Shown: positions 1 to 64,000 of the stretch, piece after piece
How the letters are laid out: each line of letters starts with the position of its first letter
How positions within the stretch are numbered: the stretch's first letter is position 1
NCBI GenBank assembly: GCA_037135035.1
Contig: JBAXLB010000002.1
Coordinates: 71,680 to 135,679 of the forward strand
From: Candidatus Adlerbacteria bacterium
GTDB lineage: Bacteria > Patescibacteriota > Minisyncoccia > Phycocordibacterales > SBAW01
DNA length: 64,000 nt
Reading direction: 5' to 3'
Notes under the pieces: model-generated
What the model was told of the DNA's origin: nothing
What the model saw: the letters and a program-made list of their open reading frames with translations, nothing else
Database searches by the model: none
Made by a program: the position numbers and the translations under genes

Positions 1-1593
1 ATTGTCTTCAATGATACTTCCGCTTGCGTCTTGGATTTTTAATATTGCCTGGGGTTGATACTTCATGCCGTCCTGCGCAAACACGCCGTACGCGCTCGAC
101 ATGTCGAGTAGAGTTACTTCACCACCACCAAGCACCAACGTTAAGCCATATTGGCCCGCCTTACCTAAGGTTGAAATACCCATAGACTTTGCCAATTCAA
201 GCGAGTTGGCAATACCTGCCAAGTACAGAGCCTTAATAGCTGGCACGTTTATAGACTGCGCAAGCGCATCGCGGAGCGTCATAGGGCCGCGGAAGAGCCC
301 GTCGTAGTTAACCGGCGAATAACACGGTGAGGTGCTGTTGGTGGTGTCCCCAGCAGAGCACGAGGTAGAAAATTGCGTTCGCACGTCAAACACAACAGTG
401 TCGGGGGTGTAGCCTTTTTCAAACGCTTCAGCATAGACGAACGGTTTAAATGCAGAACCTGGCTGGCGTTCTGCTAGTGTGACGTTGAAATTTCCACCAA
501 TTTTTGTGTCGAAGTAGTTCCGGGAGCCTACCATTACCAAAATTTGGCCATTGGTGGGGTCGAGGGCTATCATCCCGGTGTTCGATGCGTTAAAATTTTT
601 TTCGTTGCTCGCGGCGTGCCCTTGGACAACTTCTTCGGCTTTTGCTTGCAAGTCTGCATCTAGCGAGGAAGTTATTGTCCAGCCTCCGTGTTGTAGTGCA
701 TCTTCTCCATATTTATTTTCCAAATATTGCTGGACGTAAAATACAAAGTGCGGCGCGGTGATGGAGCTTGTGCGTTGCGGCACAAAGGTCACCTGTTCGG
801 CTTTTGCCTTCGTAGCTTCTTCCGCTGTCAGGTAGCCGTGTTGCTGCATTTCCCGAATGACAAGGTTTTTACGGGCATCAAGTTCTGCTTTGTGGTAACC
901 GTAGGGGGAATAGCGGCTTGGGGCGGGGAGTACAGCGGCAAGGTACGCGGCTTCCGCAACGTCCACGTCCGACGCATGTTTGCCAAAAAATGTTTCGGAC
1001 GCTTGCTCGACCCCGTAGATACTACCCCCGTACGGCGACTGGTTTAAATACAGCTCAAGAATTTGCGACTTTGTGAGTACGCGTTCAAGCTTGAGTGATA
1101 AAATCCATTCTTCAAACTTACGGGCGATACTTTTAGTACTTGTGAGAAGTGTGTTTTTAACCACCTGCTGGGTAATGGTTGAGCCTCCTTGCGACGCAGA
1201 GAGGGTAGTGATGTCGATAAAAATAGCGCGGGCAATGGCGGTGACCTGTATACCACCATGTTGGTAAAAGCCCGGGTCTTCTATTGCGATAGTTGCGTTT
1301 TGAATATTTTGAGAGATCTGGGTGAGAGGCACAACCGTCCGTTGTGCGTCGCTGTTGAGGTTGTACAACAATACGGTGCCGGTGCGGTCATATATTTTTG
1401 TCGACTGTTGGACTTTACGGGTTTGTATGGACGCAAGGTCGGGAATTTGCAGTGTTGCAGCCCACATAAGCAATATTCCTCCTAGTAGAAAGCCTGCGCA
1501 CAAGCCCCATATAACGATTCCTTGTATATGCCGCCGCACAAAACGGCGTAGTCGCCGAATATGTATACGCACCCATTTCAGGAGTTGCCTCAT
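1..1593 (-). CDS. Class A penicillin-binding protein (bifunctional transglycosylase/transpeptidase), 3' end runs off window
   Basis: Reverse-strand translation from ATG (cat at 1591-1593) gives N-terminal TM then GT51 motifs (EDxxFYxHGG, GGSTITQQ, RKxEE) followed by transpeptidase SAFKPF (SxxK); no stop before position 1. Confidence 0.75.
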   Translation of the reverse strand, partial: MRQLLKWVRIHIRRLRRFVRRHIQGIVIWGLCAGFLLGGILLMWAATLQIPDLASIQTRKVQQSTKIYDRTGTVLLYNLNSDAQRTVVPLTQISQNIQNATIAIEDPGFYQHGGIQVTAIARAIFIDITTLSASQGGSTITQQVVKNTLLTSTKSIARKFEEWILSLKLERVLTKSQILELYLNQSPYGGSIYGVEQASETFFGKHASDVDVAEAAYLAAVLPAPSRYSPYGYHKAELDARKNLVIREMQQHGYLTAEEATKAKAEQVTFVPQRTSSITAPHFVFYVQQYLENKYGEDALQHGGWTITSSLDADLQAKAEEVVQGHAASNEKNFNASNTGMIALDPTNGQILVMVGSRNYFDTKIGGNFNVTLAERQPGSAFKPFVYAEAFEKGYTPDTVVFDVRTQFSTSCSAGDTTNSTSPCYSPVNYDGLFRGPMTLRDALAQSINVPAIKALYLAGIANSLELAKSMGISTLGKAGQYGLTLVLGGGEVTLLDMSSAYGVFAQDGMKYQPQAILKIQDASGSIIEDN

Positions 1594-1629
1594 GAGCCCC
1601 CATTCTAACACGCGACCGCCCATGTTACA

Positions 1630-2853
1630 GTGTTTTGCATGGGACTTTTTTCACGCGCTCCGGCAGTTTCGACCGATGAAAAGGAAATAGACAAACTCTT
1701 AAACCGAGGAGTTCTTGTTAGTGTTTTACCTACAAAAGAGGCGTTTCGTGAAAAATTACTTTCTGGTGAACGTTTGCGCATATATATTGGAGCAGACCCT
1801 ACTTCAACCGCCTTGCACTTGAGCCATGCGAAGAATTACATGTTGCTTGAAGATTTTCGTCGTCTTGGTCACGAAGTAATAGTTTTGTTTGGCGACTTTA
1901 CGGCCCAAATTGGTGACCCAACCGAGCGTGCTTCTGTTCGCAAACAGCTAACACCAGAAGATGTTCAGGTAAATATGCAGACATGGAAGAAACAACTCGA
2001 ACCAATTCTAGATTTTTCTGACTCAAAAAATCCGGCACTTGTAAAATTTAATAGCGAATGGTTGGGCAAACTTTCGTTTGCAGATGTTGTACGCCTTGCG
2101 TCGAACTTTACCGTACAGCAAATGCTTGAGAGAGATATGTTTGAGCGTCGCATTAAAGCTGGCGAAATGGTGCATTTGCACGAGTTTCTCTACCCACTTA
2201 TGCAAGGCTATGACAGCGTGGCGATGGAGGTTGACGCGGAAATGGGGGGGACTGACCAAACCTTCAACATGCTTGCGGGCCGTACGTTGATGAAACGTCT
2301 GAAGCAAAAAGATAAATTTGTACTAGTCGTACATTTGCTCGAAAACCCAGTCACTGGTGAGCTAATGTCTAAAAGTCGTGGCACTGGCGTTTTCCTCAAC
2401 GCTACAGCTACAGAAATGTACGGTCAGTTAATGGCACAACCAGATGAAATGACCAAACCTATTTTTATAAACTGCACACGACTACCAAAAGAAGAAATAG
2501 AAACAATTATTTCTATTCACCCTAAAGAAGCAAAGATGCGTTTAGCGCGGGAGATTGTCACGATGTACCACAGTCGGGAGTTGGCAGAAAAAGCAGAACA
2601 AGAGTGGGAAAAAACTTTTTCAAAAGGTGAGGTGCCTGAAGATGTGTTAGTTGTAGAAAAAAAGCCTGAAGGTTTGATGATGTCGGTTGTCTCGGCTGGT
2701 GTTGTAAAGTCAAACACTGAGTTCCGCCAGTTGCTTGCCAGTGGTGCAATTTCTTCTGTGGCAAGTGGAGAGAAAATTACAGACGCACAGTATCAAGCTA
2801 CGAGCGAAGAGGTGATACGTATAGGCAAACACCGCTTTATAAAGATCAAATAA
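1630..2853 (+). CDS. tyrS: Tyrosyl-tRNA synthetase with C-terminal S4-like domain
   Basis: HIGH-region (GADPTSTALHLSH), KMSKS-like LMSKSRGTG, C-terminal S4-type RNA-binding segment; GTG start at 1630 or ATG 1639. Confidence 0.85.
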   Translation: MFCMGLFSRAPAVSTDEKEIDKLLNRGVLVSVLPTKEAFREKLLSGERLRIYIGADPTSTALHLSHAKNYMLLEDFRRLGHEVIVLFGDFTAQIGDPTERASVRKQLTPEDVQVNMQTWKKQLEPILDFSDSKNPALVKFNSEWLGKLSFADVVRLASNFTVQQMLERDMFERRIKAGEMVHLHEFLYPLMQGYDSVAMEVDAEMGGTDQTFNMLAGRTLMKRLKQKDKFVLVVHLLENPVTGELMSKSRGTGVFLNATATEMYGQLMAQPDEMTKPIFINCTRLPKEEIETIISIHPKEAKMRLAREIVTMYHSRELAEKAEQEWEKTFSKGEVPEDVLVVEKKPEGLMMSVVSAGVVKSNTEFRQLLASGAISSVASGEKITDAQYQATSEEVIRIGKHRFIKIK

Positions 2854-2859
2854 AAAAAC

Positions 2860-2888
2860 CGCCACATGGCGGTTTTTTTATTATTCGG
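2860..2888. terminator. Bidirectional intrinsic terminator (A-tract/GC hairpin/T-tract)
   Basis: aaaaaaccgccacatggcggttttttt perfect hairpin flanked by A and T runs between convergent tyrS and ruvC-side genes. Confidence 0.7.
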
Positions 2889-3027
2889 GATCTCTAAGCC
2901 CATTAGGGTCAGTAGGATCTACGTCATCTTCCTTTTCTTCTTCATCATCGACTTCAGAGTCGTCGGTACCTACTTCTTCCTCGTCTCCATCGAGCAAAAA
3001 CTCATCTAACTTAAATTCTTCTGGCAT
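2881..3027 (-). CDS. Hypothetical highly acidic micro-protein (48 aa)
   Basis: Uninterrupted minus-strand ORF MPEEFKLDEFLLDGDEEEVGTDDSEVDDEEEKEDDVDPTDPNGLRDPE; below ORF-track threshold; no clear SD. Confidence 0.2.
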   Translation of the reverse strand: MPEEFKLDEFLLDGDEEEVGTDDSEVDDEEEKEDDVDPTDPNGLRDPE

Positions 3028-3128
3028 ATATGCGTTGCTAACTTAATAATTTACACAGCAATATCCTAGAGTTGTACCAAAACCAGTATTCTTTGCAAGT
3101 CCGCTAAAAAAACTCTGTGGATAAGCAT

Positions 3129-3638
3129 TTACCGAGGGCCTCGGACAGACGCCAAACAGGTCAAACCAATAGCAATTGCATCTATCTCGTCGTCAAGACG
3201 TTTTTTAGCAGGTAGTGATACAAGGCGGGGGACCATCATGCCAACAGCTGACTTGTCGCTCTGGCCGTAGCCGGTAATTGCAACTTTTACCTGTAGCGGT
3301 GTGTATTCGTACACTACAAGCCCGGCCTCGGCAGCAAGATAGAGCAACAGGCCGCGCACAGCCGCAACGTCCATGGCGGTTTTTGCGTTTTTTTCAAAAA
3401 AAACATTTTCAAGTGCGGCACAACCCGGGCCCCACTGTGTGATAAGTTCTTCTGCTGCGCGACCTAGTATTAATAGACGTTCTGCAAACGGCAGGGAAGC
3501 AGAGGTACGTATGCAGTCGGAATGTATCAGTTGTTCTTTACCTTGGACTTTTTCAACCACAGCAACCCCGAGCCTCTCAAAGCCGGGGTCAAAGGCAAGT
3601 ACTCTATTTTTATTAGGCTGCATTTGAGTAAACCTCAC
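3129..3638 (-). CDS. ruvC: Holliday junction resolvase RuvC
   Basis: N-terminal VLAFDPGFERLGVAV and overall RuvC-like length/composition; co-located with ruvB/yebC. Confidence 0.8.
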   Translation of the reverse strand: MRFTQMQPNKNRVLAFDPGFERLGVAVVEKVQGKEQLIHSDCIRTSASLPFAERLLILGRAAEELITQWGPGCAALENVFFEKNAKTAMDVAAVRGLLLYLAAEAGLVVYEYTPLQVKVAITGYGQSDKSAVGMMVPRLVSLPAKKRLDDEIDAIAIGLTCLASVRGPR

Positions 3639-4137
3639 TCACGTCATCGTGTTCTTCAAGTGCGTCGGAGAGGTCGGCCATTTTTTGTGAGTCCTCGTCC
3701 GAAAGTTCGATAGCAGAAAGAGGTTCAAAGCTGCCCGCAGCATTTTTTTGGAAAGCCCACAGTGCGGCACCGGGTGTCGCGATACTTCCGCCATGCAGGC
3801 TTAAGAGATGCTTCAATTCCTGCGAGGTGCGGTTACGCGAGTCAGTGTAGCCTTCGATAATAAGTGCACAGCCGCCCGGACCATAGGCTTCGTATACAAC
3901 CTGTTCAAGTTCTTTTCCGTCCGATTTACTTAGTGCGCGCTCGATGTTGTTCGCAGGCATGTTTGCAGCTTTTGCTTTTTCGACTGCTTGGCGTACACCT
4001 GGAGCTGTTTTGTCGCCCCTCGCTTTTTTAAGTTCACCTCCAATAATTTTAACCAACTTACTGAAAAGCTTCGATTTTTGTGTGTCTGTTTTACCTTTAG
4101 TGTGTTTTAATTTCGCCCACTTGCTATGTCCTGACAT
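3613..4137 (-). CDS. yebC: YebC/PmpR family transcriptional regulator (short form)
   Basis: N-terminal MSGHSKWAKLKHTKG signature of YebC family; sits between ruvB and ruvC as in many bacteria. Confidence 0.8.
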   Translation of the reverse strand: MSGHSKWAKLKHTKGKTDTQKSKLFSKLVKIIGGELKKARGDKTAPGVRQAVEKAKAANMPANNIERALSKSDGKELEQVVYEAYGPGGCALIIEGYTDSRNRTSQELKHLLSLHGGSIATPGAALWAFQKNAAGSFEPLSAIELSDEDSQKMADLSDALEEHDDVSEVYSNAA

Positions 4138-4149
4138 ATGCAGACAATA

Positions 4150-5172
4150 TTACAATAATTTCTCGTGTAAGTTTGCAGGCGGTGTACGGCCCACGTGTGC
4201 ATAGGCAGCGGCAGTTGCAACACGGCCGCGTGGTGTGCGTTCGATAAGGCCGAGCTGCAACAAGAAGGGCTCGTGTACTTCAGAAATTGTCGTAGGCTCT
4301 TCTGACAGTGCTGCGCCAAGTGCGGCAACTCCCGCGGGGCCTCCGTTAAAGCGCTCGATAAGCGCAACAAGTAGTTTGCGGTCTATGGGCGTAAGGCCCA
4401 GCGCGTCCACTTCTAAAAGCCCTAGCGCGTCGGACACAATAGTTTCTGAAAGGGGAAGGCGTTTAAGTTGTGCAAAGTCGCGTGCGCGTTTAAGAAGGTA
4501 GTTTGCAGTACGTGGTGTTGCGCGGCTGCGTTTTGCAATTTCACGCACGCCCCCTTCTTCAATATCAACACCTAAAATGCCCGCCGAGCGCCGTACGATG
4601 TCGGCAATATTGTCTTCCGAATAAAATTCGAGTCGAAATACGCCCCCAGAAAAACGCGAACGCAGCGGGGCCGAAAGGTCTGCAACGCGGGTTGTGGCAG
4701 CGATAAGTGTAAACGGCGGTAGCGGCAACTCAAGCGTACGAGCAGAGGGACCTTTGCCGATGATTATATTAAGTGCACCCGACTCCATAGCAGGGTAGAG
4801 CACTTCCTCGATAGTGCGCGAGAGACGGTGGATTTCGTCGATAAACAGCACGTCGCCAGGGACAAGGTTAGTGAGCAGTGCGGCCAAGTCGCCAACACGT
4901 TCAATTGCGGGGCCGGACGTAGAACGCAAGTTGCCGCCCAGTTCTTTTGCAATTAAGTGGGCGAGTGTTGTTTTACCTAAACCCGGCGGCCCATAAAAAA
5001 GAATGTGTTCGGGAGGGTTGCCGCGCTCTTTTGCTGCAGAAAGTAAAATATGTAAATTGCTTTTAACAGTGTCTTGCCCAATATATTCGTCAAACGACGA
5101 TGGCCGCAGGGTTTGGTCAAGAAAGGTATCGTTCCTTGGTATAAATTTTTCTTCCTCAGAGGTACTTGACAT
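4150..5172 (-). CDS. ruvB: Holliday junction branch migration ATPase RuvB
   Basis: [12 protein letters not shown]..., Walker [12 protein letters not shown], RuvB C-terminal winged helix region. Confidence 0.9.
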
Positions 5173-5491
5173 AAAATCGATACTATGCTAACCTTGTTTC
5201 AGATCTCGCATGGCGCGAGTTTTTTATTACCTCATTCGGAAAACGACTTTCGAGCGTGCATATCTCTAAGCAATGAGCCTGCAAGGGTTTTGGAGCCATT
5301 ACAAGGACGTTTCGGCACCCACTTAACGGTGGAATGCGGGGGTTATCCTCAGAACTGGTCCTCCGCTTTTTTGCTGGTCAAAAAAGATTATTGCTTAGAG
5401 GTACGCGCTCTCGATATACTTCGAGAACCTGTCTCTACTGTACTCCTACCCCGAGTTCCCGCAACGTTGACCGTGCGGTTTTTTGTGCTTT

Positions 5492-7192
5492 TTATACAGC
5501 GTCCAAATCAACAACACGTCGCAGCTCTTCCAAGCTGGTGATACCACGCAAACATTTTAAAATACCGTCTTCTTGCATTGTTGGGACACCTTGCGAACGA
5601 GAGGTGGTTGCTATCTCGCGCTCACTCGGTTTGCTGCGCAAAATTTCTTCAACAGCGCGGTCCATAAAAATAGCTTCATAAATGCCAATGCGGCCTTTGT
5701 ACCCACGACCGTGACATTGTTCGCATCCCGCTTCGTTTGCTACAGATATTTGCGACGTATTTTCAGGCACTAGTGACTTGTCGACAATACTATCTAGATA
5801 TTTTTTTAATGTCGCGGCCTCTTCGGTATTTGCTGGGCGAGTTGTTTTGCATGCAGTGCAGAGTTTGCGCAACAAGCGCTGTGCCATCGCAACGCTCACC
5901 GCAGAGGAGAGCACTTTTTCGCTGACGCCGAGGTCTATAAGGCGGGGGAACGAGCCCGCTGCGTCGTTGGTGTGCAGAGTTGAAAACACTAAGTGGCCTG
6001 TGAGCGCTGCGTTAATCGCAACTTCTGCCACCTCAGCATCGCGGATTTCGCCGACCATAATAATGTCAGGGTCCTGTCGCAAAGCAGAACGCAAGCCCGC
6101 GGCAAAGGTGTAGTTTTTTTTGTCGACCTGTGTTTGCACAATGCCGTTTAGGTGATATTCGACTGGGTCTTCAATAGTAATTATTTTTGTTTCGGTGCTG
6201 TTGACCTTACGCATAAACGCGTAGAGCGTTGTTGTCTTACCGCTACCGGTGGGGCCGGTTGTCAAAATCATGCCGTTTGGTTTTGCAATTTCTTTTGCGA
6301 TTTTCTCGAGCAACTTTGGTTCGATACCGAGTTCTTCCAGGGGTACGGCAATAGACTTTGGGTTCAAAATACGCAAGACCATCGTCTCGGCATAGTTGCC
6401 AGGCAAAATAGAGGTGCGCAATTCTATTTCGTCGCCTTTTACTTTGATACTAAAACGCCCGTCTTGCGCGTCGGCAACAATGTTTAATTTCAAGCCCGAA
6501 AGAAGTTTGAGGCGCGACAACACCAGGCGATACGTTTCGTGGTCAAACGTCAGTACGTCGATAAGCACGCCGTCTAGGCGGTAGCGCAAGCGCACGGCAG
6601 CCTCTTCTGGTTCAAAGTGGATGTCGGATGCGCCAGTTGAAAGCCCTCCCGCCAAAATAACTTCCAATATGCGGGTAATGCGGTATGTGTGCTTCATCGA
6701 CTTAACTGCTTCGTCTATAAGTGCACCGATGTCTGCCAAGCCTTTTACTTTTACAAGAATTTCTTCAAGTTCAGTATTAGAAAGATTAAACACCCCAGCC
6801 TTTGACTCTGTTGCGTAGGAGAGTTCCGAGTAGTGGTCGTAGGCACGCTTTAAACTTTCCTTCGATGCCATAAACAGCACCGGTGTGTAACCAGCTTCTG
6901 TAAGCCGCTTAACTTCTTCCTGCACTTTTGGGTTAAGCGGGGCGCGTACGGCAAGACTTATGCGTTTGCCGACAAGCCCGAATGCTGCCATTTCTGCAGC
7001 GCGCGCTACAGCATCGGGTATTAGGCGCAATGCATCGCTGTTAACTGCAACAAGCGAAAGGTCGATATAGTCGACGCCATATTTGTGTGACAACATTTGC
7101 GACAACTCTTCTTCCTCGCGGCGTTTGAGGAAGTCGACGTGCTTTTCTTGTTCATCATCTCCAAAGACTACAGTCATATATACATCATACAA
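5492..7192 (-). CDS. pilB: Type IV pilus assembly ATPase PilB/GspE family
   Basis: N-terminal GspE_N-like domain, Walker A GPTGSGKTTTL, tetracysteine motif CxxC...CxxC (CTAC...CEQC), 566 aa. Confidence 0.85.
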   Translation of the reverse strand: MYDVYMTVVFGDDEQEKHVDFLKRREEEELSQMLSHKYGVDYIDLSLVAVNSDALRLIPDAVARAAEMAAFGLVGKRISLAVRAPLNPKVQEEVKRLTEAGYTPVLFMASKESLKRAYDHYSELSYATESKAGVFNLSNTELEEILVKVKGLADIGALIDEAVKSMKHTYRITRILEVILAGGLSTGASDIHFEPEEAAVRLRYRLDGVLIDVLTFDHETYRLVLSRLKLLSGLKLNIVADAQDGRFSIKVKGDEIELRTSILPGNYAETMVLRILNPKSIAVPLEELGIEPKLLEKIAKEIAKPNGMILTTGPTGSGKTTTLYAFMRKVNSTETKIITIEDPVEYHLNGIVQTQVDKKNYTFAAGLRSALRQDPDIIMVGEIRDAEVAEVAINAALTGHLVFSTLHTNDAAGSFPRLIDLGVSEKVLSSAVSVAMAQRLLRKLCTACKTTRPANTEEAATLKKYLDSIVDKSLVPENTSQISVANEAGCEQCHGRGYKGRIGIYEAIFMDRAVEEILRSKPSEREIATTSRSQGVPTMQEDGILKCLRGITSLEELRRVVDLDAV

Positions 7193-7225
7193 CGCATTTC
7201 TCCAGAAATTTGCTAGACTGCCCGT

Positions 7226-7699
7226 ATGAAAGTACAGAAAGAAGAACTGCCCAACTTTGTGCAGGAAGTATTGGCAAGAGCCTTCGCGGAACCCTCTGCG
7301 TCGATCTCCGGCTCCGCAACCGGATTCCGCTCCGGCTCAACGGCGTTTGTGATAGCCCTGCGCGGGAACTTGGGTGCAGGTAAGACAACATTTACACAAA
7401 GCCTGGCCCAGGCGCTTGGTGTTACAGACACGGTGCAAAGCCCAACGTACGTATTAATGAAGTCGTATCCAATCTCATTCGGTCGTTTTAAAAAATTAGT
7501 GCACATAGATGCATACCGGCTGGATGCGCCCGAGCAATTTAGTGCACTCCTGCCTGAGCAGTTTCTTTCCGACAAAGAGGTGCTGGTTGTTATTGAATGG
7601 CCGGAACGTGTCGAAGGGCAGCTCCCAAAACCCGATGTTGTATTAAATTTTTCTGCTGATGGCGCAAGTGAGGAAGAGCGGTATATTGAAGTAGCATGA
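7226..7699 (+). CDS. tsaE: tRNA threonylcarbamoyladenosine biosynthesis protein TsaE
   Basis: GNLGAGKTTFTQ Walker A plus SPTYVLMKSY and HIDAYRL motifs typical of YjeE/TsaE. Confidence 0.8.
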   Translation: MKVQKEELPNFVQEVLARAFAEPSASISGSATGFRSGSTAFVIALRGNLGAGKTTFTQSLAQALGVTDTVQSPTYVLMKSYPISFGRFKKLVHIDAYRLDAPEQFSALLPEQFLSDKEVLVVIEWPERVEGQLPKPDVVLNFSADGASEEERYIEVA

Positions 7700-10146
7700 A
7701 GGAAAAAAAGCGGCTGGTGATTTTGGATACTCACGCGATTTTGCATCGCGGGTACCATGCGTTGCCCGACTTTGTGTCTAAAAAAGGGGAGCCAACCGGT
7801 GCATTGTATGGGCTCGTGTCGATGTTGCTCAAAATTGCTACAGACTTAAAACCCGACTATGTCGTTGCAGCGTTCGACTTGCCCGGCCCCACGCATCGCC
7901 ACTTGGCGTATGAAAAATATAAAGCACAACGCAAGGAAACCGACGACGCGCTGGTGGCGCAGATTATCCGTAGTCGCGATGTGTTAGCAGCTTTTGGTAT
8001 CCCGCTCTATGAGTGCGAAGGCTTTGAAGCCGACGACGTTATAGGCACCGTTGCAGAGGAGATGAAAAAAACAAAGGTCGACTTAGTTATCGCATCAGGC
8101 GACATGGACATGTTGCAGCTTGTCGATGACGACCGTGTGCGTGTATTTACATTTAAAAAAGGCATAGCGGATACAATTTTATACAACGAAGCGGCGGTTA
8201 TAGAACGGTTTCAATTTGGGCCAGAATTAATTCCCGACTACAAAGGTTTGCGCGGCGACCCGTCGGACAACATTCCAGGTGTTAAAGGCATTGGCGAAAA
8301 AACTGCAGGCATTTTAATTTCGCAATTTGGTAGTGTCGAGAACATATATAAGACGCTAAAAAAGAATCCAGAGAAGTTAGTCGAAGCTGGGATAAAAGAC
8401 GGCATGATGGAAAAGTTGAGGGGAGGGGAGGAAGACGCGCTATTTTCCAAAGGGTTGGCGCAAATTCGCCTCGATGCGCCTATCAATTTTGTAATGCCCG
8501 AACACGAATGGCAGGAGAGTATCTCACGCGAAAAAGTACTGGCAATGTTTGCAGAGTTTGATTTCCGCTCGTTGTTGCCGCGAGTGAATAAATTATTTAA
8601 CACTGGAGGCTCCGAGCAAATTGCTCTTTCGAAAAAGTCCTCGGATCTCCTTGCTACGCACGGCCAGACTTTTTCTCAGGACAATTTGCTCTCCGTTTCT
8701 GGGCAGGCTGACATGTTTGCAGAGATGGCTCCTGTGGAAGATGTGCCAAAAGATGAATTTGCAAAAATAGCATTGGCAGTTTCTGTACTTGACCCAACAA
8801 TTACAGAGCCAACTTTAGACGACATGTATCGTGTGGGACGGGCAGAGAAATTTGCCGAGGCCGGAGCCAATATTTTGGCCGACATTCAAAAAGAGAAGCT
8901 TGAGTTTATATACGAAAAGATGGAACTGCCGCTTTCGCCTGTGTTGCGTGCAATGGAGGCGCGGGGCGTGTTGGTAGACCGTAAGTTTTTGAAGAATTTG
9001 TCGGAGAAGTATCATACAGAACTCGACGCTCTTGCAAAACGTATTTTTACAGCAGCAGGACAGGAGTTTAATATCAACTCACCTAAGCAGTTGGGCGACA
9101 TATTGTTTGACACTCTTGGGCTTGCAGTAAAAAACCAAAAAAAGACAGCCGGGGGACAGCGTTCCACACGTGAGTCGGAGCTGGAAAAGATGCGCGAACT
9201 ACACCCGATTGTTGGCGACATTTTGCAGCATCGTGAATTACAAAAACTGCTTTCAACCTACATCGACACTATTCCGCAACTGCTCGACAGTGGCGACCGC
9301 TTGCATACGTCGTATGTACAAATTGGCGCATCCACAGGGCGCATGGCGTCTAAAAACCCGAACTTGCAAAACATTCCTATCAAGACAGAACTTGGCCGGG
9401 CAATACGCCACGCGTTTGTTGCAAGCGAGGGAATGGAATTGGTGTCGTTCGATTATTCACAAATTGAACTTCGTATTGCGGCACTCCTTTCAAAAGACGA
9501 GTCGCTTATAGATATTTTTAAAAACGGTCGCGATGTCCATACAGAAGTTGCGACACGCGTGTTCCACGTGCAGCCGGAAGATGTTTCATACGAGCAACGT
9601 CGCCGTGCGAAAGTTATTAACTTCGGCATTCTCTACGGTATGGGTGTAAATGCACTGCGCGAGTCTTTGGGTACGACACGCAGCGAAGCGCAGGAATTTT
9701 ATAACCAATACTTTGAAGCATTTCCACGTTTGGCCGCCTACTTAGACGAAATAAAAGGAGACGCTGCGCGGCAGGGCTACACAGAAACTTTTTTTGGGCG
9801 CAAACGTTACGTGGAAGGCATTAAATCAAGCATTCCTTTTGTACGTGCTGCAGCGGAGCGTGCTGCGGTAAATGCGCCGTTCCAGGGCAGCGCCGCCGAC
9901 ATGCTCAAGCTTGCAATGGTCCACATAGGTGCGTGGGTTGCGAAAGAAACAGACGTACATATGCTCTTGCAAGTACACGACGAATTGGTGTTTGAAATTA
10001 AGAAAGATGCTGTACAAGGTGCCGCCGCACATATAAAGAAACTAATGGAGCAGGTGGTAGACGCGAAAGACGCGCACGGCATCCCGTTTACTGCGGAAGG
10101 TAAGGTGGGAACTAACTGGGGCGAGATGAAGGAATTAAAAATATGA
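7696..10146 (+). CDS. polA: DNA polymerase I (5'-3' exonuclease + polymerase domains)
   Basis: N-terminal FEN-like domain, C-terminal family-A polymerase motifs (DYSQIELR, RRAKVINFGILYG, QVHDELVFE); start overlaps tsaE stop. Confidence 0.9.
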   Translation: MKEKKRLVILDTHAILHRGYHALPDFVSKKGEPTGALYGLVSMLLKIATDLKPDYVVAAFDLPGPTHRHLAYEKYKAQRKETDDALVAQIIRSRDVLAAFGIPLYECEGFEADDVIGTVAEEMKKTKVDLVIASGDMDMLQLVDDDRVRVFTFKKGIADTILYNEAAVIERFQFGPELIPDYKGLRGDPSDNIPGVKGIGEKTAGILISQFGSVENIYKTLKKNPEKLVEAGIKDGMMEKLRGGEEDALFSKGLAQIRLDAPINFVMPEHEWQESISREKVLAMFAEFDFRSLLPRVNKLFNTGGSEQIALSKKSSDLLATHGQTFSQDNLLSVSGQADMFAEMAPVEDVPKDEFAKIALAVSVLDPTITEPTLDDMYRVGRAEKFAEAGANILADIQKEKLEFIYEKMELPLSPVLRAMEARGVLVDRKFLKNLSEKYHTELDALAKRIFTAAGQEFNINSPKQLGDILFDTLGLAVKNQKKTAGGQRSTRESELEKMRELHPIVGDILQHRELQKLLSTYIDTIPQLLDSGDRLHTSYVQIGASTGRMASKNPNLQNIPIKTELGRAIRHAFVASEGMELVSFDYSQIELRIAALLSKDESLIDIFKNGRDVHTEVATRVFHVQPEDVSYEQRRRAKVINFGILYGMGVNALRESLGTTRSEAQEFYNQYFEAFPRLAAYLDEIKGDAARQGYTETFFGRKRYVEGIKSSIPFVRAAAERAAVNAPFQGSAADMLKLAMVHIGAWVAKETDVHMLLQVHDELVFEIKKDAVQGAAAHIKKLMEQVVDAKDAHGIPFTAEGKVGTNWGEMKELKI

Positions 10147-10733
10147 TGCGCGTTGTTGTGGGGACTAAAACTTTGTCAGGCAAAGTTCGCCCGACGTCGC
10201 AAAAAGCGACGTTTAGGGAAGAGCTGCGATGGGAAGATGTGTCTGCAGAAGAGCTTGGCACCTTGGCCTCGACTGCGTCACTCCTTGGTGACACGCAAAC
10301 ATTCGTACTAACCGGCGCGCTTAGTGGCGAGCGGGGAGATGAATTTATTTCGCTCGCAAAGGGTCTTGTCCTTTCGCCACATACATTTATTTTTGAAGAA
10401 GAGAAACTGCTTAAAAAACCAAGCGATGCACTTGCAAAAGCTGGAGTGAAAGCCGAAGTCCAAGAAAAAAAGAAAGCAGCTGAATGGAAGTTTGACCAGT
10501 TTGGAGTTGCTGCAGCGCTCGGGAATCGCGATAAAAAAAAGTTATGGCTCGGCGTTGTAAAGTCGCTCCGTGCCGGAGAAAAACCCGAAGCAATTGCCGG
10601 CCTCTTGGCGTGGAAAGCACGGAACATGAAAGATGCGGCGCTTTCGCGCGAAATTGTAACTTTGTACCACGACTCGCACCGCGGGGCGGGGGACTTGGAA
10701 CTGCTACTCGAGCAGTTCGTGCTTACGTTGTAG
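10143..10733 (+). CDS. Hypothetical protein, possible truncated DNA polymerase III delta (HolA)-like
   Basis: ATGA overlap with polA stop (translational coupling); C-terminal LW..VKSLRAGEKPEAIAGLLAWKAR pattern resembles HolA domain III; only 196 aa. Confidence 0.35.
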   Translation: MMRVVVGTKTLSGKVRPTSQKATFREELRWEDVSAEELGTLASTASLLGDTQTFVLTGALSGERGDEFISLAKGLVLSPHTFIFEEEKLLKKPSDALAKAGVKAEVQEKKKAAEWKFDQFGVAAALGNRDKKKLWLGVVKSLRAGEKPEAIAGLLAWKARNMKDAALSREIVTLYHDSHRGAGDLELLLEQFVLTL

Positions 10734-10740
10734 CTAAATT

Positions 10741-10873
10741 TGTGGTCACGAATAATTCTTCGCCGTCGCGCAGAATTTTCTCGACCCCGGCTCGCGGTTG
10801 TGCAATTGCACAGCAACGCTCCGCCTCGCACAGTAGTGCAAAACGCCCCGAAGGGGGCGTGTTTGCTACTCTG
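10741..10873 (-). repeat. Structured tRNA-trailer repeat element, copy after tRNA-Lys
   Basis: On minus strand: GC terminator cgcccccttcggggcg+U-tract, shared gcgacggcg / gaggcgg blocks, aattct...agaatt hairpin, cgtgaccaca box. Confidence 0.5.
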
Positions 10874-10946
10874 TGCGCCCACTTGGATTCGAACCAAGGA
10901 CCATCTCCTTAAAAGGGAGCCGCTCTACCAACTGAGCTATGGGCGC
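10874..10946 (-). tRNA. tRNA-Lys (anticodon TTT)
   Basis: Reverse complement folds as cloverleaf: acceptor GCGCCCA/TGGGCGC, D-arm AGCTCAGTTGGTAGAGC, anticodon loop CTTTTAA, T-arm GGTTCGAATCC. Confidence 0.85.
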
Positions 10947-10998
10947 GTTGCACGCACTGTAGCATAAAGTCTCCTTATTCCTCAACCTTTTTAACCCC

Positions 10999-11027
10999 TT
11001 GACAAGTACTCCCAAATAGTATATAAT
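10999..11027 (+). promoter_or_regulatory. Consensus sigma70-type promoter (TTGACA-17-TATAAT)
   Basis: ttgacaagtactcccaaatagtatataat upstream of small membrane-protein ORF. Confidence 0.6.
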
Positions 11028-11069
11028 ATAAGAGAACGTACACCACATAATTTTTTCTAGGGGAAAAAG

Positions 11070-11267
11070 ATGAAAAAGGCAATCGAGCTGCTGTGCCTCA
11101 CAGCGATGAAGGGATTCATCCGCTGGTTCAACGGGCTGCCGTGGAAGGCAAAGCTCATCGTAATCTTCGTTGGAGTGGTCTTCGGGATCGTCGGGGGGAC
11201 AGCTTTTCTCTCCTTCATGGCGGTCATCGGGGTTCTGGGTTTCATACTCAGGAGGAGTCACAAGTAG
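11070..11267 (+). CDS. Small hydrophobic membrane protein (65 aa)
   Basis: GGGGAAAAAG RBS-like purine tract before ATG, two predicted TM helices, own consensus promoter and own terminator. Confidence 0.5.
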   Translation: MKKAIELLCLTAMKGFIRWFNGLPWKAKLIVIFVGVVFGIVGGTAFLSFMAVIGVLGFILRRSHK

Positions 11268-11277
11268 TTCACAAGGG

Positions 11278-11308
11278 CGGCGTTCGGTCAACAGACCAAC
11301 GCCGCCCT
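11278..11308 (+). terminator. Intrinsic terminator
   Basis: ggcggcgttcggtcaacagaccaacgccgcc hairpin followed by T-rich tract. Confidence 0.6.
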
Positions 11309-11448
11309 TCAACTTTTCTTCATTGTTACTTTTCTATACTTGTAGAGTTACAAAAAGTGTACACATAAATAAATTCTTCTATGTCGAAGATGTCATAAGC
11401 CGGAGAGGTCGTCTTCTATTAAGTTAGAGATGACCTCTCCGGCGTATG

Positions 11449-11913
11449 TTATTTTAGTAGCGCAAACAGCGCGATACCTGCAGCAACGGAGACATTAAGA
11501 GATTCTTTTGTGCCGCGCATGGGGATTTCTACAACTGCGTCGCACAGGGCCAGTTCGTCTTTTAAGATTCCATCAACTTCACTCCCTAACACTAAGGCAA
11601 TATTTTTCGTAGAGGGCTTGTATTCAAATAAGGGGACAGAAGCAGGGTCTTGCTCGAGGGCAACTACCGTACAGCCTGCATCTTTTACTTTTACTACAGC
11701 ATCGGCAAAACTTTCTACGTGTTCCCAAGGGACAGTCTGTTCGGCCCCAAGTGACACTTTTGCAAAGTCTTTTCGCGGTCGGCCAAAACGGTCCAGTGGT
11801 GTGGGTGTATAACCCGAGAGAATTATTTGTGTAACACCCGCAGCGTCGGCTGTGCGAAATATGGAGCCTACGTTATGAACGCTTCGGATATTATGGAGTA
11901 CAAGTGCTGTCAT
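11449..11913 (-). CDS. SpoU/TrmH family RNA 2'-O-methyltransferase
   Basis: LVLGSEVDGI and IPMRGTKESLNVSVAAGIALF motifs; ORF extends to 11991 but Met at 11913 fits family N-terminus. Confidence 0.7.
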   Translation of the reverse strand: MTALVLHNIRSVHNVGSIFRTADAAGVTQIILSGYTPTPLDRFGRPRKDFAKVSLGAEQTVPWEHVESFADAVVKVKDAGCTVVALEQDPASVPLFEYKPSTKNIALVLGSEVDGILKDELALCDAVVEIPMRGTKESLNVSVAAGIALFALLK

Positions 11914-11962
11914 ATAAGCAGTATACGCAAAAATGAAGTCTCGTCTCAACTTATTTTTGCTT

Positions 11963-12364
11963 CTACAACGGCAAGTCCATTGCAAACGCACCTGCGCCGC
12001 TTATCAAAAGTGACAGACAGATAGCAAACACTAAAAAATACGCACTTCGCGAAAGAGGGGAAAGTGTTTCTAAGCGCTTAGGGATAGCCGAATATTTGAG
12101 CGAAATAACTGCACCAAGGACTGCCGCATATTGAGTACCGTATCCAAAAAGTAATACGGCCGCGACAAGAGCCGTGACCGAACCTGAAAACCATATAAGT
12201 GCTGTGTGTGGTTTGCCAATAAGAAAAAATGAATTATGTGAAATTGTTGTGCGATTTTGGATAACCTTATATGCGCTGTACCCAAGCGCGCATGCAACAG
12301 CAAGGCGGAGTAGTGTGGGTATAAAAAACCCAAGGAACAATAGTTGAGGAAAAGGGTTAAGCAT
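11963..12364 (-). CDS. Hypothetical integral membrane protein (4 TM, DoxX-like topology)
   Basis: Hydrophobic segments throughout; no specific motif recognised. Confidence 0.4.
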   Translation of the reverse strand: MLNPFPQLLFLGFFIPTLLRLAVACALGYSAYKVIQNRTTISHNSFFLIGKPHTALIWFSGSVTALVAAVLLFGYGTQYAAVLGAVISLKYSAIPKRLETLSPLSRSAYFLVFAICLSLLISGAGAFAMDLPL

Positions 12365-12371
12365 GAACTTA

Positions 12372-12578
12372 CTATTGGCCGTCTACCGATGTGTTTGTAT
12401 TTGCGTCTACTGTATAGTCGGAAGGAGCTGTGTTTGTGGTATCTGAAGTATCTGCACCTGGTTGTGGGCGGTTTGGGCCGCCTTGTACCCACCACAATGC
12501 CCCGAGCACTACGAGCAGTCCCACAATAAATGTAACGGTCGAAGGAATCCCTCCTTCTGGTTTTGGTTCATCAGCCAT
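12372..12578 (-). CDS. Small membrane-anchored low-complexity protein
   Basis: N-terminal TM then T/N/D-rich tail; operon position between Mur ligase and membrane protein. Confidence 0.35.
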   Translation of the reverse strand: MADEPKPEGGIPSTVTFIVGLLVVLGALWWVQGGPNRPQPGADTSDTTNTAPSDYTVDANTNTSVDGQ

Positions 12579-12598
12579 GCTGTGTATGATACCGCCGT

Positions 12599-13840
12599 TT
12601 AACTTTTAGCACCAAGGAGCTTGTCCAGCTCTTCTTCTGCAGCGCGTTTGTCGCTCCAGACAATCTTAGACCCCTTCGCGCCCATAATGTAGGGGTCGGT
12701 GCCTTTGCCGGTAATTGCTACTACCGAACCTTTTTTAGCACGGCGCAAGGCTTTAGCAATAGCTTCGCGGCGGTCAAGAATAATTTCTGGTATATGTGTG
12801 GTAAAACCGCCAGCAATGTCCACAATTATTTTTGTAGGATTTTCGTCGTAGGGGTCTTCGTTAGTTAAAAAGATATGTGAACATAACTCGTCGGCAATTG
12901 TCCCCATAAGCGGCCGCTTCCACTGGTCGCGGCCGCCGCCTGTCGAGCCCATGACACAAATTAAATCTTTTCCTGTATATGTTTCAAACAATGCCCGGAG
13001 TGAGTCCGGCGTGTGGGCGTAGTCGACAATGACAGAGAAGTCTTGGCCGCGTTCAACCGGTTCTGCGCGTCCGGCAACCGGGGGAATATGTTCGAGCGTT
13101 TTGCGCATTATTTCATGGCGGACACCTATGGCGTCGCCTAGGGTGATAGCCGCTAAAATATTTTTGAGGCTAAATAGCCCTGGTAGTGGCACGCTAAACA
13201 ACTGACCTTTTTTAAACATAAACCGTACACTCGTGTCGTCGGCGGTGTAGGGCTCGGCATCGCGAAGCGAAAACGGCGCGCGCACTTCTACCGCGGCTGC
13301 TAAAAATTGCTTACCGTACGCGTCGTCCACGTTGGCTACAATGTAGCGCGGGCGTTTAGGAGACTCTTCCAAGTGCTTCGCAAGCGAGAGTTTTGCCGCT
13401 GCATATGCTTCCAAACTTCCGTGTGATTCAATATGTTCGGGGGCAAGGTTGGTAAAGACAAGTGCATCGAGTTCAATTCCTTTGTGGCGGAACTGTTTTG
13501 CGCCTTCGGACGTCATCTCTATAACCGCGTGTGTGCAGCCGGCGTCGACTGCCTTACGCAAAAACTTTTGCAAGTACGCGCGGCCTGGCATGGTCATCTT
13601 AAACAAGTTCGGTTCACTTTCAGTACCGATTTTAAATTGGATGGTTGATGCAAGCGCGACTTTATGCCCGGCCCCGGCTAGTACCGTGCGGATAAGTTCG
13701 GACGTGGTTGACTTGCCTTTGGTACCTGTCACACCTACAACAAAAAGTTTTTTAGATGGGAAGCGATACAGAAATGCGCCACCGTATGCAAACAAAAGGT
13801 GGTAGAGGTCGAGTACTTTTTTTGGGATAAATTTACGCAT
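12599..13840 (-). CDS. Mur ligase family protein, MurE-like
   Basis: GVTGTKGKSTT P-loop, DYAHTPDSL motif shared with MurE/MurF, C-terminal Mur ligase domain. Confidence 0.6.
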   Translation of the reverse strand: MRKFIPKKVLDLYHLLFAYGGAFLYRFPSKKLFVVGVTGTKGKSTTSELIRTVLAGAGHKVALASTIQFKIGTESEPNLFKMTMPGRAYLQKFLRKAVDAGCTHAVIEMTSEGAKQFRHKGIELDALVFTNLAPEHIESHGSLEAYAAAKLSLAKHLEESPKRPRYIVANVDDAYGKQFLAAAVEVRAPFSLRDAEPYTADDTSVRFMFKKGQLFSVPLPGLFSLKNILAAITLGDAIGVRHEIMRKTLEHIPPVAGRAEPVERGQDFSVIVDYAHTPDSLRALFETYTGKDLICVMGSTGGGRDQWKRPLMGTIADELCSHIFLTNEDPYDENPTKIIVDIAGGFTTHIPEIILDRREAIAKALRRAKKGSVVAITGKGTDPYIMGAKGSKIVWSDKRAAEEELDKLLGAKS

Positions 13841-13849
13841 AGGTTTTTA

Positions 13850-14449
13850 TTACAGTGCTTTTGCAGAAGTCCCGAGATATTTAAGTGCTGCGGCAAGCCG
13901 CCCACTTGTGCCTGTGATGTCTTCGGGAATTTCTTTGAGTATCTTGCGGCTTTCGTCGGCGCGGTAGCCAAGTGCCATGAGCGCTTCAATGACCTCGCCG
14001 TCGCCACCGCCTGCATGCGCAGGTAGGCCGCGGAGTGTTGCTTCGGCGGTGAGTTTGTCGCGAAGTTCTACAACTAAACGCTCGGCACTTTTTTTGCCGA
14101 TACCAAATACTTTATGCAATTCACCTGCGTCGCCCGCGGCAATAGCGCGCTTCAAAGACGCAACGTCGGCGACATTTAAAATACCCAGTGCTGTTTTAGG
14201 TCCCACTCCCGATACGCTCATGAGTTGTTTAAAAAACCCGAGCTCTTCTTCGGTGGGGAAGCCGTAGAGGTCGAGTGCATCCTCGCGCACTGTTGTGTGT
14301 ATAAAAAGCGACACCACCGAGCCGCTATTTTTAAGGACGTCGAGCGACAAAAGAGGGGTGCGGACACAGTAACCAACGCCGCCAACTTCAACAAGTACCA
14401 TGCCGTCTGTGCCATTTCCGCTCAAGGTACCTGTCAGCTTGCCTATCAT
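13850..14449 (-). CDS. ruvA: Holliday junction DNA helicase subunit RuvA
   Basis: MIGKLTGTL N-terminus, HhH motifs GVGPKTALGIL, C-terminal domain III. Confidence 0.85.
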   Translation of the reverse strand: MIGKLTGTLSGNGTDGMVLVEVGGVGYCVRTPLLSLDVLKNSGSVVSLFIHTTVREDALDLYGFPTEEELGFFKQLMSVSGVGPKTALGILNVADVASLKRAIAAGDAGELHKVFGIGKKSAERLVVELRDKLTAEATLRGLPAHAGGGDGEVIEALMALGYRADESRKILKEIPEDITGTSGRLAAALKYLGTSAKAL

Positions 14450-14535
14450 CCTTCTATCATACTCTAGCGGACCGCTGCGAGCGAAATTGGGGTGGGGGCT
14501 TGTGTTTTTGGCAGTTATTGCGTACTGTAGTGTTC

Positions 14536-14784
14536 ATGGCAATCACCAAAGGAGCTAAAAAGGCACACCGCCAGTCGTTGCGTAAAAACGCAATGAACCA
14601 GACCCGCAAAACTGCTATGCGCACGGCTATGAAGAATGTCCGTGGGGCAGAAAAAGGCGATACTAAAACAATTGCTGCTGCCTACCAGGCAATAGACAAA
14701 GCCCTCAAGCGCGGCATCATCAAGAAAAATACTGCCGCCCGCCGCAAGGCCAAGGTCGCAAAGACTCTCTCCACAAAAAAGTAG
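14536..14784 (+). CDS. rpsT: 30S ribosomal protein S20
   Basis: MAITKGAKKAHRQSLRKN... basic helical S20 signature; ORF begins 14500 but Met at 14536 matches family. Confidence 0.8.
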   Translation: MAITKGAKKAHRQSLRKNAMNQTRKTAMRTAMKNVRGAEKGDTKTIAAAYQAIDKALKRGIIKKNTAARRKAKVAKTLSTKK

Positions 14785-14794
14785 TTTTTAAAAA

Positions 14795-14828
14795 AGAAAA
14801 GGCCGTCCCGAAAGGGGCGGCTTTTGAT
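14795..14828. terminator. Bidirectional intrinsic terminator
   Basis: aaaaggccgtcccgaaaggggcggcttttg; same 26-nt core recurs at 43233-43258. Confidence 0.65.
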
Positions 14829-14830
14829 TA

Positions 14831-15268
14831 TCAAACTCTCCATATTCTCCGCTCAAGGTCCAGGAAGAGGCGTGAGGTGGCAATTGCCGACGGAAGGGGA
14901 ATAATCTTTCCCCCAATAACATCTTCGGGGTACACGCCTGTCGCATCCTTGAACTTCTCGCGCAGGTAGTCGGGCAGGTGCGAAAAAAATTCGATGTTCA
15001 TGCCGACGATGTCTTCTTGTTTGTCCTCGCCGACCAAAATATCAAGATACAGATCTTTTGAAGGCATCACCTTTGCGCAACAATCACGCGTAAGGTATGT
15101 GAAGTGATCACTGGCCTCCCAATATATACAACAAGGCCGGAAGGGTTTGAGTTCTGCATCTTTCAAATCCTCTATGGTCATGCCCTGTGGCAAGAATGGT
15201 ACGATAGAAACTTTGCCGCTCATCAGATACTCCTTCGGTTGAACTTGAGGGGTGCTTCTAAAGTCCAA
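14831..15268 (-). CDS. Hypothetical protein with paired CC motifs (possible metal-binding)
   Basis: PCCIYWE...RDCCAKV; no family recognised; likely start at internal Met (15223). Confidence 0.35.
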   Translation of the reverse strand: MDFRSTPQVQPKEYLMSGKVSIVPFLPQGMTIEDLKDAELKPFRPCCIYWEASDHFTYLTRDCCAKVMPSKDLYLDILVGEDKQEDIVGMNIEFFSHLPDYLREKFKDATGVYPEDVIGGKIIPLPSAIATSRLFLDLERRIWRV

Positions 15269-18092
15269 CTATACCACGCTGTTTTCTTGCTATACTCTGT
15301 GCATGCAAACAGGACGGTCAATTGAGGTGGGAAAGGCGACTGATGCTGCACGTACAGAGCTGGAGAGTCTGCGCCAGCGTGCCAGCGAGCTTGAGGCAAA
15401 AATAAAAATTGAATCTGCCTCTCCGGCAGTTGAAATACAAAAACAGGCGGCTGTAGAAGCGGTTGGCGAGCAGTGGAAAAATACTGGGGCAACATCGCCA
15501 GCCGAAGCGCCGCGTGTGGCAGAACACCCGGAAGCTATTACGTTGCAACTTGAGCCCGAGCAGCACGACGAGCGCATGGGTGAGCTCATTCATATTTTGC
15601 AGGAACATGGCGTAACACGTGCTATTCAAGCAACAGAGAAAACGGGCAACCCACATTTGGTCGACGACTTTCACCGTATTTTGGTCGAATGGGTACGCGA
15701 AGGGCTGCCTGCCAAAGAAGTGTCGAGCAAAAAATATAAAGTCGCGCTTTCGATGGCGTTGTACGAAGTGACACTGCCGGGCCCGAATGCCGACAGTGAC
15801 AAACCAACTGACCCTGCAAAAACCATGCGCGACTTTATCTCCTTGATGGAGCAGTTTTACCGCGGCATGTTACAAATGGACACCAAACAGGGTGAATATT
15901 TTTCGTTCGAAATTGCAAACCCGGCAGGCGAGACGCATACCACCATGTATATTGCTGTGCCAAAAGCACGCAAAGCTATGTTTGAAAAACAGTTGCTGGG
16001 GCTGTACCCAACAGCCCGTCTTGTTGAACGGCATGACGACTACAACGCATTTGTCGACGGTGCAGAAACTGCAGCAGCAACAGCGCGCCTGCATGAGCGG
16101 GGCATATATTCGCTGCGGACGTCGGAGTCGTTTACCAACGACCCGCTCGACCTGTTGTTGAACGCGTTTTCGATGCTCGATAAAACAGGCGAAGGTGCTG
16201 CGGTGCAATTTGTCGTTTCCCCACGCGACCGGGGGTTAAACAAAGACTATCGCTGGGCACTCGAAAAAATACATCGGGGTGTGCCACTTGAACATGCAAC
16301 ACGGATATATAAAGGAGTGCCGAGGTTTTTCTACGATGTGTGGACCTTTTTTGTAGAACCAAAAAAATTGGACCAAGACGAGAGACTTAAACCCGACGAC
16401 GCGCGCCTAAAAAATATTGAACAAAAAATAGCAAGCCCAATTTTTTTGGCGGACATACGTCTTGTCGCGTCGGCCGCAACTAAAGAGCGTGCACAGGCAG
16501 TACTGCAAGACATTGAAGCACCGTTTCAGCAGTTTGCTGACACGGCAGGGAACAGTTTGGTATTTGATGCAGTGTCAGCGGGGAACATAAAAAACTTTGC
16601 GCGTGCATTTTCCTACCGCCTGCTCGACGAAGCAAAGGCATTGCCGCTTTCAGCTATGGAGTTGGCGACGCTTGCACACATGCCGGGGGCGTTGAGCAAA
16701 CTTGCAGCGCCCGACTTACGGCAAGAAAAAGCTGGCATTTCGGCCCCGCCAGCTAACTTGCCAAATGCGGGTGCAATGCTCGGTGTTAACAAATTCCGCG
16801 GGGCCACAAAAGAGGTGCGCATTGCGCCCGAAGACCGTTTGCGCCACCTGTACGTTATTGGCCAGACCGGTACAGGTAAGTCGGTATTGCTTAAAAATGT
16901 CATCATGCAAGACATAAAGTCGGGTGCTGGTGTCTGCATGATAGACCCGCACGGCTCCGACGTGTTGGATGTGCTTTCGGCTATACCACCTGAACGTATG
17001 GACGATGTTATTTATTTCGACCCAGGTTCTATGGAACGGCCAATAGGTCTGAATATGCTCGAGTTTGACCCCGCAAAGCCAGAACAAAAAACTCTTGTTG
17101 TGGACGAATTATTTGGCATATTTAAAAAACTCTTCGGCGCAGTGCCTGAAAGTATGGGGCCTGCATTCGAGCAATATTTTCGCAACTCTGCGTTGCTCGT
17201 GATGGAAGCACCAGAACTCGGCAGCACATTGCTCGACATTTCGCGTATTTTTGCCGACCCCGAGTTCCGTGCCCGCAAACTTGCTGCCTGCAAAAACCCT
17301 ATTGTGAAGCAGTTTTGGGAAGACATTGCTGCCAAGACAACCGGCGAGCAGGGCCTGGAAAACTACGGCCCCTATGTGACCAACAAGTTTGATATTTTTA
17401 CGACCAACGAGATTATGCGCCCTATCATTGCGCAGCAAAAGTCGGCGTTCAACTTTCGCGATATTATGGACAGCAAAAAGATTTTGCTGGTTAACCTTGC
17501 AAAAGGCCGCATTGGTGACATTAACGCAAACCTGCTCGGCTTGATAATCGTCGGTAAATTCTTAATAGCTGCACTTTCGCGTGCCGACTCTGTAGGTAAA
17601 GACTTGCCGCCCTACTATCTGCACATTGACGAGTTCCAAAACTTTACGACACCCTCAATTGCGACGATATTTTCGGAAGCGCGCAAATATAAACTCTCGC
17701 TCACAGTGGCGCACCAATTTATTGCCCAACTTTCGGAAGAAATTCGCGATGCGGTCTTTGGCAACGTTGGCTCTATATGCTCGTTCCGTGTAGGTGCTGC
17801 TGACGCAGAGTTTTTGGAAAAACAATTTGCCCCAACGTTTAAACAGAGCGACCTTATGAATGTCGACAACTGGAACGCATACGTGCGTTTGCTTGTTAAC
17901 GGCCGCCCCGCAACACCGTTTAACATCGAGACAGTACCTTTTGAAGGTAAGGGTATGGCTAACGCAGACAAAATGCGGGAACTTTCGGGCCTTAAATACG
18001 GCCGCCCACGTGCAGAAATTGAAGCCGAAATTGCCAAAAGTTTTAAAGGTTCCTCACAGGAGCCGGCAACGCTGGTAGGGAATGGACTCTAG
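15252..18092 (+). CDS. Large FtsK/HerA/VirB4-TraD-class P-loop ATPase with unassigned ~500-aa N-terminal region
   Basis: Walker A YVIGQTGTGKSVLLKN, Walker B/DExx YYLHIDEFQNF, C-terminal architecture like T4SS ATPases; no TM segments; alternative start ATG 15303. Confidence 0.6.
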   Translation: MLLKSNYTTLFSCYTLCMQTGRSIEVGKATDAARTELESLRQRASELEAKIKIESASPAVEIQKQAAVEAVGEQWKNTGATSPAEAPRVAEHPEAITLQLEPEQHDERMGELIHILQEHGVTRAIQATEKTGNPHLVDDFHRILVEWVREGLPAKEVSSKKYKVALSMALYEVTLPGPNADSDKPTDPAKTMRDFISLMEQFYRGMLQMDTKQGEYFSFEIANPAGETHTTMYIAVPKARKAMFEKQLLGLYPTARLVERHDDYNAFVDGAETAAATARLHERGIYSLRTSESFTNDPLDLLLNAFSMLDKTGEGAAVQFVVSPRDRGLNKDYRWALEKIHRGVPLEHATRIYKGVPRFFYDVWTFFVEPKKLDQDERLKPDDARLKNIEQKIASPIFLADIRLVASAATKERAQAVLQDIEAPFQQFADTAGNSLVFDAVSAGNIKNFARAFSYRLLDEAKALPLSAMELATLAHMPGALSKLAAPDLRQEKAGISAPPANLPNAGAMLGVNKFRGATKEVRIAPEDRLRHLYVIGQTGTGKSVLLKNVIMQDIKSGAGVCMIDPHGSDVLDVLSAIPPERMDDVIYFDPGSMERPIGLNMLEFDPAKPEQKTLVVDELFGIFKKLFGAVPESMGPAFEQYFRNSALLVMEAPELGSTLLDISRIFADPEFRARKLAACKNPIVKQFWEDIAAKTTGEQGLENYGPYVTNKFDIFTTNEIMRPIIAQQKSAFNFRDIMDSKKILLVNLAKGRIGDINANLLGLIIVGKFLIAALSRADSVGKDLPPYYLHIDEFQNFTTPSIATIFSEARKYKLSLTVAHQFIAQLSEEIRDAVFGNVGSICSFRVGAADAEFLEKQFAPTFKQSDLMNVDNWNAYVRLLVNGRPATPFNIETVPFEGKGMANADKMRELSGLKYGRPRAEIEAEIAKSFKGSSQEPATLVGNGL

Positions 18093-18124
18093 GAAATTCC
18101 TCGGAATTTTAGTACTCTGTAGAT

Positions 18125-18238
18125 ATGGAAGGACTTAATAAACACATAGAAACACCAGAGCAGCAAGAAAAGCGCAAACATATGGAAGCGATTGCTAAAG
18201 TTGGTGGTGCCATTCGTCTGTTAGAAACGCAAGACTAA
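18125..18238 (+). CDS. Hypothetical micro-protein (37 aa)
   Basis: Intact ORF immediately downstream of the large ATPase; no SD. Confidence 0.2.
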   Translation: MEGLNKHIETPEQQEKRKHMEAIAKVGGAIRLLETQD

Positions 18239-18242
18239 TTAT

Positions 18243-18422
18243 ATGACTGTTGAAACTGTAGCCAACATTTTGAGCGAGAGCGCTTTTTCGCCGGATATTT
18301 ATGCGCGTATGGAAACTATTTTGAAGGCCGCAAAAGAGCGGGGGAGCATTACTGCTGAAGAAAAAGCACGACTTCTTGAGTTAGTTGATGAGGAGGAAAA
18401 AAAGACACGTGCACAGATCTAG
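18243..18422 (+). CDS. Hypothetical small helical protein (59 aa)
   Basis: Intact ORF MTVETVANILSES...; 4 nt after preceding micro-ORF. Confidence 0.25.
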   Translation: MTVETVANILSESAFSPDIYARMETILKAAKERGSITAEEKARLLELVDEEEKKTRAQI

Positions 18423-18429
18423 TTATTTC

Positions 18430-18735
18430 TTACTTCGACTTGCGTTGATAGTCTTTAAACGCTTCTTCAATTATCTTGTCCATCTTTGTACCGTGCTGAA
18501 GATGTTTTACTACGGTCTGTCCGTAGACTTCTGCAAATAAAGAATCTTGTTGTGCCAGTACCCGCGCAGCTTCTACGAGGTCAGCAAACAATGGGCCGCG
18601 CACTTTTTCTTCGGTAATTTCTTGCGCGTCTTTGTCTCGTATTGCTCCAAGTGCTTTTTGTAATGTTACTATCTCGGTCGGAGTTTCTGGTGAGGTAGGT
18701 GCGGTTGGCAGGGGTTCTTTTTCTTGTGAGGGCAT
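18430..18735 (-). CDS. Hypothetical protein (101 aa)
   Basis: Clean ORF, Pro/Thr-rich N-terminus then helical region. Confidence 0.4.
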   Translation of the reverse strand: MPSQEKEPLPTAPTSPETPTEIVTLQKALGAIRDKDAQEITEEKVRGPLFADLVEAARVLAQQDSLFAEVYGQTVVKHLQHGTKMDKIIEEAFKDYQRKSK

Positions 18736-18811
18736 AAAGTATGGCTATATTTCTAATACAAACATACTAACACCTTTACTAAATAAGATATTTACCTTAG
18801 TGTGTGAGAAT

Positions 18812-18884
18812 GCTCCCGTCGTTCAATGGATAGGACGTATCCTTGCGGAGGATATGATGTAGGTTCGATTCCTACCGGGAGCAC
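18812..18884 (+). tRNA. tRNA-Arg with apparent anticodon GCG
   Basis: Acceptor GCTCCCG/CGGGAGC, D-loop AATGGATAG, anticodon stem TATCC/GGATA with loop TTGCGGA, T-arm GGTTCGATTCC; paralog of tRNA-Arg(CCG) at 21602. Confidence 0.7.
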
Positions 18885-19153
18885 CTGGTAGAAAGGGCGT
18901 CAGAAAACCCTTTCGTGTTAAGGCAATTTCGTTCGAGGTTTTTTGTCACCTTTGAGAGTGCAGATTTTAGCTTGAAAAATAAGGATTGAAAGTTCGAATG
19001 TTCTGGCTGCTTGCTGTGGACAACGTGTTGATACCAAGCCTTGCTGCGGTTCATTGCGCGTTTAGTTTCCTATGATAGAGTCAACGTGTGCCTGTGGGCG
19101 CAAGCCCCGTTCAGCTAAGGATTTCCTAAGCTGAAGGCAGGCACGACAAAGGT

Positions 19154-19175
19154 ACCGCCTCCGGGCGGTATTTTT
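19154..19175 (+). terminator. Intrinsic terminator (accgcctccgggcggt + T5)
   Basis: Perfect 6-bp GC stem with tccg loop followed by ttttt; adjacent to stop of minus gene at 19180 so may act bidirectionally. Confidence 0.55.
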
Positions 19176-19179
19176 GTGT

Positions 19180-19647
19180 CTATTCATCCTCGATGCCTTC
19201 TGCGTACATGCGCTGCATCCCATTCTTGATTTTCGAGTAGGGCATCACGCTCCAGAAGGTGATGTTGCCATTACCAATACGTCGTAGGACGGCGCGCACT
19301 TTGATACGCTTTTCACCTGCAATTGCCACCAAACCCCAATATTCGACTTCCTTCATTGGCATAGAGCCTGTGGCCGATCGTTTGCCAACAGGACTGAGAA
19401 GCTTTCTGTATTCTTGAACAGTGCCGGACTTCCGAACAATTTCAAGGGCCAGCGGCAGCAAACGGAACTTGAACAATTGCTCGCGCTTGTTTCGCTCGCG
19501 ACGTGCTGAGAACTGCAAGTGATGAAATCCGTCGGAATTGAGAACGATCTTCGTTCCAAAGTAAGGACACCATAAATCCTTCTGTACTGTGTAAATGCTA
19601 TGTGCCTTATCTTTTGCTCGGTCGAATACCTCAGGATCGACATCCAT
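19180..19647 (-). CDS. Hypothetical protein (155 aa), unknown family
   Basis: Clean ORF 10 nt downstream of a 79-aa ORF on same strand; no motif recognised. Confidence 0.45.
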   Translation of the reverse strand: MDVDPEVFDRAKDKAHSIYTVQKDLWCPYFGTKIVLNSDGFHHLQFSARRERNKREQLFKFRLLPLALEIVRKSGTVQEYRKLLSPVGKRSATGSMPMKEVEYWGLVAIAGEKRIKVRAVLRRIGNGNITFWSVMPYSKIKNGMQRMYAEGIEDE

Positions 19648-19656
19648 ATGTCGCTA

Positions 19657-19896
19657 TCATACCGTATTCAGTGAAGTTCTTGTGCCCTTCGTTTTTCTCT
19701 CTTCCAACTCCCGATACAACGCGAACATCGCCTTCAAATATCGTCGGAGGTTCTCGGTAGCCTCCTTCAGCTCCTCCTGTGTCGCGTTCTTCATGGCGCG
19801 ATGAACGACGGACGGAATGTACGGAGTACCGTTCAAGAGAACGACATCGTCATCTCGTCGCGACCATTCCTGTGTGTTGGTCATATATGGCCACAC
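19657..19896 (-). CDS. Hypothetical small helical protein (79 aa)
   Basis: Clean ORF, forms a two-gene cassette with 19180..19647. Confidence 0.4.
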   Translation of the reverse strand: MWPYMTNTQEWSRRDDDVVLLNGTPYIPSVVHRAMKNATQEELKEATENLRRYLKAMFALYRELEERKTKGTRTSLNTV

Positions 19897-20186
19897 TACC
19901 GAATGCTCGGAGTCTGTCGAGACTACGCCGCTTCTCTATAGTCTTCGCCTGGTTGGTTGAGCAAATGCTTCTGCCAGTTGGGCGACGGCTTTCGCTTGGG
20001 CGTCTCTGCTATGATGAATTGCGCCGACGGTTTCCAATCCTTGAGATGCTTTTTCAGAAGTTGAACGACCTGACGATAGTGGTCATTGGCTTCGTGCCTG
20101 GATGCACTCTCGGATGTACCAGAAGTTCGAGTTCCATCTCGCGGAGGAGCACAAACGTAGAAAAATAGCGTGGTATTATTTTATTT

Positions 20187-21566
20187 GTGGACACTGACTC
20201 AGTCGTACCAGAACCTCGACAGGTTGTACCTTTGTATAAAAAAACTTGGCACACGTACGCAGGCAGCTTGTTGCTCGGGATTATATGCCTTGCGGGAATA
20301 GGTGCATATTATTACTTCACTCATAAGGCCTATACACAGGAGCAAGCGCTCGCACTCATTCGGAAAAATATTCTCCCTTCAATAGTTCGCATAGACTGCT
20401 CTAGCAAAGATGGCGGACCAATAACACGCATAGGGAGTGGCCTCTACTACCTTTCGAATGGAACTCCTATGGTTGCAACAAACGCACACGTCATACTTGG
20501 AGACGATGGTCAGTATCATGGTTGCAATGTCTACTTTCCAAGGCCGAGTGATGGAACGTTTTATGACTCTTCCTATATTGCGGGAACACCAGCGCTCTAC
20601 CATGAAACAGAAGCCTACATGGGTGGAGAGAAGATCGATGGGTTGGATTTTGCGCAACTTCCACTGACCGCAGCAAACAACGACGCACAAGGTGTCCCCT
20701 ATCCTTTTCCGCCCATACAACACGACGCCTCTGCAGAAATTGCAAAACTCTGCCGACCAAAGGCAAAAAATATACATATAGGTGAGACTCTTTACTTGCT
20801 TGGGTACCCAGGTACCGGGGGAGATTCTCTCACACTCACGCAAGGAGTAGTGAGCGGCTTTAATGGAGACTTCAATCAGTGGATAAAAGTATCTGCAAAT
20901 ACCGCATTCGGCAATTCCGGGGGCCTCGCTATTGGCGCTACCGACCTCTGCGAATATGGCATCCCCGCACAGGTAACACTTGGGCAAGGCGCAAATTTAG
21001 GAATCGTATTGGGTTCTGCATTTATAACTTCTTTCCTCGAAAATCTGACCGGTGGCTACACCTATTCTTTACCCGCCACAACAACTGAGGCTGGGGCATA
21101 CCTTAGCGAAGCGGCATCCTTCCCTGATTTTTCTATGCACTACCCAGCTGAATGGACACTGTCCACCACTTCGCCCGAAGATACAGGAACATGGAGCACA
21201 GTCTTTGCTGCGCCAAATGAAAGCGCACTGGATGACTTTAATGAAACTACTACGGTGTATGTCAGCCCTCACTCATCTGAAAAAGATTTCTCGTCAACAA
21301 TCGCTCTAATAAAGCGAGCTGTCGCCTCAGTTGACCCGGAAGCAACTGGGCGATACGTAACACTTGCAGACCATGTACAGTCATATCAAATTTTGTTTTT
21401 TGATTCGACCCAACAGAGATACACCGTTCCTGTACTCCAATACGTAATCTTGTTTTTGCGAAACGGTACGGTGTATGAAATAGACTCCGCTGCCGAGCAA
21501 TTGCCCACTATGAAGCAGTATGTGCTCATGTTCGCCGGCATGGGAGATTCAATTCGCTTCAAATAG
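20187..21566 (+). CDS. Membrane-anchored trypsin-like (S1) serine protease with C-terminal unknown domain
   Basis: N-terminal TM, catalytic His region VATNAHV, Ser motif GNSGG; no PDZ. Confidence 0.6.
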   Translation: MDTDSVVPEPRQVVPLYKKTWHTYAGSLLLGIICLAGIGAYYYFTHKAYTQEQALALIRKNILPSIVRIDCSSKDGGPITRIGSGLYYLSNGTPMVATNAHVILGDDGQYHGCNVYFPRPSDGTFYDSSYIAGTPALYHETEAYMGGEKIDGLDFAQLPLTAANNDAQGVPYPFPPIQHDASAEIAKLCRPKAKNIHIGETLYLLGYPGTGGDSLTLTQGVVSGFNGDFNQWIKVSANTAFGNSGGLAIGATDLCEYGIPAQVTLGQGANLGIVLGSAFITSFLENLTGGYTYSLPATTTEAGAYLSEAASFPDFSMHYPAEWTLSTTSPEDTGTWSTVFAAPNESALDDFNETTTVYVSPHSSEKDFSSTIALIKRAVASVDPEATGRYVTLADHVQSYQILFFDSTQQRYTVPVLQYVILFLRNGTVYEIDSAAEQLPTMKQYVLMFAGMGDSIRFK

Positions 21567-21601
21567 TCGTCACAAATGATTTTATGCTATAACCATTGGA
21601 C

Positions 21602-21674
21602 GCTCCCGTAGTCTAATGGATAGAATACCTCCCTCCGAAGGAGGTGATGCAGGTTCGATTCCTGCCGGGAGCAC
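21602..21674 (+). tRNA. tRNA-Arg (anticodon CCG)
   Basis: Acceptor GCTCCCG/CGGGAGC, anticodon stem CCTCC/GGAGG loop CTCCGAA, T-arm GGTTCGATTCC. Confidence 0.85.
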
Positions 21675-21765
21675 AAAATATGCGGGGCAGATTTTGTGAG
21701 CCGCAAACGCGACGGCGTTGAGGCGGGGTCGCGGAATTTTTCAGCAGAAAAATATCTGTGACCAG
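21675..21765 (+). repeat. Structured tRNA-trailer repeat element, copy A (GC hairpin + AT hairpin + CTGTGACCA)
   Basis: gcgacggcgttgaggcggggtcgc hairpin + T-tract, then atttttc-agca-gaaaaat hairpin (21736..21753), then ctgtgacca. Confidence 0.6.
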
Positions 21766-21767
21766 GT

Positions 21768-22256
21768 TTATAGCCCTAATATTTCTGCTATGTGCTCGCC
21801 AAAGTGGGGCCACTGCTCTTCTTCGCGTGCAAAACGTTTGCAATACACACGGACTTGTTCGGCATGTGCGAGATTGTCGAGTGGTACGGTAATGCGTGGC
21901 GCCAAAATAGACTTTGTTGTCAGGTAAATGCACGGACCGCCGCGTTCTGTATTTGTGTTGACCCAAAAGGAGTCAACCGTTTTCCACAAATACAATGTGC
22001 CGTCGAGTGCGATACCGCGTGAGTCGACACGGACCTGGTGCTCGCGGGGCCCACGAATTTTGAGCGTCATGATAGACCCCGCGCCGATAATTAAAATAAG
22101 TGCGAGCAAAATATTGCCGAAATAAATTGAAAGCCCAGCACCAAGGAGTGTCAGCAACCCAAGCGCCCAGTACCAGTCGGCGGTATGGACTTTATGTTCG
22201 TGAGTAAGTACGTGCCACGTAATATTGTGCTCGTCGGGCATGTCACAAGTATACAC
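21768..22256 (-). CDS. Membrane protein with bacterial PH-like (DUF304-type) domain
   Basis: Two TM helices followed by beta-rich soluble domain. Confidence 0.4.
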   Translation of the reverse strand: MYTCDMPDEHNITWHVLTHEHKVHTADWYWALGLLTLLGAGLSIYFGNILLALILIIGAGSIMTLKIRGPREHQVRVDSRGIALDGTLYLWKTVDSFWVNTNTERGGPCIYLTTKSILAPRITVPLDNLAHAEQVRVYCKRFAREEEQWPHFGEHIAEILGL

Positions 22257-22335
22257 CCGTCAAATTCTGTAGAGATGATTAATTTTAAATACATTTACTA
22301 TGTAAGAGGTTAGTGAACCTGTCGTCTTCACATAT

Positions 22336-23013
22336 ATGCACTTGCTTGTTGTTGAAGATGAGGAAAAGTTGGCCGGGGCGCTAAAAAAAGGTCTAGAAAT
22401 GCGCGGCTATGCTGTCGACTGGCTCGCAGACCCCGAAAAAGCGCGCTCGCGCATATTGCTCTACCGCAATGAATATGACGTTGTTCTCCTAGACTTGGTG
22501 ATGCCAGGGCTCGATGGGGCAACTATCTTACAAGAAGTTCGCAAAGAGGGTGTCACAACACCAATAATTATTTTGACCGGACAAAATGATACAGAACACA
22601 AGGTCGACTTACTAAACAAAGGCGCGGACGACTACGTGGTTAAACCTTTTTCGTTTGAAGAGCTCGTGGCCCGCATCAACTCGGTACTACGGCGGCCCAA
22701 AGTGTCACAGCAGGTGGTACTTACTGCGGGGAGTATTGAAATGGACAATGCAACACGCACGGTCCGTGTGGAAGGAAAAGAAGTTAACGTAACTCTTAAA
22801 GAATTTTCACTGCTCGAATGTTTTATGCGTGAACCAAACATCGTGCTCACGCGAGAAAAATTATTTGACCATGTATGGGACTTTAACTTGCTGTCTTGGA
22901 GTAACGTGCTCGACGTACATATGAAAAACCTCCGTAAAAAATTGACCTCCAAACATGGCAACACCTATTTTGAAACAGTGCGCGGGGTAGGGTACAAATT
23001 GGTAGCTGGGTAA
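22336..23013 (+). CDS. OmpR/PhoB-family response regulator (no adjacent histidine kinase)
   Basis: Receiver domain LLVVEDEEKLA...DVVLLDLVMPGLDG, C-terminal winged-helix. Confidence 0.85.
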   Translation: MHLLVVEDEEKLAGALKKGLEMRGYAVDWLADPEKARSRILLYRNEYDVVLLDLVMPGLDGATILQEVRKEGVTTPIIILTGQNDTEHKVDLLNKGADDYVVKPFSFEELVARINSVLRRPKVSQQVVLTAGSIEMDNATRTVRVEGKEVNVTLKEFSLLECFMREPNIVLTREKLFDHVWDFNLLSWSNVLDVHMKNLRKKLTSKHGNTYFETVRGVGYKLVAG

Positions 23014-23045
23014 AAAGGCGTGACGGTGTGGGGTAGAATAGGGGA

Positions 23046-23753
23046 ATGAATATTCTCTATCTCGGTACCGCGTTTGTTGCCGGGCTGGTTAGTTTTCTCT
23101 CACCGTGTGTATTACCGATTATCCCTGGCTTTTTAGCCTATTTGGCAGGCTCAAGTGATGCCCAGTCTTTGACCAAGCGTCGCGATATTTTTATAAACGC
23201 AGTATTTTTTGTATTAGGTTTTTCCACTATTTTTGCATTGCTCGGTATTTTGTTGCAGACCGTACTTGTAGAGGTGGCTCCTGGCGTGCAAATGTGGCTT
23301 TCGCGCGCAGGCGGCGCGGTGATTATTTTTTTCGGGCTCTATCTAGTAGGGCTTATTAAAATTGGGTACCTTGAAAGTAATCACACGTTTGCGGTTAAGA
23401 AAAAATTTAGCTCACGTTTTTTAACGTCGTTTGTATTCGGCATGGCATTTGCGGTGGGTTGGACGCCGTGCGCGGGCGCTGTTTTAGGGAGTATTTTAGG
23501 ACTTGCGGCGTCTGCGCCTCTGTCGGCCTTCTTTTTGTTGTTTGCATATGCGCTTGGTTTAGGGGCACCATTTTTACTAGTGGGGGCGTTTACTGCCGGA
23601 GCAACAGCAGCTATCGCACGGGTAGGTGGCGCGTTTGTGTGGGTTAATCGTGTGTTTGGGGTACTACTCGTGCTCCTTGGTATACTCGTGTTTACGAACG
23701 ACCTTTCACTATTGGGTAACTTAGATGTTATTAATAACTTCTTTTTGAAATAA
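23046..23753 (+). CDS. ccdA: CcdA/DsbD-family thiol-disulfide transmembrane electron transporter
   Basis: LSPCVLPIIPGFLAYLAG signature with conserved Cys pair; 6 TM. Confidence 0.8.
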   Translation: MNILYLGTAFVAGLVSFLSPCVLPIIPGFLAYLAGSSDAQSLTKRRDIFINAVFFVLGFSTIFALLGILLQTVLVEVAPGVQMWLSRAGGAVIIFFGLYLVGLIKIGYLESNHTFAVKKKFSSRFLTSFVFGMAFAVGWTPCAGAVLGSILGLAASAPLSAFFLLFAYALGLGAPFLLVGAFTAGATAAIARVGGAFVWVNRVFGVLLVLLGILVFTNDLSLLGNLDVINNFFLK

Positions 23754-23757
23754 CAGT

Positions 23758-24873
23758 ATGAACGCCACAACAAAACGCACTGCTACACTTGTCGCGGTTC
23801 TTGTACTTATTGCAGCGGTCATCTGGTATTTGGAAAGCGGGAAGGTGGCCCCGGGCCCTTCTGGTGTGCCTGTTGCAGTAGGTGCACATTCGACAAACTT
23901 TGCGGCCAACAGCGTGTTGTACCCTAAGGCGAATGAGTTTGTATCGCCCGACGGATATATAAACACACCGGCAACAACCACACTCGACGCACTTATAAAT
24001 GGGGAACATAAAGTAGTGTTGGTCGACTTTTGGACGTACAGCTGCATTAACTGTATGCGCACTATTCCATATTTGGAGGCGTGGTATAAAAAATATAAAG
24101 ACTACGGGTTTACTATTGTTGGCGTGCACGCACCAGAGTTTGCATTTGAAAAAGTGCTCGCCAATGTGCAAGCGGCAGTAACAAAATTTGGCATTACCTA
24201 CCCGGTTATTTTGGACAGCAATTTAAATACGTGGAGTGCCTACCGCAACCAATATTGGCCGGCAGAATATCTTGTAGACACAGACGGCCTCGTGCGCGAA
24301 CACAACATAGGCGAAGGCAACTACGAAGAAACCGAAAGCACTATTCAAAAACTTCTTGCAGAGCGAAACCAGACGCTGGGGTTAGTGGTACCTATACCTA
24401 CAGGTTTTGTGGACATCACCAGTACGATACAAACAGCAAGCCCTGAAACATATTTTGGTTTTGCCCGGAACCAATATTTAGGAAATGGCACCAGGCAAAC
24501 ACAAGGAGTGCAGACTCTTGCGGCACCCGCTGCAGGCAGTGCTGCACCAAACACGCTGTATCTGGGCGGAGTGTGGAATTTTGAAAGTGAGTTTGCAAAA
24601 AATACTTCTGCCGGCGCAACTATTACCTACCACTACAGTGCAAAAGATGTGTACCTGGTTGCAAGTGCGGCAAGAGGCGCGGTGTTTACTGTCTACATAG
24701 ACGGCAAGATTATTAATGCAAACAAAGGTGCCGATGTAGACGCGAACGGTCAGGTGCGCGTAGGGGAGTCGCGGCTCTACAGACTAGTTGAAGGGGGTGC
24801 GCAGGAAGAGCACGTGATTGAAATAAAAATAACGTCGCCGGGGCTCGACGCCTATACGTTTACGTTTGGTTGA
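23758..24873 (+). CDS. TlpA/ResA-like thioredoxin-fold oxidoreductase fused to C-terminal beta-sandwich domain
   Basis: N-terminal anchor, VVLVDFWTYSCINCMRTIPYL (CxxC redoxin), ~170-aa C-terminal domain resembling the CBM-like domain of DipZ. Confidence 0.7.
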   Translation: MNATTKRTATLVAVLVLIAAVIWYLESGKVAPGPSGVPVAVGAHSTNFAANSVLYPKANEFVSPDGYINTPATTTLDALINGEHKVVLVDFWTYSCINCMRTIPYLEAWYKKYKDYGFTIVGVHAPEFAFEKVLANVQAAVTKFGITYPVILDSNLNTWSAYRNQYWPAEYLVDTDGLVREHNIGEGNYEETESTIQKLLAERNQTLGLVVPIPTGFVDITSTIQTASPETYFGFARNQYLGNGTRQTQGVQTLAAPAAGSAAPNTLYLGGVWNFESEFAKNTSAGATITYHYSAKDVYLVASAARGAVFTVYIDGKIINANKGADVDANGQVRVGESRLYRLVEGGAQEEHVIEIKITSPGLDAYTFTFG

Positions 24874-24876
24874 TAG

Positions 24877-25866
24877 TTACTGCGTGCACGCGTCGGTATG
24901 TATAGCGCGCGCGTCGATGTTTGCAAGGTGAGCTATTTCTTTTGTACATGAGGCAACTAATGAGGTGTCGTTGCTGTAGTGTGTACAGAGAAGAGTAGCT
25001 GCCGACGTGTTGCCGTGAGTCTGTATATACAACTCGTTGCCTATACCTGCAAAACAAGATACTTGTAAAAAATGTTCGGGCAGTGACTCGCAGTATGCGC
25101 CGGTCGTGGCCACTGCCTCGGTACTTGTTGCAGAAGTCGGCCAGAAATTTTTCCGCCAAACTCGCGGCATAAAACTGACACACTGCGCGTGTTCGGATGC
25201 CGCAAACCCACTGCAAGGGGCAAATGGACTGTCTTTGGATATTTTGAATGGGGGAGTGTCTGCACCCAACATTGTTTGGTCAAAATATTCCATAAAAACA
25301 CCTGCTTCACATTTACCAGCCGCACTAGCTGCCGAAGAATTTTTGCATAACGATAGAGCGCTCGTGAGTGCTTGGGGATTGTACCCAGCGTACGAAAGGA
25401 TGCCGTGCCCTATACCGTGTTCGCATAGTGACTGCACGTTTGTTGCTTCTGACTGCGCACATATAGCATGCAATGCTGGCAGCACAGACACGCCTTGCGC
25501 GTGGAGCGCACGGCCGAGCAGTTCGTGCAGGCAGCCGTATTGAAACCGGTCGTCGCATGTAAACGCACCGGCCAACCCGACTTCTTGGTACAGCGCTGCG
25601 CCAAAGTAGTGCGCCTCTGTGTGGCCTTGTACCCCTGTTTTGTTTTTTAAACTGCACGCAAGTTCTGTATATGCATCCTTTGCGCTTTCTGTTTCTATCC
25701 GCTCTTTCCAGTGTGTAATACGCACACCGCCATCTTTGTTTTGAGGTAAGACAGGGTGTGTCCAAAACCACAGAGCCCCGGCTACTCCCACACACAACAG
25801 AGCTAGGGTCGCTACAGCTATAATTTTTTTGTTTCGCCCGAGTCGCATCTGCCCAGTATAGGGCAC
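24877..25866 (-). CDS. Membrane-anchored cysteine-rich extracytoplasmic protein, unknown function
   Basis: N-terminal TM, ~20 Cys, recurring C..HG.GHG-like segments. Confidence 0.5.
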   Translation of the reverse strand: MPYTGQMRLGRNKKIIAVATLALLCVGVAGALWFWTHPVLPQNKDGGVRITHWKERIETESAKDAYTELACSLKNKTGVQGHTEAHYFGAALYQEVGLAGAFTCDDRFQYGCLHELLGRALHAQGVSVLPALHAICAQSEATNVQSLCEHGIGHGILSYAGYNPQALTSALSLCKNSSAASAAGKCEAGVFMEYFDQTMLGADTPPFKISKDSPFAPCSGFAASEHAQCVSFMPRVWRKNFWPTSATSTEAVATTGAYCESLPEHFLQVSCFAGIGNELYIQTHGNTSAATLLCTHYSNDTSLVASCTKEIAHLANIDARAIHTDACTQ

Positions 25867-25935
25867 ATAGCAAAAGCCCCCGTGTGCATGGACACGGGGG
25901 CTGTGTTGCTGTGCGCAGCGCGCACTACCTCGGGA

Positions 25936-26664
25936 TTAGTGGCCGAAGAAGTGTTTGAAGTGCGACCAACCCTTAGTGAATATTCCAACTATAGTTGCAC
26001 TGATGCTCGTGTCGCTGTTTGTGTTTCCTGCAAGCACAACCTTTGAGCCCACGGTTAGTGCCGACGAGGATGCAAGGTCCCCGTTAACACGGTAGACAGT
26101 TGCACTTCCGGCCGAGACAGTCGTTGTTGCCTGTGTGCCGAACGGTTTAATCGTAAAGGTCGAGCCGTTGACCGAAGTCACAACACCGGCACCCGCCGCA
26201 TTATGGGCGGCAAGTACTGTGCGGACGCGCAGTGCGCTGTCGGAGATTTTTTCTGCCACAATTGTCGATCCAGTCACTGTGCCTTTAATACGCACCGTGT
26301 CGCCAACTTTAATCTGTGATACAGACACCGCAGTGTTGTCATCATCGGCAACTGTAACGTTTGCGGCGTTAACCGTGTACGTCGTCCCACCTTTTGCGTT
26401 CACCGTAAGAGTTGAGCCGTTTATTGCCGTCACAACTGCGCTCGTGTTAATTGAGCCGTTTGCGTGCTGATCCTTGTTTGGTAGGGGGGTACCAAAGAGT
26501 ATGTGGTCTATCCCTGCACCAATATTCAGGTTAGTTTTGGCGGATTCTTTTACCGACACATTTGTTGCTACCTTGCCCTCGTGTGCGCTCGCGAATAAAG
26601 GCGCTGCCGCGATAAGAGCAACTGCAACGGTGCTTGTAGCGAGGTAGTAATTAATTTTTTTCAT
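25936..26664 (-). CDS. Secreted beta-rich repeat protein
   Basis: Signal peptide MKKINYYLATSTVAVALIAAAPLFASA, repeated TxTVNA/GSTxTV segments, terminator hairpin downstream. Confidence 0.5.
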   Translation of the reverse strand: MKKINYYLATSTVAVALIAAAPLFASAHEGKVATNVSVKESAKTNLNIGAGIDHILFGTPLPNKDQHANGSINTSAVVTAINGSTLTVNAKGGTTYTVNAANVTVADDDNTAVSVSQIKVGDTVRIKGTVTGSTIVAEKISDSALRVRTVLAAHNAAGAGVVTSVNGSTFTIKPFGTQATTTVSAGSATVYRVNGDLASSSALTVGSKVVLAGNTNSDTSISATIVGIFTKGWSHFKHFFGH

Positions 26665-26772
26665 ATATATATATATTATTTAGACCAGTAAATCATTGCC
26701 GCATAAAGGCAACATATATGATGACGGTTTGGGTATGTTGTTATTACCCATATTTTCCTCGTAAAGATACTG

Positions 26773-27993
26773 CTATTTGTTCACAACAAAACGGAGCTGT
26801 TCAATATCAAAAGGTTCCAAATAGTATCCGACGTCGCGAAATTCCAGCCGCAATATGTCAGTTGTCTCGAGATTGTCAGGGTAAGGTAATTTTTCTTGAG
26901 CGTCTGCCAGGGCTTTCTGAACACCAGCGATTTCTAACCCCTGTTGCTGTGTGAACGCTACAAAATTTTTATATTCCTGTACGCTCTTTTTGTCGGCACC
27001 GACGACTGCGTGTATAGCTTGTATGGCAGCGTAGCTATGTCCTTTTGCAGCAAGAGTTTTTGAAAGGACGTGGTACGCAAAACTTTGCGACACTTGTTCG
27101 TCGAGGATTCCCTCCGCCTCTCTTTTCTCAGGTAAGCGTAGTTCGTTGTCACGGTCTAATTTTGCAATTTTTTCATAAAAAGGGTGTGGCATCGGTATGC
27201 GTTCTTCATCTAATGATATTTTGGTTATATCTTCAGCATATGCGTCTGAAACTCTGTGTCCGTATTCATGCGCGACTAGATGTTTGGTTACGATGTAAAT
27301 TGACTCGTCTATGCTCATTGAGATGCCAATCTTGCTGAGCTCGTCGCGTATTTTAGTGGCGCCATTTTGGATATGTTTGCCCCCGATATCAATAATGGCA
27401 GAAGGCGCCTCCGGGTCTTCGGGATTATGGAAGTACTTGTAGTCTAGATATCTGCCGTACCCTTTGTCTGCGTCGTACGAAAGTTTAAGCGGAGATAGAG
27501 ATTTTTCCTTTTCAAAAAAATCCGGAGGGTACAGATTAAGCTCTTTCATGTCGCTCATGACTTCGTCAAAAATATGTTGCGCAGACGCTTCCATTTTTTC
27601 AGAAGGAGGAAGGGGAGTGCGTTCAATTCGCGCATCTTTCTGCGCTTTCAACTTGTCAAACACAGGTTTATTTTTTTCGATAATACTTTTTAATTTTTCT
27701 GTATCGAAAGTATATTTCTTACGGGGACCTTCGAATTCTGAGTCGTCCTTTTCTTGTACGGAAATAGCTCCTTCAAAAAACAAATCTTTAATAACCCGTA
27801 ACTCAGGTTGACTCTCAACAGCCTCACCTGATTCAAGAGTAGACGTTGGTGCCGTTGCTGCAACGGGCTTTTCTTGAGTTTTTTCCTCAAGCTTCTCGTC
27901 GGCATGTGCAGGGAGTTGCGCGTGCTCCAGATCAAAACCAGGCTTCATGTCTTCGATTATAGCATTCGAGCGGAGAGGGTGAGATTCGGTCAC
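26773..27993 (-). CDS. Putative zinc metallopeptidase (HExxH) with acidic N-terminal region
   Basis: Single HEYGH motif (LVAHEYGHRV); remainder unassigned. Confidence 0.4.
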   Translation of the reverse strand: MTESHPLRSNAIIEDMKPGFDLEHAQLPAHADEKLEEKTQEKPVAATAPTSTLESGEAVESQPELRVIKDLFFEGAISVQEKDDSEFEGPRKKYTFDTEKLKSIIEKNKPVFDKLKAQKDARIERTPLPPSEKMEASAQHIFDEVMSDMKELNLYPPDFFEKEKSLSPLKLSYDADKGYGRYLDYKYFHNPEDPEAPSAIIDIGGKHIQNGATKIRDELSKIGISMSIDESIYIVTKHLVAHEYGHRVSDAYAEDITKISLDEERIPMPHPFYEKIAKLDRDNELRLPEKREAEGILDEQVSQSFAYHVLSKTLAAKGHSYAAIQAIHAVVGADKKSVQEYKNFVAFTQQQGLEIAGVQKALADAQEKLPYPDNLETTDILRLEFRDVGYYLEPFDIEQLRFVVNK

Positions 27994-28155
27994 GGTCTGC
28001 CGACTTTTTCTTCACATGTTTGAAAAAGTCTGGCATCCTCGACCCCAACTCAAAAATTTATTCCCCGAATAAATTTTTTTCGTCTTTCGAATCTCTCTAC
28101 CTTATATCCGACAGAAATAAAAAAACAGGTGCAGAAGCACCCGTTTTTCATTTTG

Positions 28156-28240
28156 CGGAGGAGGTGAGATTCGAACTCACGATGGGTTGCCCCATGCTTG
28201 TTTTCAAGACAAGTGCCATAGACCACTCGGCCACTCCTCC
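28156..28240 (-). tRNA. tRNA-Ser (anticodon TGA)
   Basis: Reverse complement: acceptor GGAGGAG/CTCCTCC, anticodon stem CTTGT/ACAAG loop CTTGAAA, long variable arm, T-arm GAGTTCGAATCTC. Confidence 0.85.
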
Positions 28241-28289
28241 AATAGAAGAGACAATACACTTTTTTCGGATTATCCGCTATGCTCAAAGG

Positions 28290-28745
28290 GTGAAATACCT
28301 CGGGATTGATTATGGCACCAAGCGTATTGGCGTTGCAGTTTCAGACGAAACGGCGACTCTGGCCTTTCCTTTGGGTACGGTAAAGGCGGGGGAGAACGCG
28401 ATAAAAGAGGTGTTGGATATTGCACACGAGAACGGTGTGGAGAAAATTATCCTTGGCGAGTCGCGCGACTACAGCGGGATACCTAACCCGGTGATGAAGT
28501 ATGTGGAGTTGTTTAAACAAAAGCTTGAGGATGCAGAATTGCTTGTGGAATTTGAACCAGAGTTTATGAGCAGTGTCGCAGCAGCACGGCAGTTTGCGCC
28601 GGACGCCTCGCCCGTAGGAACGGGGCTACGGCCGAGGGGCTCGCGCAAAGCAAACCCGAGCCAGGAAAATTTAGACTCGTCCGCTGCGGCGCTTATTTTG
28701 CAAAATTATTTGGATAGAATGAAGCAACGACCTGATGTAGAGTAA
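28290..28745 (+). CDS. ruvX: Holliday junction resolvase-like nuclease RuvX/YqgF
   Basis: (V/M)KYLGIDYGTKRIGVAVSD... signature; GTG start at 28290; upstream part of listed ORF overlaps tRNA-Ser. Confidence 0.75.
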   Translation: MKYLGIDYGTKRIGVAVSDETATLAFPLGTVKAGENAIKEVLDIAHENGVEKIILGESRDYSGIPNPVMKYVELFKQKLEDAELLVEFEPEFMSSVAAARQFAPDASPVGTGLRPRGSRKANPSQENLDSSAAALILQNYLDRMKQRPDVE

Positions 28746-28845
28746 GAATGTAGCTGCAACCCAATGAGAAAAAGTCTGGCCTGCCGGGGGCAGGAGATCC
28801 GAGGACTTTTGCGAATGGGTTGCAGCGAAGATACTATTCAATCCT

Positions 28846-29232
28846 ATGGAACCAATTTCAATTGATGATTTTAAAAAAGTAGAAATCCGCGTCGGCGAGA
28901 TTTTGAGCGCAGAACCTATAGAAGGCAGCGAAAAGCTTTTGAAGTTGAAAGTTAGCTTTGGCCTAAAACCTTTTGTTGCGACAGAAGGTTCGGCCGAGCG
29001 CCCAGAGGGCGATGTAGGCGAGCAAGAAATTAGGCAAGTGCTTTCGGGTATCGCTGCATATTTCCCCGACCCTTCTGTGTTGGTGGGGAAGCGTGTGCCG
29101 TTTGTCACAAACTTGGCACCCCGCATGATGATGGGCCTCGAGAGCCAGGCCATGATACTCGCAACAGGCGGGGGAGATATACCGCTGTCACTTTTTGAAA
29201 CAGACGCACTGCCGGGCAGTTTGGTTAAGTAA
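28846..29232 (+). CDS. tRNA-binding protein (CsaA/Trbp111-like, MetRS C-terminal-domain homolog)
   Basis: DFKKVEIRVGEILSAEPIEGSEKLLKLKV OB-fold signature. Confidence 0.7.
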   Translation: MEPISIDDFKKVEIRVGEILSAEPIEGSEKLLKLKVSFGLKPFVATEGSAERPEGDVGEQEIRQVLSGIAAYFPDPSVLVGKRVPFVTNLAPRMMMGLESQAMILATGGGDIPLSLFETDALPGSLVK

Positions 29233-29830
29233 TTTTCTTTCTGGACTTCCACCACTCGTGCACCACCGGCAAGAGAGAAATAAAGACAACCGCCACCACG
29301 ATAGGGAGTATGTAGTTTTCGATATTTGGAACTGCTTTGCCTAAAAAGTAGCCAAGTAAGGTAAACACCGTGCCCCAGAGGAAACCTCCAATAGCGTTGT
29401 AGGCAAGGAACTTTCGGTAGTGCATACGGCCCACACCAGCAACGATAGGCACAAAGGTGCGTACTACTGGCATAAAGCGGGCAAGCACGAGGGCGCGCGT
29501 TCCGTACCGTTCGTAAAATTCTTGCGAGCGCGTGATGTGTTTTTGGTTAAACAAAAACGAATCTTTTTTAGTGAACAGCCGTGGGCCTATAAACCTCCCA
29601 AACGAATAGCCGACACTGTCGCCCAAAATGGCTGCAACGGGAATGATAAGAAGTAGTGCGGGCAGGGAAAGCACGCCCTGTGACGCAAGCAACCCTGCGG
29701 TTAGCAGTAGCGAGTCGCCGGGGAGGAAAAACCCAATAAGTACACCCGACTCGGCAAGTACAATACAAAAAATACCCACGTACCCCAGCGTGGTAATTAT
29801 CTGCAGAGGGTCAAGATGGAATAATGTCAT
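29225..29830 (-). CDS. DedA/SNARE-associated family membrane protein
   Basis: VGIFCIVLAESGVLIGFFLPGDSLLLTAG signature. Confidence 0.75.
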   Translation of the reverse strand: MTLFHLDPLQIITTLGYVGIFCIVLAESGVLIGFFLPGDSLLLTAGLLASQGVLSLPALLLIIPVAAILGDSVGYSFGRFIGPRLFTKKDSFLFNQKHITRSQEFYERYGTRALVLARFMPVVRTFVPIVAGVGRMHYRKFLAYNAIGGFLWGTVFTLLGYFLGKAVPNIENYILPIVVAVVFISLLPVVHEWWKSRKKIT

Positions 29831-30344
29831 GGTGTTGTTTCTTTTGTTGATGACGGTACTCGTGCCAGGTTAGGACAATAAAGAAGATGTCGAACGCAGT
29901 GACACAGAGCAAAATGAGGGACTGTGTGTGGGCGAGCCGGTAGAGTTGGTACACTAAAAAGAGGCATGTTATAGCAATAGTAACAGGGTATGCCCACAGA
30001 CGGTTTTTGTATAAGTTGTAGGCAAGGAACATGTTAAGTAGGCCGTGGAAAAGAAGATAGAGACCAACAAAGTTTTTAGTACTTACCGACAACTGGTTAA
30101 GATGCTCGCTTGCGAAGCGGAAGATATGTTCGTGTCGGCCGCCCAGAAATTCTTCCTGACTTAAGAAGATGAATCGATCCCTGAGCATAGGATGTGTCGA
30201 AAAGAGCAAAAATATTCCTGCGCCTGTCTCCCATACGCTGTTGAGCGCTTTCAAAAAAACGCCTGCTTCAAACAGCTGATGCCAAAACTTTTGAGTAAAT
30301 ATATGGTGTACCACAAGTACTGGATAGTATATGCTACATCTCAC
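29811..30344 (-). CDS. Hypothetical membrane protein (DUF2127-like)
   Basis: 4 TM helices, no catalytic motif. Confidence 0.4.
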   Translation of the reverse strand: MRCSIYYPVLVVHHIFTQKFWHQLFEAGVFLKALNSVWETGAGIFLLFSTHPMLRDRFIFLSQEEFLGGRHEHIFRFASEHLNQLSVSTKNFVGLYLLFHGLLNMFLAYNLYKNRLWAYPVTIAITCLFLVYQLYRLAHTQSLILLCVTAFDIFFIVLTWHEYRHQQKKQHHDIIPS

Positions 30345-30345
30345 A

Positions 30346-30417
30346 GCCCCTGTAGTTAAACGGATATAACCGCGGACTTCTAAGCCGCTATTCGAGGTTC
30401 GATTCCTCGCGGGGGCA
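30346..30417 (+). tRNA. tRNA-Arg (anticodon TCT)
   Basis: Acceptor GCCCCTG/CGGGGGC, anticodon loop CTTCTAA, T-arm GGTTCGATTCC. Confidence 0.75.
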
Positions 30418-30441
30418 TGACAAACAAAAGAAAAACCTCAC

Positions 30442-30858
30442 TCATCTGAGGAGGTCTATATTTACTACAAATTCAACGAGTTCGATAGGTAGTCCGTCGG
30501 GATCCTTGACGAAGGTGGATCGTTGCCCCAATGAAGAATTGAAACGCAAGGGTTCCGTGGGTACCCCGTGTTGTTTCAAAAAATCTATAGTTTCGTCGAG
30601 ATCGTCTACCTCGAACGCAAGGTGTCGCAGGCCGCATGCTTCGGGGTTCGTCGGCCTTTGAGGTGGCTTTGGGAAGGAAAAAAGTTCAATAAGGTACTGT
30701 CCTTCTAGTGCCAAATCGAGTTTGTATGATCTTCTCTCTGCTCTGAATTCTTCCCGGATAACTTTGAATCCCAGCACCTCGGTATAAAAGTGCTTCGACG
30801 TCGCATAGTCCGAACAGATAATCGCTATATGGTCGAGTTTCTTTAACAACACATCCAC
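30442..30858 (-). CDS. VOC (glyoxalase/bleomycin-resistance) family protein
   Basis: LDHIAIICSDYATSKHFYTEVLGFKV... betaalphabetabetabeta module x2. Confidence 0.7.
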   Translation of the reverse strand: MDVLLKKLDHIAIICSDYATSKHFYTEVLGFKVIREEFRAERRSYKLDLALEGQYLIELFSFPKPPQRPTNPEACGLRHLAFEVDDLDETIDFLKQHGVPTEPLRFNSSLGQRSTFVKDPDGLPIELVEFVVNIDLLR

Positions 30859-30963
30859 CTCCTTCTGGTTCTTCCACTACTAATAACTCGTACAAAAGAA
30901 AAAAAGTTTTAACCCTGCAGAAAAAAGAAAAACTCCGGGTATGAGCCGGAGTTGGAATGGGGA

Positions 30964-31362
30964 CTATCGCGGCTCAAGCCGGTGTGTTTGGAACTCGATT
31001 TTCTCGAGCTCCTCGTAGTGGGAAAATTTGAGCAGATCACGCTCGCCTTTGTCTTTCCCAACTACCACGGCCCGCCCGCTGGAATCGCGCTCGAACTGAG
31101 CGCGGATAAATGCGACGCCGAGGTCGTGTCGGCGGTCCACGAGCTTCATCAACACGGAGAAGGGCGCTTGCGCCTCAAGAGCAACGACTTTGTTGCCCTC
31201 CGACTCGGTGCGCTCGATGAGCGACCGAACCGCGGCTATAGGATCATCCCCGTAAGGGATGTCTTTGGTAACGATGTTTGTGTCGTTACCGTAGATGGCT
31301 TTCAAGAAAGCCATCCGGTCGGCATCCGCGGGGTGCCGAGTAATGCGAAGAACAGTTTGCAT
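30964..31362 (-). CDS. Hypothetical protein (132 aa)
   Basis: Clean ORF; overlapping +strand ORF rejected because it spans strong hairpins. Confidence 0.4.
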   Translation of the reverse strand: MQTVLRITRHPADADRMAFLKAIYGNDTNIVTKDIPYGDDPIAAVRSLIERTESEGNKVVALEAQAPFSVLMKLVDRRHDLGVAFIRAQFERDSSGRAVVVGKDKGERDLLKFSHYEELEKIEFQTHRLEPR

Positions 31363-31523
31363 GATTTCTCTCTCGTGTGGTTTGAATTTTTCGAGCAGTA
31401 TACTCGAAGGATTCAGCGTGTCACTGCACGGTCGAGGGATGTATTACTTCTCCCTTTCAAAATCTCGAGTTGCCTCAAGAACTTGAAAGGGAGGGATGGT
31501 TCGCACCGCGAACCATCCCAGGA

Positions 31524-31733
31524 TCAGTTTAGATTAGTATGAGCGATCCACTCATACTTCTTTACCATCAGGCCCACAATGGCGAGTCCTGTGACGAGGC
31601 TGCTAAACCAGCCTCCCCGTGCTTCATGGGTGATCATCCCCCACGGGCTGTCATCTTGGGATCTTGCGACCCCTCTTTCCAGCACGATGGTGGCGAGTGC
31701 ACGTAATTTTTTGGCAACCTCGCACATAACCAT
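31524..31733 (-). CDS. Hypothetical small membrane protein (69 aa)
   Basis: C-terminal TM; GC hairpin pair immediately downstream. Confidence 0.3.
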   Translation of the reverse strand: MVMCEVAKKLRALATIVLERGVARSQDDSPWGMITHEARGGWFSSLVTGLAIVGLMVKKYEWIAHTNLN

Positions 31734-31957
31734 ACCTGCCGGAGAAGAGGAGTAACATTCTATTCTTTTGTCAACGACTGCTCCCTCGGCTATCTTTACC
31801 AGTATTCCTCAGGAACTCGTAGTAAGGATGCTTAGAGTGTACACGATTTAAACAATTTGTCAATAGATTTGTTATCAAATAAACGTAACTTGTTTCTATA
31901 ATACTCCTTTATCTCTAATGTTTATTCATATATAAGCATTAAATTGTTACAAAAAGC

Positions 31958-31985
31958 TTGACAGATTTTATGATACTGCTATCAT
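31958..31985 (+). promoter_or_regulatory. Sigma70-type promoter (TTGACA-16/17-TATCAT) giving near-leaderless trmB-like mRNA
   Basis: ttgacagattttatgatactgctatcat within 250-nt AT-rich spacer; ATG 6 nt downstream. Confidence 0.5.
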
Positions 31986-31991
31986 GCTCAT

Positions 31992-32747
31992 ATGACATAT
32001 GAACAAAGCCTTATACAAGTTGGGCTTACGAAAGATCAAGCGGTTGTGTACGGAGCGCTAGTTAAATTCGGTACTCTACAGGCCCGCTACGTACAGAGGC
32101 ATTCGGGTCTTTCTCGCCCGCTGACCTATCGCGCCTTAAATGGACTTATTGCCGCTGGCTTGGTTGAGAAAAAGGACGAAGTGGGGAAGGTCTCGGTTTT
32201 TACTCCCGCGCACCCACTTAAGTTGAAAGAGTTTATACACAAGAAAAAAGAGGAGGCCGAAGATGCGGAGCGTGCGCTCGACGGCATACTTCCAAAACTC
32301 AGTTCGGATTTTAACCTCATATCTGGCAAACCCGGCGTGCGTTTTTTTGAGGGAGAGGACGGTGTGCGCGAGATATACGACGACATTCTTGCAACCGGTA
32401 AAAATTTTCACCTCATACGTTCAATTGGAGTAAAGGAATTTAAAGAAAAGATGTTCTCTATCGTCAAAGATTTTATTACCTGGCGACTGCGCAAGAATAT
32501 CTCTGTTACGGCACTCACTCCTGGTGACGTGGAGCCTGATGCCGAGCAAGACAAGGCATGGAAGTTTTCTCGGACGATTGTTCCGGTTAGCGCATATGGT
32601 TCGCCTGTTGAGGTAAATATTTATGGAGACAAAGTCGCTTTCGTTTCGTACAAACATGAAATGGTTGGTTTCGTAATCGAAAGCCCCCAAATTGCTCAGG
32701 CAATGCGAGAAATATTTGTATTAGCGCAAAAAGGAGCGCATATTTAG
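31992..32747 (+). CDS. TrmB-family transcriptional regulator
   Basis: N-terminal wHTH (LTKDQAVVYGALVKFGTLQARYVQRHSGLSRPLTYRALNGL) plus C-terminal effector domain. Confidence 0.7.
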   Translation: MTYEQSLIQVGLTKDQAVVYGALVKFGTLQARYVQRHSGLSRPLTYRALNGLIAAGLVEKKDEVGKVSVFTPAHPLKLKEFIHKKKEEAEDAERALDGILPKLSSDFNLISGKPGVRFFEGEDGVREIYDDILATGKNFHLIRSIGVKEFKEKMFSIVKDFITWRLRKNISVTALTPGDVEPDAEQDKAWKFSRTIVPVSAYGSPVEVNIYGDKVAFVSYKHEMVGFVIESPQIAQAMREIFVLAQKGAHI

Positions 32748-32763
32748 AATATATACTAGGACA

Positions 32764-33837
32764 GTGTATAGAAAATATCTTTTTATTGCGGGGCTTTTGT
32801 TAGTGTTGTCGGCTGGCGGGGCTGCCGTGTCGGGCGACTTTTTTACGCATTATGAGCGCGTTGTTAAGCAAACCGCAGCCGCAGAGGCGGGCGTACTTGT
32901 TTCGCCACTTGAACTTACCGTTGCGCCGCCCGAATATTTTTCGCTTGTTATCGAACCCGCGGCAGGTGTGGCGCCGGTGCTCGCCCTTATACAAAACGCA
33001 CACAAGTCTGTCGACCTGGTGATGTACCAGCTCGACGACCAGAGCGTTGTTGATGCATTGGCCGGGGCAGTGGCGCGCGGCGTGTCGGTGCGGGTGCTCT
33101 TAAACGGCGGGTACTACACCAAAAAAGAAAAAGGTAATGACGCGGCCTACGCCGCACTGCAAAAAATGCACGTGCCTGTGAAATGGACGCCAACCTATTT
33201 TGCGCTGACGCACCAAAAAACTATTATCGTCGACGGCACCGAGGCTTTTATCATGACCTTTAACTTGGTGCAAAAATATTACGCCACCGGGCGCGACTTT
33301 GGTGTACACGACACCGACCCGGCCGACGTGCGCAGGGTAGCAGAGGCATTTAGTTCCGACTGGGAGGGGAACAGTGCCACGGCGGGGGAAGGCGACGACC
33401 TTGTCTGGAGCCCCGGCTCGGAAGACGAACTGCTCTACCTTATCAACTCTGCCGCCTCGTCTTTAAAGATTTATAACGAAGAAATGGCCGACGCCGACAT
33501 TACCGCGGCACTGGTTGCAGCTGCCTCGCGCGGGGTGCACGTACAGGTTGTGATGACCTACGCCACTAACTGGAAAAAAGCATTTATTGAATTGCAGGCT
33601 GCGGGAGTTGGTGTGCGCACATTTCCATCGACCAAAGGCAAATTGTACATACACGCAAAAATGGTCATGGTTGACGACAAAACTGCATTTGTCGGTTCAG
33701 AAAACTTTTCTGACAGCTCGATGAACAAAAATAGGGAATTGGGGTTAGTGCTGTCGGCGCCGGCTGTTGTTGCATCTTTACGTACTACATTTGCCGGCGA
33801 CTGGGCGGCTGCGCGACCATTTACAATGACAAAGTAG
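32764..33837 (+). CDS. Secreted phospholipase D-superfamily protein (two HKD motifs)
   Basis: Signal/anchor MYRKYLFIAGLLLVLSAGGAA, HKD motifs HQKTIIVDG and HAKMVMVDD...GSENFS. Confidence 0.75.
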   Translation: MYRKYLFIAGLLLVLSAGGAAVSGDFFTHYERVVKQTAAAEAGVLVSPLELTVAPPEYFSLVIEPAAGVAPVLALIQNAHKSVDLVMYQLDDQSVVDALAGAVARGVSVRVLLNGGYYTKKEKGNDAAYAALQKMHVPVKWTPTYFALTHQKTIIVDGTEAFIMTFNLVQKYYATGRDFGVHDTDPADVRRVAEAFSSDWEGNSATAGEGDDLVWSPGSEDELLYLINSAASSLKIYNEEMADADITAALVAAASRGVHVQVVMTYATNWKKAFIELQAAGVGVRTFPSTKGKLYIHAKMVMVDDKTAFVGSENFSDSSMNKNRELGLVLSAPAVVASLRTTFAGDWAAARPFTMTK

Positions 33838-33886
33838 AGGCGTTGTTTTGAGAGCCGGAATGCGGTATCGTGGGGGCGTAGCGTTC

Positions 33887-33961
33887 GGGCGATTAGCTCA
33901 GTTGGTAGAGCAACTTGTTTACACCAAGAAGGTCACAGGTTCGAGTCCTGTATCGCCCACC
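33887..33961 (+). tRNA. tRNA-Val (anticodon TAC)
   Basis: Acceptor GGGCGAT/ATCGCCC, D-arm AGCTCAGTTGGTAGAGC, anticodon loop TTTACAC, T-arm GGTTCGAGTCC. Confidence 0.8.
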
Positions 33962-33988
33962 TTATAGTGTTCAAAACGTGTTTGTGTC

Positions 33989-35323
33989 ATGACACATCGT
34001 AATTTACTTGCAGCAAAAGGCTGGGGCGGGGCAGAAGGCGATGGGAAAGAATCCCATCGTTCTGTCTCTGTACCTACGGGCGGCCACTGGCTGTGGAAGT
34101 TGCTCGCTTTTTCTGGCCCCGGCTACCTTGTGGCAGTGGGCTACATGGACCCAGGGAACTGGGCAACCGACCTGGTTGGAGGTTCGGCATTTGCATACAA
34201 ACTGCTGTCGGTTATTTTGCTTTCCAACTTAGCAGCGGTGCTCTTTCAGCACTTGTGTGCAAAGCTCGGTATTGCAACCGGGCGCGACTTGGCACAGTTG
34301 TGCCGCGACCATTTTCCTAAACCCGCCGTTATTTTTTTGTGGGTGATGGCGCAGGTGATGATCGTTGCGTGCGACTTGGCTGAAGTTATTGGTTCGGCTA
34401 TAGCATTGTTACTTTTGTTCCACATCCCACTTATGTGGGGAGTACTAATAACCGGTGCTGATGTGTTGTTGTTGCTCATGTTACAGAGGTTTGGTTTCCG
34501 TTGGCTCGAGGCAGTTGTCATAGTACTTATTGCGACTATTGGCGTGTGTTTTGCCATAGACGTTGCGTGGGCCCACCCGGCGTTTGCACAATTGTTTGCG
34601 GGTTTTATACCTTCACCAGACATTATATTTAACAAAGAGATGTTGTACGTGGCTATTGGTATCATTGGTGCAACCGTGATGCCACACAACTTGTACCTGC
34701 ACTCATCGCTCGTGCAGACGCGCAACTACCAAGAAACAGAAGAAGGAAAAAAGGAGGCGGTATTTTACACATCGCTCGACTCAACTATTGCGCTGTCGCT
34801 CGCATTTTTTGTAAATGCTGCAATTTTAATTGTTGCCGCGGCTGCGTTTAATGCCCACGGCCTCACAGAAGTTTCTGACCTACAAAGTGCCTACCAGCTG
34901 CTTGCCCCAGTGCTTGGGGGCACGCTTGCGGCTGTCTTGTTTGCACTGGCCCTACTTGCGTCGGGACAAAATTCGACAATCACCGGGACGCTCGCAGGAC
35001 AGATAATAATGGAAGGGTTCCTCGACCTGCGTCTGCCCGCGTGGCTTACGCGCATGCTGACCCGCGGCTTAGCACTTATACCGGCGCTCCTTGTTGTTGT
35101 GTGGTTTGGAGGCAACTCTCTTACGCAACTGCTTATCTTAAGCCAGGTCGTGTTAAGTGTGCAGTTGCCGTTTGCACTCTTTCCCCTTATTTACTTCACC
35201 TCACAAAAACGCATTATGGGTACGTTTGTAAACCCGCTGTGGGTGACACTACTTGCAAGCGTAGTTGCGGGTATTATTACAGTACTTAACTGTTGGCTCG
35301 TGTGGGCAGTTATAACCAGCTAA
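33989..35323 (+). CDS. mntH: NRAMP-family divalent metal (Mn2+/Fe2+) transporter MntH
   Basis: GPGYLVAVGYMDPGNWATDL signature, 11 TM. Confidence 0.85.
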   Translation: MTHRNLLAAKGWGGAEGDGKESHRSVSVPTGGHWLWKLLAFSGPGYLVAVGYMDPGNWATDLVGGSAFAYKLLSVILLSNLAAVLFQHLCAKLGIATGRDLAQLCRDHFPKPAVIFLWVMAQVMIVACDLAEVIGSAIALLLLFHIPLMWGVLITGADVLLLLMLQRFGFRWLEAVVIVLIATIGVCFAIDVAWAHPAFAQLFAGFIPSPDIIFNKEMLYVAIGIIGATVMPHNLYLHSSLVQTRNYQETEEGKKEAVFYTSLDSTIALSLAFFVNAAILIVAAAAFNAHGLTEVSDLQSAYQLLAPVLGGTLAAVLFALALLASGQNSTITGTLAGQIIMEGFLDLRLPAWLTRMLTRGLALIPALLVVVWFGGNSLTQLLILSQVVLSVQLPFALFPLIYFTSQKRIMGTFVNPLWVTLLASVVAGIITVLNCWLVWAVITS

Positions 35324-35324
35324 C

Positions 35325-36020
35325 ATGACTATTAAAGAACCCTACATATTGTACGAAGATGCGGACATTATTGCCCTAGACAAACCGTCGGGGATTATTG
35401 TCTACCCGGACGGCAAGCACGACTACCCGGCGCTCGATGCGTGGCTTGAAAAAAAGTACGGCGTCGGCAATTTTCATTTTGTGCACCGGCTCGACCGCGA
35501 AACATCCGGTGTGTTGCTTGTTGCGCGCACGCAGGAGGCACATGCATTTTTGAAAGAGCAGTTTGCAGAACGAGAAGTGCGCAAGGTGTATCGCGCGTTT
35601 GTGCACGGAGTGATACAAGACGAACGGGGAGTGATAGACAAACCCATAGGTAATGCCCGCGGCGGCATGGGACCGCGCTCCACCAAACAAGCGCACGGCC
35701 AGATGCGCGAAGCACTCACAACATTTCGCGTCATAGCACGGACCACACTTGCCACCGAGGGCGACCGGGCCAGCTATGTTGAAGTCTTCCCCAAGACTGG
35801 CCGCACGCACCAAATTCGCGTCCACTTTTCGTCAATTCAGCACCCGGTATTGTCCGACCGCCTCTATGCGCCGGGCCGCCCGAAACTCTTTGGGTTCGAA
35901 AGGCTCGCGTTGCACGCTCTTTCTATAACTATTACGCATCCCTCGGGTAAAGAGATGACATTTACCGCGCCTCTGCCTCCAGAATTTGTAACGGCGGAGG
36001 CTCAATTGCGCAGCCAGTAG
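35325..36020 (+). CDS. RluA-family pseudouridine synthase
   Basis: HRLDRETSGVLLVAR catalytic Asp motif. Confidence 0.8.
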   Translation: MTIKEPYILYEDADIIALDKPSGIIVYPDGKHDYPALDAWLEKKYGVGNFHFVHRLDRETSGVLLVARTQEAHAFLKEQFAEREVRKVYRAFVHGVIQDERGVIDKPIGNARGGMGPRSTKQAHGQMREALTTFRVIARTTLATEGDRASYVEVFPKTGRTHQIRVHFSSIQHPVLSDRLYAPGRPKLFGFERLALHALSITITHPSGKEMTFTAPLPPEFVTAEAQLRSQ

Positions 36021-36022
36021 CA

Positions 36023-36526
36023 ATGTGGTACAGTCCTCTCATCATGCAAACCGCAGTTAAAACAAGCCCTGTTAATAAAGAAGCGCGCGCGGCGCTTGGT
36101 ATCCGCTCGGGCGACACCGTCCGCGTGTGGCAGAACATTGTCGAGCTTAAAAAAGGCAAGGCTGCTAACAAAAAAGAAATAACTACTAAAAACCTCCGCC
36201 GCCAGGCGTTTGAAGGTTTGGTGCTTGCGGTTAAACACGGTGCCGAGTCGGGTGCTATGTTTACGGTCCGCAAAGTATCTTCAGGTGTTGGAGTGGAAAA
36301 AATCTTCCCACTTTACTCGCCGATGATCGACGAAGTCGAAGTGCTCCGCCGTGCACGTACCCGCCGCGCAAAACTGTACTTTATTCGCCGCAAAGCAGCG
36401 TCTGAAGTTAAGCGTGCAATGCGTAAGTCTATCCGCATCGACGCCCCGGTTAAGGCGTCAGTCGACGAAGTTGCTCCCGAAGAACCTATTGTCGAGACTC
36501 CTGCAGACGAAACAGCTGCAGAGTAA
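36023..36526 (+). CDS. rplS: 50S ribosomal protein L19 with C-terminal extension
   Basis: GDTVRVWQNIVE...FTVRK...GVEKIFPLYSP...RRAKLYFIR. Confidence 0.85.
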   Translation: MWYSPLIMQTAVKTSPVNKEARAALGIRSGDTVRVWQNIVELKKGKAANKKEITTKNLRRQAFEGLVLAVKHGAESGAMFTVRKVSSGVGVEKIFPLYSPMIDEVEVLRRARTRRAKLYFIRRKAASEVKRAMRKSIRIDAPVKASVDEVAPEEPIVETPADETAAE

Positions 36527-36545
36527 TATAAACAAAAAAAGAAAA

Positions 36546-36580
36546 CCCGCCCCGGAAATTCCAGGGCGGTTTTTTAATTG
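36546..36580 (+). terminator. Intrinsic terminator
   Basis: cccgccccggaaattccagggcggtttttt. Confidence 0.65.
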
Positions 36581-36628
36581 TAAACAATTAGTAGACGCTA
36601 TATACTTGAGGACTAGTATACTGGAGGG

Positions 36629-37288
36629 ATGGGGAAGCGGGGCCCAAAACCAAAAAAAATAGTTTCTGAAGTCTGGACTCCAGAGTTAGCCTACGCCGTT
36701 GGTCTGTTAGCTACAGATGGAGGCCTCTCTCCGCCGGGCCATCTGATCGACCTCACTTCAAAGGATGTGCAGCAGCTCGAAAATTATCGTAATTGTTTAA
36801 ATATTTCTACCCCGATAACTAAAAAACTTTCGGGAATAGGAAAGGAATTTCTTCGAGTTCAGTTCAAAAATGTCTATTTTTATAACTTTCTTCTTTCTGT
36901 TGGTCTTACGCCAGCAAAGTCAAAGACTCTTGGTCCACTGAAAATTCCAAACAAATTCTTTTTTGATTTTTTGAGAGGGGTCTTTGACGGTGATGGTTGT
37001 ACATATTCTTATTTTGACCCACGTTGGCATTCGAGTTTTATGATCTATTCCTGTGTTGCGTCTTCAAGTTCTGCTTTTGTTGCATGGTTGCAGGAAACTC
37101 TTGCAAAGAAACTTGCCATCAAAGGTCATATTACGGTTACACAAAAGAAACATTACCAACTTCGGTATGCAAAGACAGAGTCAATAAAGTTACTAAAGAA
37201 AATGTATAGTCAGCCTGGATGTATTTGTCTTAGACGTAAACGGTTGAAAATAGAGAAGATGCTTAGTATAGTGGGCGAACACCTGTAA
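36629..37288 (+). CDS. Free-standing LAGLIDADG-family homing endonuclease
   Basis: Two LAGLIDADG motifs (LAYAVGLLATDGGL; LRGVFDGDGC); markedly lower GC than flanks; stop 1 nt before tRNA-Leu. Confidence 0.8.
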   Translation: MGKRGPKPKKIVSEVWTPELAYAVGLLATDGGLSPPGHLIDLTSKDVQQLENYRNCLNISTPITKKLSGIGKEFLRVQFKNVYFYNFLLSVGLTPAKSKTLGPLKIPNKFFFDFLRGVFDGDGCTYSYFDPRWHSSFMIYSCVASSSSAFVAWLQETLAKKLAIKGHITVTQKKHYQLRYAKTESIKLLKKMYSQPGCICLRRKRLKIEKMLSIVGEHL

Positions 37289-37289
37289 T

Positions 37290-37371
37290 GCCCAGGTGGC
37301 GTAATTGGTAAACGCGCTACCTTGAGGTGGTAGTGCCGCAAGGCGTGGAGGTTCAAGTCCTCTCCTGGGCA
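37290..37371 (+). tRNA. tRNA-Leu (anticodon GAG)
   Basis: Acceptor GCCCAGG/CCTGGGC, anticodon stem CTACC/GGTAG loop TTGAGGT, long variable arm, T-arm GGTTCAAGTCC. Confidence 0.85.
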
Positions 37372-37455
37372 CAACATAATGCGGATCGCGAGATTTTCTA
37401 GCAAGAAAATACCTGTGACCAAAGTATCTATGGTTAAGAAAATCCCTGAAAGGGG
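37372..37455 (+). repeat. Structured tRNA-trailer repeat element, copy B
   Basis: attttct-agca-agaaaat hairpin (37393..37410) + ctgtgacca (37413..37421), followed by aagaaaatccc-tgaaa-gggattttctt hairpin. Confidence 0.55.
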
Positions 37456-37534
37456 ATTTTCTTGTACCTAACATTGTATTTTTAACTTGGTTTGGTATGT
37501 TGGCCAGTGGCCACAGTCCTTACAGGAGGAGCTC

Positions 37535-37891
37535 ATGTTGTACGAAGTGTCGCCTACACAAGTCCGGGGGTGGGAACACCCTCTTAGCCAAGAGGTGATG
37601 AATATCGCCAAGTCCGGTTCGGACGTTCAAGTTCTGGCTATTCTCGACGAGGTCATCTTCAAGAGCGATTTGTGGACGCCTTTCATTCCGTTGCCGTGTA
37701 CGGCCGATTCTGCCGCGGGCACAACATTGGCGGCAGCTCTTGTTCAGATCAAGAGCACCTACCCAAAAAGTTCGCTCGCTCAAGGCTTCTTCCTGAAGTT
37801 CTGGCGGCCGGAAGCCGATGCAATGGACGCAGCTTTTGTTCGTGGTGTGCGCAGTTCTTACCCGCTGTACCGCGAACTGACGCCGGCATAG
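37535..37891 (+). CDS. Hypothetical protein
   Basis: ORF 37487..37891; likely start MLYEV; overlaps upstream extension of next ORF, so uncertain. Confidence 0.3.
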   Translation: MLYEVSPTQVRGWEHPLSQEVMNIAKSGSDVQVLAILDEVIFKSDLWTPFIPLPCTADSAAGTTLAAALVQIKSTYPKSSLAQGFFLKFWRPEADAMDAAFVRGVRSSYPLYRELTPA

Positions 37892-37953
37892 CATGGTCTC
37901 TTGGCCCGGTGAAATATCCGGGCCTTTTCTTTTTATCTAGTATAGTTGTGGGT

Positions 37954-38940
37954 ATGTTAAAACTTTTTATTGGGCCAGTACTGGTGTCGGTTGTCGCGTT
38001 CGTTGCAACGTATGTGTGGGGCGGAATGGAGGCCTTGGCACTGGTACTTTTTTTGACCGTACTCGAAGTGTCGCTGTCGTTCGACAACGCGGTCGTTAAT
38101 GCTCGTGTGCTTATGCGCATGGACGAAAAATGGCGCAAGCGTTTTTTAACGTGGGGTATGCTTATCGCGGTTGTGGGAACTCGACTTGTATTCCCCGTGT
38201 TGCTTGTGTCGCTTGCAGCCGCTATTTCGCCTGGAGTGCTGCTGATGCTGCTGTTTAGCAACCCGGCAGAGTATGCGCGCTTGGTGGAAGATGCTGCGCC
38301 GGTTATACATGCGCTTGGCGGAGCATTTTTGGCGATGGTAGCGCTCAAATATTTTTTTGACGAAGCAAAGCGGGTGCACTGGATAAGTTTCGTAGAACAG
38401 CGGCTTGTGTCGTGGGGGAAAGTCCAGGCAATCGAAGTTGCGGTTGCTCTGTCTTTGCTGTTGTTGTGTGCGTGGCTTGCACCCGTGCATGCGGCTGTGA
38501 TACTTGGCGCGGGCGCTGTTGGAATTGTCTTGTTCGTATTGATGGAAGGCGTGGTCGACATGCTTGGCACCTCGGGCGCACAGGTTGCAAAACAGGGGTT
38601 TGGATTGTTTATGTACTTAAACGTGTTAGACGCAGCGTTTTCGTTCGACGGCGTAGTTGGTGCATTTACACTAACCTCGGAGTTGCTGATTATTGTCGTG
38701 GGGCTTGGCATCGGTGCGTACTTTGTCCGTTCATTTACCGTGTTGTTGGTAGAAAAAAAGACGCTTGCAACGCTGGTGTACTTGGAACACGGTGCCTACT
38801 GGGCGATAGGGGCGTTGTCGCTATGCATGTTTATAGGTTTGTTTAAGCCGGTACCTGACGCGGTTGCAGGGTCTATTAGTTTGTTGTTTATAGGCGCCGC
38901 GTACCTGTCGTCTTTGCGTGAGCGCCGGAGACAGGTGTAA
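37954..38940 (+). CDS. TerC/DUF475-family integral membrane protein
   Basis: LEVSLSFDNAVVNA motif, 8-9 TM; true start Met at 37954 (MLKLFIGPVLV). Confidence 0.65.
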   Translation: MLKLFIGPVLVSVVAFVATYVWGGMEALALVLFLTVLEVSLSFDNAVVNARVLMRMDEKWRKRFLTWGMLIAVVGTRLVFPVLLVSLAAAISPGVLLMLLFSNPAEYARLVEDAAPVIHALGGAFLAMVALKYFFDEAKRVHWISFVEQRLVSWGKVQAIEVAVALSLLLLCAWLAPVHAAVILGAGAVGIVLFVLMEGVVDMLGTSGAQVAKQGFGLFMYLNVLDAAFSFDGVVGAFTLTSELLIIVVGLGIGAYFVRSFTVLLVEKKTLATLVYLEHGAYWAIGALSLCMFIGLFKPVPDAVAGSISLLFIGAAYLSSLRERRRQV

Positions 38941-38997
38941 TTACTGGCTCTTAGTGCCGCAGTTTGCTATATATAGGGGACAGCAGGTGCGAAATAT

Positions 38998-39072
38998 GGT
39001 GCTTATGGTGTAACGGTTAACACTCGAGTTTGTGGAACTCGCAATCTGGGTTCGATTCCCAGTAGGCACCCA
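38998..39072 (+). tRNA. tRNA-His (anticodon GTG) with encoded G-1
   Basis: Extra 5' G pairing C73, anticodon stem CGAGT/ACTCG loop TTGTGGA, T-arm GGTTCGATTCC. Confidence 0.85.
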
Positions 39073-39301
39073 CGGTGACAAAATACCTCGGCCATTTGGT
39101 CGGGGTATTTTGCAACGCGAGCGTTTGCCTGGGAATCGAACTGGACCCGAGCCCGCGAAGCGAATAGGCGAGGGCCAGAGGCTTTTTGAGGAGGAGGCGA
39201 CTATGTCGCTTTGTGACAGGAGCCGACGGGCAAAAAGGATTCCCAGTAGGCCTTTCTACTTTTCTCTATTCAGTGCTAGATTAGAATTGTCTTAATTTTC
39301 T

Positions 39302-39775
39302 ATGTCCAAAAAGCCGAAACAAAAATTGCAGGAGTTTGCATTAGTGGTGACCCGTTTTGTGGGTTCGCTCGCGTCTATTGTTGTGCACTCTATTTTATTT
39401 GCCGCAAGCTTTGCTGCGGTGTGGAGCGGGCTAATTACCTTTGACCGGATGCTTTTGGTGCTGACAACAATTGTGTCACTCGAAGCTATCTACCTTTCTA
39501 TTTTTATCCAGATGTCTATTAACTACCAAGCAGCTTCTCTGGAAGAAGTTGAGCATGACATCGACGAGATCCAGGAAGACATCGACGAAATTCAAGAAGA
39601 CGTGGACGAGATCCAGGAGGACGTTGATGAGATTCAGGAAGATGTCGAAGAGATGACCGAAGACGAAAAGGAAGAAGAGGAGTTGCACGCAGGCCAGAAA
39701 AAAACATTGGAAGAAATCCAGGTGGGTTTGAAAAAGCTTATCACCGACATCGAACACTTACAAAATAAACAGTAA
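39302..39775 (+). CDS. DUF1003-like membrane protein with acidic DIDEIQED tandem repeats
   Basis: Two TM helices then 4.x tandem 8-aa acidic repeats and coiled-coil tail. Confidence 0.55.
   Translation: MSKKPKQKLQEFALVVTRFVGSLASIVVHSILFAASFAAVWSGLITFDRMLLVLTTIVSLEAIYLSIFIQMSINYQAASLEEVEHDIDEIQEDIDEIQEDVDEIQEDVDEIQEDVEEMTEDEKEEEELHAGQKKTLEEIQVGLKKLITDIEHLQNKQ
39557..39655 (+). repeat. In-frame 24-nt tandem repeat (about 4 copies)
   Basis: gacatcgacgagatccaggaagac units with synonymous/conservative variation. Confidence 0.7.
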
Positions 39776-39780
39776 CCACT

Positions 39781-40152
39781 ATGATCAAAGGATTTAGAGA
39801 CTTTATATTGCGCGGCAACGTTGTCGACCTGGCGGTCGGCGTTATGGTTGGTTCGGCGTTTAGTGCCGTGGTCAACTCGCTTGTTAAAGACCTAATGACC
39901 CCGTTTATCGCAGCAGTTGTGCACGAGCCAGATTTTTCTAAAATGATATTTACTATCCGCGGCAGCGAATTTCTCTACGGTGACTTTATCAACGCACTTA
40001 TCTCGTTTTTGATTATTGCAACGACGATTTATTTTTTTGTGGTGTTGCCGGTCAACAAACTGGTCGCACGCTTCCAGGGTACGCCTGAAGTGCAGAAGAA
40101 AAATGCAGAGGTTGTGTTGCTCGAAGAGATCCGCGACTTACTGAAAAAGTAG
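39781..40152 (+). CDS. mscL: Large-conductance mechanosensitive channel MscL
   Basis: MIKGFRDFILRGNVVDLAVGVMVGSAF signature. Confidence 0.85.
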   Translation: MIKGFRDFILRGNVVDLAVGVMVGSAFSAVVNSLVKDLMTPFIAAVVHEPDFSKMIFTIRGSEFLYGDFINALISFLIIATTIYFFVVLPVNKLVARFQGTPEVQKKNAEVVLLEEIRDLLKK

Positions 40153-40178
40153 GGCAGGGCAGTGATATACTGGGCTCT

Positions 40179-40865
40179 ATGTCTGAACATACAAAAATGG
40201 AGATATCTCCGTCGGTCGCGATACTTGTGGCTGGCGTTATTATTGCGGGCGCTATCCTTTTTACAAATAACCGTGCGCCAGCCGCCGCAGGTGTGGCTGC
40301 AGGTACAACAGCGCCTACTACTGTCGACGTGCGTCCGCCCACAGCAGGGGACCATATTGTGGGCTCGCCTACAGCACCCATTGTCTTGATAGAATATTCG
40401 GACTTCCAATGCCCGTTTTGTTCGGTTATCTACCCAACATTGAAAAAAATTGTAACAGAGTCGAACGGCCAAATTGCTTGGGTGTATCGCGAATTCCCAC
40501 TAACGAGTATTCACCCACAAGCAGCACCCGCCGCAAATGCAGCAGAATGTATTGCGGCCCAGCTTGGGAACGCCGGTTTTTGGAAATACACAGACGCAGT
40601 GTTTGCAAACCAACAAGCACTCACTCCCGAATATTCGGCAGGGCTTGCTAAGCAATTTGGTGCCGACCCAGCAAAATATGCCGCGTGTGTTGCGGCGTCA
40701 ACATACCAAAAAGTAATTGACGCAGACACGGCCGAGGCCGAAAGTTTGGGAGGGAACGGCACGCCGTTTACCGTTGTGTTAAATACTAAAACACACAAAG
40801 CACTCCCTGCGTCGGGTGCGCTACCGTACGCGCAGATTATGTCGGTAATAAAGAACGTGCAGTAG
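40179..40865 (+). CDS. DsbA/BdbD-family thiol:disulfide oxidoreductase, membrane-anchored
   Basis: N-terminal TM, CPFC active site in thioredoxin fold (YSDFQCPFCSV). Confidence 0.7.
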   Translation: MSEHTKMEISPSVAILVAGVIIAGAILFTNNRAPAAAGVAAGTTAPTTVDVRPPTAGDHIVGSPTAPIVLIEYSDFQCPFCSVIYPTLKKIVTESNGQIAWVYREFPLTSIHPQAAPAANAAECIAAQLGNAGFWKYTDAVFANQQALTPEYSAGLAKQFGADPAKYAACVAASTYQKVIDADTAEAESLGGNGTPFTVVLNTKTHKALPASGALPYAQIMSVIKNVQ

Positions 40866-40917
40866 CGTCATCACAGCCGATGAAGTTTGCATTAATTATC
40901 TAATTAGTTTTTTTAGT

Positions 40918-41720
40918 ATGGAACTATTTGAAGGTCAAACAGGGCACAGGTTACAACAAGCAGTATGGGTCTCTGTCATATTGCTCGGTGTTTTCTTGGC
41001 AGTGCAAGTTCTTGCGGGTGTTATGGGCTTGCGCTACATCGGTGCGGGTGTCGCTGCGGCAAACACAATTACTGTTTCTGGTCATGGTGAAAATGTCGGC
41101 GTGCCAGACATTGCAACGTTTACTTTTTCGGTAGTGTCCGACAAGCCAACTGTTGATGCTGCACAAACAGATGCAACTACAAAAGCAAATACAACAACTG
41201 CGTACTTGAAGGGCGAAGGGGTGGCAGAAAAAGATATCCAGACATCGGACTACTCGGTACAGCCGCAGTATGACTATGTAAACCAGGCATGTACTGCAAA
41301 CGGCTACTGCCCGGGCGGCAAGCAGGTGTTGCGTGGTTACGAAGTACGCCAGACAACAACAGTAAAAGTCCGCGACACAGCAAAAGCGGGCGCATTGCTT
41401 GCGGGTGTGGGCGGGAAGGGCGCAACAGAGGTAGCGGTTTAAATTTTACGTTTGACGACCCGACTGCGGTGCAGACTGGTGCACGCGACAAAGCAATTGT
41501 TGATGCAAAGCAAAAAGCCGAAGTGTTGGCAAAGCAGCTCGGAGTGTCGCTCGTACGTGTGACTGCATTTAGCGAAAGCAGCGGAGGCAGCTACCCACGG
41601 CCAATGATGTACAGCATGGCAGGCAACCAAGCCATGGATGCTAAGGCAGTAGCGCCAGAAATTTCTGTCGGACAAAACAACGTCACCGACGACGTCTCTG
41701 TCACCTACGAAATCCGGTAA
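40918..41720 (+). pseudogene. SIMPL-domain (YggE/DUF541-like) secreted protein gene interrupted by a -1 frameshift near 41433
   Basis: ORFs 40918..41442 and downstream frame 41430..41720 are contiguous halves of one SIMPL protein (…GATEV | SGLNFTFDDPTAVQTGARDKAIVDAKQKAEVLAK…). Confidence 0.6.
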
Positions 41721-41736
41721 TCAAACTGCATCTTGT

Positions 41737-41768
41737 TCAAAAAAGCCCCCTATTGTGGGGCTTTTTTG
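41737..41768 (+). terminator. Intrinsic terminator
   Basis: aaaaaagccccctattgtggggcttttttg. Confidence 0.7.
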
Positions 41769-41772
41769 TTGC

Positions 41773-41801
41773 TTGACGCAAAGCCCAAATGGCAGTATTA
41801 T
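41773..41801 (+). promoter_or_regulatory. Sigma70-type promoter for secE-nusG-rplK (TTGACG-17-TATTAT)
   Basis: ttgacgcaaagcccaaatggcagtattat. Confidence 0.55.
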
Positions 41802-41852
41802 AGAATGCATATAAGGGCCCGAGAGGGCTTTTAAAAATGCCAAAAAATCTAT

Positions 41853-42023
41853 ATGTTTAACTACTTTAAAGACGTTCGTGCAGAAATGAAGCATGTGTCG
41901 TGGCCAACACGCCGCCAGGCTATTACGTATACCGTTGTGGTTATCGCTATTTCTATTCTCACGGCACTCTACCTCGGTGCATGGGACTATGTGTTTTCGC
42001 TCATCATCAAAAAAGTAATCTAA
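41853..42023 (+). CDS. secE: Preprotein translocase subunit SecE (56 aa)
   Basis: Single C-terminal TM, KDVRAEMKHVSWPTRRQ motif; precedes nusG as conserved. Confidence 0.75.
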   Translation: MFNYFKDVRAEMKHVSWPTRRQAITYTVVVIAISILTALYLGAWDYVFSLIIKKVI

Positions 42024-42046
42024 TTACTCGTTCACTTCACACACCT

Positions 42047-42598
42047 ATGTCAAAACAAGACTCAACAGTTGGGCGAGCATGGTACGCGATACACACGTAC
42101 GCAGGGTACGAAAATGCCGTTGCCCGCAACCTAAAGCAGCGCATCGACTCGCTTGGCCTTACGGACAAAATTTTTAATGTCGTTGTGCCAACAGAGCGCA
42201 CCGTTAAAATTAAAGGTGGCCGCCGCGTGGAAGAGGAAGAAAAGGTGTACCCAGGGTACGTACTTGTGGACATGATAGTAGACGACCAGTCGTGGTTTGT
42301 TGTCCGCAACACTCCCCGCGTGACAGGGTTCGTCGGCTCGGGTGTTAACCCAGTACCCTTGAAGCAGTCGGAAGTCGACACACTCCTTGGCCGCATGCAG
42401 GAGAAGGAAGGTTCCATTAAACATGCAATTGATGTCACTGTTGGCGACTCAGTTGTCATTGTCGACGGGCCGTTTAAAGAGCTCGACGGCAAAGTAGGTG
42501 AGGTGGACGAAAGCCGCGGCAAGATCAAAGTCCTTGTTTCGATGTTTGGCCGCGAAACCCCTGTCGAGCTCGACTTCTTGCAAGTCAAGAGAATTTAA
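42047..42598 (+). CDS. nusG: Transcription termination/antitermination factor NusG
   Basis: WYAIHTYAGYENAV NGN domain, C-terminal KOW; start at MSKQDS. Confidence 0.85.
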   Translation: MSKQDSTVGRAWYAIHTYAGYENAVARNLKQRIDSLGLTDKIFNVVVPTERTVKIKGGRRVEEEEKVYPGYVLVDMIVDDQSWFVVRNTPRVTGFVGSGVNPVPLKQSEVDTLLGRMQEKEGSIKHAIDVTVGDSVVIVDGPFKELDGKVGEVDESRGKIKVLVSMFGRETPVELDFLQVKRI

Positions 42599-42619
42599 CG
42601 TACTATCCCCATTACCTTT

Positions 42620-43042
42620 ATGGCAAAGAAAATAACTAAAAAACTGAAAATTGTAGCGCCGGCCGGCAAGGCAACCCCTGCGCCTCCGCTTGGTACAACC
42701 CTTGGTCCCGCTGGTATTAACATCGGCGAGTTCGTAAAGAAGTTTAATGAGGCAACTCAGGACCGTTTGGGCAGCTTGGTGCCGGTTGAGATCACCATTT
42801 ACGAAGACCGTTCGTACGACTTTGTACTCAAAACCTCACCAGCCTCAAACCTTATTATGAAGAAGCTCGGCCAGGAAAAAGGCTCGGGCAAACCAAACAC
42901 TGCAAAAATAGGTACACTTACCAAGGCGCAGTTGCGTGAAATTGCAGAAGAAAAGATGTCAGACCTTAACGCCAATGACATTGAAGGCGCAATGAAGATC
43001 ATCGCCGGCTCTGCACGTTCAATGGGCGTAGACGTGAAATAA
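42620..43042 (+). CDS. rplK: 50S ribosomal protein L11
   Basis: [35 protein letters not shown] signature. Confidence 0.9.
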
Positions 43043-43140
43043 TTCACGTCTACGAAGCTTTTGAGAGATTTTTGAGTCTCTGCGAAAGAAATCTCCAAAA
43101 GGTGTACTGTTCCTGTAAGGAATGACGTGAATTATTTCAC

Positions 43141-43205
43141 GTCTACGAGCCGGAGACACGACGGTGTCGAGGCGGGCCCGGCGCAATTTTCCAGCAGGAA
43201 AATAT
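43141..43205 (+). repeat. Structured trailer repeat element, copy C (after rplK)
   Basis: gacacgacggtgtcgaggcgggcccggcg then attttcc-agca-ggaaaat hairpin (43176..43193). Confidence 0.55.
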
Positions 43206-43228
43206 GTGTGGGTTGATGTGAAATAAAA

Positions 43229-43262
43229 AAAGCCGTCCCGAAAGGGGCGGCTTTTGCAATCT
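43229..43262. terminator. Bidirectional intrinsic terminator between convergent rplK and 43261..43911
   Basis: aaaaaaagccgtcccgaaaggggcggcttttg (copy of the 14795 terminator core). Confidence 0.65.
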
Positions 43263-43911
43263 AGGACACAGGAACGTCGTGGCGGAACACAACGACGGTG
43301 CGTTTTACTGCGATGTTATTGATACGGTGCAGTACTTGCTGCGGAGAACCTAAAAAACCTGGTCCGCGCATTAAGAGCAAGTCGCCCGGCTCATTGCGGA
43401 TAGGATGAGTGATGGTTCCCACCCTATCCTCGCACGTGCAGAATTGCCCGTTGCCCTCAAGTACCAACAGGGCAATAAGATTTATTACGCTTACTCCGTC
43501 GTAATGAGGTTCGACGCCAACAGGACCAGGGTCGTATGTCTGGACCGACATCTCGGTAAAACAAAGCGGGCGTGACAAGTGATTAGGAAATACGGTTGAA
43601 AACTTATCGTTCAACCATTCCGCTAGCTCGTCTCGAACCTGCAGGAACATACTACCGTCGGGTAACAGCCCCACCATCTTGAGAGCTTGCTTTACTTTGT
43701 GTGGACCCCACTCTGCAGGCTGCCTTACCATCGCATGCTGCGAAAGTTCGAGAAGTAAGTTGCAACGGACATCTGGTTTGAGAAAGTCGGGAACCGTACC
43801 AGCTCCGTACTTTTTAATATCCTCGACGCAGTTCTCCAAAGCACCCGCCCTATCGTTAAAGCTCGACATCGCTGCCTCCCTGTGGGGAACGTTCTGCCTC
43901 GCACTATACAT
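43261..43911 (-). CDS. Hypothetical protein, possible cupin/Fe(II)-2OG oxygenase-like (HxD...H)
   Basis: PHYDGVS and ITHPIRNEPGDLLLMRGPG segments suggest facial-triad fold; weak. Confidence 0.3.
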   Translation of the reverse strand: MYSARQNVPHREAAMSSFNDRAGALENCVEDIKKYGAGTVPDFLKPDVRCNLLLELSQHAMVRQPAEWGPHKVKQALKMVGLLPDGSMFLQVRDELAEWLNDKFSTVFPNHLSRPLCFTEMSVQTYDPGPVGVEPHYDGVSVINLIALLVLEGNGQFCTCEDRVGTITHPIRNEPGDLLLMRGPGFLGSPQQVLHRINNIAVKRTVVVFRHDVPVS

Positions 43912-44017
43912 TTTTTACACATACTGCACAATAGGAACATGATCTAAGTTTGCTCCACCACAAAACGCCGCTCCATATAGGGGTGGCGTTTTGTATTTAC
44001 CGGGTAACTAAAAAAAT

Positions 44018-44371
44018 ATGGATTATATTCATCTCAATAATTTAAAAATTCGCGGCAAGCACGGAGTATATGAAGAGGAACGCAAAGTAGAACAGGAGTT
44101 CGAATTACATTTAAAGCTCGGTGTGGGGGATACCTCTGCTGCTGCACAAAGTTGTGAGCTTACGGATGCCGTCGACTACGTTCCAATAAAAGCAGAAATA
44201 GAAAAGATAGTTAAAGAAAAAAGCTTCTATCTCATCGAAACACTCGCAGACACTATCTCCAAAAAAGTTATGGAAGACCCGCGCATTCAAACCCTCGAAC
44301 TTACCATAAACAAGCCAGAGGTTTGGAGTAATGTCGTACCAGGGCTGACGATTTTTAGGAGCAGAAATTAA
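44018..44371 (+). CDS. folB: Dihydroneopterin aldolase
   Basis: MDYIHLNNLKIRGKHGVYEEER... Confidence 0.8.
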   Translation: MDYIHLNNLKIRGKHGVYEEERKVEQEFELHLKLGVGDTSAAAQSCELTDAVDYVPIKAEIEKIVKEKSFYLIETLADTISKKVMEDPRIQTLELTINKPEVWSNVVPGLTIFRSRN

Positions 44372-44871
44372 TTTCTCTCAAGCGTTACCCAGGAGTACTT
44401 CAACCCTTCGTGTTCGTGAGCTTCTTCTGAAACTTTTTTTGTGAATTCTGTCTCGTATTCAGGGAAAAAAGTATCTGCATCTTGTGCGTCGTCGATGAGT
44501 GTTAAGTAGAGCCGGTCGACATGGGGGAGCGCTTGTTTGTACAAGTCCGAGCCGCCACCGATATGAATTTCTTCTCCATCAAGCTCGCGGGCTTTTGCGA
44601 GTGCATCTTCAAGAGAGTGAAATACAAGAACGCCTTCATGCTGCCAGTCCGGGTCGCGTGTCACAACAATATTTGTCCGGCCAGGCAAGGGCTTACCCCG
44701 TATCTGCAGAATAGAGTCAAATGTTTTGCGCCCCATGATAACAGGGTGGCCTAAGGTAAGGGCTTTAAAACGTTTCAAGTCTTCTGGGATATACCAGAGT
44801 AGCTTGCCGTTTTTCCCAATCTCTCGGTTTTTACCAATAGCGACAACGATAGAAACGTGGGGTTTTTGCAT
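44368..44871 (-). CDS. folA: Dihydrofolate reductase
   Basis: VSIVVAIGKNREIGKNGKLLWYIPEDLKRFKALTLGHPVIMGRKTF. Confidence 0.85.
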   Translation of the reverse strand: MQKPHVSIVVAIGKNREIGKNGKLLWYIPEDLKRFKALTLGHPVIMGRKTFDSILQIRGKPLPGRTNIVVTRDPDWQHEGVLVFHSLEDALAKARELDGEEIHIGGGSDLYKQALPHVDRLYLTLIDDAQDADTFFPEYETEFTKKVSEEAHEHEGLKYSWVTLERN

Positions 44872-44882
44872 AGTCCGCTTTA

Positions 44883-45434
44883 GTGTACACTAGTCGCATC
44901 ATGCAAGCCCCAAACAAAAAAGTTGTAAAGAATGTTAAAGATTTAAAGGAAAAAATTACAGCCCATAAGACACTTGGGCATAAAATTGTCTGCACTATTG
45001 GTTCATGGGATATGTTACATATTGGCCACCTTCGGTATCTCAATGCAGCAAAGGCAAAGGGGGACATTCTTGTGGTGGGGGTAGACAGCGACCGCGGTAT
45101 AAAGTCATACAAAGGTCCATTGCGCCCGATAATTCCTGAAGATGAACGTATGGAAATGTTGTCGTATCAAGACTGTGTTGACTATGTAACTCTTACCGAC
45201 GACATAGATAGCAAGGGCAGATGGCAGTATGAAATTTTAAAGACTCTTCCGATCGATGTTTTTATTGCAGTTGATGGAAATAGTTACACTGCAGAACAAA
45301 AAAGAACAATAAAGAAATATACAAAACTCGAAGTCTTGCCCCGCCAAGCTCTTAAGACCTCTTCGACAGATATTATCCAAAATGTACTCAAAAATCATTT
45401 GATAGATAAAGTTGGAAGTTTTAAGAAACGCTAA
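44883..45434 (+). CDS. Cytidylyltransferase-fold nucleotidyltransferase (RfaE/HldE domain II-like)
   Basis: IGSWDMLHIGHLRYLNAAKAKGDILVVGVDSD closely matches HxGH...YL...VNSD of heptose-1-P adenylyltransferase domain. Confidence 0.55.
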   Translation: MYTSRIMQAPNKKVVKNVKDLKEKITAHKTLGHKIVCTIGSWDMLHIGHLRYLNAAKAKGDILVVGVDSDRGIKSYKGPLRPIIPEDERMEMLSYQDCVDYVTLTDDIDSKGRWQYEILKTLPIDVFIAVDGNSYTAEQKRTIKKYTKLEVLPRQALKTSSTDIIQNVLKNHLIDKVGSFKKR

Positions 45435-46255
45435 TGGTACGGAATTTAATTTTATATGTTCCGGTCATACATCGGGGGTATATAGATCTTTTTGCTACTC
45501 ATAAAGATGAGATTGGTAGTATCTATCTACTTCCTGACTCATTTACCGAACTTGTTGCTTTAAAACCTGACATTGCGTCTCTCCCAGCAGAGTCAGTTGC
45601 AGCTCTTCTTAATTCCTTTGGATTTAAAACTGTATCAGTCTTTAAAGAATCGGATATTTCTAAATTAGCTGGAGAACCACTAATGCTTATTAATGACCAA
45701 CTTTCGCGTGCTTTAGCTGCTAAATTTTTCCTGCATAGTGACTTGAAATGGGCAGATGTTTTTTTGCGCTGGGACCGCGATTCTGTATTTACCGAGGAAG
45801 ATATCAATATTTCAGTTTCTAAAGATAGTTTTGATGTGCAAACGATCCAACAAGCTCAAATAGAAGCAAAAAAAAGTTCTGACTGGTGGCGGCAAGTAGG
45901 AGCCGTATTAGTAAAAAATTCTGAAATTGTAGATAGGGCATTTAATGAAGCGATGTTTTCTGACCATTCTCCATATCAGCGGGGGGCCGTTAGAGACTCG
46001 CTCCAGCCAGGCGAGCGTCCGGAACTCTCAGATACAATCCACGCCGAACAAAAAATTATTGCAAATGCAGCTAAAAATGGGGTTTCTTTGGAGGGGGCAT
46101 CTCTGTATGTAACACATTTCCCATGCCCTGTATGTGCAAAGCTTATAGTGCATTCAGGTATCAAGAACTGTTATTTTTTACAGGGTTCTTCCTCACTGAA
46201 AGGTAGGGAATTATTAGAAAACGCCGGTGTTAATTTGGCTAGAATAGGACTCTAA
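45434..46255 (+). CDS. dCMP deaminase (ComEB-type) with ~130-aa N-terminal extension
   Basis: HAEQKII...PCPVCAKLIVHSGIKN zinc-binding deaminase motifs in C-terminal half; start overlaps upstream stop. Confidence 0.75.
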   Translation: MVRNLILYVPVIHRGYIDLFATHKDEIGSIYLLPDSFTELVALKPDIASLPAESVAALLNSFGFKTVSVFKESDISKLAGEPLMLINDQLSRALAAKFFLHSDLKWADVFLRWDRDSVFTEEDINISVSKDSFDVQTIQQAQIEAKKSSDWWRQVGAVLVKNSEIVDRAFNEAMFSDHSPYQRGAVRDSLQPGERPELSDTIHAEQKIIANAAKNGVSLEGASLYVTHFPCPVCAKLIVHSGIKNCYFLQGSSSLKGRELLENAGVNLARIGL

Positions 46256-46264
46256 GAGTAAAAT

Positions 46265-47101
46265 ATGTTTATGCACCCCGAACAACAATATCTCGATCTA
46301 TTGAAAAACGTGCTTGATAACGGCCAGGGTAAGAGTGATCCGCACGGGGTAGGGAGTATCGCTGTGCTAGGGAGCATGTCACGCTATAACTTAGATGATG
46401 GATTTCCACTTCTCACAACAAAAAAACTTTCCTTTAAGTTTATTGTTCATGAATTGTTGTGGTTCTTGAGCGGCGAAAGCAGAACTGATTATTTGAGGGC
46501 AAATGGCGTTACTATTTGGGATGAATGGGCAACAAAAGAAAATGCTGCTAAGTATGGTTTAGAAGAAGGTGATCTCGGGCCAATCTATGGTCCCCAATGG
46601 CGTCATTGGAAAACCACGACTGGCGGTGAGATAGACCAAATTCAAAGATTAGTTGACGGACTTAAAGAGCACCCAGACTGGCGTCGCCATATGGTTACAG
46701 CGTGGAACCCAGAGTTTGTGGACAGCGTGTTTGTTGCACCGTGTCACGGTATTTTTAAGTGTTTCGCTGTGAATGGAGAACTCTCACTCCATATGTTTCA
46801 GCGTAGCGCAGATGTATTTTTGGGAGTCCCATACAATATTGCGTCGTATTCGCTTTTGCTTATGATGATTGCTCAAGTGACTGGCATGAAAGCAAAAGAG
46901 TTTGTGCACACAACTTCCGATACTCATATCTACAACAACCACTTTGAACAAGCTCGAGAGCAATTAACTCGCCAACCTCTTCCGTTTCCGCGGGTTACTC
47001 TTAACCCTGATATAAAAAATATCTTCGACTTTAAATTCGAAGATTTTACGTTGCACGACTATCAAGCCCATGGAAGCATCAAAGCTCCTATTGCAGTTTA
47101 G
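46265..47101 (+). CDS. thyA: Thymidylate synthase
   Basis: LTTKKLSFKFIVHELLWFLSGESRTDYL; catalytic Cys region (VAPCHGIF). Confidence 0.9.
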   Translation: MFMHPEQQYLDLLKNVLDNGQGKSDPHGVGSIAVLGSMSRYNLDDGFPLLTTKKLSFKFIVHELLWFLSGESRTDYLRANGVTIWDEWATKENAAKYGLEEGDLGPIYGPQWRHWKTTTGGEIDQIQRLVDGLKEHPDWRRHMVTAWNPEFVDSVFVAPCHGIFKCFAVNGELSLHMFQRSADVFLGVPYNIASYSLLLMMIAQVTGMKAKEFVHTTSDTHIYNNHFEQAREQLTRQPLPFPRVTLNPDIKNIFDFKFEDFTLHDYQAHGSIKAPIAV

Positions 47102-47598
47102 CCAATAGGGAAGTTTACAGTTTCAGCTATTCCTTTTTTGTTTAGTTGAGGGGAAATCAAATGAGCGTGTAGATGTGCAACTGTTGCGCCTGTGTAGTCA
47201 GTATCGCCAAAGCGCATATTGAGGGCTCCTCCTTTGAGATCGAATTTTTTAACCGCCCATTTACTTAACTCTAATATCTCCTTGATATCGCTCGTGGAAA
47301 GTTGGACAAGTTTCTCCTTATGTTTTAGAGAAATAATAATAAAGTGTTTCTGGGTATTTTTATACGGCCAACTATTTTCGGTAAGAATCCATCCACGACC
47401 CTTCTTCAATATTGGATGTTTATGATAACGAAAATTTTCTGGGCAGAAAGGACAAAGTTTTGTATCAGCTATTGCGCCAATAACAGCCTTATATTCTGGA
47501 CTTTTTGCAAAGCGCGGATTTACTACGCGAGTGCCTTTTTTAACCGTCATAGAGGGTATAATAGCGTAAAACAACTCTAATGCTACAATCTGGGACAT
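47098..47598 (-). CDS. HIT-superfamily protein (GalT/Ap4A-phosphorylase-like branch)
   Basis: CPFCPEN zinc motif and HLHAHLI histidine triad. Confidence 0.5.
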   Translation of the reverse strand: MSQIVALELFYAIIPSMTVKKGTRVVNPRFAKSPEYKAVIGAIADTKLCPFCPENFRYHKHPILKKGRGWILTENSWPYKNTQKHFIIISLKHKEKLVQLSTSDIKEILELSKWAVKKFDLKGGALNMRFGDTDYTGATVAHLHAHLISPQLNKKGIAETVNFPIG

Positions 47599-47932
47599 GG
47601 AATTCGACGAATACCAAAAGCTTGCTGCCCGGACGGCTGTGTTTAATAAGCAAGACAGCGACTATATCCTGATGTATCTCTCCATGGGCATAGCGGGCGA
47701 AAGTGGTGAAGTGGTAGAAAAGGTAAAACATATTATCCGCGACGCGGGCGGGGTCGTAAGTGAAGAAAAACGAGAAGGGATAAAGAAAGAAATTGGGGAT
47801 GTACTGTGGTACCTCTCACAATTAGCAAAAGAATTAAATCTTTCGTTCGGCGATATTGCAGATGCTAATATTAAGAAGCTTGCGAGCCGACAGGAGCGCA
47901 ATGTACTCAAGAGCGAAGGCGACAATCGATAA
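47597..47932 (+). CDS. MazG-like nucleoside triphosphate pyrophosphohydrolase
   Basis: EFDEYQKLAARTA...GESGEVVEKVKH...EIGDVLWYLSQLA. Confidence 0.75.
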   Translation: MEFDEYQKLAARTAVFNKQDSDYILMYLSMGIAGESGEVVEKVKHIIRDAGGVVSEEKREGIKKEIGDVLWYLSQLAKELNLSFGDIADANIKKLASRQERNVLKSEGDNR

Positions 47933-47988
47933 ATTTCTATGATCTAAGTTTCTGACAATTCTTTTTTACTGATTAACTAGTCATCACT

Positions 47989-49293
47989 ATGGATTCTTAC
48001 GACTTTATAAAAAAACAAGACAGCGAAGTATTTGCAACATTGGAGGGAGAAGAGACACGTGAGAGGGAAGGGCTCGAACTTATCCCTTCGGAAAACTACG
48101 TTTCAAAAGCAGTGCGTGAAGCAAACGGTTCGGTATTCACTAACAAATATTCGGAAGGGTATCCGGGCAAGCGCTACTACGGCGGGCAGACATACACCGA
48201 CCACGTTGAACTTATTGCTATTGACCGCGCTAAAAAACTCTTTGGCTGCGACCATGCAAACGTGCAGCCTTTAGGTGGTGCAAACGCAAACATTGGTGCA
48301 TATTTTGCATGGCTTGAACCGGGCGACACAGTACTTGGTATGGACCTGTCGCATGGGGGGCATTTGACCCACGGCCACCCGGTTACCTACATGTCGAAGT
48401 TGTTTAACTTTGTTCGCTACAAAATGAAAGACCCCGAGACCGGCGAAATTGACTACGACGAAATGCGCGAAGTCGCAAAGCGTGAAAAACCAAAATTAAT
48501 TCTTGCTGGCTACTCGGGCTATTCGCGCGAGCTCGACTACAAAATAATAGGTGAAATAGCAAAAGAAGTGGGCGCCGTTGCTATGGCTGACATGGCGCAT
48601 GTGGCGGGGCTTATTGCTGGCGGGGTACACAAAAACCCGTTTGACTACGGCTTCCAGATTGTGACGACAACCACACACAAAACACTACGTGGGCCGCGTG
48701 GCGGGATGATTATGTCAAAAGGCATTGTGTCTAACCCGATGAAGGCGCCGGAAAAAACGATAGAAAATTTGCCAACACTTATTGACCGCGCTGTGTTCCC
48801 GGGTTTGCAGGGTGGCCCACACATGAACACGACAGCAGCAAAAGCAATTGCGTTTGGCGAAGCGTTGCATCCGTCGTTTAAAACATATGCGGCGCAGATC
48901 CTTAAAAATGCAAAAGCAATGGAGGAAGTCTTCCGGAACAGGGGGGTCCGTATGCTCGGCGGCGGCACTAGTAACCACCTCATACTCGCCGATGTGTTTG
49001 GAAGTTTGGGTGTGCCAGGTAAAGAAGCTGAAGAGGTGTTAGACCGGGTTGGTATTACGCTAAACAAAAACAGCATTGCCGATGACACACGACCGCCGTT
49101 TAACCCGTCGGGCATCCGCTTGGGTACACCGGCCATTACAACGCGCAAGTTGATGGAGGCAGAAAGTGCTCGTGTTGCAGAGCTGATGCTCGACGCACTG
49201 CGTGACCGGGCCGACCAAAGCAAGCTCGACAGCATACATGCAGAGATAAAAGAGCTGTGCGGCAAATTCCCTATACCGGACTCCTTCGTGTAA
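47989..49293 (+). CDS. glyA: Serine hydroxymethyltransferase
   Basis: LIPSENYVS..., PLP-lysine region TTTTHKTLRGPRGG. Confidence 0.9.
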   Translation: MDSYDFIKKQDSEVFATLEGEETREREGLELIPSENYVSKAVREANGSVFTNKYSEGYPGKRYYGGQTYTDHVELIAIDRAKKLFGCDHANVQPLGGANANIGAYFAWLEPGDTVLGMDLSHGGHLTHGHPVTYMSKLFNFVRYKMKDPETGEIDYDEMREVAKREKPKLILAGYSGYSRELDYKIIGEIAKEVGAVAMADMAHVAGLIAGGVHKNPFDYGFQIVTTTTHKTLRGPRGGMIMSKGIVSNPMKAPEKTIENLPTLIDRAVFPGLQGGPHMNTTAAKAIAFGEALHPSFKTYAAQILKNAKAMEEVFRNRGVRMLGGGTSNHLILADVFGSLGVPGKEAEEVLDRVGITLNKNSIADDTRPPFNPSGIRLGTPAITTRKLMEAESARVAELMLDALRDRADQSKLDSIHAEIKELCGKFPIPDSFV

Positions 49294-49302
49294 AGTATAG
49301 GC

Positions 49303-50400
49303 ATGGCACGCCTCAATAGACTGGTAGAACTCTGGAGCCGATACGAAAAGCGCTTGGCGGCCGTTACCGTCCTGTGTGGTTTTACGTTTGACCTGATTCT
49401 TGCCAAGCGCCCAGACAGTATCCCGGATAATATTCTCCTGCTTTTTTACCTGTCTACTGCTGCGACAATAATTATTTTTTTGAACCGCCGCAGTATGGAA
49501 GAGGCCACAGGCGACAAAAAAGTAGAACCGCTCTTTTTGCTGCTCGTGCTCCAGTTTTGTTTTGGAGGGTTGGCAAGTAACTTGCTTATCCTCTACGGTA
49601 AGAGCGGCTCGTTCGGAGGCAGTGTATTTTTCTTGGCACTGTTGGTGTGTTTGCTTGTTGGTAACGAACTGCTCAAAAGCCGCTACGCGCAGCTGCGCTT
49701 TAATATCGCGGTGTATTACTTTTTGCTGCTGACGTACATAGTTATCGCATTGCCAACCTTTGTTTTACACACAATAGGTACAAGCACATTTTTGATAAGC
49801 ACTGCGGTAAGTCTTGCTGTTATGGCTGGCGTACTGTCGCTGCTTAGAATATTTGCACTGCGGGGACCCGACAAAAAACGCCAACTATGGGAAATGCGCG
49901 CAGTTATTGTCGCAATATTTACGGTGTTTAATATATTTTATTTTTTAAACGTTATACCGCCGGTGCCGCTTTCGCTTAAAAGTGCAGGAATTTACCATTC
50001 CGTAACGCGCACCAGCACAGGCGACTACGCAGGAGTGTATGAAAAAAAGAAGTGGTACGAATTTTGGCGCGACACTGCCGACACCTACACCGCAGCAGTA
50101 GGGAGCCCTGCGTACTGTTTTAGTGCGGTGTTTGCGCCGGGCGACTTGTCGACCCCGGTGGTACATGTGTGGGAATATTTTGATGTACCAAGCAACAACT
50201 GGCAGCAAATTTCGCGTGTGCAGTTTCCTATAAACGGCGGTAGAGCAGAAGGGTACCGAGGCTTTAGCATTACAGAAGCATTGAGGCCGGGGGATTGGCG
50301 CTGCATGGTAGAGACAACAAAAGGTCAAATTATTGGAAGCATCACATTTACGGCAGTCATTTCCAGCAGTACTCCGGCACTTTCCACAACCACCCTCTAG
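49303..50400 (+). CDS. Hypothetical polytopic membrane protein (DUF2914-like C-terminal domain)
   Basis: 6-7 TM then soluble domain; no catalytic motif. Confidence 0.4.
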   Translation: MARLNRLVELWSRYEKRLAAVTVLCGFTFDLILAKRPDSIPDNILLLFYLSTAATIIIFLNRRSMEEATGDKKVEPLFLLLVLQFCFGGLASNLLILYGKSGSFGGSVFFLALLVCLLVGNELLKSRYAQLRFNIAVYYFLLLTYIVIALPTFVLHTIGTSTFLISTAVSLAVMAGVLSLLRIFALRGPDKKRQLWEMRAVIVAIFTVFNIFYFLNVIPPVPLSLKSAGIYHSVTRTSTGDYAGVYEKKKWYEFWRDTADTYTAAVGSPAYCFSAVFAPGDLSTPVVHVWEYFDVPSNNWQQISRVQFPINGGRAEGYRGFSITEALRPGDWRCMVETTKGQIIGSITFTAVISSSTPALSTTTL

Positions 50401-50417
50401 CTGCTACTGTATGCAGT

Positions 50418-52028
50418 ATGGTCCGGAATGATATTGAACAGGCAATACAAGGCGCACTGAAGGCTATGGGAGCCGGGGAAGTAGCTTTTGTGGTGGAGCG
50501 CCCTACTGACATGGCGCATGGCGACTATGCCACCAATGCAGCACTCGCGGCTGCTAAAATTTTAAAAAAGAATCCACGCGATGTCGCAGCAGAGCTGCAA
50601 GAAGCAGTAGGAAATATACAAGGTGTAGAAAAAGTAGAAGTTGCTGGCGCAGGTTTTATAAATTTTTATCTTTCAGCCGATGCACTTACTGAAGTTGTAC
50701 AGGAAGCGAACAAGGAAGGGTGGGGTACCAATGATTTGTATATAGGTAAAAAAGTATTGGTGGAATACACGAGCCCAAATTTATTTAAACCCCTGCATAT
50801 TGGAAATTTAATTGGTAATATTTTAGGAGAAAGCATCGCACGCTTATTCGAGACAAGCGGCGCAGATGTTAAGCGGCTAAACTATCCGTCTGATATTGGT
50901 CTTACTATTGCGAAAGGCGTATGGGGCCTACAAAAATTAGGTTTAAATCCTGAGATATTAAGCGAATTAGCAACAGCCTACGTTGCGGGAAATGAGGCAT
51001 ATGAAAGTGGAGTAGGAAAAGAAGCAATTGAAGAAATAAACCGTGCACTCTATGCAGATACAAACGCAGAATGGAGCTCACTACGTGCGCAGGGTATCGC
51101 GACATCTCTTAAACATTTGCATGAGTTGCTGGTACGGCTTGGTACAAAGGGTTTTGACGGAGAATTTTTTGAAAGCCAGTCGGGCCCGATTGGGCAGAAG
51201 TTAGTGAAAGAAAACGTTGGTGGTGTATTTGCCGAAAGCGAAGGAGCGATTGTGTACCACGGCGAACATACACGTGTGTTTTTGAATTCGCAAGGGCTGC
51301 CAACATATGAAGCAAAAGAAGTCGGGCTTTTTGAGTTGAAGTCGGGAGCCTATCCGACGTTTGATATTTCCATCACGGTAACAGGTAAAGAACAGACTGA
51401 TTTCTTTAGAATAGTATTTGACGCAATACGAAAACTTTTTCCGGGTAAGACGAATGGAAAAGATTTGATCCATATCCCAACAAGTTTTTTGAAATTGACT
51501 ACAGGCAAGATGTCGTCGCGGTTAGGTAATGTCATTACGGGGGAGTCGCTGCTCGCGGATTTAACCGATGCTGCTCGTGGTCGCGAAGATGTTGCTGTCG
51601 GGGCTTTAAAATTTACTGTGCTTAAAAGTGGAAGCGGTAAAGATATTTTATTTGATCCTGAAAAATCGCTGTCGCTCGAAGGTGACTCGGGTCCGTATGT
51701 GCAGTATGCACTTGTACGTGCTCGCGCACTTTTGCGGAAAGCCACTGAAGCGGAAGTGGTGCAAAAAGAAACTGAACCCAGTGAACTTGAGCGCTTGCTC
51801 GTACATTTCCCTGACGTAGTTGTGCGTGCGGCGCGGGACTTGGAGCCTCATCATGTGGTGACATATGTGACAGAGCTTGCCGCTGCGTTTAACAGTTGGT
51901 ACGCACAAGAGCGTTTGATAGTCGACGGAAAAGTCTCTGCCCACGCACTGGCGCTTGTTACTGCTGTTGAACACACGCTCCACAAAGGCCTGACTGTTTT
52001 GGGCATACCGGCACCCGAGGAAATGTAG
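50418..52028 (+). CDS. argS: Arginyl-tRNA synthetase
   Basis: HIGN motif (FKPLHIGNLIGN), Add-1 N-terminal domain, DALR anticodon-binding domain; start at MVRNDIEQ. Confidence 0.9.
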   Translation: MVRNDIEQAIQGALKAMGAGEVAFVVERPTDMAHGDYATNAALAAAKILKKNPRDVAAELQEAVGNIQGVEKVEVAGAGFINFYLSADALTEVVQEANKEGWGTNDLYIGKKVLVEYTSPNLFKPLHIGNLIGNILGESIARLFETSGADVKRLNYPSDIGLTIAKGVWGLQKLGLNPEILSELATAYVAGNEAYESGVGKEAIEEINRALYADTNAEWSSLRAQGIATSLKHLHELLVRLGTKGFDGEFFESQSGPIGQKLVKENVGGVFAESEGAIVYHGEHTRVFLNSQGLPTYEAKEVGLFELKSGAYPTFDISITVTGKEQTDFFRIVFDAIRKLFPGKTNGKDLIHIPTSFLKLTTGKMSSRLGNVITGESLLADLTDAARGREDVAVGALKFTVLKSGSGKDILFDPEKSLSLEGDSGPYVQYALVRARALLRKATEAEVVQKETEPSELERLLVHFPDVVVRAARDLEPHHVVTYVTELAAAFNSWYAQERLIVDGKVSAHALALVTAVEHTLHKGLTVLGIPAPEEM

Positions 52029-52067
52029 GGACGGGCAAAAATAGCCCTACAGTGCTATATTTTTGAT

Positions 52068-55000
52068 ATGGATGATTTGAAGCAGGGCGGGGAAGAGCTG
52101 CACCCAGAAGCGGTGCATAAACCAAAAAGTACTTTTGCCGTACGGGAGGAAAAGACTCTCGCGTTTTGGGAAGCACAGGACATATTTAAAAAATCGCTCG
52201 AGAAGCATGCGCCTAAGGGCGAGTTTGTTTTCTACGATGGTCCGCCGTTTGCAAACGGCTTACCTCACTATGGGCACTTGCTCCAAAGCACAATAAAAGA
52301 CGCCATACCTCGCTACCGCACGATGCGGGGGTACCGTGTGCCGCGCCGCTGGGGATGGGACTGCCACGGTCTACCGGTTGAAAACTTGGTAGAAAAAGAA
52401 TTGGGGTTTAAGTCTAAGCGCGACATTGAAGAGTTTGGCATTGCAAATTTCAACAAAGCTGCTCGAACAAGCATCATGAAAGATGTTGCGGACTGGAAAC
52501 GAATTATCCCACGCATCGGACGCTGGGCTGACATGGAGAACGACTACAAGACGATGGACTCGACCTATACCGAGTCTGTCTGGTGGGCGTTTAAAAATTT
52601 GCACAGTCGCGGACTTATTTACGAGGGCTTCAAGGGCATGCATTTTTGTCCTCGTTGTGGAACGACGCTTTCCAACAACGAAGTGGCCCAAGGCTACATG
52701 GACATTGAAGACATTGCGGTCACAGTAAAATTTCCACTTGTAGACGAACCGGAAACATCCATACTTATTTGGACCACCACTCCCTGGACCTTGCCGGGCA
52801 ACACTGCAGCTGCAGTAAACGCCGACGCTGTATATGTAAAAGTCCGCACAGACGAAGGCTTTGTTGTTGTTGCGAAAGAGCTTATGACAAAAGTGCTTGG
52901 CGAAGATGCAAAAATATTTGCCGAGATACTTGGAAAAGACCTGGTAGGTAAACGATACAAACCGCCATTTAGTTATTTCGAACATACGCTCCATAAACAT
53001 AAAAGCCACGCGTATAAAATATACGCCGCACCGTATGTGACGCTTGAAGACGGCACGGGCATTGTCCACCTTGCACCTGCCTACGGCGCAGAAGACTTGA
53101 TCTTTGCCCAGAAAGAAAAAATTCCGCTTATCCAACACGTCACTGACGAAGGTAAATTTATCGCAACGGTCACCGACTTTGTAGGGCTCTCGGTCAAACC
53201 AAAAGGTCGCCATATGGAAACGGATGCAAAGATTGTAGAGAACCTGCACGCCCGTGGGTTGCTTTTCCATCAGGAAAAAATAACTCACTCATACCCGCAC
53301 TGCTGGCGCTGCGACACACCGCTCCTCAACTGGGCTGCAAATTCCTGGTTTGTAAGTGTTTCAAAAATAAAACCAAAATTGTTGGCACAAAATAAAAAAG
53401 TTTCTTGGGTGCCGAAAAGCACGGGAGAAGGGCGTTTCCAAAAAGGTCTTGAAAGTGCGCCTGACTGGGCAATTTCCCGCAGCCGTTACTGGGGCGCACC
53501 GCTACCAGTTTGGCGCCACAGCAAAACCAAAGAATTGAAAGTGATGGGCTCTGTTGAAGAGCTGTTACAGGTTGTGCGCCGCTCAGGTAACAAATATTTT
53601 GTAATGCGCCACGGCGAAGCACAGTCAAACGTCGACAATGTGGAAGATATCGAAGGTGACCCAAATAACCACCTCACCAAGAAAGGTAAGGCACAGGTGT
53701 TGTCTGCTGCACGAGCACTTGCTTCAAAAAAAATAGACATGATAGTTACGTCGCCTTTTGTGCGGACTAAAGAAACAGCGCACCTCTTGGCGAACGAGTT
53801 TGGCCTGCCTGAGTCTGCAGTTATGGTGGACACTCGTTTGGGAGAAGTAGCCCATGTAACACCTGAACTTTGTCGCAATGTAGGCGAATTTATTTTTGAA
53901 ATTGAGAGGCGTTACAGCGGCAAAAACATACTTGTAGTTTCGCACGGCGGCGCTATTTGGGCATTGCAGCAAGTAGTTGGGCGCCAACCGACGACAGGTT
54001 TTTACCGCACAGCTATGCTCGGTAATGCAGAGTGCGCAGAACTACCGTTTGTGCCGTTCCCACATAACGAACAGTACGAACTTGACCTGCACCGGCCGTT
54101 TATTGACGACATCCTGCTTGGGGACTCTTTGGCGGGGGAGTGGAAGCGTGCCCCCGATGTGTTTGATTGTTGGTTTGAGTCGGGTTCGATGCCGTACGGG
54201 TCTAACCACTATCCGTTTCAAAAAAACAATTTCAATCCGAAAAAAATGTTTGGATTGATGCCAAAGGGATACCCAGCCGACTTTATTGCAGAAGCTGTTG
54301 ACCAGACACGTGGCTGGTTCTACTCGCTTATTGTGCTCGGGACGGCGCTCTTTGGGAGGTCGCCATACAAAAATGTTATTACGACAGGGCTCATTAATGC
54401 GAGCGACGGTAAGAAGATGAGTAAACGATTGAAAAATTATCCTGACCCGCTTGATCTTATCGACAAATACGGAGTTGACTCGCTCCGCTATTACATACTG
54501 TCGTCACAACTTGTCCGCGGTGAAGACCTGAGTTTTAAAGAACAAGGGGTTGAAGAAGTTTCAAAAAAACTCCTGATGCGTTTGGACAACGTCGTGTCGT
54601 TCTATGAACTGTATGCAAACAGCACGACCCGCTCGAATGAAAGTACACACGCACTCGACCGGTGGATTTTGTCGCGGTTTGGGGAGTTGACCACACAAAC
54701 CACTGCAGGGTTTGAAAGTTATGAGCTTGATGCGGCGACACGCCCGCTCGCATTGTTTATCGACGACCTCTCTACGTGGTACCTGCGCCGTTCTCGTGAC
54801 CGTTTTAAAACAGATGGGGAAGGGAAGGTGCAGGCGCTCGCTACATTGCGCTTTGTGTTACACACGCTTGCACACACTATGGCGCCCGTGATGCCGTTTT
54901 TTGCCGACGAGTTGTTTGGCCGTATGAAGGAAGAAGGTGACCCAGAGAGTGTCCATTTGTCGGGTTGGCCTGCCGCAGAAAAAGTAGATACAGCGCTGCT

Positions 55001-55418
55001 TGCCGACATGGTCCGCGTGCGCGAGGTGGCGTCGAAGGGGTTGGAGTTGCGCGAGTCTGCGGGTATAAAAATTCGCCAGCCTCTTGCTGCGCTTGTGGCA
55101 AAACAACTTCCCAACGACGACGGCCTACGCGCACTTATTAAAGACGAATTAAATGTAAAAAAAGTAGTAGAAGATGTCGCACAAGTAAACGATGTTTCGC
55201 TCGACACAGAACTGACTCCAGAATTAAAGGAGGAGGGTGTCGTACGCGACTTGGCGCGCCGCATACAAGAATGGCGCAAAGAGCAAAAACTAACTATTGC
55301 CGACAGGCCCGTCTGCACACTTCTAGTCTCTGCGGAAGAAAAAATAGTTGCTGAAAAAAATAAAACAGCTCTTATGGCCCAGACTGGCCTAGAGGACCTG
55401 CAGTTGGTGGTGAAGTAA
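52068..55418 (+). CDS. ileS: Isoleucyl-tRNA synthetase (type 2) carrying an inserted histidine-phosphatase domain
   Basis: HYGH, WDCHGLPVE, editing domain, RSRYWGAPLPVW, DVFDCWFESGS, KMSKR; ~170-aa RHG/SHGG phosphatase-fold insertion at 53571..54078. Confidence 0.9.
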   Translation: MDDLKQGGEELHPEAVHKPKSTFAVREEKTLAFWEAQDIFKKSLEKHAPKGEFVFYDGPPFANGLPHYGHLLQSTIKDAIPRYRTMRGYRVPRRWGWDCHGLPVENLVEKELGFKSKRDIEEFGIANFNKAARTSIMKDVADWKRIIPRIGRWADMENDYKTMDSTYTESVWWAFKNLHSRGLIYEGFKGMHFCPRCGTTLSNNEVAQGYMDIEDIAVTVKFPLVDEPETSILIWTTTPWTLPGNTAAAVNADAVYVKVRTDEGFVVVAKELMTKVLGEDAKIFAEILGKDLVGKRYKPPFSYFEHTLHKHKSHAYKIYAAPYVTLEDGTGIVHLAPAYGAEDLIFAQKEKIPLIQHVTDEGKFIATVTDFVGLSVKPKGRHMETDAKIVENLHARGLLFHQEKITHSYPHCWRCDTPLLNWAANSWFVSVSKIKPKLLAQNKKVSWVPKSTGEGRFQKGLESAPDWAISRSRYWGAPLPVWRHSKTKELKVMGSVEELLQVVRRSGNKYFVMRHGEAQSNVDNVEDIEGDPNNHLTKKGKAQVLSAARALASKKIDMIVTSPFVRTKETAHLLANEFGLPESAVMVDTRLGEVAHVTPELCRNVGEFIFEIERRYSGKNILVVSHGGAIWALQQVVGRQPTTGFYRTAMLGNAECAELPFVPFPHNEQYELDLHRPFIDDILLGDSLAGEWKRAPDVFDCWFESGSMPYGSNHYPFQKNNFNPKKMFGLMPKGYPADFIAEAVDQTRGWFYSLIVLGTALFGRSPYKNVITTGLINASDGKKMSKRLKNYPDPLDLIDKYGVDSLRYYILSSQLVRGEDLSFKEQGVEEVSKKLLMRLDNVVSFYELYANSTTRSNESTHALDRWILSRFGELTTQTTAGFESYELDAATRPLALFIDDLSTWYLRRSRDRFKTDGEGKVQALATLRFVLHTLAHTMAPVMPFFADELFGRMKEEGDPESVHLSGWPAAEKVDTALLADMVRVREVASKGLELRESAGIKIRQPLAALVAKQLPNDDGLRALIKDELNVKKVVEDVAQVNDVSLDTELTPELKEEGVVRDLARRIQEWRKEQKLTIADRPVCTLLVSAEEKIVAEKNKTALMAQTGLEDLQLVVK

Positions 55419-55419
55419 G

Positions 55420-56001
55420 ATGCATACCATTGTCGCAACAGACGGCATAGTGCTTGGGAAGCGTGGTATTGGTGAGGCCAATACGAGTATCTTTCTCCTA
55501 ACAAAAGACGTGGGGTTGGTGCGTGCGTCGGCTCGTTCCGCCCGTGTTGAACATTCGAAGTTGCGTTACGGGCTCGAGCCCCTGACACAGGGCAGGTTTG
55601 CCATGTTGCGCGGTCGCTATGAATGGAAGTTAACTGGTGTCGAGCACTTGTCGCGCGCGTATTTTGGACAGACGCTTTTACAGCGTCGGGCGGCGGGTCG
55701 TGTTGCGCGTTTGCTCCTGCGGCTTATTAACGGGGAAGAGCCAGTGCCAGAATTGTATACAACTGTGCGTGGAGGGTTTGCGTATATGGCGGGAGGTTTG
55801 GATGAGGCAGAAATTGAGAATGCAGAATGCGTACTTGTACTGCGCGTACTTTCGCATTTGGGATATTTGGAACAGACTGAAATAAGTATGCCGTTTGTGG
55901 CAAACAACGAATTTTCTCCTACGGTAACTACAGAAGCGCGGGCGCTCCGCCCGGCGCTTATACGCGTTATTAATGAGTCGCTCGGGGCCAGCGGACTGTA
56001 G
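55420..56001 (+). CDS. recO: DNA repair protein RecO (short, OB-fold N-terminal portion)
   Basis: N-terminal OB-fold pattern GIVLGKRGIGEANTSIFLLTKDVGLVRASARSAR. Confidence 0.55.
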   Translation: MHTIVATDGIVLGKRGIGEANTSIFLLTKDVGLVRASARSARVEHSKLRYGLEPLTQGRFAMLRGRYEWKLTGVEHLSRAYFGQTLLQRRAAGRVARLLLRLINGEEPVPELYTTVRGGFAYMAGGLDEAEIENAECVLVLRVLSHLGYLEQTEISMPFVANNEFSPTVTTEARALRPALIRVINESLGASGL

Positions 56002-56020
56002 GGTATTGTATACTTCTGGA

Positions 56021-57967
56021 ATGGCGGCCGAAAAAAAAGACTCCATCGACGGCCTTAAGACCGCGCTCTATTCAAGGAAAGACGCGCCTACTGTGGACAC
56101 GGCAGAACGTACACCTTTGACGTTTAGTGACGTCCATACAGCCTCTCATTGGACTGAACCTGTTGAAACTCCCACCCACGCACCTGCCCAAACATACACA
56201 TTGACCCCACGTATAAAAAAACCAGGCATGTCGTTTACGACAAAATTCTTCATCGGCTCGGTTGTATTTTTTTGTGTTGCCGCCGCCGCTGCTGCATACA
56301 TGTTGTTTGTCGGCGGAGGGAGTATTTCGCCGCAAAATATTGACCTGCAAGTAGTGATGCCGTCGGTTGTTGACGGTGGTAAGGCAACGACACTACAAGT
56401 ACTCATTAACAATCGCAACCAAGCAAACCTAAAACTAGTCGACCTTATTATTAACTACCCCGTAGGTACACGTGACCCTCTCGCACCTTCGCAAGGACTG
56501 ACACACGACAGGGTGTCTATTGGTTCCATAGCTGCGGGTCAGCAATTAACCCGCACTGCGCAAGCAATTTTTTACGGCCAGGAAGGGACGCCGCAGGACG
56601 TAACTATAAGCCTCCAGTACAATATCGAAGGGTCTAATGCCGTGTTTGAAAAAGAGGCTTCCACGCATTTTACGGTGGGCTCGTCGCCGATTTCTATTAA
56701 CGTGTCGGCGCCAAGCGAGGCAATTGCCGGCCAGCAATTTGCTATGGACCTAACGGTGCAGAGCAATGCACTTACTCCGGTTAGTGATGTGGTAATCCAG
56801 GCACAGTACCCATTTGGATTTACACTTGCAAAAGCGGCTCCTGCTCCGGTCGCCGGGGGAACGGTGTGGCGGTTGGGGACTATGTCGCCGGGAGTGTCTA
56901 AAACGATACACATTGTGGGGACTATAGACGGCCAAGACGGCGACGCCCGAGTTTTTTACTTTTTAGGTGGCTCCGATTCTGACCAAACCGACACGCAGAT
57001 AAAAGTTCCGTTCCTCTCGGTGCCGCAAACCCTTACGGTGCGGCGCGCATTTATCAGCGCAGACATTGCGGTTAACGGCAAAACAAATAAAACTATTGCG
57101 GTTACACCAGGAGGCTTAATGCAAGGAATTATCACCTGGACAAACAATTTACCCGACTCTGTTTCCAATGTTGAGGCAACACTGTCGTTGTCGGGGCCAA
57201 TGCTCGACACAGGTTCGGTCCTTTCCCAAAACGGTTTTTATCAGTCGGCTAATTCCACTATTACGTGGTCAAAAGACCAAGAGGCTGCATTGGCGTCGGT
57301 GCCGCCCGGAGGCACTGGTACATTGACGTTTACTTTTACCACCCTCCCAACGGCAACCGGAGGCACCCTCTATTCGAACCCGACCATCGACCTCGCACTT
57401 AAAATAAAAGGAGTGAGGCAGGGCCAAGACAACGTGCCGCAAACGGTGTCTTCTGCGGCAACAACTCAGCTGCTTGTGTCGTCTATAGTTGCCCTCACTG
57501 CCAAAGCGCTGCATTTTAGCGGCTCGCTGCAAAATGTGGGGCCTATGCCGCCAGTTGCCGACCAACGCACGTCGTACACTGTCGCCTGGACGGTCACGAA
57601 TTCTTCAAATACTATTGCAAACGGAGTTGTCTCGGCAACGCTGCCGCCGTACGTTACGTTTATCGCGGCACCTGCAGGGAGTGGTGTTACCTACGACGGG
57701 CCAAGCCGTACGGTGACGTGGGCTCTTGGTGACATTAAAGCGGGGGCGGGGTATTCTGCACCTACTCGCACCGTACAGTTCCAAGTAGGGCTTTCTGCCA
57801 GCTTGTCTCAAGTAGGGCAGTCCCCAGCACTAACAAGCGGAGCGACCCTTTCGGGCCAAGACCGGTTTGCGCAGATTGGTGTGCAAGTAACTGCCGAGGC
57901 GCCGACCACTGCGCTGCAAGAAGCTGGGTTTAGCGAAGGGATGGGGGTGGTCGCTCCAAAACAATAA
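56021..57967 (+). CDS. Membrane-anchored surface protein with tandem beta-sandwich (DUF11/Ig-like) repeats
   Basis: Cytoplasmic N-terminus, single TM (FIGSVVFFCVAAAAAAYMLFV), long beta-rich ectodomain. Confidence 0.5.
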   Translation: MAAEKKDSIDGLKTALYSRKDAPTVDTAERTPLTFSDVHTASHWTEPVETPTHAPAQTYTLTPRIKKPGMSFTTKFFIGSVVFFCVAAAAAAYMLFVGGGSISPQNIDLQVVMPSVVDGGKATTLQVLINNRNQANLKLVDLIINYPVGTRDPLAPSQGLTHDRVSIGSIAAGQQLTRTAQAIFYGQEGTPQDVTISLQYNIEGSNAVFEKEASTHFTVGSSPISINVSAPSEAIAGQQFAMDLTVQSNALTPVSDVVIQAQYPFGFTLAKAAPAPVAGGTVWRLGTMSPGVSKTIHIVGTIDGQDGDARVFYFLGGSDSDQTDTQIKVPFLSVPQTLTVRRAFISADIAVNGKTNKTIAVTPGGLMQGIITWTNNLPDSVSNVEATLSLSGPMLDTGSVLSQNGFYQSANSTITWSKDQEAALASVPPGGTGTLTFTFTTLPTATGGTLYSNPTIDLALKIKGVRQGQDNVPQTVSSAATTQLLVSSIVALTAKALHFSGSLQNVGPMPPVADQRTSYTVAWTVTNSSNTIANGVVSATLPPYVTFIAAPAGSGVTYDGPSRTVTWALGDIKAGAGYSAPTRTVQFQVGLSASLSQVGQSPALTSGATLSGQDRFAQIGVQVTAEAPTTALQEAGFSEGMGVVAPKQ

Positions 57968-57972
57968 TTTTT

Positions 57973-59355
57973 ATGTCAGACAAAGAACAAAACCTAATGG
58001 AAAAAATAGTTTCGCTGTGCAAGCGGCGGAGCTTTGTTTTTCCTGCGAGCGAAATCTACGGAGGCCTCGCTGGTTTTTGGGACTACGGAGCGTTCGGTGT
58101 AGAGCTTGCCAACAATCTAAAACAGCTGTGGTGGAAAAAAGTTGTGCAGGAACAAGACAACATCTTTGGTATCGACGGTGCAATTATTCAGAACCCGAAA
58201 CTCTGGGAGGCGAGCGGACATGTTGCTGGGTTCACTGACCCGTTGGTTGACTGTAAAAATTGTGGTTCGCGTTTGCGTGCCGACCATTTAGCGGATACTG
58301 ACTCGTCGGATATTGCGGAATTGACAGAACTTTTGAAAGACACGCCGTGCCCGGTGTGTGGTAAAAAAGCACTCACGGCTCCGCGGAAATACAACATGAT
58401 GATGAAAACCTGGGTTGGGCCCGTGGAAGACGACTCGGCTATTGCGTACTTGCGGCCGGAAACTGCAGGTTCTATCTTTGTAAATTACAAAAATATTTTT
58501 GACACGACGTCTGCAAAAGTGCCGTTTGGTATCGCACAAATAGGTAAAGCATTTCGAAATGAAATAAGCCCACGCGACTTTATTTTCCGTGTGCGCGAGC
58601 TTGAACAGATGGAGATGCAGTATTTTATCAAGCCAGACATGCAGCAGGAAGTGTACGAACACTGGAGAAAGTTTGCGTGGGAATTTTTAACCGAGACACT
58701 CGACATCAGTGAAAGTAATTTACAGTGGCATGAACATGCAGAAAATGAACGTGCACACTACGCGGCAGCTGCACATGATATTTATTTTAAATTCCCACAA
58801 GGTTTTAAAGAGCTGTGGGGCACGCACAACAGGACAGACTTTGACTTGAAAGCGCACGCGGCACACAGCGGGCAAGACCTTTCGTATTTTGAAGAAAGCA
58901 CCGGGGAGCGTTTTACTCCGTACGTTATAGAATCTTCGGTCGGTGTGGGGCGTATGTTTTTGGCAGTCCTTACAGATGCCTATACTGAAGATGAGCTTGG
59001 GGGAGAGACACGTGTGTACCTGAAACTTAAACCATCAGTTGCGCCTGTTAAAGCGGCCGTGTTTCCACTGCTTAAAAACAAGCCGGAGTTGGTAGAAAAA
59101 GCACGCGAAATTTACCTTGCACTTAAAAAGCAGGTGCCGCAAATTGTCTGGGACGACAACGGCAATATCGGTAAACGTTATCGCCGCCAGGACGAAATTG
59201 GTACCCCGTGGTGCATTACTGTCGACTTTGACACATTGGGAGAAAAACCAGAACTTAAAGACACTGTTACCTTGCGCCACCGCGACACGGGCGAGCAAGA
59301 GCGTATTGCTATTGCAGACGTAGCCGATTTTATAAAAACACGCATCGCCGCGTAA
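57973..59355 (+). CDS. glyQS: Glycyl-tRNA synthetase, alpha2 dimeric type
   Basis: FVFPASEIYGGLAGFWDYGAFG class II motif 1 region; eukaryote/archaeal-like single-chain GlyRS. Confidence 0.85.
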   Translation: MSDKEQNLMEKIVSLCKRRSFVFPASEIYGGLAGFWDYGAFGVELANNLKQLWWKKVVQEQDNIFGIDGAIIQNPKLWEASGHVAGFTDPLVDCKNCGSRLRADHLADTDSSDIAELTELLKDTPCPVCGKKALTAPRKYNMMMKTWVGPVEDDSAIAYLRPETAGSIFVNYKNIFDTTSAKVPFGIAQIGKAFRNEISPRDFIFRVRELEQMEMQYFIKPDMQQEVYEHWRKFAWEFLTETLDISESNLQWHEHAENERAHYAAAAHDIYFKFPQGFKELWGTHNRTDFDLKAHAAHSGQDLSYFEESTGERFTPYVIESSVGVGRMFLAVLTDAYTEDELGGETRVYLKLKPSVAPVKAAVFPLLKNKPELVEKAREIYLALKKQVPQIVWDDNGNIGKRYRRQDEIGTPWCITVDFDTLGEKPELKDTVTLRHRDTGEQERIAIADVADFIKTRIAA

Positions 59356-59385
59356 GTTAAAAACGAACTGTGCTATATTGGGCAC

Positions 59386-60462
59386 ATGACAGAGCGTGAT
59401 ATCAACGTCCATATCACATCGGGCAGCATTGTAAAAACGTTGCTATTTTTAGCGCTTGTTGCGGTGCTATGGTTTTTACGTGACATCGTACTTATTGTGC
59501 TCACTGCCGTGGTTATTGCTTCGGCGATAGAGCCGGGCGTGCACGGCCTGATGAAGCGTAAATTTCCGCGTTTGCTTTCGGTACTTACTATTTACCTGGT
59601 GGTGATAGGAACGTTTTTTGGCATACTCTTTTTCTTTATACCGCCTATTTTGAGTGACGCAGCAAACTTTCTTACCCAACTTCCAGCAACACTTTCTAAC
59701 CTAAATATTTCAGACGCGACCCACGGGCTCCTTCCCTGGGGGAATGTCAGCGACACGCTTTCCTCGGCAAATGTGTTGCAGAACCTTTCTACCTCGCTCC
59801 AAGATTCAACGGGAGGCGCGTTTAGTGCACTCTCGGCGTTCTTTGGCGGTGTGACGTCATTTATTTTAATAGTCGTGTTTTCATTTTATTTTTCTGTACA
59901 AGAAACGGGCGTCGACGACTTTTTGCGCGTTATCACCCCAATTAAAGAGCAGGCCTACGTTTTAAACCTGTGGCGCCGTTCGCAAGACAAAATAGGGAAG
60001 TGGATGCAGGGGCAGTTGGTGCTCGCGGTTATTGTGGGTGTACTTTTGTACCTGGGACTTTTGATCTTGGGCGTGCAGCACGCGCTACTGCTTGCCATGC
60101 TTGCCGCTGTGTTTGAACTTATTCCGGTATTCGGCCAAATTTTGGCGATGATCCCTGCAATTGCAATTGGGTTTACCACCGGCGGCGTAACCGAAGCGCT
60201 GCTTATTGCTGGCCTCTACACAATTGTCCAGCAGTTTGAAGCCCATTTGATTTACCCTGTGGTTGTAAAAAAGGTGGTGGGTGTGCCGCCGTTGCTGGTT
60301 ATCCTTTCGTTGCTTATTGGGTTTAAGCTTGTTGGCTTTTTGGGTGTGTTGCTTTCGGTCCCTATTGCCGGTGCTATACAGGAATACGTTGCCGACATCG
60401 ACCGCGAAAAAAAGCGCGCACTTGCCAAGCAGGGCCTTGCAGATGACGGCAGAGCCAAGTAA
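59386..60462 (+). CDS. AI-2E (PerM/UPF0118) family transporter
   Basis: 8 TM, conserved core around LVLAVIVGVLLYLGLLILG... Confidence 0.65.
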   Translation: MTERDINVHITSGSIVKTLLFLALVAVLWFLRDIVLIVLTAVVIASAIEPGVHGLMKRKFPRLLSVLTIYLVVIGTFFGILFFFIPPILSDAANFLTQLPATLSNLNISDATHGLLPWGNVSDTLSSANVLQNLSTSLQDSTGGAFSALSAFFGGVTSFILIVVFSFYFSVQETGVDDFLRVITPIKEQAYVLNLWRRSQDKIGKWMQGQLVLAVIVGVLLYLGLLILGVQHALLLAMLAAVFELIPVFGQILAMIPAIAIGFTTGGVTEALLIAGLYTIVQQFEAHLIYPVVVKKVVGVPPLLVILSLLIGFKLVGFLGVLLSVPIAGAIQEYVADIDREKKRALAKQGLADDGRAK

Positions 60463-60471
60463 GTTTGATAC

Positions 60472-61914
60472 ATGCAAGAGCCAAAACGCTTTTATATAAC
60501 GACCCCCATTTTTTATCCAAATGCAAAATTGCACTTGGGCCACGCCTATACAACAACACTTTCTGACATTCTTGCCCGGTATCATCGCCTTATAGGGGAC
60601 AAAACTTACTTTCTGACCGGTTCAGACGAAAACACGCAAAAGATGGTCGACTCGGCAGTAAAAGAGGGGAAAGAGCCGCTGATATTTTTGGATGGTATTG
60701 TTGAAAATTTCGCCTCCCTCTATAAAGGTCTTGATATTTCGTATGACCAATTTATCCGCACCACCGACCAGAAAAAGCATTGGCCGGGTGCCCAAGCGCT
60801 ATGGCAAAAACTTGTTGCTGCAGGGGACATATATAAAAAAGAATACGAAGGCCTATATTGCGTTGGGCACGAAGCATTTATCACTGAAAAAGACTTGGTT
60901 GACGGTAAATGCCCCGACCACGGCACGGTGCCGGAGCTAATTAAAGAAGAAAACTATTTCTTCCGTCTTTCAAAATATGCGCCGCAGATAGAAGAGAAAA
61001 TAAAAAGTGATGAGTTCCGTATTGTGCCCGAAAGTCGCAAACATGAAATCCTTTCATTTATAAAAAACGAAGGACTTGAAGATGTAAGTTTTTCGCGACC
61101 GCGCAAAGCCGCTTGGCCTGCAGGTTTGGGTATCCCTGTGCCCGGCGACGACTCCCAGGTAATGTACGTGTGGTGTGACGCACTTTCAAACTACATTACG
61201 GCACTTGGTTACGGGCAGGACGAAATGCTGTACAAAGAATTTTGGCCTGCAAACGTGCATGTTATAGGCAAAGATATTTTGCGTTTCCATGCGGCAATTT
61301 GGCCGGGGATGCTTCTATCGGCAGGGATTCCACTACCTAAGGCTCTCTTGGTACATGGGTTTATCACCTCGGGCGGAAAAAAAATGTCCAAAACACTCGG
61401 CAATATTATAGACCCCGAAGAGCTCATAGAAGAATATGGCAGCGAAGCCGTGCGGTACTTTTTGGCGCGCCATATAACACCGTTTGAAGACGGCGACATA
61501 ACCAGAGAGAGCTTTAAAGAAATCTACAATGCGAACTTGGCAAACGGGCTGGGTAACTTGGTTGCCCGTGTGATGAAGCTTGCAGAGGTCCACCTCCATG
61601 GAGACATACAAATCACCCAGCCAGTGTATTCAAACGAATATTTGGAAGCGTTTGAAAAATTTGATATCAACAAAGCCATTGACCACATATTTAAACGAAT
61701 AGGAGTGTTGGATCAGAGGATAACAAAAGAAGAGCCTTTTAAGTTGGTTAAAACAGACCCTGCGGCCGGTACAAAACTTATTCTCGAATTGCTTCTCGAA
61801 TTACGTGTCGTCGCAATTTTGCTCATTCCTTTTTTGCCAGAGACAAGTAAAAAAATCATAGAAGCAGTTGATGCCCGTAAAAAACCAGAAAACCTGTTCG
61901 CCCGCAAAGATTAA
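60472..61914 (+). CDS. metG: Methionyl-tRNA synthetase (core only, no C-terminal tRNA-binding domain)
   Basis: HLGHAYTT (HIGH), KMSKTLGN (KMSKS), 480 aa. Confidence 0.9.
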   Translation: MQEPKRFYITTPIFYPNAKLHLGHAYTTTLSDILARYHRLIGDKTYFLTGSDENTQKMVDSAVKEGKEPLIFLDGIVENFASLYKGLDISYDQFIRTTDQKKHWPGAQALWQKLVAAGDIYKKEYEGLYCVGHEAFITEKDLVDGKCPDHGTVPELIKEENYFFRLSKYAPQIEEKIKSDEFRIVPESRKHEILSFIKNEGLEDVSFSRPRKAAWPAGLGIPVPGDDSQVMYVWCDALSNYITALGYGQDEMLYKEFWPANVHVIGKDILRFHAAIWPGMLLSAGIPLPKALLVHGFITSGGKKMSKTLGNIIDPEELIEEYGSEAVRYFLARHITPFEDGDITRESFKEIYNANLANGLGNLVARVMKLAEVHLHGDIQITQPVYSNEYLEAFEKFDINKAIDHIFKRIGVLDQRITKEEPFKLVKTDPAAGTKLILELLLELRVVAILLIPFLPETSKKIIEAVDARKKPENLFARKD

Positions 61915-61916
61915 CC

Positions 61917-62765
61917 GTGAGGTATTTTGACGCACATACGCACGTGCAGTTTGTGGCATATGATGCCGACAGAGACGAGGTGTTTGCACGTGCCCGCGAG
62001 GCCGAAGTAGGGATGAACTTGGTTGGCACACAACTAGACACTTCGCGTGCCGCAGTTATGTGTGCAGAAAAAGAAATGGGTGACGTCTACGCAAGCGTGG
62101 CGCTCCACCCGGTGCATACAGCAAAGTCGTACCATGATACGCAAGAGTTGGGAGGAGAGGGGAAAGCTTTTACTTCCCGCGGAGAGATTTTTGACTTTGC
62201 CGCGTACGAAGAGCTGGGGAAGTCAAACAGAGTGATTGCGATAGGGGAATGTGGGTTGGACTATTACCGGCTAGAAGAGGACACGAAAAAGTTGCAACAA
62301 GAAGTATTTGTGCAGCATATCGAACTTGCAAACAAACTGGGTAAGCCGTTAATGCTGCACATTCGTGATGGGGCACACCAAAGTGGGAGCGATGCAGGTG
62401 CATACAAAGATGCGCTTGAGCTTTTAAAAACACATGCCAAAGTGCAGGGTGACGTCCACTTTTTTGCGGGGAACTGGGATATTGCACGGCAATTTTTAAA
62501 TTTAGGTTTTACACTTTCATTTACTGGCGTGTTGACGTTTACCCACGACTACGACGAAGTCGTACGCAACGCGCCCGTAGACATGTTACTGACAGAAACC
62601 GACGCGCCCTACATAACGCCTGTCCCATACCGCGGCCAACGCAACGAACCCGTGCATGTGCGGGAAGTGGTGCGGGCAATGGCGGGCATAAAAAATATTT
62701 CTGAAGAAGCCATGACAGCCCAAATAATCCTTAATTCTAGGCGCGTTTTTGCTATTGACAAATAG
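61917..62765 (+). CDS. tatD: TatD-family metal-dependent hydrolase
   Basis: MRYFDAHTHVQF..., GECGLDY, conserved metG-tatD adjacency. Confidence 0.85.
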   Translation: MRYFDAHTHVQFVAYDADRDEVFARAREAEVGMNLVGTQLDTSRAAVMCAEKEMGDVYASVALHPVHTAKSYHDTQELGGEGKAFTSRGEIFDFAAYEELGKSNRVIAIGECGLDYYRLEEDTKKLQQEVFVQHIELANKLGKPLMLHIRDGAHQSGSDAGAYKDALELLKTHAKVQGDVHFFAGNWDIARQFLNLGFTLSFTGVLTFTHDYDEVVRNAPVDMLLTETDAPYITPVPYRGQRNEPVHVREVVRAMAGIKNISEEAMTAQIILNSRRVFAIDK

Positions 62766-62854
62766 CACTGTTTGGTGCTATAATAGTAGAGGTAGTATCA
62801 ACGGTTTAAGGGGCTATTTCGGCCCTACTCGTTGCAACATGTGGAGATATAGAA

Positions 62855-63388
62855 GTGACGAACATCATCGAACGGGGCATCAGCCTCATCGGTCGCATGC
62901 GGAAGAATCTCGAGGGCAAGTCCCTTTGGCTGGTCTTCGCGACCATCGCCTTTCTGGCAGTGGTCGACGTGTCGCCGGCCTTCGCCATCGACTGCCGTCC
63001 CCACGGGGAGCACAAGGTGACCTTTCTGTCGCTGAAGAGCGACGTCTTCGGCTGGGAGGATATCGACGCCCCGCTGCGGGTTACCATGGAGGTGTGTCGG
63101 GTCAATAAAGCGGGCGAGCGAATCCAGCTCGACGAGTTCGCGATGCCCGACATTCTCGGCGTCGAAGAGACCTACACCGACCGGAACCAGGTCGATGCGG
63201 ACCTCAAGCTCGTCATGCAGTCGGTGAAGGCTGACAAAAAATTCGGCCCCGAACGTCTGAAGGCCATGGTCGAGAAGATCAAGGCCATTCAGGACCCGAA
63301 GACCGCCGACGCCAAGCCGGCGCCGTGCCCGCCGGGCCAGGAGAAGGCCTACGTCGGCACCGGCGACGAGAAGTGCGTCGCCAAGTAA
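62855..63388 (+). CDS. GC-rich secreted hypothetical protein (likely horizontally acquired)
   Basis: GTG start, signal peptide ...[13 protein letters not shown], strong G/C third-position bias unlike neighbours, own extended -10 promoter and perfect 17-bp terminator. Confidence 0.55.
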
Positions 63389-63393
63389 CAACG

Positions 63394-63446
63394 CCCCGAG
63401 CGTTGGAAGATACCCCGAGTATCTCCAACGCTCGGGGTATCTTTTT
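63394..63446 (+). terminator. Intrinsic terminator with perfect 17-bp stem
   Basis: ccccgagcgttggagat accccgagt atctccaacgctcgggg tatcttttt. Confidence 0.75.
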
Positions 63447-63485
63447 GTCCAAAAATCACAAAAAACTCGAATTTGTTATACTACT

Positions 63486-64000
63486 ATGATGCCTACATTT
63501 CTACGTAACCCCAAAGTTGCCGCTATGTGCGGGGCCATGTTAGCCATGCTGCTTTCGGCCCTCGACCAAACTATTGTCTCTACCGCCTTGCCGCGCATCG
63601 TGGCCGACCTGCAGGGTATGGAGCATTTGTCGTGGGTCTTTACGGCCTACATGCTGGCCTCGACCGTTACTGTGCCGCTGTACGGAAAACTGTCTGACAT
63701 TTACGGCCGTCGTATTTTCTACATCTTTGGCATTATTATCTTCCTCATTGGCTCCGTACTTTCGGGTATGGCGACGTCGATGTTTGCTTTGATAGCGTTC
63801 CGCGCAATACAGGGTATTGGCGGCGGGGCAATTATGGTTAACTCGTTTGCCATTGTCGGAGACCTTTTTCCACCGTCTGAGCGTGGTAAATGGATGGGTT
63901 TGCTCGGCGGCATGTTTGGTATCGCCTCTGTTGCAGGGCCGCTGCTCGGTGGGTGGATAACCGACTCGTACAGCTGGCGCTGGATCTTTTATATCAACAT
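63486..64000 (+). CDS. MFS transporter (DHA2/EmrB-like), 3' end beyond window
   Basis: [42 protein letters not shown]...[11 protein letters not shown]...[12 protein letters not shown] signatures. Confidence 0.7.

Follow-up and report, generated by a model that had tools for sequence, protein, structure and literature searches.

What is the structured sequence that lies immediately behind several tRNA genes and a ribosomal protein gene in a genome of Candidatus Adlerbacteria? Much of bacterial diversity belongs to the Patescibacteria, whose genomes are very small and which have scarcely been cultured. In a stretch of 64,000 nt from one contig of this organism (hereafter the window), a preliminary description had picked out a composite element in the trailers of tRNA-Arg(CCG), tRNA-Leu, tRNA-Lys and rplK, and had proposed as candidate roles a tRNA processing or termination module, a small mobile repeat that targets tRNA trailers, or a protein-binding site. 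In our best explanation, each of the four loci carries a copy of a structured RNA module of ∼ 80 nt that is uncatalogued and Patescibacteria-wide; in the composite reading built around this module we have modest confidence.

Four copies in the window

Eight tRNA genes are present in the window (ARAGORN and Rfam in agreement). A covariance model (R1), trained on 41 copies from other genomes together with window copies A and D, was searched against the whole 64,000-nt window with filters off, and matches were reported to E ≤ 10. All four proposed loci were found, denoted A, D, C and B, but they do not share the element to the same extent. Only A (21688–21771, plus strand, 80.5 bits, 3′ of tRNA-Arg(CCG)) and D (43137–43221, plus strand, 69.5 bits, 3′ of rplK) are full matches. 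Copy C (10736–10835, minus strand, 36.8 bits, E = 1.6e-7, 3′ of tRNA-Lys), which lay outside the training set, has a divergent full-length core, and copy B (37383–37420, plus strand, 35.8 bits, E = 2.8e-7, 3′ of tRNA-Leu) consists of helix P3 only (model positions 37–74). The same search gave no match to E ≤ 10 near 18964–18980, where a degenerate copy after tRNA-Arg(GCG) had been suspected, or near the GTGAC boxes noted after tRNA-His (39075 and 39211), and neither proposal is retained. A weak P3-like hairpin at 53254–53288, within a long ORF, is probably a chance occurrence.

The AT-rich hairpin ATTTTNNAGCANNAAAAT has exact matches at 21736–21753, 37393–37410 and 43186–43203, all on the plus strand. 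Its variable stem positions read TC/GA, CT/AG and CC/GG in the three copies, which bears out the compensatory changes described earlier. The sequence blocks said to be shared are significant as a composite, but single short blocks occur at near-chance counts (CGACGGYG, eight found versus 4.1 expected; GAGGCGGG, three versus 1.5; TGTGACCA, three versus 1.5).

In copy A, the last bases of tRNA-Arg(CCG) (21602–21674, plus strand, without encoded CCA) form the 5′ arm of a hairpin, P0 (21672–21698, plus strand, CACAAAAT / ATTTTGTG, 11-nt loop), whose 3′ arm, denoted anti-X, adjoins the core. P2 (21700–21724, plus strand) is built from a GCC/GGC clamp, an internal loop, an ACGC/GCGT stem and a GACG loop. 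P3 (21727–21763, plus strand) has a lower stem GGTCGCGGA / TCTGTGACC with G-U pairs, a bulged A and the tip ATTTTTC-AGCA-GAAAAAT. What had been read as a 'GC hairpin plus U-tract', and so as a terminator, is something else, for the U run makes up the 5′ arm of this long hairpin.

Copy B follows tRNA-Leu(GAG) (37290–37372, plus strand, without encoded CCA; ARAGORN, Rfam). It lacks P2 and has two mismatches in the lower stem of P3, and reads as a deletion derivative of an A-like copy, ∼ 41 nt apparently having been lost between GCGGGG/GCGGA repeats. Such a derivation would account for the leader common to the tRNA-Arg(CCG) and tRNA-Leu trailers, which sequence comparison confirms as real. A terminator-like hairpin further 3′ (37437–37463, plus strand, AAGAAAATCCCC..GGGGATTTTCTT) is separate from the element.

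Copy C lies 3′ of tRNA-Lys(TTT) (10873–10946, minus strand), which is without encoded CCA here; the orthologues in three relatives encode it. Its P0 (10828–10876, minus strand) is a long hairpin that starts from the last tRNA-Lys bases and has a GC-rich, terminator-like tip. P2 carries an additional hairpin of 20 nt, and at the P3 tip a GCGCGACGGCG hairpin replaces AGCA. The cgacggcg block reported for this copy is therefore present, but it sits in the P3 tip and not in P2, which is why the blocks had been met in another order. The same variant is found 3′ of tRNA-Lys(TTT) at locus L040.

Copy D follows rplK (ribosomal protein L11, identified by Pfam; 42620–43042, plus strand), which has nusG upstream, no rplA downstream and a convergent gene next to it. 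The last rplK codons and the stop codon supply segment X of this copy. X (43027–43050, plus strand) comprises the rplK end and a small hairpin; with anti-X (43124–43147, plus strand), the exact reverse complement of 43027–43050, it makes up a perfect inverted repeat of 24 nt, in which X is the left arm and anti-X the right. Between the two lies a nested second module (43051–43123, plus strand) that forms two hairpins and contains GGTGTACTG-N4-TGTAA. P2 (43149–43173) and P3 (43176–43213), both on the plus strand and both matched by R1, are followed by X′ (43212–43226, plus strand), an imperfect direct copy of the rplK end that still reads V-D-V-K-stop. A GC hairpin terminator (43224–43256, assigned to neither strand), common to the rplK side and the convergent gene, stands apart from the element and is 92% identical to 14791–14826.

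Copies A, D and C are each predicted to fold into three hairpins in succession, with z-scores of −4.1 (A, 21674–21775), −4.6 (D) and −5.8 (C, 10730–10875). An intrinsic-terminator scan found nothing terminator-like in copies A and D. The end of P3 reads GUGACC, with A or G next and no U tract, and separate terminators lie downstream of copies B and D. The module is not a terminator, and that part of the proposed processing/termination role is abandoned.

Distribution of the family

A 19-base signature, ATTTTNNAGCANNAAAATANNTGTG, was searched in one genome per prokaryotic species, in metagenome contigs and in viral contigs. It occurs at no fewer than 120 genome loci (≥ 120). Among the matches listed, 115 of 120 are from Patescibacteria, in at least ∼ 94 assemblies (counted by accession prefix), and these comprise Paceibacterota/Parcubacteria lineages together with MAGs labelled Saccharibacteria and Levyibacteriota. 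The other five listed loci (Bacillota, Bacteroidota, archaea) are without the flanking blocks. About four hits are expected by chance for 19 fixed bases in ∼ 1.2e12 scanned positions, and five is the number that chance would give. The metagenome contigs contributed at least 120 further loci, the two collections overlapping in part (same Hainich samples). Viral contigs gave zero matches, and a phage-borne element was rejected on these grounds. R1 identified 148 copies when applied to 100 genome loci, and 111 when applied to 100 loci from metagenomes.

Core fold and covariation

Three features had escaped the preliminary description, namely that the family extends beyond one genome, that the AT-rich hairpin is the tip of a three-helix core and that by no means every copy is linked to a tRNA. 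The core spans ∼ 75 nt and consists, in order, of a 4-nt NNRA junction, P2, GG and P3. GAAA, GCGA, GUGA and GCAA (GNRA) jointly account for ∼ 45% of the junctions. P2 starts with a 3-bp clamp, the middle pair of which covaries (C-G, A-U, U-A, G-C), and continues through a GGA/GA tandem-GA internal loop into a freely covarying stem of 4–5 bp, closed by a GNNG loop (mostly GACG). P3 has a 9-bp stem, GGUCGCGAG / CUUGUGACC, with two conserved G-U pairs and a bulged A, and ends in a 7-bp A-U stem with an AGCA cap (AUUUUUC-AGCA-GAAAAAU). The unpaired bases and the G-U pairs are invariant across copies.

Covariation was assessed in three alignments: A1, a MAFFT alignment of the 41 canonical copies and window copies A and D that was not fitted to a model, and A3 (genome hits) and A4 (metagenome hits), both fitted to R1. 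By construction, 19 columns are fixed by the signature; most of those that covary fall elsewhere. Helices P2a, P2b and P3 all covary, with 92–93% of cells paired versus 39–51% in slid controls. In A1, 92.9% of cells are paired versus 39–46% when slid, compensatory change is seen in 18 of 30 pairs, and none of 500 shuffles matches the observed value. In the model-fitted A3 (148 hits from 100 genome loci) all 30 of 30 pairs covary. The 111 metagenome hits of A4, also model-fitted, serve as a replicate, with 91.3% of cells paired and 28 of 30 pairs covarying. The claim of a homologous family whose hairpins are kept as structure thus holds for every core helix, and the covariation persists when the alignment is widened from the 41 + 2 copies to the 148 genome and 111 metagenome hits. 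We regard it as almost certain that this is a real structured-RNA family.

G-U pairs are about six times as frequent as A-C mismatches (110:18 in A1, 334:58 in A3), and the strand that folds is therefore the tRNA-sense strand. Structure had been proposed either as RNA or as cruciform DNA; what the data describe is a single-strand fold in the tRNA sense. We think it likely that the module acts as RNA. Pairing of CGAC in the P2 loop with GUCG in P3, as a pseudoknot, was considered and rejected, since variants of the loop are unmatched by changes in P3.

Association with tRNA genes

Among the matches listed for 118 signature copies, a tRNA gene within 200 nt lies upstream on the same strand in 43 cases, downstream in 27 and on the opposite strand in three; the corresponding numbers among the matches listed for the metagenome set are 43, 27 and two. 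Where the nearest neighbour is a tRNA gene, it is on the same strand in 77 cases versus seven on the opposite strand. Neighbouring coding sequences show no such bias (same versus opposite strand, 24 versus 28 upstream and 49 versus 45 downstream). The link to tRNA genes is strong, but it is not universal, as about half of the copies are without a tRNA within 200 nt. Within the window, GC skew is positive throughout (plus strand leading), and copy C, like its tRNA, is on the minus strand. In this single case, therefore, orientation follows the tRNA and not replication.

The element often stands between two tRNA genes, for example as Lys–element–Leu at L044, L105, L114 and L115. An over-representation of tRNA-Ser in the genome set was not repeated in the metagenome set. 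Many of the tRNA-linked copies have a terminator-like hairpin between the tRNA and the core, which would limit read-through from one into the other.

Stems built from the neighbouring gene

The helix that adjoins the core varies between copies. It involves a stretch at the end of the neighbouring gene (X), the complement of this stretch (anti-X) and a second, direct copy (X′). X is drawn from the tRNA T-loop to discriminator region, the last tRNA bases, the tRNA 5′ end or the last rplK codons. At tRNA 3′ ends the order is X, trailer (often with a terminator-like hairpin), anti-X, core and X′, the last running from mid T-loop to the discriminator and sometimes into the trailer; at L004 this amounts to a direct repeat of 62 nt around an 83-nt core segment. 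The closing stem of 'type 1' copies repeats the T-stem of the adjacent tRNA, in some cases together with the top of its acceptor stem. Window copies A and C are among those of 'type 2', in which X consists of the last tRNA bases plus CA, the hairpin begins within the tRNA end, and the element follows directly after the tRNA discriminator. At tRNA 5′ ends the arrangement is mirrored (copy of the tRNA 5′ end, core, its complement, spacer, tRNA). Behind rplK, X comprises the last codons and the stop codon, and at L018, L062, L085 and L111 these three parts (the end of rplK, anti-X and X′) have other sequences but the same mutual relations.

An inverted match of 12 nt with at most two mismatches within 216 nt upstream was found for 25 of 114 copies, versus 2.2 expected. 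At three loci with older-looking copies (L012, L026, L098) X′ has decayed except where it pairs with anti-X, a pattern that duplication and later selection on the stem alone would produce. Apparent tandem arrays upstream of tRNA-Asn proved to be one element only, with a 5′ arm that is a copy of the 5′ end of tRNA-Asn. Anti-X as a primer-binding site for mature tRNA was also rejected, because it complements the trailer of the gene itself and not CCA.

Presence, absence and constraint at related loci

Three relatives with PolA 71–73% identical keep the gene order T2SSE, tsaE, polA, a 197-aa ORF, tRNA-Lys and SpoU methylase around the position of copy C. In all three, tRNA-Lys(TTT) has an encoded CCA, and a model search (filters off, E ≤ 1) found no element. 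Likewise, the related locus L123 has rplK without the element. These three syntenic relatives without the element, together with the duplicated tRNA ends that flank copies, make a small repeat that targets tRNA trailers the best fitting of the roles previously put forward. For copy A, synteny around the adjacent protease gene, through which orthologues were sought, is not conserved.

PolA of the window is 100% identical to a protein listed under Candidatus Adlerbacteria. L085, from another Adlerbacteria MAG, is 94% identical to the window over 4 kb. It lacks 93 nt that are inserted in the window at 43051–43143 and that comprise the GGTGTACTG-N4-TGTAA module, found also at L001, L029, L037 and L064, and an exact 24-nt reverse complement of the upstream flank; the two have a joint fold with a z-score of −11.2. 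Judged from this comparison, the insertion appears to be a recent event with the same signature of a target plus its inverted copy. Copy D itself (43136–43225, 90 nt) is identical to L085, although the surrounding DNA differs at 6% of sites. The chance of finding zero differences over 90 nt is about 0.004, which indicates constraint on the core.

We consider it probable that the element is duplicative or mobile. Presence and absence at one orthologous locus can, however, be read as loss instead of gain, and the near-identity of P3 across classes could reflect a host function without mobility.

Comparison with known families and systems

Rfam release 15 (4227 models, including ribozymes, tRNA-like and Y-like RNAs, group I/II introns and leaders) was searched with the window and 15 loci, and at gathering score only tRNAs were reported. 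At E ≤ 10, a canonical copy gave hits below 0.001 only to microRNA models, on the adjacent tRNA-end palindrome; hits on the core were at E ≥ 0.08 and fell well short of the gathering scores. A known RNA family was rejected on the absence of a gathering-score match over the element in Rfam 15. The literature, searched by topic and with the sequence itself, yielded no relevant paper. Within the literature and databases searched, the family is undescribed. When ORFs located up to 1.5 kb from the 148 copies in 100 loci were clustered all against all, the largest cluster covered 7 of 100 loci; with no recurrent protein at this distance, there is therefore no linked transposase, integrase or reverse transcriptase.

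REP/BIME, ERIC and Correia elements and the small dispersed repeats of cyanobacteria are small hairpin-forming intergenic repeats. The module resembles them in being short, multi-copy, hairpin-forming, mostly intergenic or at 3′ ends, prone to nesting and non-coding. Unlike REP/BIME-type repeats, it is kept with covariation across ∼ 94 species of several Patescibacteria classes, is without constant terminal repeats, has an outer stem copied from its neighbour and is oriented with tRNA genes. The cognate Y1 transposase of REP/RAYT or IS200/IS605 systems is not recurrent within 1.5 kb at the 100 loci. In contrast to MITEs, which have constant terminal inverted repeats and target duplications of one fixed length, the outer arms vary and match the local flank, and the direct duplications range from ∼ 7 to 62 nt. 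tRNA genes are also attachment sites for integrase-borne islands, with sublocations at the T-loop and the 3′ end. As in such islands, a direct repeat of the tRNA 3′ end borders the module in most type-1 copies and the tRNA stays intact; unlike them, only ∼ 85–150 nt of non-coding sequence lie between the repeats, no integrase or cargo is present, an inverted copy of the target is found too, and the stop codon of rplK and the 5′ ends of tRNAs show this architecture as well.

tRNA-like mimics include bacterial Y-like RNA modules, tmRNA and viral tRNA-like ends. The type-1 closing stem mimics a T-stem, with the core in place of the T-loop, much as in tRNA-like minihelices, but over the element no Rfam tRNA, tmRNA or Y-like RNA model matches, and in older copies X′ decays beyond the paired stretch. 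The mimicry of tRNA ends is clear in type-1 copies and weak in window copies A and C, where it is confined to the last tRNA bases. With hammerhead, twister and related ribozymes the module shares a compact multi-helix junction, invariant bases, several helix contexts and sometimes serial arrangement; in contrast to small self-cleaving ribozymes, it is matched by no Rfam ribozyme model. The tandem G-A/A-G pairs of P2 beside a short G-C clamp recall a kink-turn (GGA in 100 of 148 copies, GA in 138 of 148), but the P2 bulge is of 1 nt and not of the 3 nt that define this motif. Bacterial tRNA spacer-derived sRNAs are small RNAs that come from tRNA transcription units. Like these, the module is a structured non-tRNA RNA on the same strand, directly before or after the tRNA; unlike them, it is multi-copy, has a constant core and in many copies is without a tRNA neighbour. 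Dicistronic tRNA–snoRNA genes of plants are processed by RNase Z, according to a passage in PMC12045711 (its refs 66–67). The TIGR arrays of Patescibacteria and phages are regular arrays that give rise to 36-nt RNAs and lie beside a Tas (Nop-domain) gene (PMC12045711). A TIGR array was rejected, as copies of the module are dispersed, measure ∼ 80–100 nt and have no recurrent neighbouring protein.

In kind, the module resembles orphan structured RNA motifs and small dispersed repeats. It is set apart from known examples by its conservation across classes, its tRNA-sense orientation and its target-copied stems.

Discussion

On balance, we lean towards a composite reading, that of a structured RNA module which is duplicative and travels within tRNA transcription units. 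Strand bias and position suggest that the module would be transcribed with the tRNA or from the promoter of a neighbour, and that tRNA-processing enzymes might free it as a stable RNA of ∼ 100 nt. The invariant loops, the bulged A, the tandem G-A pairs and the G-U pairs may then serve as a platform, whether for catalysis or for the binding of a protein or another RNA. We propose that new copies arise at tRNA ends by homology- or template-switch-driven copying, in a step that would duplicate the target both directly and in inverted form. A bolder form of this proposal is a putative catalytic or guide-bearing Patescibacteria RNA that copies itself beside tRNA and rplK ends by an RNA/template-switch route, as a mobile element free of protein genes, with the tRNA-end mimic as a homing or processing handle; we regard this as unlikely.

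The stems themselves allow a different reading, for which we see only a slim chance: a cis-acting switch of processing or stability, in which anti-X pairs with either X or X′ and the core closes only when X is busy, that is, folded into the tRNA or, at the stop codon of rplK, covered by a ribosome in the course of termination. Once closed, the core would tag the transcript for 3′ trimming or shield it from exonucleases. In five lineages (L018, L062, L085, L111 and the window) the rplK copies preserve both pairings despite differing codons, changes between X′ and X mainly preserve G-U pairing with anti-X, the type-2 element sits directly 3′ of the tRNA discriminator and copy D is without substitution relative to L085, as such a switch would predict. 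It is harder to reconcile with the ∼ half of copies that lack a tRNA within 200 nt, with random orientation relative to flanking protein-coding genes, with orthologous tRNA-Lys genes that manage without the element, with mirror-form copies upstream of tRNAs and with a strict upstream-X test that only 22% of copies pass. Similarly improbable, in our view, is an RNA-based mobile element driven by a putative new small ribozyme able to cleave or ligate itself. Such a ribozyme would have the conserved junction and loops as its catalytic core and the variable flanking helix as a substrate or guide helix, which would account for the several helix contexts. The same core does occur in three- to five-way junctions with different outer helices, reminiscent of hammerhead and twister permutations, and invariant unpaired bases and G-U pairs, nesting of modules and duplication of the target all suit a ribozyme. 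Nevertheless, no cleavage site can be named, the canonical copy has no Rfam ribozyme match even at E ≤ 10, and neither a reverse transcriptase nor another partner recurs within 1.5 kb.

At the DNA level, a hairpin repeat of the REP/PATE kind, recognized in trans as single-stranded DNA by a transposase or recombinase, would explain the long near-perfect palindromes that take in the tRNA end, the nested insertions and even the strand-specific fold, given that DNA hairpins tolerate G-T pairs. We rate it lower still: no Y1 transposase or other recurrent protein was found within 1.5 kb at 100 loci, sequence is conserved across classes (REPs are species-specific), orientation in the window tracks the tRNA and not the replication strand, and the conserved loops and bulges are rarely needed by a DNA hairpin signal. 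Generic AT-rich terminators or chance similarity deserve practically no credence. Short blocks taken alone are indeed at chance level, but the composite scores 70–80 bits in the window, hundreds of homologues covary and neither full copy holds a terminator-like site; that the element is more than an AT-rich terminator, as first claimed, is upheld.

A multi-copy, strongly conserved RNA fold beside tRNA genes is either part of the core RNA biology of Patescibacteria or a very successful selfish element. As a host RNA, it may signal processing, bind a protein or act as a ribozyme; as a selfish element, it would have an unusual way of writing a copy of its target into itself. Unusual tRNA trailers, partial duplicates of tRNAs and contig breaks in genomes of this group are explained by the element, which also provides a taxon-specific marker.

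Arrangement of the element around tRNA genes

The orientation of tRNA-Lys(TTT) varies among relatives inside one conserved gene neighbourhood, the gene lying on the minus strand in the window (10873-10946) and in L125 (6950-7025) and on the plus strand in L124 (6379-6452) and L126 (6111-6186). The sequences of L125 and L126 encode CCA; the window tRNA-Lys(TTT) does not, and the hairpin of the element begins where these two relatives encode it.

Loci from other genomes show further arrangements. In several of them the X′ arm (the second direct copy of the neighbouring gene's end) carries, immediately 3′ of the core, an inserted mini-hairpin whose loop reads UACU or UAAU (GTGTACTCAC, ATGTACTCAT, GCGGTAATCCGC); it is found at L004 4655-4675 and also in L015, L025, L056, L107, L022, L045 and L110. 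In L051 (∼ 300-470) and L112 (∼ 1900-2060) copies of the element are embedded in a partial tRNA duplicate (Arg-TCT, D arm to variable loop; Ala-TGC, positions 1-24), and the intact tRNA lies some tens of bases further downstream. In L040 (6640-7210, minus strand), four or more distinct modules are chained behind tRNA-Lys. The complement of the tRNA-Lys 3′ end (GTCCGCCCG or GTAGGAATCGAA) stands ahead of each module, and several modules are then followed by a copy of that 3′ end.

Borders and repeats elsewhere in the window

The window and L085, a locus of another Adlerbacteria MAG with 94% identity, cease to be similar precisely within the final 8 nt of tRNA-His (window 39064-39071; L085 ∼ 6142). 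In L085, GGCACCCA is preceded by unrelated DNA, and no tRNA was called anywhere in 8 kb of this locus. The 3′ end of tRNA-His looks like the site of an island border or a rearrangement.

An ORF at 39302-39775 contains five 21-nt tandem units (39542-39667; 61–74% identical to a 42-nt reference) that encode an acidic, D/E-rich heptad-like repeat. The arms of a 51-nt inverted repeat (8628-8678 and 28765-28815, one of them within polA) are 84% complementary with 20 kb between them. A weak hairpin resembling P3, the long hairpin of the core, at 53254-53288 (17.6 bits, E = 0.019) lies within a 1116-aa ORF (52068-55418) and is probably a chance match.

A nested module behind rplK

In the window rplK lacks a downstream rplA; the interval up to the next gene spans 43043-43260, and that gene (43261-43911) is convergent and gave no Pfam match. 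In L123, a more distant relative, argS follows rplK. The terminator hairpin AAAAAGCCGTCCCGAAAGGGGCGGCTTTTG at 43221-43256 is 92% identical to one at 14791-14826 despite a separation of 28 kb.

Within this interval, 43051-43143 is a 93-nt insertion that is missing from L085 (compared at 2141-2165). It combines a two-hairpin module with 24 nt that are the perfect reverse complement of the rplK end lying upstream; the predicted fold of the insertion has z = -11.2. Its signature, GGTGTACTG-N4-TGTAA, is also present in L001, L029, L037 and L064, where it occupies the usual place of the main core. The insertion looks like a member of a second family of small modules.

Follow-up and report, generated by a model that had tools for sequence, protein, structure and literature searches.

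The isoleucyl-tRNA synthetase (IleRS) gene of a Candidatus Adlerbacteria genome was found to contain a complete branch-1 histidine phosphatase domain, which was nested in the middle of connective peptide CP3 and for which phosphatase activity is predicted. The gene lies in a stretch of 64,000 nucleotides that was analysed at its full length (hereafter the window). As judged from its homologues, the domain has been fixed across a bacterial class and is subject, as is the whole enzyme, to purifying selection; it appears to be no passenger. The best explanation, in which about even confidence is placed, is that the domain is a catalytically intact, nested phosphatase partner of class I synthetases that may act on a small diffusible phosphate compound. 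It was read as a functional phosphatase partner because of its conservation, the selection acting on it, its argS/ileS neighbourhood, its multiple sites and the intactness of all its copies.

Host Enzyme

A 1116-aa ileS ORF had been proposed by an earlier sequence-only reading of the window, and it was found at 52068..55418 on the forward strand, in full agreement with that description. The limits of the IleRS domains used here were those of PMC7955072. The parts of the gene are as follows.

52068..55418, forward strand: ileS, type-2 IleRS with nested phosphatase domain (1116 aa plus stop; TIGR00392)
52068..53570, forward strand: IleRS residues 1-501 (Pfam tRNA-synt_1 over 30-503; aligned to ScIleRS 9-491), comprising the first half of the Rossmann fold, the CP core, the CP1 editing domain, CP2 and the CP2-3 linker (DWAISRSRYWG), and ending in the first hairpin and helix of CP3
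52266-52277, forward strand: HIGH motif H67-Y-G-H70, in the part formed by residues 1-501
54079..54656, forward strand: IleRS residues 671-863 (aligned to ScIleRS from residue 498 onward), comprising the second half of CP3 (ELDLHRPFID), the second half of the Rossmann fold (DVFDCWFESGS, DQTRGWF), the KMSKR loop and the stem-contact fold
54414-54428, forward strand: KMSKR loop, residues 783-787 (K783, M784, S785 and K786 invariant)
54657..55415, forward strand: anticodon-binding domain (Pfam 864-1007) and type-2 C-terminal DUF5915 (1043-1106)

The whole protein scored 882.9 bits against the NCBIfam equivalog TIGR00392 (isoleucine--tRNA ligase; cutoff 621.4), and the match fell into two stretches, one on each side of the insert. 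In the Pfam search of the whole protein, tRNA-synt_1 was split in two pieces (441 bits) and was accompanied by Anticodon_1, DUF5915 and His_Phos_1; the C-terminal part scored 94.9 bits with PF08264 and 44.2 bits with PF19302. The best PDB matches of the ORF were eukaryote-type IleRS and IleRS2. The scores were 685-698 bits for IleRS2 and yeast IleRS versus approximately 303 bits for IleRS1 (8c9e, 1ffy), which bore out the earlier assignment of the host to type 2, the eukaryote-like form known as the mupirocin-resistant type. Type-2 or eukaryote-like enzymes as a group (S. cerevisiae, 7D5C/8WND; Priestia megaterium IleRS2, 8C8U; T. thermophilus, 1ILE) scored 670-698 bits and had the same order outside the insert, i.e., HIGH, CP1 editing, CP2, CP3, KMSKS, anticodon-binding and DUF5915.

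The class I signatures P66-H67-Y-G69-H70 and K783-M-S-K786-R were invariant in 72 homologues. The editing motifs W235-TTT-P-W240-T (WTTTPWT) and G329-T-G-I-V-H334-L-A-P (GTGIVHLAP) were also invariant; the CP1 editing domain was present, and its region matched the isolated editing-domain structures 1wk8 and 1wny. Because all synthetic and editing motifs appeared intact, the ORF was taken as the housekeeping IleRS of the cell, as judged within the 64-kb window. The plasmid-borne resistance enzymes MupA and MupB were considered and rejected, with 640-694 bits against 'exception' cutoffs of 1900.

Inserted Phosphatase Domain

The insert and its predicted functional residues are located as follows.

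53571..54078, forward strand: inserted histidine phosphatase domain (His_Phos_1, PF00300, PGAM fold) in a short 'cap-less' form, residues 502-670
53607..53615, forward strand: RHG motif R514-H515-G516 (codons cgc cac ggc), with H515 as the predicted phospho-accepting nucleophile
53763..53765, forward strand: R566, second phosphate-pocket arginine, in the motif S562-P563-x-x-R566 (100% conserved; invariant in alignment A1)
53844..53846, forward strand: E593, predicted general acid/base, in the motif D588-x-R590-L-x-E593 (97% conserved)
53943..53945, forward strand: H626, second active-site histidine, in S625-H626-G627 (99% conserved)
54048..54068, forward strand: C-terminal junction motif F661-V-P-F-P665-H666-N667, specific to the inserted form

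The alignment to the IleRS structures 8wnd and 7d5c broke at query residue 502 (chain residue 491) and resumed at query residue 672 (chain residue 498). Since the solved chains pass from 491 to 498 at this break, the canonical linker has 6 residues, where the window protein has approximately 170. The linker had 9 residues in L085, the closest insert-less relative, in agreement with the short linker expected by the earlier reading. The insertion point was in the middle of CP3, approximately 25 residues after the CP2-3 linker, which forms part of the wall of the pocket that receives the CCA end of the tRNA.

Against a gathering score of 21.7 for PF00300, the whole protein reached 78.8 bits, and the 169 aa of the insert, when excised, reached 86.6 bits (E=2.3e-24). 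The profile search proposed earlier for the insert was thereby carried out with a positive result, and the claim of a complete histidine phosphatase block at 53571-54078 was upheld, with all catalytic residues and the three quoted motifs in place. The alternative of a known IleRS subdomain with spurious similarity failed, because the score was far above the Pfam threshold and the fold matched His_Phos_1. The AF2 model of the insert had a pLDDT of 87.4 and a pTM of 0.85; the pTM of the full-length model was only 0.63. In the Foldseek search with the insert model, 288 PDB chains were matched at E<=0.001, and all of the 50 listed were His_Phos_1 members, the neighbours being GpgP, RosC, CobC, PhoE and phosphoserine phosphatase. 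No second copy of the phosphatase domain was found elsewhere in the 64-kb window.

The branch-1 catalytic core (R514, H515, R566, H626 and E593) was complete. Among the 120 homologues, R514 and H515 were conserved in 100% and G516 in 97%; the core as a whole was conserved at 97-100%, versus a mean consensus frequency of only 0.63 for the domain. E593 is presumably the acid/base residue by analogy with E89 of E. coli dPGM and E83 of PhoE. In the proposed mechanism, H515 would attack a phosphate ester held by R514, R566 and H626, the leaving group would be protonated by E593, and the phospho-histidine intermediate would then be hydrolysed.

Accessory domains of synthetases are often non-catalytic, and the insert could be conceived as a structural spacer or as a tRNA- or phosphate-binding surface in which the chemistry is irrelevant. 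No specific point in favour of such a module emerged. It is highly improbable in view of the contrast between the core residues and the domain mean, the retention of the catalytic residues in every copy of multi-copy proteins and the neutral charge of the domain. A generic RNA-binding role was likewise rejected on the net charge, which was approximately 0.

At the C-terminal junction, F661 and P665 were conserved in 100%, H666 in 99% and N667 in 97%. The motif was missing from the free-standing homologues, which stop just past the last strand. A cap segment of approximately 28-30 residues was present in 76 of the 120 homologues and missing from the window domain and 43 others (44/120). The insert scored below the cutoff of every NCBIfam equivalog. 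The candidates rejected in this way were dPGM (dPGM_arch, 48-53 bits versus 225; pgm_1, 22 versus 81.7; the cap segment is deleted in the window form), SixA (TIGR00249, 43-47.1 bits versus 74.5; the likeness is limited to small size and the lack of a cap) and the alpha-ribazole phosphatase CobC (TIGR03162, 40-47 bits versus 162.9).

Occurrence, Selection and Integrity of the Locus

The survey of related genomes suggested in the sequence-only reading revealed the same insertion widely. PF00300 was carried by all 120 closest homologues (60-100% identity), and the domain was inside ileS in 80 of 80 fetched loci, in the order N-HP-C1(-C2) and in one ORF in 79 of them. At least 525 species-representative genomes of Paceibacteria (CPR/Patescibacteria) encoded a relative, a count that was obtained with 9 close sequences and is a lower bound biased to close relatives. 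The dN/dS values were approximately 0.07-0.09 for the insert versus 0.03-0.13 for the synthetase body.

The reading frame was unbroken across both junctions. An identical 1116-aa protein was found on 4 contigs from separate assemblies, and NCBI has an entry for the exact protein too, from a 327-kb contig under the name Ca. Adlerbacteria. Furthermore, a 495-kb Adlerbacteria contig from Lac Pavin (L005) contained a 99% match to the insert. The GC content was 0.47-0.50 in the insert versus 0.45-0.54 in the flanks, with no GC break. No flanking repeats were found at the insert apart from short A-rich chance repeats, and the protein had no Hint or homing-endonuclease Pfam match that would indicate an intein.

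An artefact, i.e., an assembly chimera, frameshifted neighbouring genes or an intein-like or mobile insertion, can be regarded as practically excluded, because the identical protein occurs in separate assemblies and 79 of the 80 species-representative loci are one continuous ORF. The earlier statement that the frame is intact and the gene no chimera was thus confirmed, also by the same architecture in related loci. In some related assemblies, ileS was broken into 3-4 ORFs, as an artefact would have it; however, these cases all came from one assembly series (ERZ250395xx), and the order of the pieces was unchanged. A split gene had been suspected when the first homology search, with the insert and its flanks, gave only proteins of <420 aa. 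These matches were fragments on short contigs or the ileS genes in 3-4 ORFs of that series, probably through indel errors, and the best 'stand-alone' match (P0003) was such an ileS fragment.

Other Insertion Sites and Free-Standing Homologues

The same domain was found in IleRS at three different sites (A, B and C) or more, in one or two copies. Sites A and B were in CP2/CP3 and the Rossmann region, and site C was at the start of the anticodon-binding domain. IleRS with two phosphatase domains was found on six contigs of up to 1.06 Mb. Some ValRS also carried the domain, at the loop homologous to IleRS site B. Every full copy, at any site in IleRS, ValRS and the tandem proteins, kept the catalytic residues, including E593 and H626. 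The neighbour-joining tree of the phosphatase domains was star-like and gave no information on the number of insertion events or on the donor.

In the window, one synthetase gene directly precedes ileS:

50418..52028, forward strand: argS (arginyl-tRNA synthetase), directly upstream of ileS (ORF; Pfam Arg_tRNA_synt_N/tRNA-synt_1d/DALR_1 for the same gene in L003)

The closest free-standing homologues of the phosphatase were located between argS and ileS, in relatives that have no insert in their IleRS (L085, L089, L090, L091 and L088). The free-standing homologue adjoined an insert-less ileS and/or argS in 5 of 6 informative contexts, and the argS-phosphatase-ileS arrangement was found across two divergent IleRS subtypes. 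A more distant free-standing relative (L093) had no link to any synthetase gene. The selfish domain insertion considered in the sequence-only reading is unlikely in view of the purifying selection, the invariant catalytic residues and the free-standing homologue in the argS/ileS neighbourhood. A fusion of the phosphatase to TsaC (YrdC) also exists. It was given little weight as a third adenylate-forming partner because TsaC of CPR is fused to many unrelated domains, which include MGMT, TruB, NUDIX, 2H phosphoesterase and GNAT.

These data also bear on whether the domain has any part in aminoacylation. An unrelated housekeeping phosphatase, e.g., of nucleotide or sugar-phosphate metabolism, could ride on an essential gene, and adjacency and fusion would then be products of the compaction of operons and the neutral gain of domains that accompany streamlining in CPR genomes. 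The variable position and copy number of the domain, the many fusions of TsaC, the metabolic phosphatases among the fold neighbours and the distant relative without a synthetase neighbour are consistent with such a passenger role. However, the domain was captured recurrently by class Ia synthetases (IleRS at three sites or more, and ValRS) among the best 150 cluster representatives, which is unlikely by chance. Moreover, nesting in a loop of the catalytic domain is structurally costlier than terminal fusion, the almost invariant junction motifs suggest a fixed orientation, and the argS-phosphatase-ileS order was kept across divergent subtypes. An unrelated housekeeping function was considered quite unlikely. 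CPR proteins are promiscuous in their fusions, as exemplified by TsaC, and the present fusion may therefore provide co-expression with no mechanistic coupling.

Candidate Substrates

The least certain part of the proposal concerns the role. The phosphatase may serve the aminoacylation machinery by dephosphorylating a small diffusible molecule connected with the turnover of ATP to AMP + PPi by class I synthetases; this molecule could be a nucleotide or another phosphorylated by-product or inhibitor. The sequence-only reading had suggested tRNA 2',3'-cyclic or 3'-phosphate ends, aminoacyl-adenylate or a nucleotide alarmone, which are to be taken as candidate substrates. The fusion would provide stoichiometric co-expression and local action. 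A pyrophosphatase role was retained as a sub-hypothesis only, and the literature searched gave no indication that inorganic pyrophosphatase is missing from CPR.

A small diffusible phosphate compound was favoured over a tRNA end or a phosphoprotein because the domain occurs at variable positions and in variable copy number, one of the sites being on the anticodon-binding side and far from the acceptor end, because the specificity 'cap' can be lost, because the nearest folds are small-molecule phosphatases and because the domain is not basic. Some observations count against this explanation. The insert was only approximately 20% identical to any solved phosphatase, and most sites were in CP2/CP3 and the Rossmann region near the acceptor-end channel, which would fit a tRNA-end substrate too.

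Alternatively, the nested phosphatase could act directly on the aminoacylation machinery, by clearing an acceptor-end phosphate before charging or an inhibitory phosphate on the active-site loop of the synthetase. Such direct action, taken as a whole, was judged rather unlikely.

In the first form, a 3'-phosphate, a 2',3'-cyclic phosphate or another terminal phosphate would be stripped from acceptor ends, so that damaged or processed tRNA would become chargeable and a repair or quality-control step would be built into the synthetase. The first ValRS site, like sites A and B, is beside the CCA-end pocket, the partners are tRNA-handling enzymes (IleRS and ValRS, with argS as a neighbour), and the end of a polymer could enter the phosphatase pocket, which is open and has no cap. 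The best NCBIfam match of the insert was the phosphatase half of a bifunctional RNase H/acid phosphatase. Furthermore, broad-specificity branch-1 relatives dephosphorylate nucleic-acid ends and ATP (PMC2737285), because of which the fold leaves a macromolecular substrate possible. However, site C is distant in sequence from the region that binds the acceptor end, the domain is neutral and not basic, and the free-standing homologues presumably do the same job without placement on the synthetase. We know of no His_Phos_1 enzyme that is a dedicated tRNA-end phosphatase, and none was found in the literature, which also counts against a tRNA-end substrate. Overall, a tRNA-end phosphatase was thought unlikely.

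In the second form, the domain would be a cis-acting protein phosphatase, i.e., a built-in antidote that reverses inhibitory phosphorylation of the synthetase, for example at the KMSKS loop. Toxin kinases of the HipA type phosphorylate GluRS and TrpRS, and toxin kinases target the active-site loops of class I synthetases. Members that act on proteins, such as SixA, typically have an open active site with no cap, and the minimal form of the insert resembles SixA and PGAM5. The fold matches included 3o0t (PGAM5) and 3f2i (alr0221, a Nostoc protein of 162-164 residues that we take to be SixA-like); SixA was among the NCBIfam matches with 47 bits, and most insertion sites were close to the active-site entrance. 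However, no kinase partner was found in any neighbourhood examined, the SixA cutoff was missed (47.1 versus 74.5), most family members kept the cap, and the free-standing form would need to act in trans. A phosphoprotein target in cis was thus held to be very unlikely, and the small diffusible compound was kept as the favoured substrate.

Comparison With Known Systems

No IleRS carrying a phosphatase was found among the solved structures matched in the PDB or the enzymes catalogued in AARS Online. A precedent for an IleRS with an additional enzyme domain is the 'exception' family ileS_w_GNAT (NCBIfam NF040702); its extra domain is GNAT (N-acetyltransferase) and not His_Phos_1, and the window protein, with 360 bits versus 1999, is no member. 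The CP1 editing domain of class Ia synthetases (IleRS, ValRS and LeuRS) is likewise a hydrolytic domain nested in the Rossmann fold via a connective peptide, and it is to our knowledge the only well-understood second active site inserted in these enzymes. CP1 is universal and hydrolyses mis-acylated tRNA or adenylate esters, whereas the window insert has a phosphatase fold, is located in CP3 and occurs in one CPR class only.

In the bifunctional RNase H/acid phosphatase of the M. tuberculosis Rv2228c type (NF005567), a CobC-like His_Phos_1 domain is fused to a nucleic-acid enzyme. The excised insert scored 53 bits with this family (cutoff 326). The Rv2228c type is an end-to-end fusion with another partner enzyme, whereas the window domain is nested. 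The small-molecule enzymes PhoE/YhfR (1H2E), GpgP Rv2419c (4QIH), RosC (9EMU), CobC (6E4B) and phosphoserine phosphatase (4IJ6) share the fold and catalytic residues of the insert (Foldseek probability 1.00, TMq 0.65-0.76, identity approximately 20%). They have a cap segment that shapes specificity; in contrast, the window domain has no cap and is embedded in a synthetase.

Significance

Few enzymes have been studied as thoroughly as aminoacyl-tRNA synthetases, for which detailed catalogues of accessory domains exist. No description of a synthetase with a histidine phosphatase domain was found in the searchable literature or AARS Online. The architecture, which the sequence-only reading had called unfamiliar, is therefore undescribed as far as that search extends; it is not rare, being the norm in a bacterial class and already present in public databases. 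Such proteins are annotated in NCBI only as 'class I tRNA ligase family protein', and because of this name the housekeeping IleRS of hundreds of species is under-annotated.

What is new is a phosphatase, predicted to be catalytically intact, that is nested in the catalytic domain of a synthetase and absent from the accessory-domain catalogue. The domain is kept across a bacterial class, IleRS and ValRS have acquired it repeatedly, and it is located beside argS and ileS when free-standing. If the direct action on the aminoacylation machinery were true, an undescribed Paceibacteria class of bifunctional synthetase-phosphatases would exist. In addition to its sites for synthesis and editing, a class Ia synthetase would then have a third catalytic site, which would add a new level of quality control, for tRNA or for the synthetase, or of toxin resistance. 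A phosphatase that targets tRNA ends or its own synthetase would represent a new form of quality control or of protection against toxins. Should its target belong to the aminoacylation cycle, a need would come to light that other bacteria satisfy in another way or leave unmet, and this would bear on how the ultra-small symbiotic CPR cells run translation.

Identification of the nested phosphatase domain

The isoleucyl-tRNA synthetase (IleRS) of the window was confirmed to contain a nested histidine-phosphatase domain. The relevant features of the gene are as follows.

Features of the ileS gene
52068-55418, + strand, ileS ORF, 1116 aa, continuous
53571-54078, + strand, His_Phos_1 insert, 169 residues (PF00300)
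53607-53615, + strand, R514-H515-G516, codons cgc cac ggc
54048-54068, + strand, F661...N667 junction, read from the DNA

The class I synthetase catalytic domain was recovered in two Pfam pieces, with His_Phos_1 (PF00300) between them. With a gathering score of 21.7 as the threshold, PF00300 matched the whole protein at 78.8 bits and the 169 residues taken alone at 86.6 bits (E = 2.3e-24). The phosphatase insert proposed in the sequence-only reading was thus borne out. The NCBIfam identity of the host was isoleucine--tRNA ligase (TIGR00392, 882.9 bits vs a cutoff of 621.4). Its top solved-structure matches were eukaryote-type IleRS and bacterial IleRS2 (685-698 bits), whereas IleRS1 reached ~303 bits, in agreement with the type-2 host described earlier. 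The structure alignment broke at query 502 (chain 491) and restarted at query 672 (chain 498). Hence, canonical IleRS has six residues where the window IleRS has about 170, which is the short linker that had been expected. The HIGH, KMSKS and editing motifs were all kept in the synthetase, as judged from conservation among homologues.

The insert is not an artefact. Both junctions were in-frame at the DNA level, and the identical 1116-aa protein occurred on four contigs, each from a separate assembly; the earlier statement that the frame is intact and the gene no assembly chimera therefore holds. The same protein is present in an NCBI record on a 327-kb contig named Ca. Adlerbacteria, and a 495-kb Lac Pavin Adlerbacteria contig (L005) gave a 99% match to the insert. 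There was no GC discontinuity across the insert and its flanks, no flanking repeats were found, and Pfam detected no intein-type domain in the protein. A split gene had first been suggested by short matches, which were fragments or came from one assembly series (ERZ250395xx) in which ileS is broken into 3-4 ORFs, probably by indel errors.

Distribution and selection

PF00300 was present in every one of the 120 best homologues of full length (1096-1240 aa, 60-100% identity). A species-level scan (one genome each) showed that at least 525 genomes encode a relative of the insert; the figure is a minimum, as the scan relied on just two peptide patterns. Eighty loci were returned, and these covered Adlerbacteria, Nomurabacteria, Zambryskibacteria, Taylorbacteria, Kaiserbacteria, Campbellbacteria and other Paceibacteria/Patescibacteria, including the complete genome CP011215.1. 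The domain lay between the N-terminal and C-terminal IleRS parts in 80 of these 80 loci and in a single ORF in 79. Moreover, when 1.84 billion cluster representatives were searched exhaustively with only the insert as query, 204 matches were obtained at E <= 1e-10, the top of which were mostly IleRS with the domain at about residue 500. The structural interpretation in the sequence-only reading is supported. The window protein and its relatives are named 'class I tRNA ligase family protein' or 'isoleucyl-tRNA synthetase' at NCBI. The window IleRS lies above the ileS equivalog cutoff, yet carries only the former name. The insert presumably blocks the specific ileS name, in which case IleRS would be under-annotated in hundreds of genomes of Patescibacteria (CPR).

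Among the 120 homologues, R514, H515, S562, R566 and R590 were conserved at 100%, N521, D588 and H626 at 99%, and G516 and E593 at 97%; the mean consensus frequency over the phosphatase domain was only 0.63. The junctions S506-G-N508-x-Y510 and F661-x-P-x-P665-H-N667 were near-invariant in the same set. Compared with the two closest relatives, the insert had a dN/dS of 0.07-0.09 and the synthetase parts one of 0.03-0.13; both ranges are rough because dS is near saturation.

Structure of the insert

In yeast IleRS, connective peptide 3 (CP3) covers residues 459-526, and the CP2-3 linker ARDWNVSRNRYWG contributes to the binding pocket for the CCA end of the tRNA (PMC7955072). With the insertion point at yeast 491-498, the insert is placed mid-CP3, about 25 residues past this linker. 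In the whole-protein AlphaFold model the insert was predicted to be folded confidently (pLDDT mostly 85-96), and the overall confidence was moderate (mean pLDDT 78.8, pTM 0.63). Modelled alone, the insert gave a pLDDT of 87.4 and a pTM of 0.85. Its nearest solved folds were small-molecule phosphatases (GpgP Rv2419c, RosC, a riboflavin-pathway phosphatase, phosphoserine phosphatase, CobC and PhoE), all at about 20% identity. PGAM5 and 3f2i, a small Nostoc protein that we take to be SixA-like, were lower among the matches, also at about 20%. The insert reached none of the NCBIfam equivalog cutoffs for dPGM, SixA, CobC, PspA and RNase H/acid phosphatase, which indicates an uncharacterised subfamily.

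A short form of the domain (165-170 residues) was found in 44 of the 120 homologues, including that of the window, and a further segment of ~28-30 residues was kept in the other 76. This segment is the specificity 'cap', GGE motif included, and is missing from the window protein around positions 53844-53880 (residues ~593-604). The cap dimorphism may mark a change of substrate range within the clade. The cap-less form has an open pocket, with which a protein phosphatase that has the synthetase as its target may be consistent.

Free-standing homologues beside argS and ileS

Genuine free-standing homologues, for example in Ca. Staskawiczbacteria, were 185-205 aa long, started a few residues ahead of the RHG strand and lacked the PFPHN junction. 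The phosphatase gene was linked to argS and/or ileS in five of six informative contexts, with one locus (L092) left out as too short. At L085 and L089, argS, the phosphatase gene and ileS followed in order with gaps of 1-4 nt; at L090 the phosphatase gene adjoined ileS, with argS 1.6 kb upstream; at L091 it lay 5 nt from argS, followed by a convergent ileS; and at L088 it adjoined argS at a contig end. A more distant relative (L093) was unlinked to synthetase genes. At the linked loci ileS had no insert: the L085 IleRS, of the same lineage as the window IleRS (N-model score 683), has a 9-residue linker at the insertion point, and the L091 match ran uninterrupted over it. The IleRS of L089 and L090 were more divergent and of the zinc-knuckle type. 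The neighbourhood in the window is the same: argS lies just before ileS, and recO lies downstream. The link between phosphatase and synthetase genes probably predates the fusion. In one relative of the window locus (L004:1937-4022), which belongs to the ERZ250395xx assembly series, argS and ileS are separated by a Cas1 gene and an IS605 OrfB/TnpB-like gene.

Recurrent recruitment into synthetases

Insertion sites in the longer matches, which are proteins outside the window, were located by local profile mapping. Eight IleRS of 1400-1470 aa contained two phosphatase domains, also by Pfam, placed either side by side in CP3 or at two separate sites. Tandem copies occupied site A, the window's own site, in P0291, P0244 and P0270; site B, the loop from DxWFxSG to the DQTRGWF strand, was used in P0185 and P0204; and site C, where the catalytic core meets the anticodon-binding domain, in P0273, P0222, P0280 and P0185. 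The last of these proteins was present on six contigs, the largest of 1.06 Mb. The domain also occurred in ValRS (P0156, P0283 and P0417); two of the cluster representatives proved to be ValRS rather than IleRS (NF004349, 411 and 581 bits). P0156 carries four copies. The full-length P0417 (1140 aa) has one, between DTWFSSG...GWP and FHPTSV..GYDILFFW, a loop that is homologous with site B of IleRS. The Arg-His/Arg/Glu/His set was kept in every full copy at all sites in both enzymes.

Fusions of TsaC(YrdC) to the phosphatase formed a small clade and were given little weight, as TsaC in CPR has a wide range of unrelated fusion partners. In Patescibacteria, threonylcarbamoyl-AMP synthase (TsaC/YrdC) is a hub of such fusions (P0194, P0298-P0300, L087 and further matches): its majority C-terminal partner is O6-methylguanine methyltransferase, and others are TruB, 2H/cyclic phosphodiesterase, NUDIX, AAG glycosylase, GNAT and, in the small clade, histidine phosphatase.

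Proposed function

These comparisons show that a branch-1 histidine phosphatase, predicted to be catalytically competent, accompanies class I synthetases in Paceibacteria as a conserved partner, both genetically and physically. The chemistry of the family is established (Rigden 2008, cited in PMC2737285). By analogy with the family, the substrate would phosphorylate H515, the phosphate would be held by R514, R566 and H626 with E593 as the acid/base, and the phospho-H515 intermediate would then be hydrolysed.

The favoured substrate is a small diffusible phosphorylated compound tied to the ATP-consuming aminoacylation cycle, possibly a nucleotide or another by-product or inhibitor. Several features favour this reading. 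The domain differs between proteins in its position and in its number of copies, and one site is remote in the chain from the acceptor-binding region. The free-standing form presumably performs an identical task, many homologues do without the cap, the nearest folds are those of metabolite phosphatases, and the net charge of the domain is about zero. Alternatively, the domain may be a tRNA-end phosphatase, since most insertion sites border the CCA channel and relatives of broad specificity take the terminal phosphate off nucleic acids (PMC2737285). It may also be a phosphatase whose function has nothing to do with the synthetase and which only shares its expression. A third catalytic site working directly on tRNA ends or on the synthetase is considered unlikely.

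Other features of the window

The 64-kb window contains five synthetase genes, of which four fall in a 12-kb stretch.

Synthetase and tRNA genes
1639-2850, TyrRS/TrpRS-type gene
50418-52028, ArgRS gene (argS)
52068-55418, IleRS gene (ileS)
57973-59355, tRNA-synt_2b/HGTP_anticodon synthetase, read as GlyRS
60472-61911, MetRS (short, 480 aa)
18812-18885, tRNA-Arg, anticodon GCG

In most bacteria the corresponding arginine tRNA has ACG, modified to ICG, instead of GCG. For the ORF pair at 15303-18089 and 26776-27948, the first (929 aa) had only a marginal HerA/DUF87 match and the second (391 aa) had no Pfam match.

Relation to known systems

Host and insert are each members of well-known families, IleRS and PF00300; the protein did not belong to dPGM, SixA, CobC, MupA/B or GNAT-carrying IleRS. 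The combination of a synthetase with a histidine phosphatase is absent from the AARS Online table of synthetase domain superfamilies, and a full-text literature search found no description of it; the sequences are already public. Three systems come closest as conceptual precedents: the CP1 editing domain, which is a hydrolase nested in the same catalytic domain, the IleRS with a GNAT domain (NCBIfam NF040702), and the mycobacterial fusion of RNase H with an acid phosphatase. The phosphatase-carrying IleRS is real, widespread, under selection and open to experiment.
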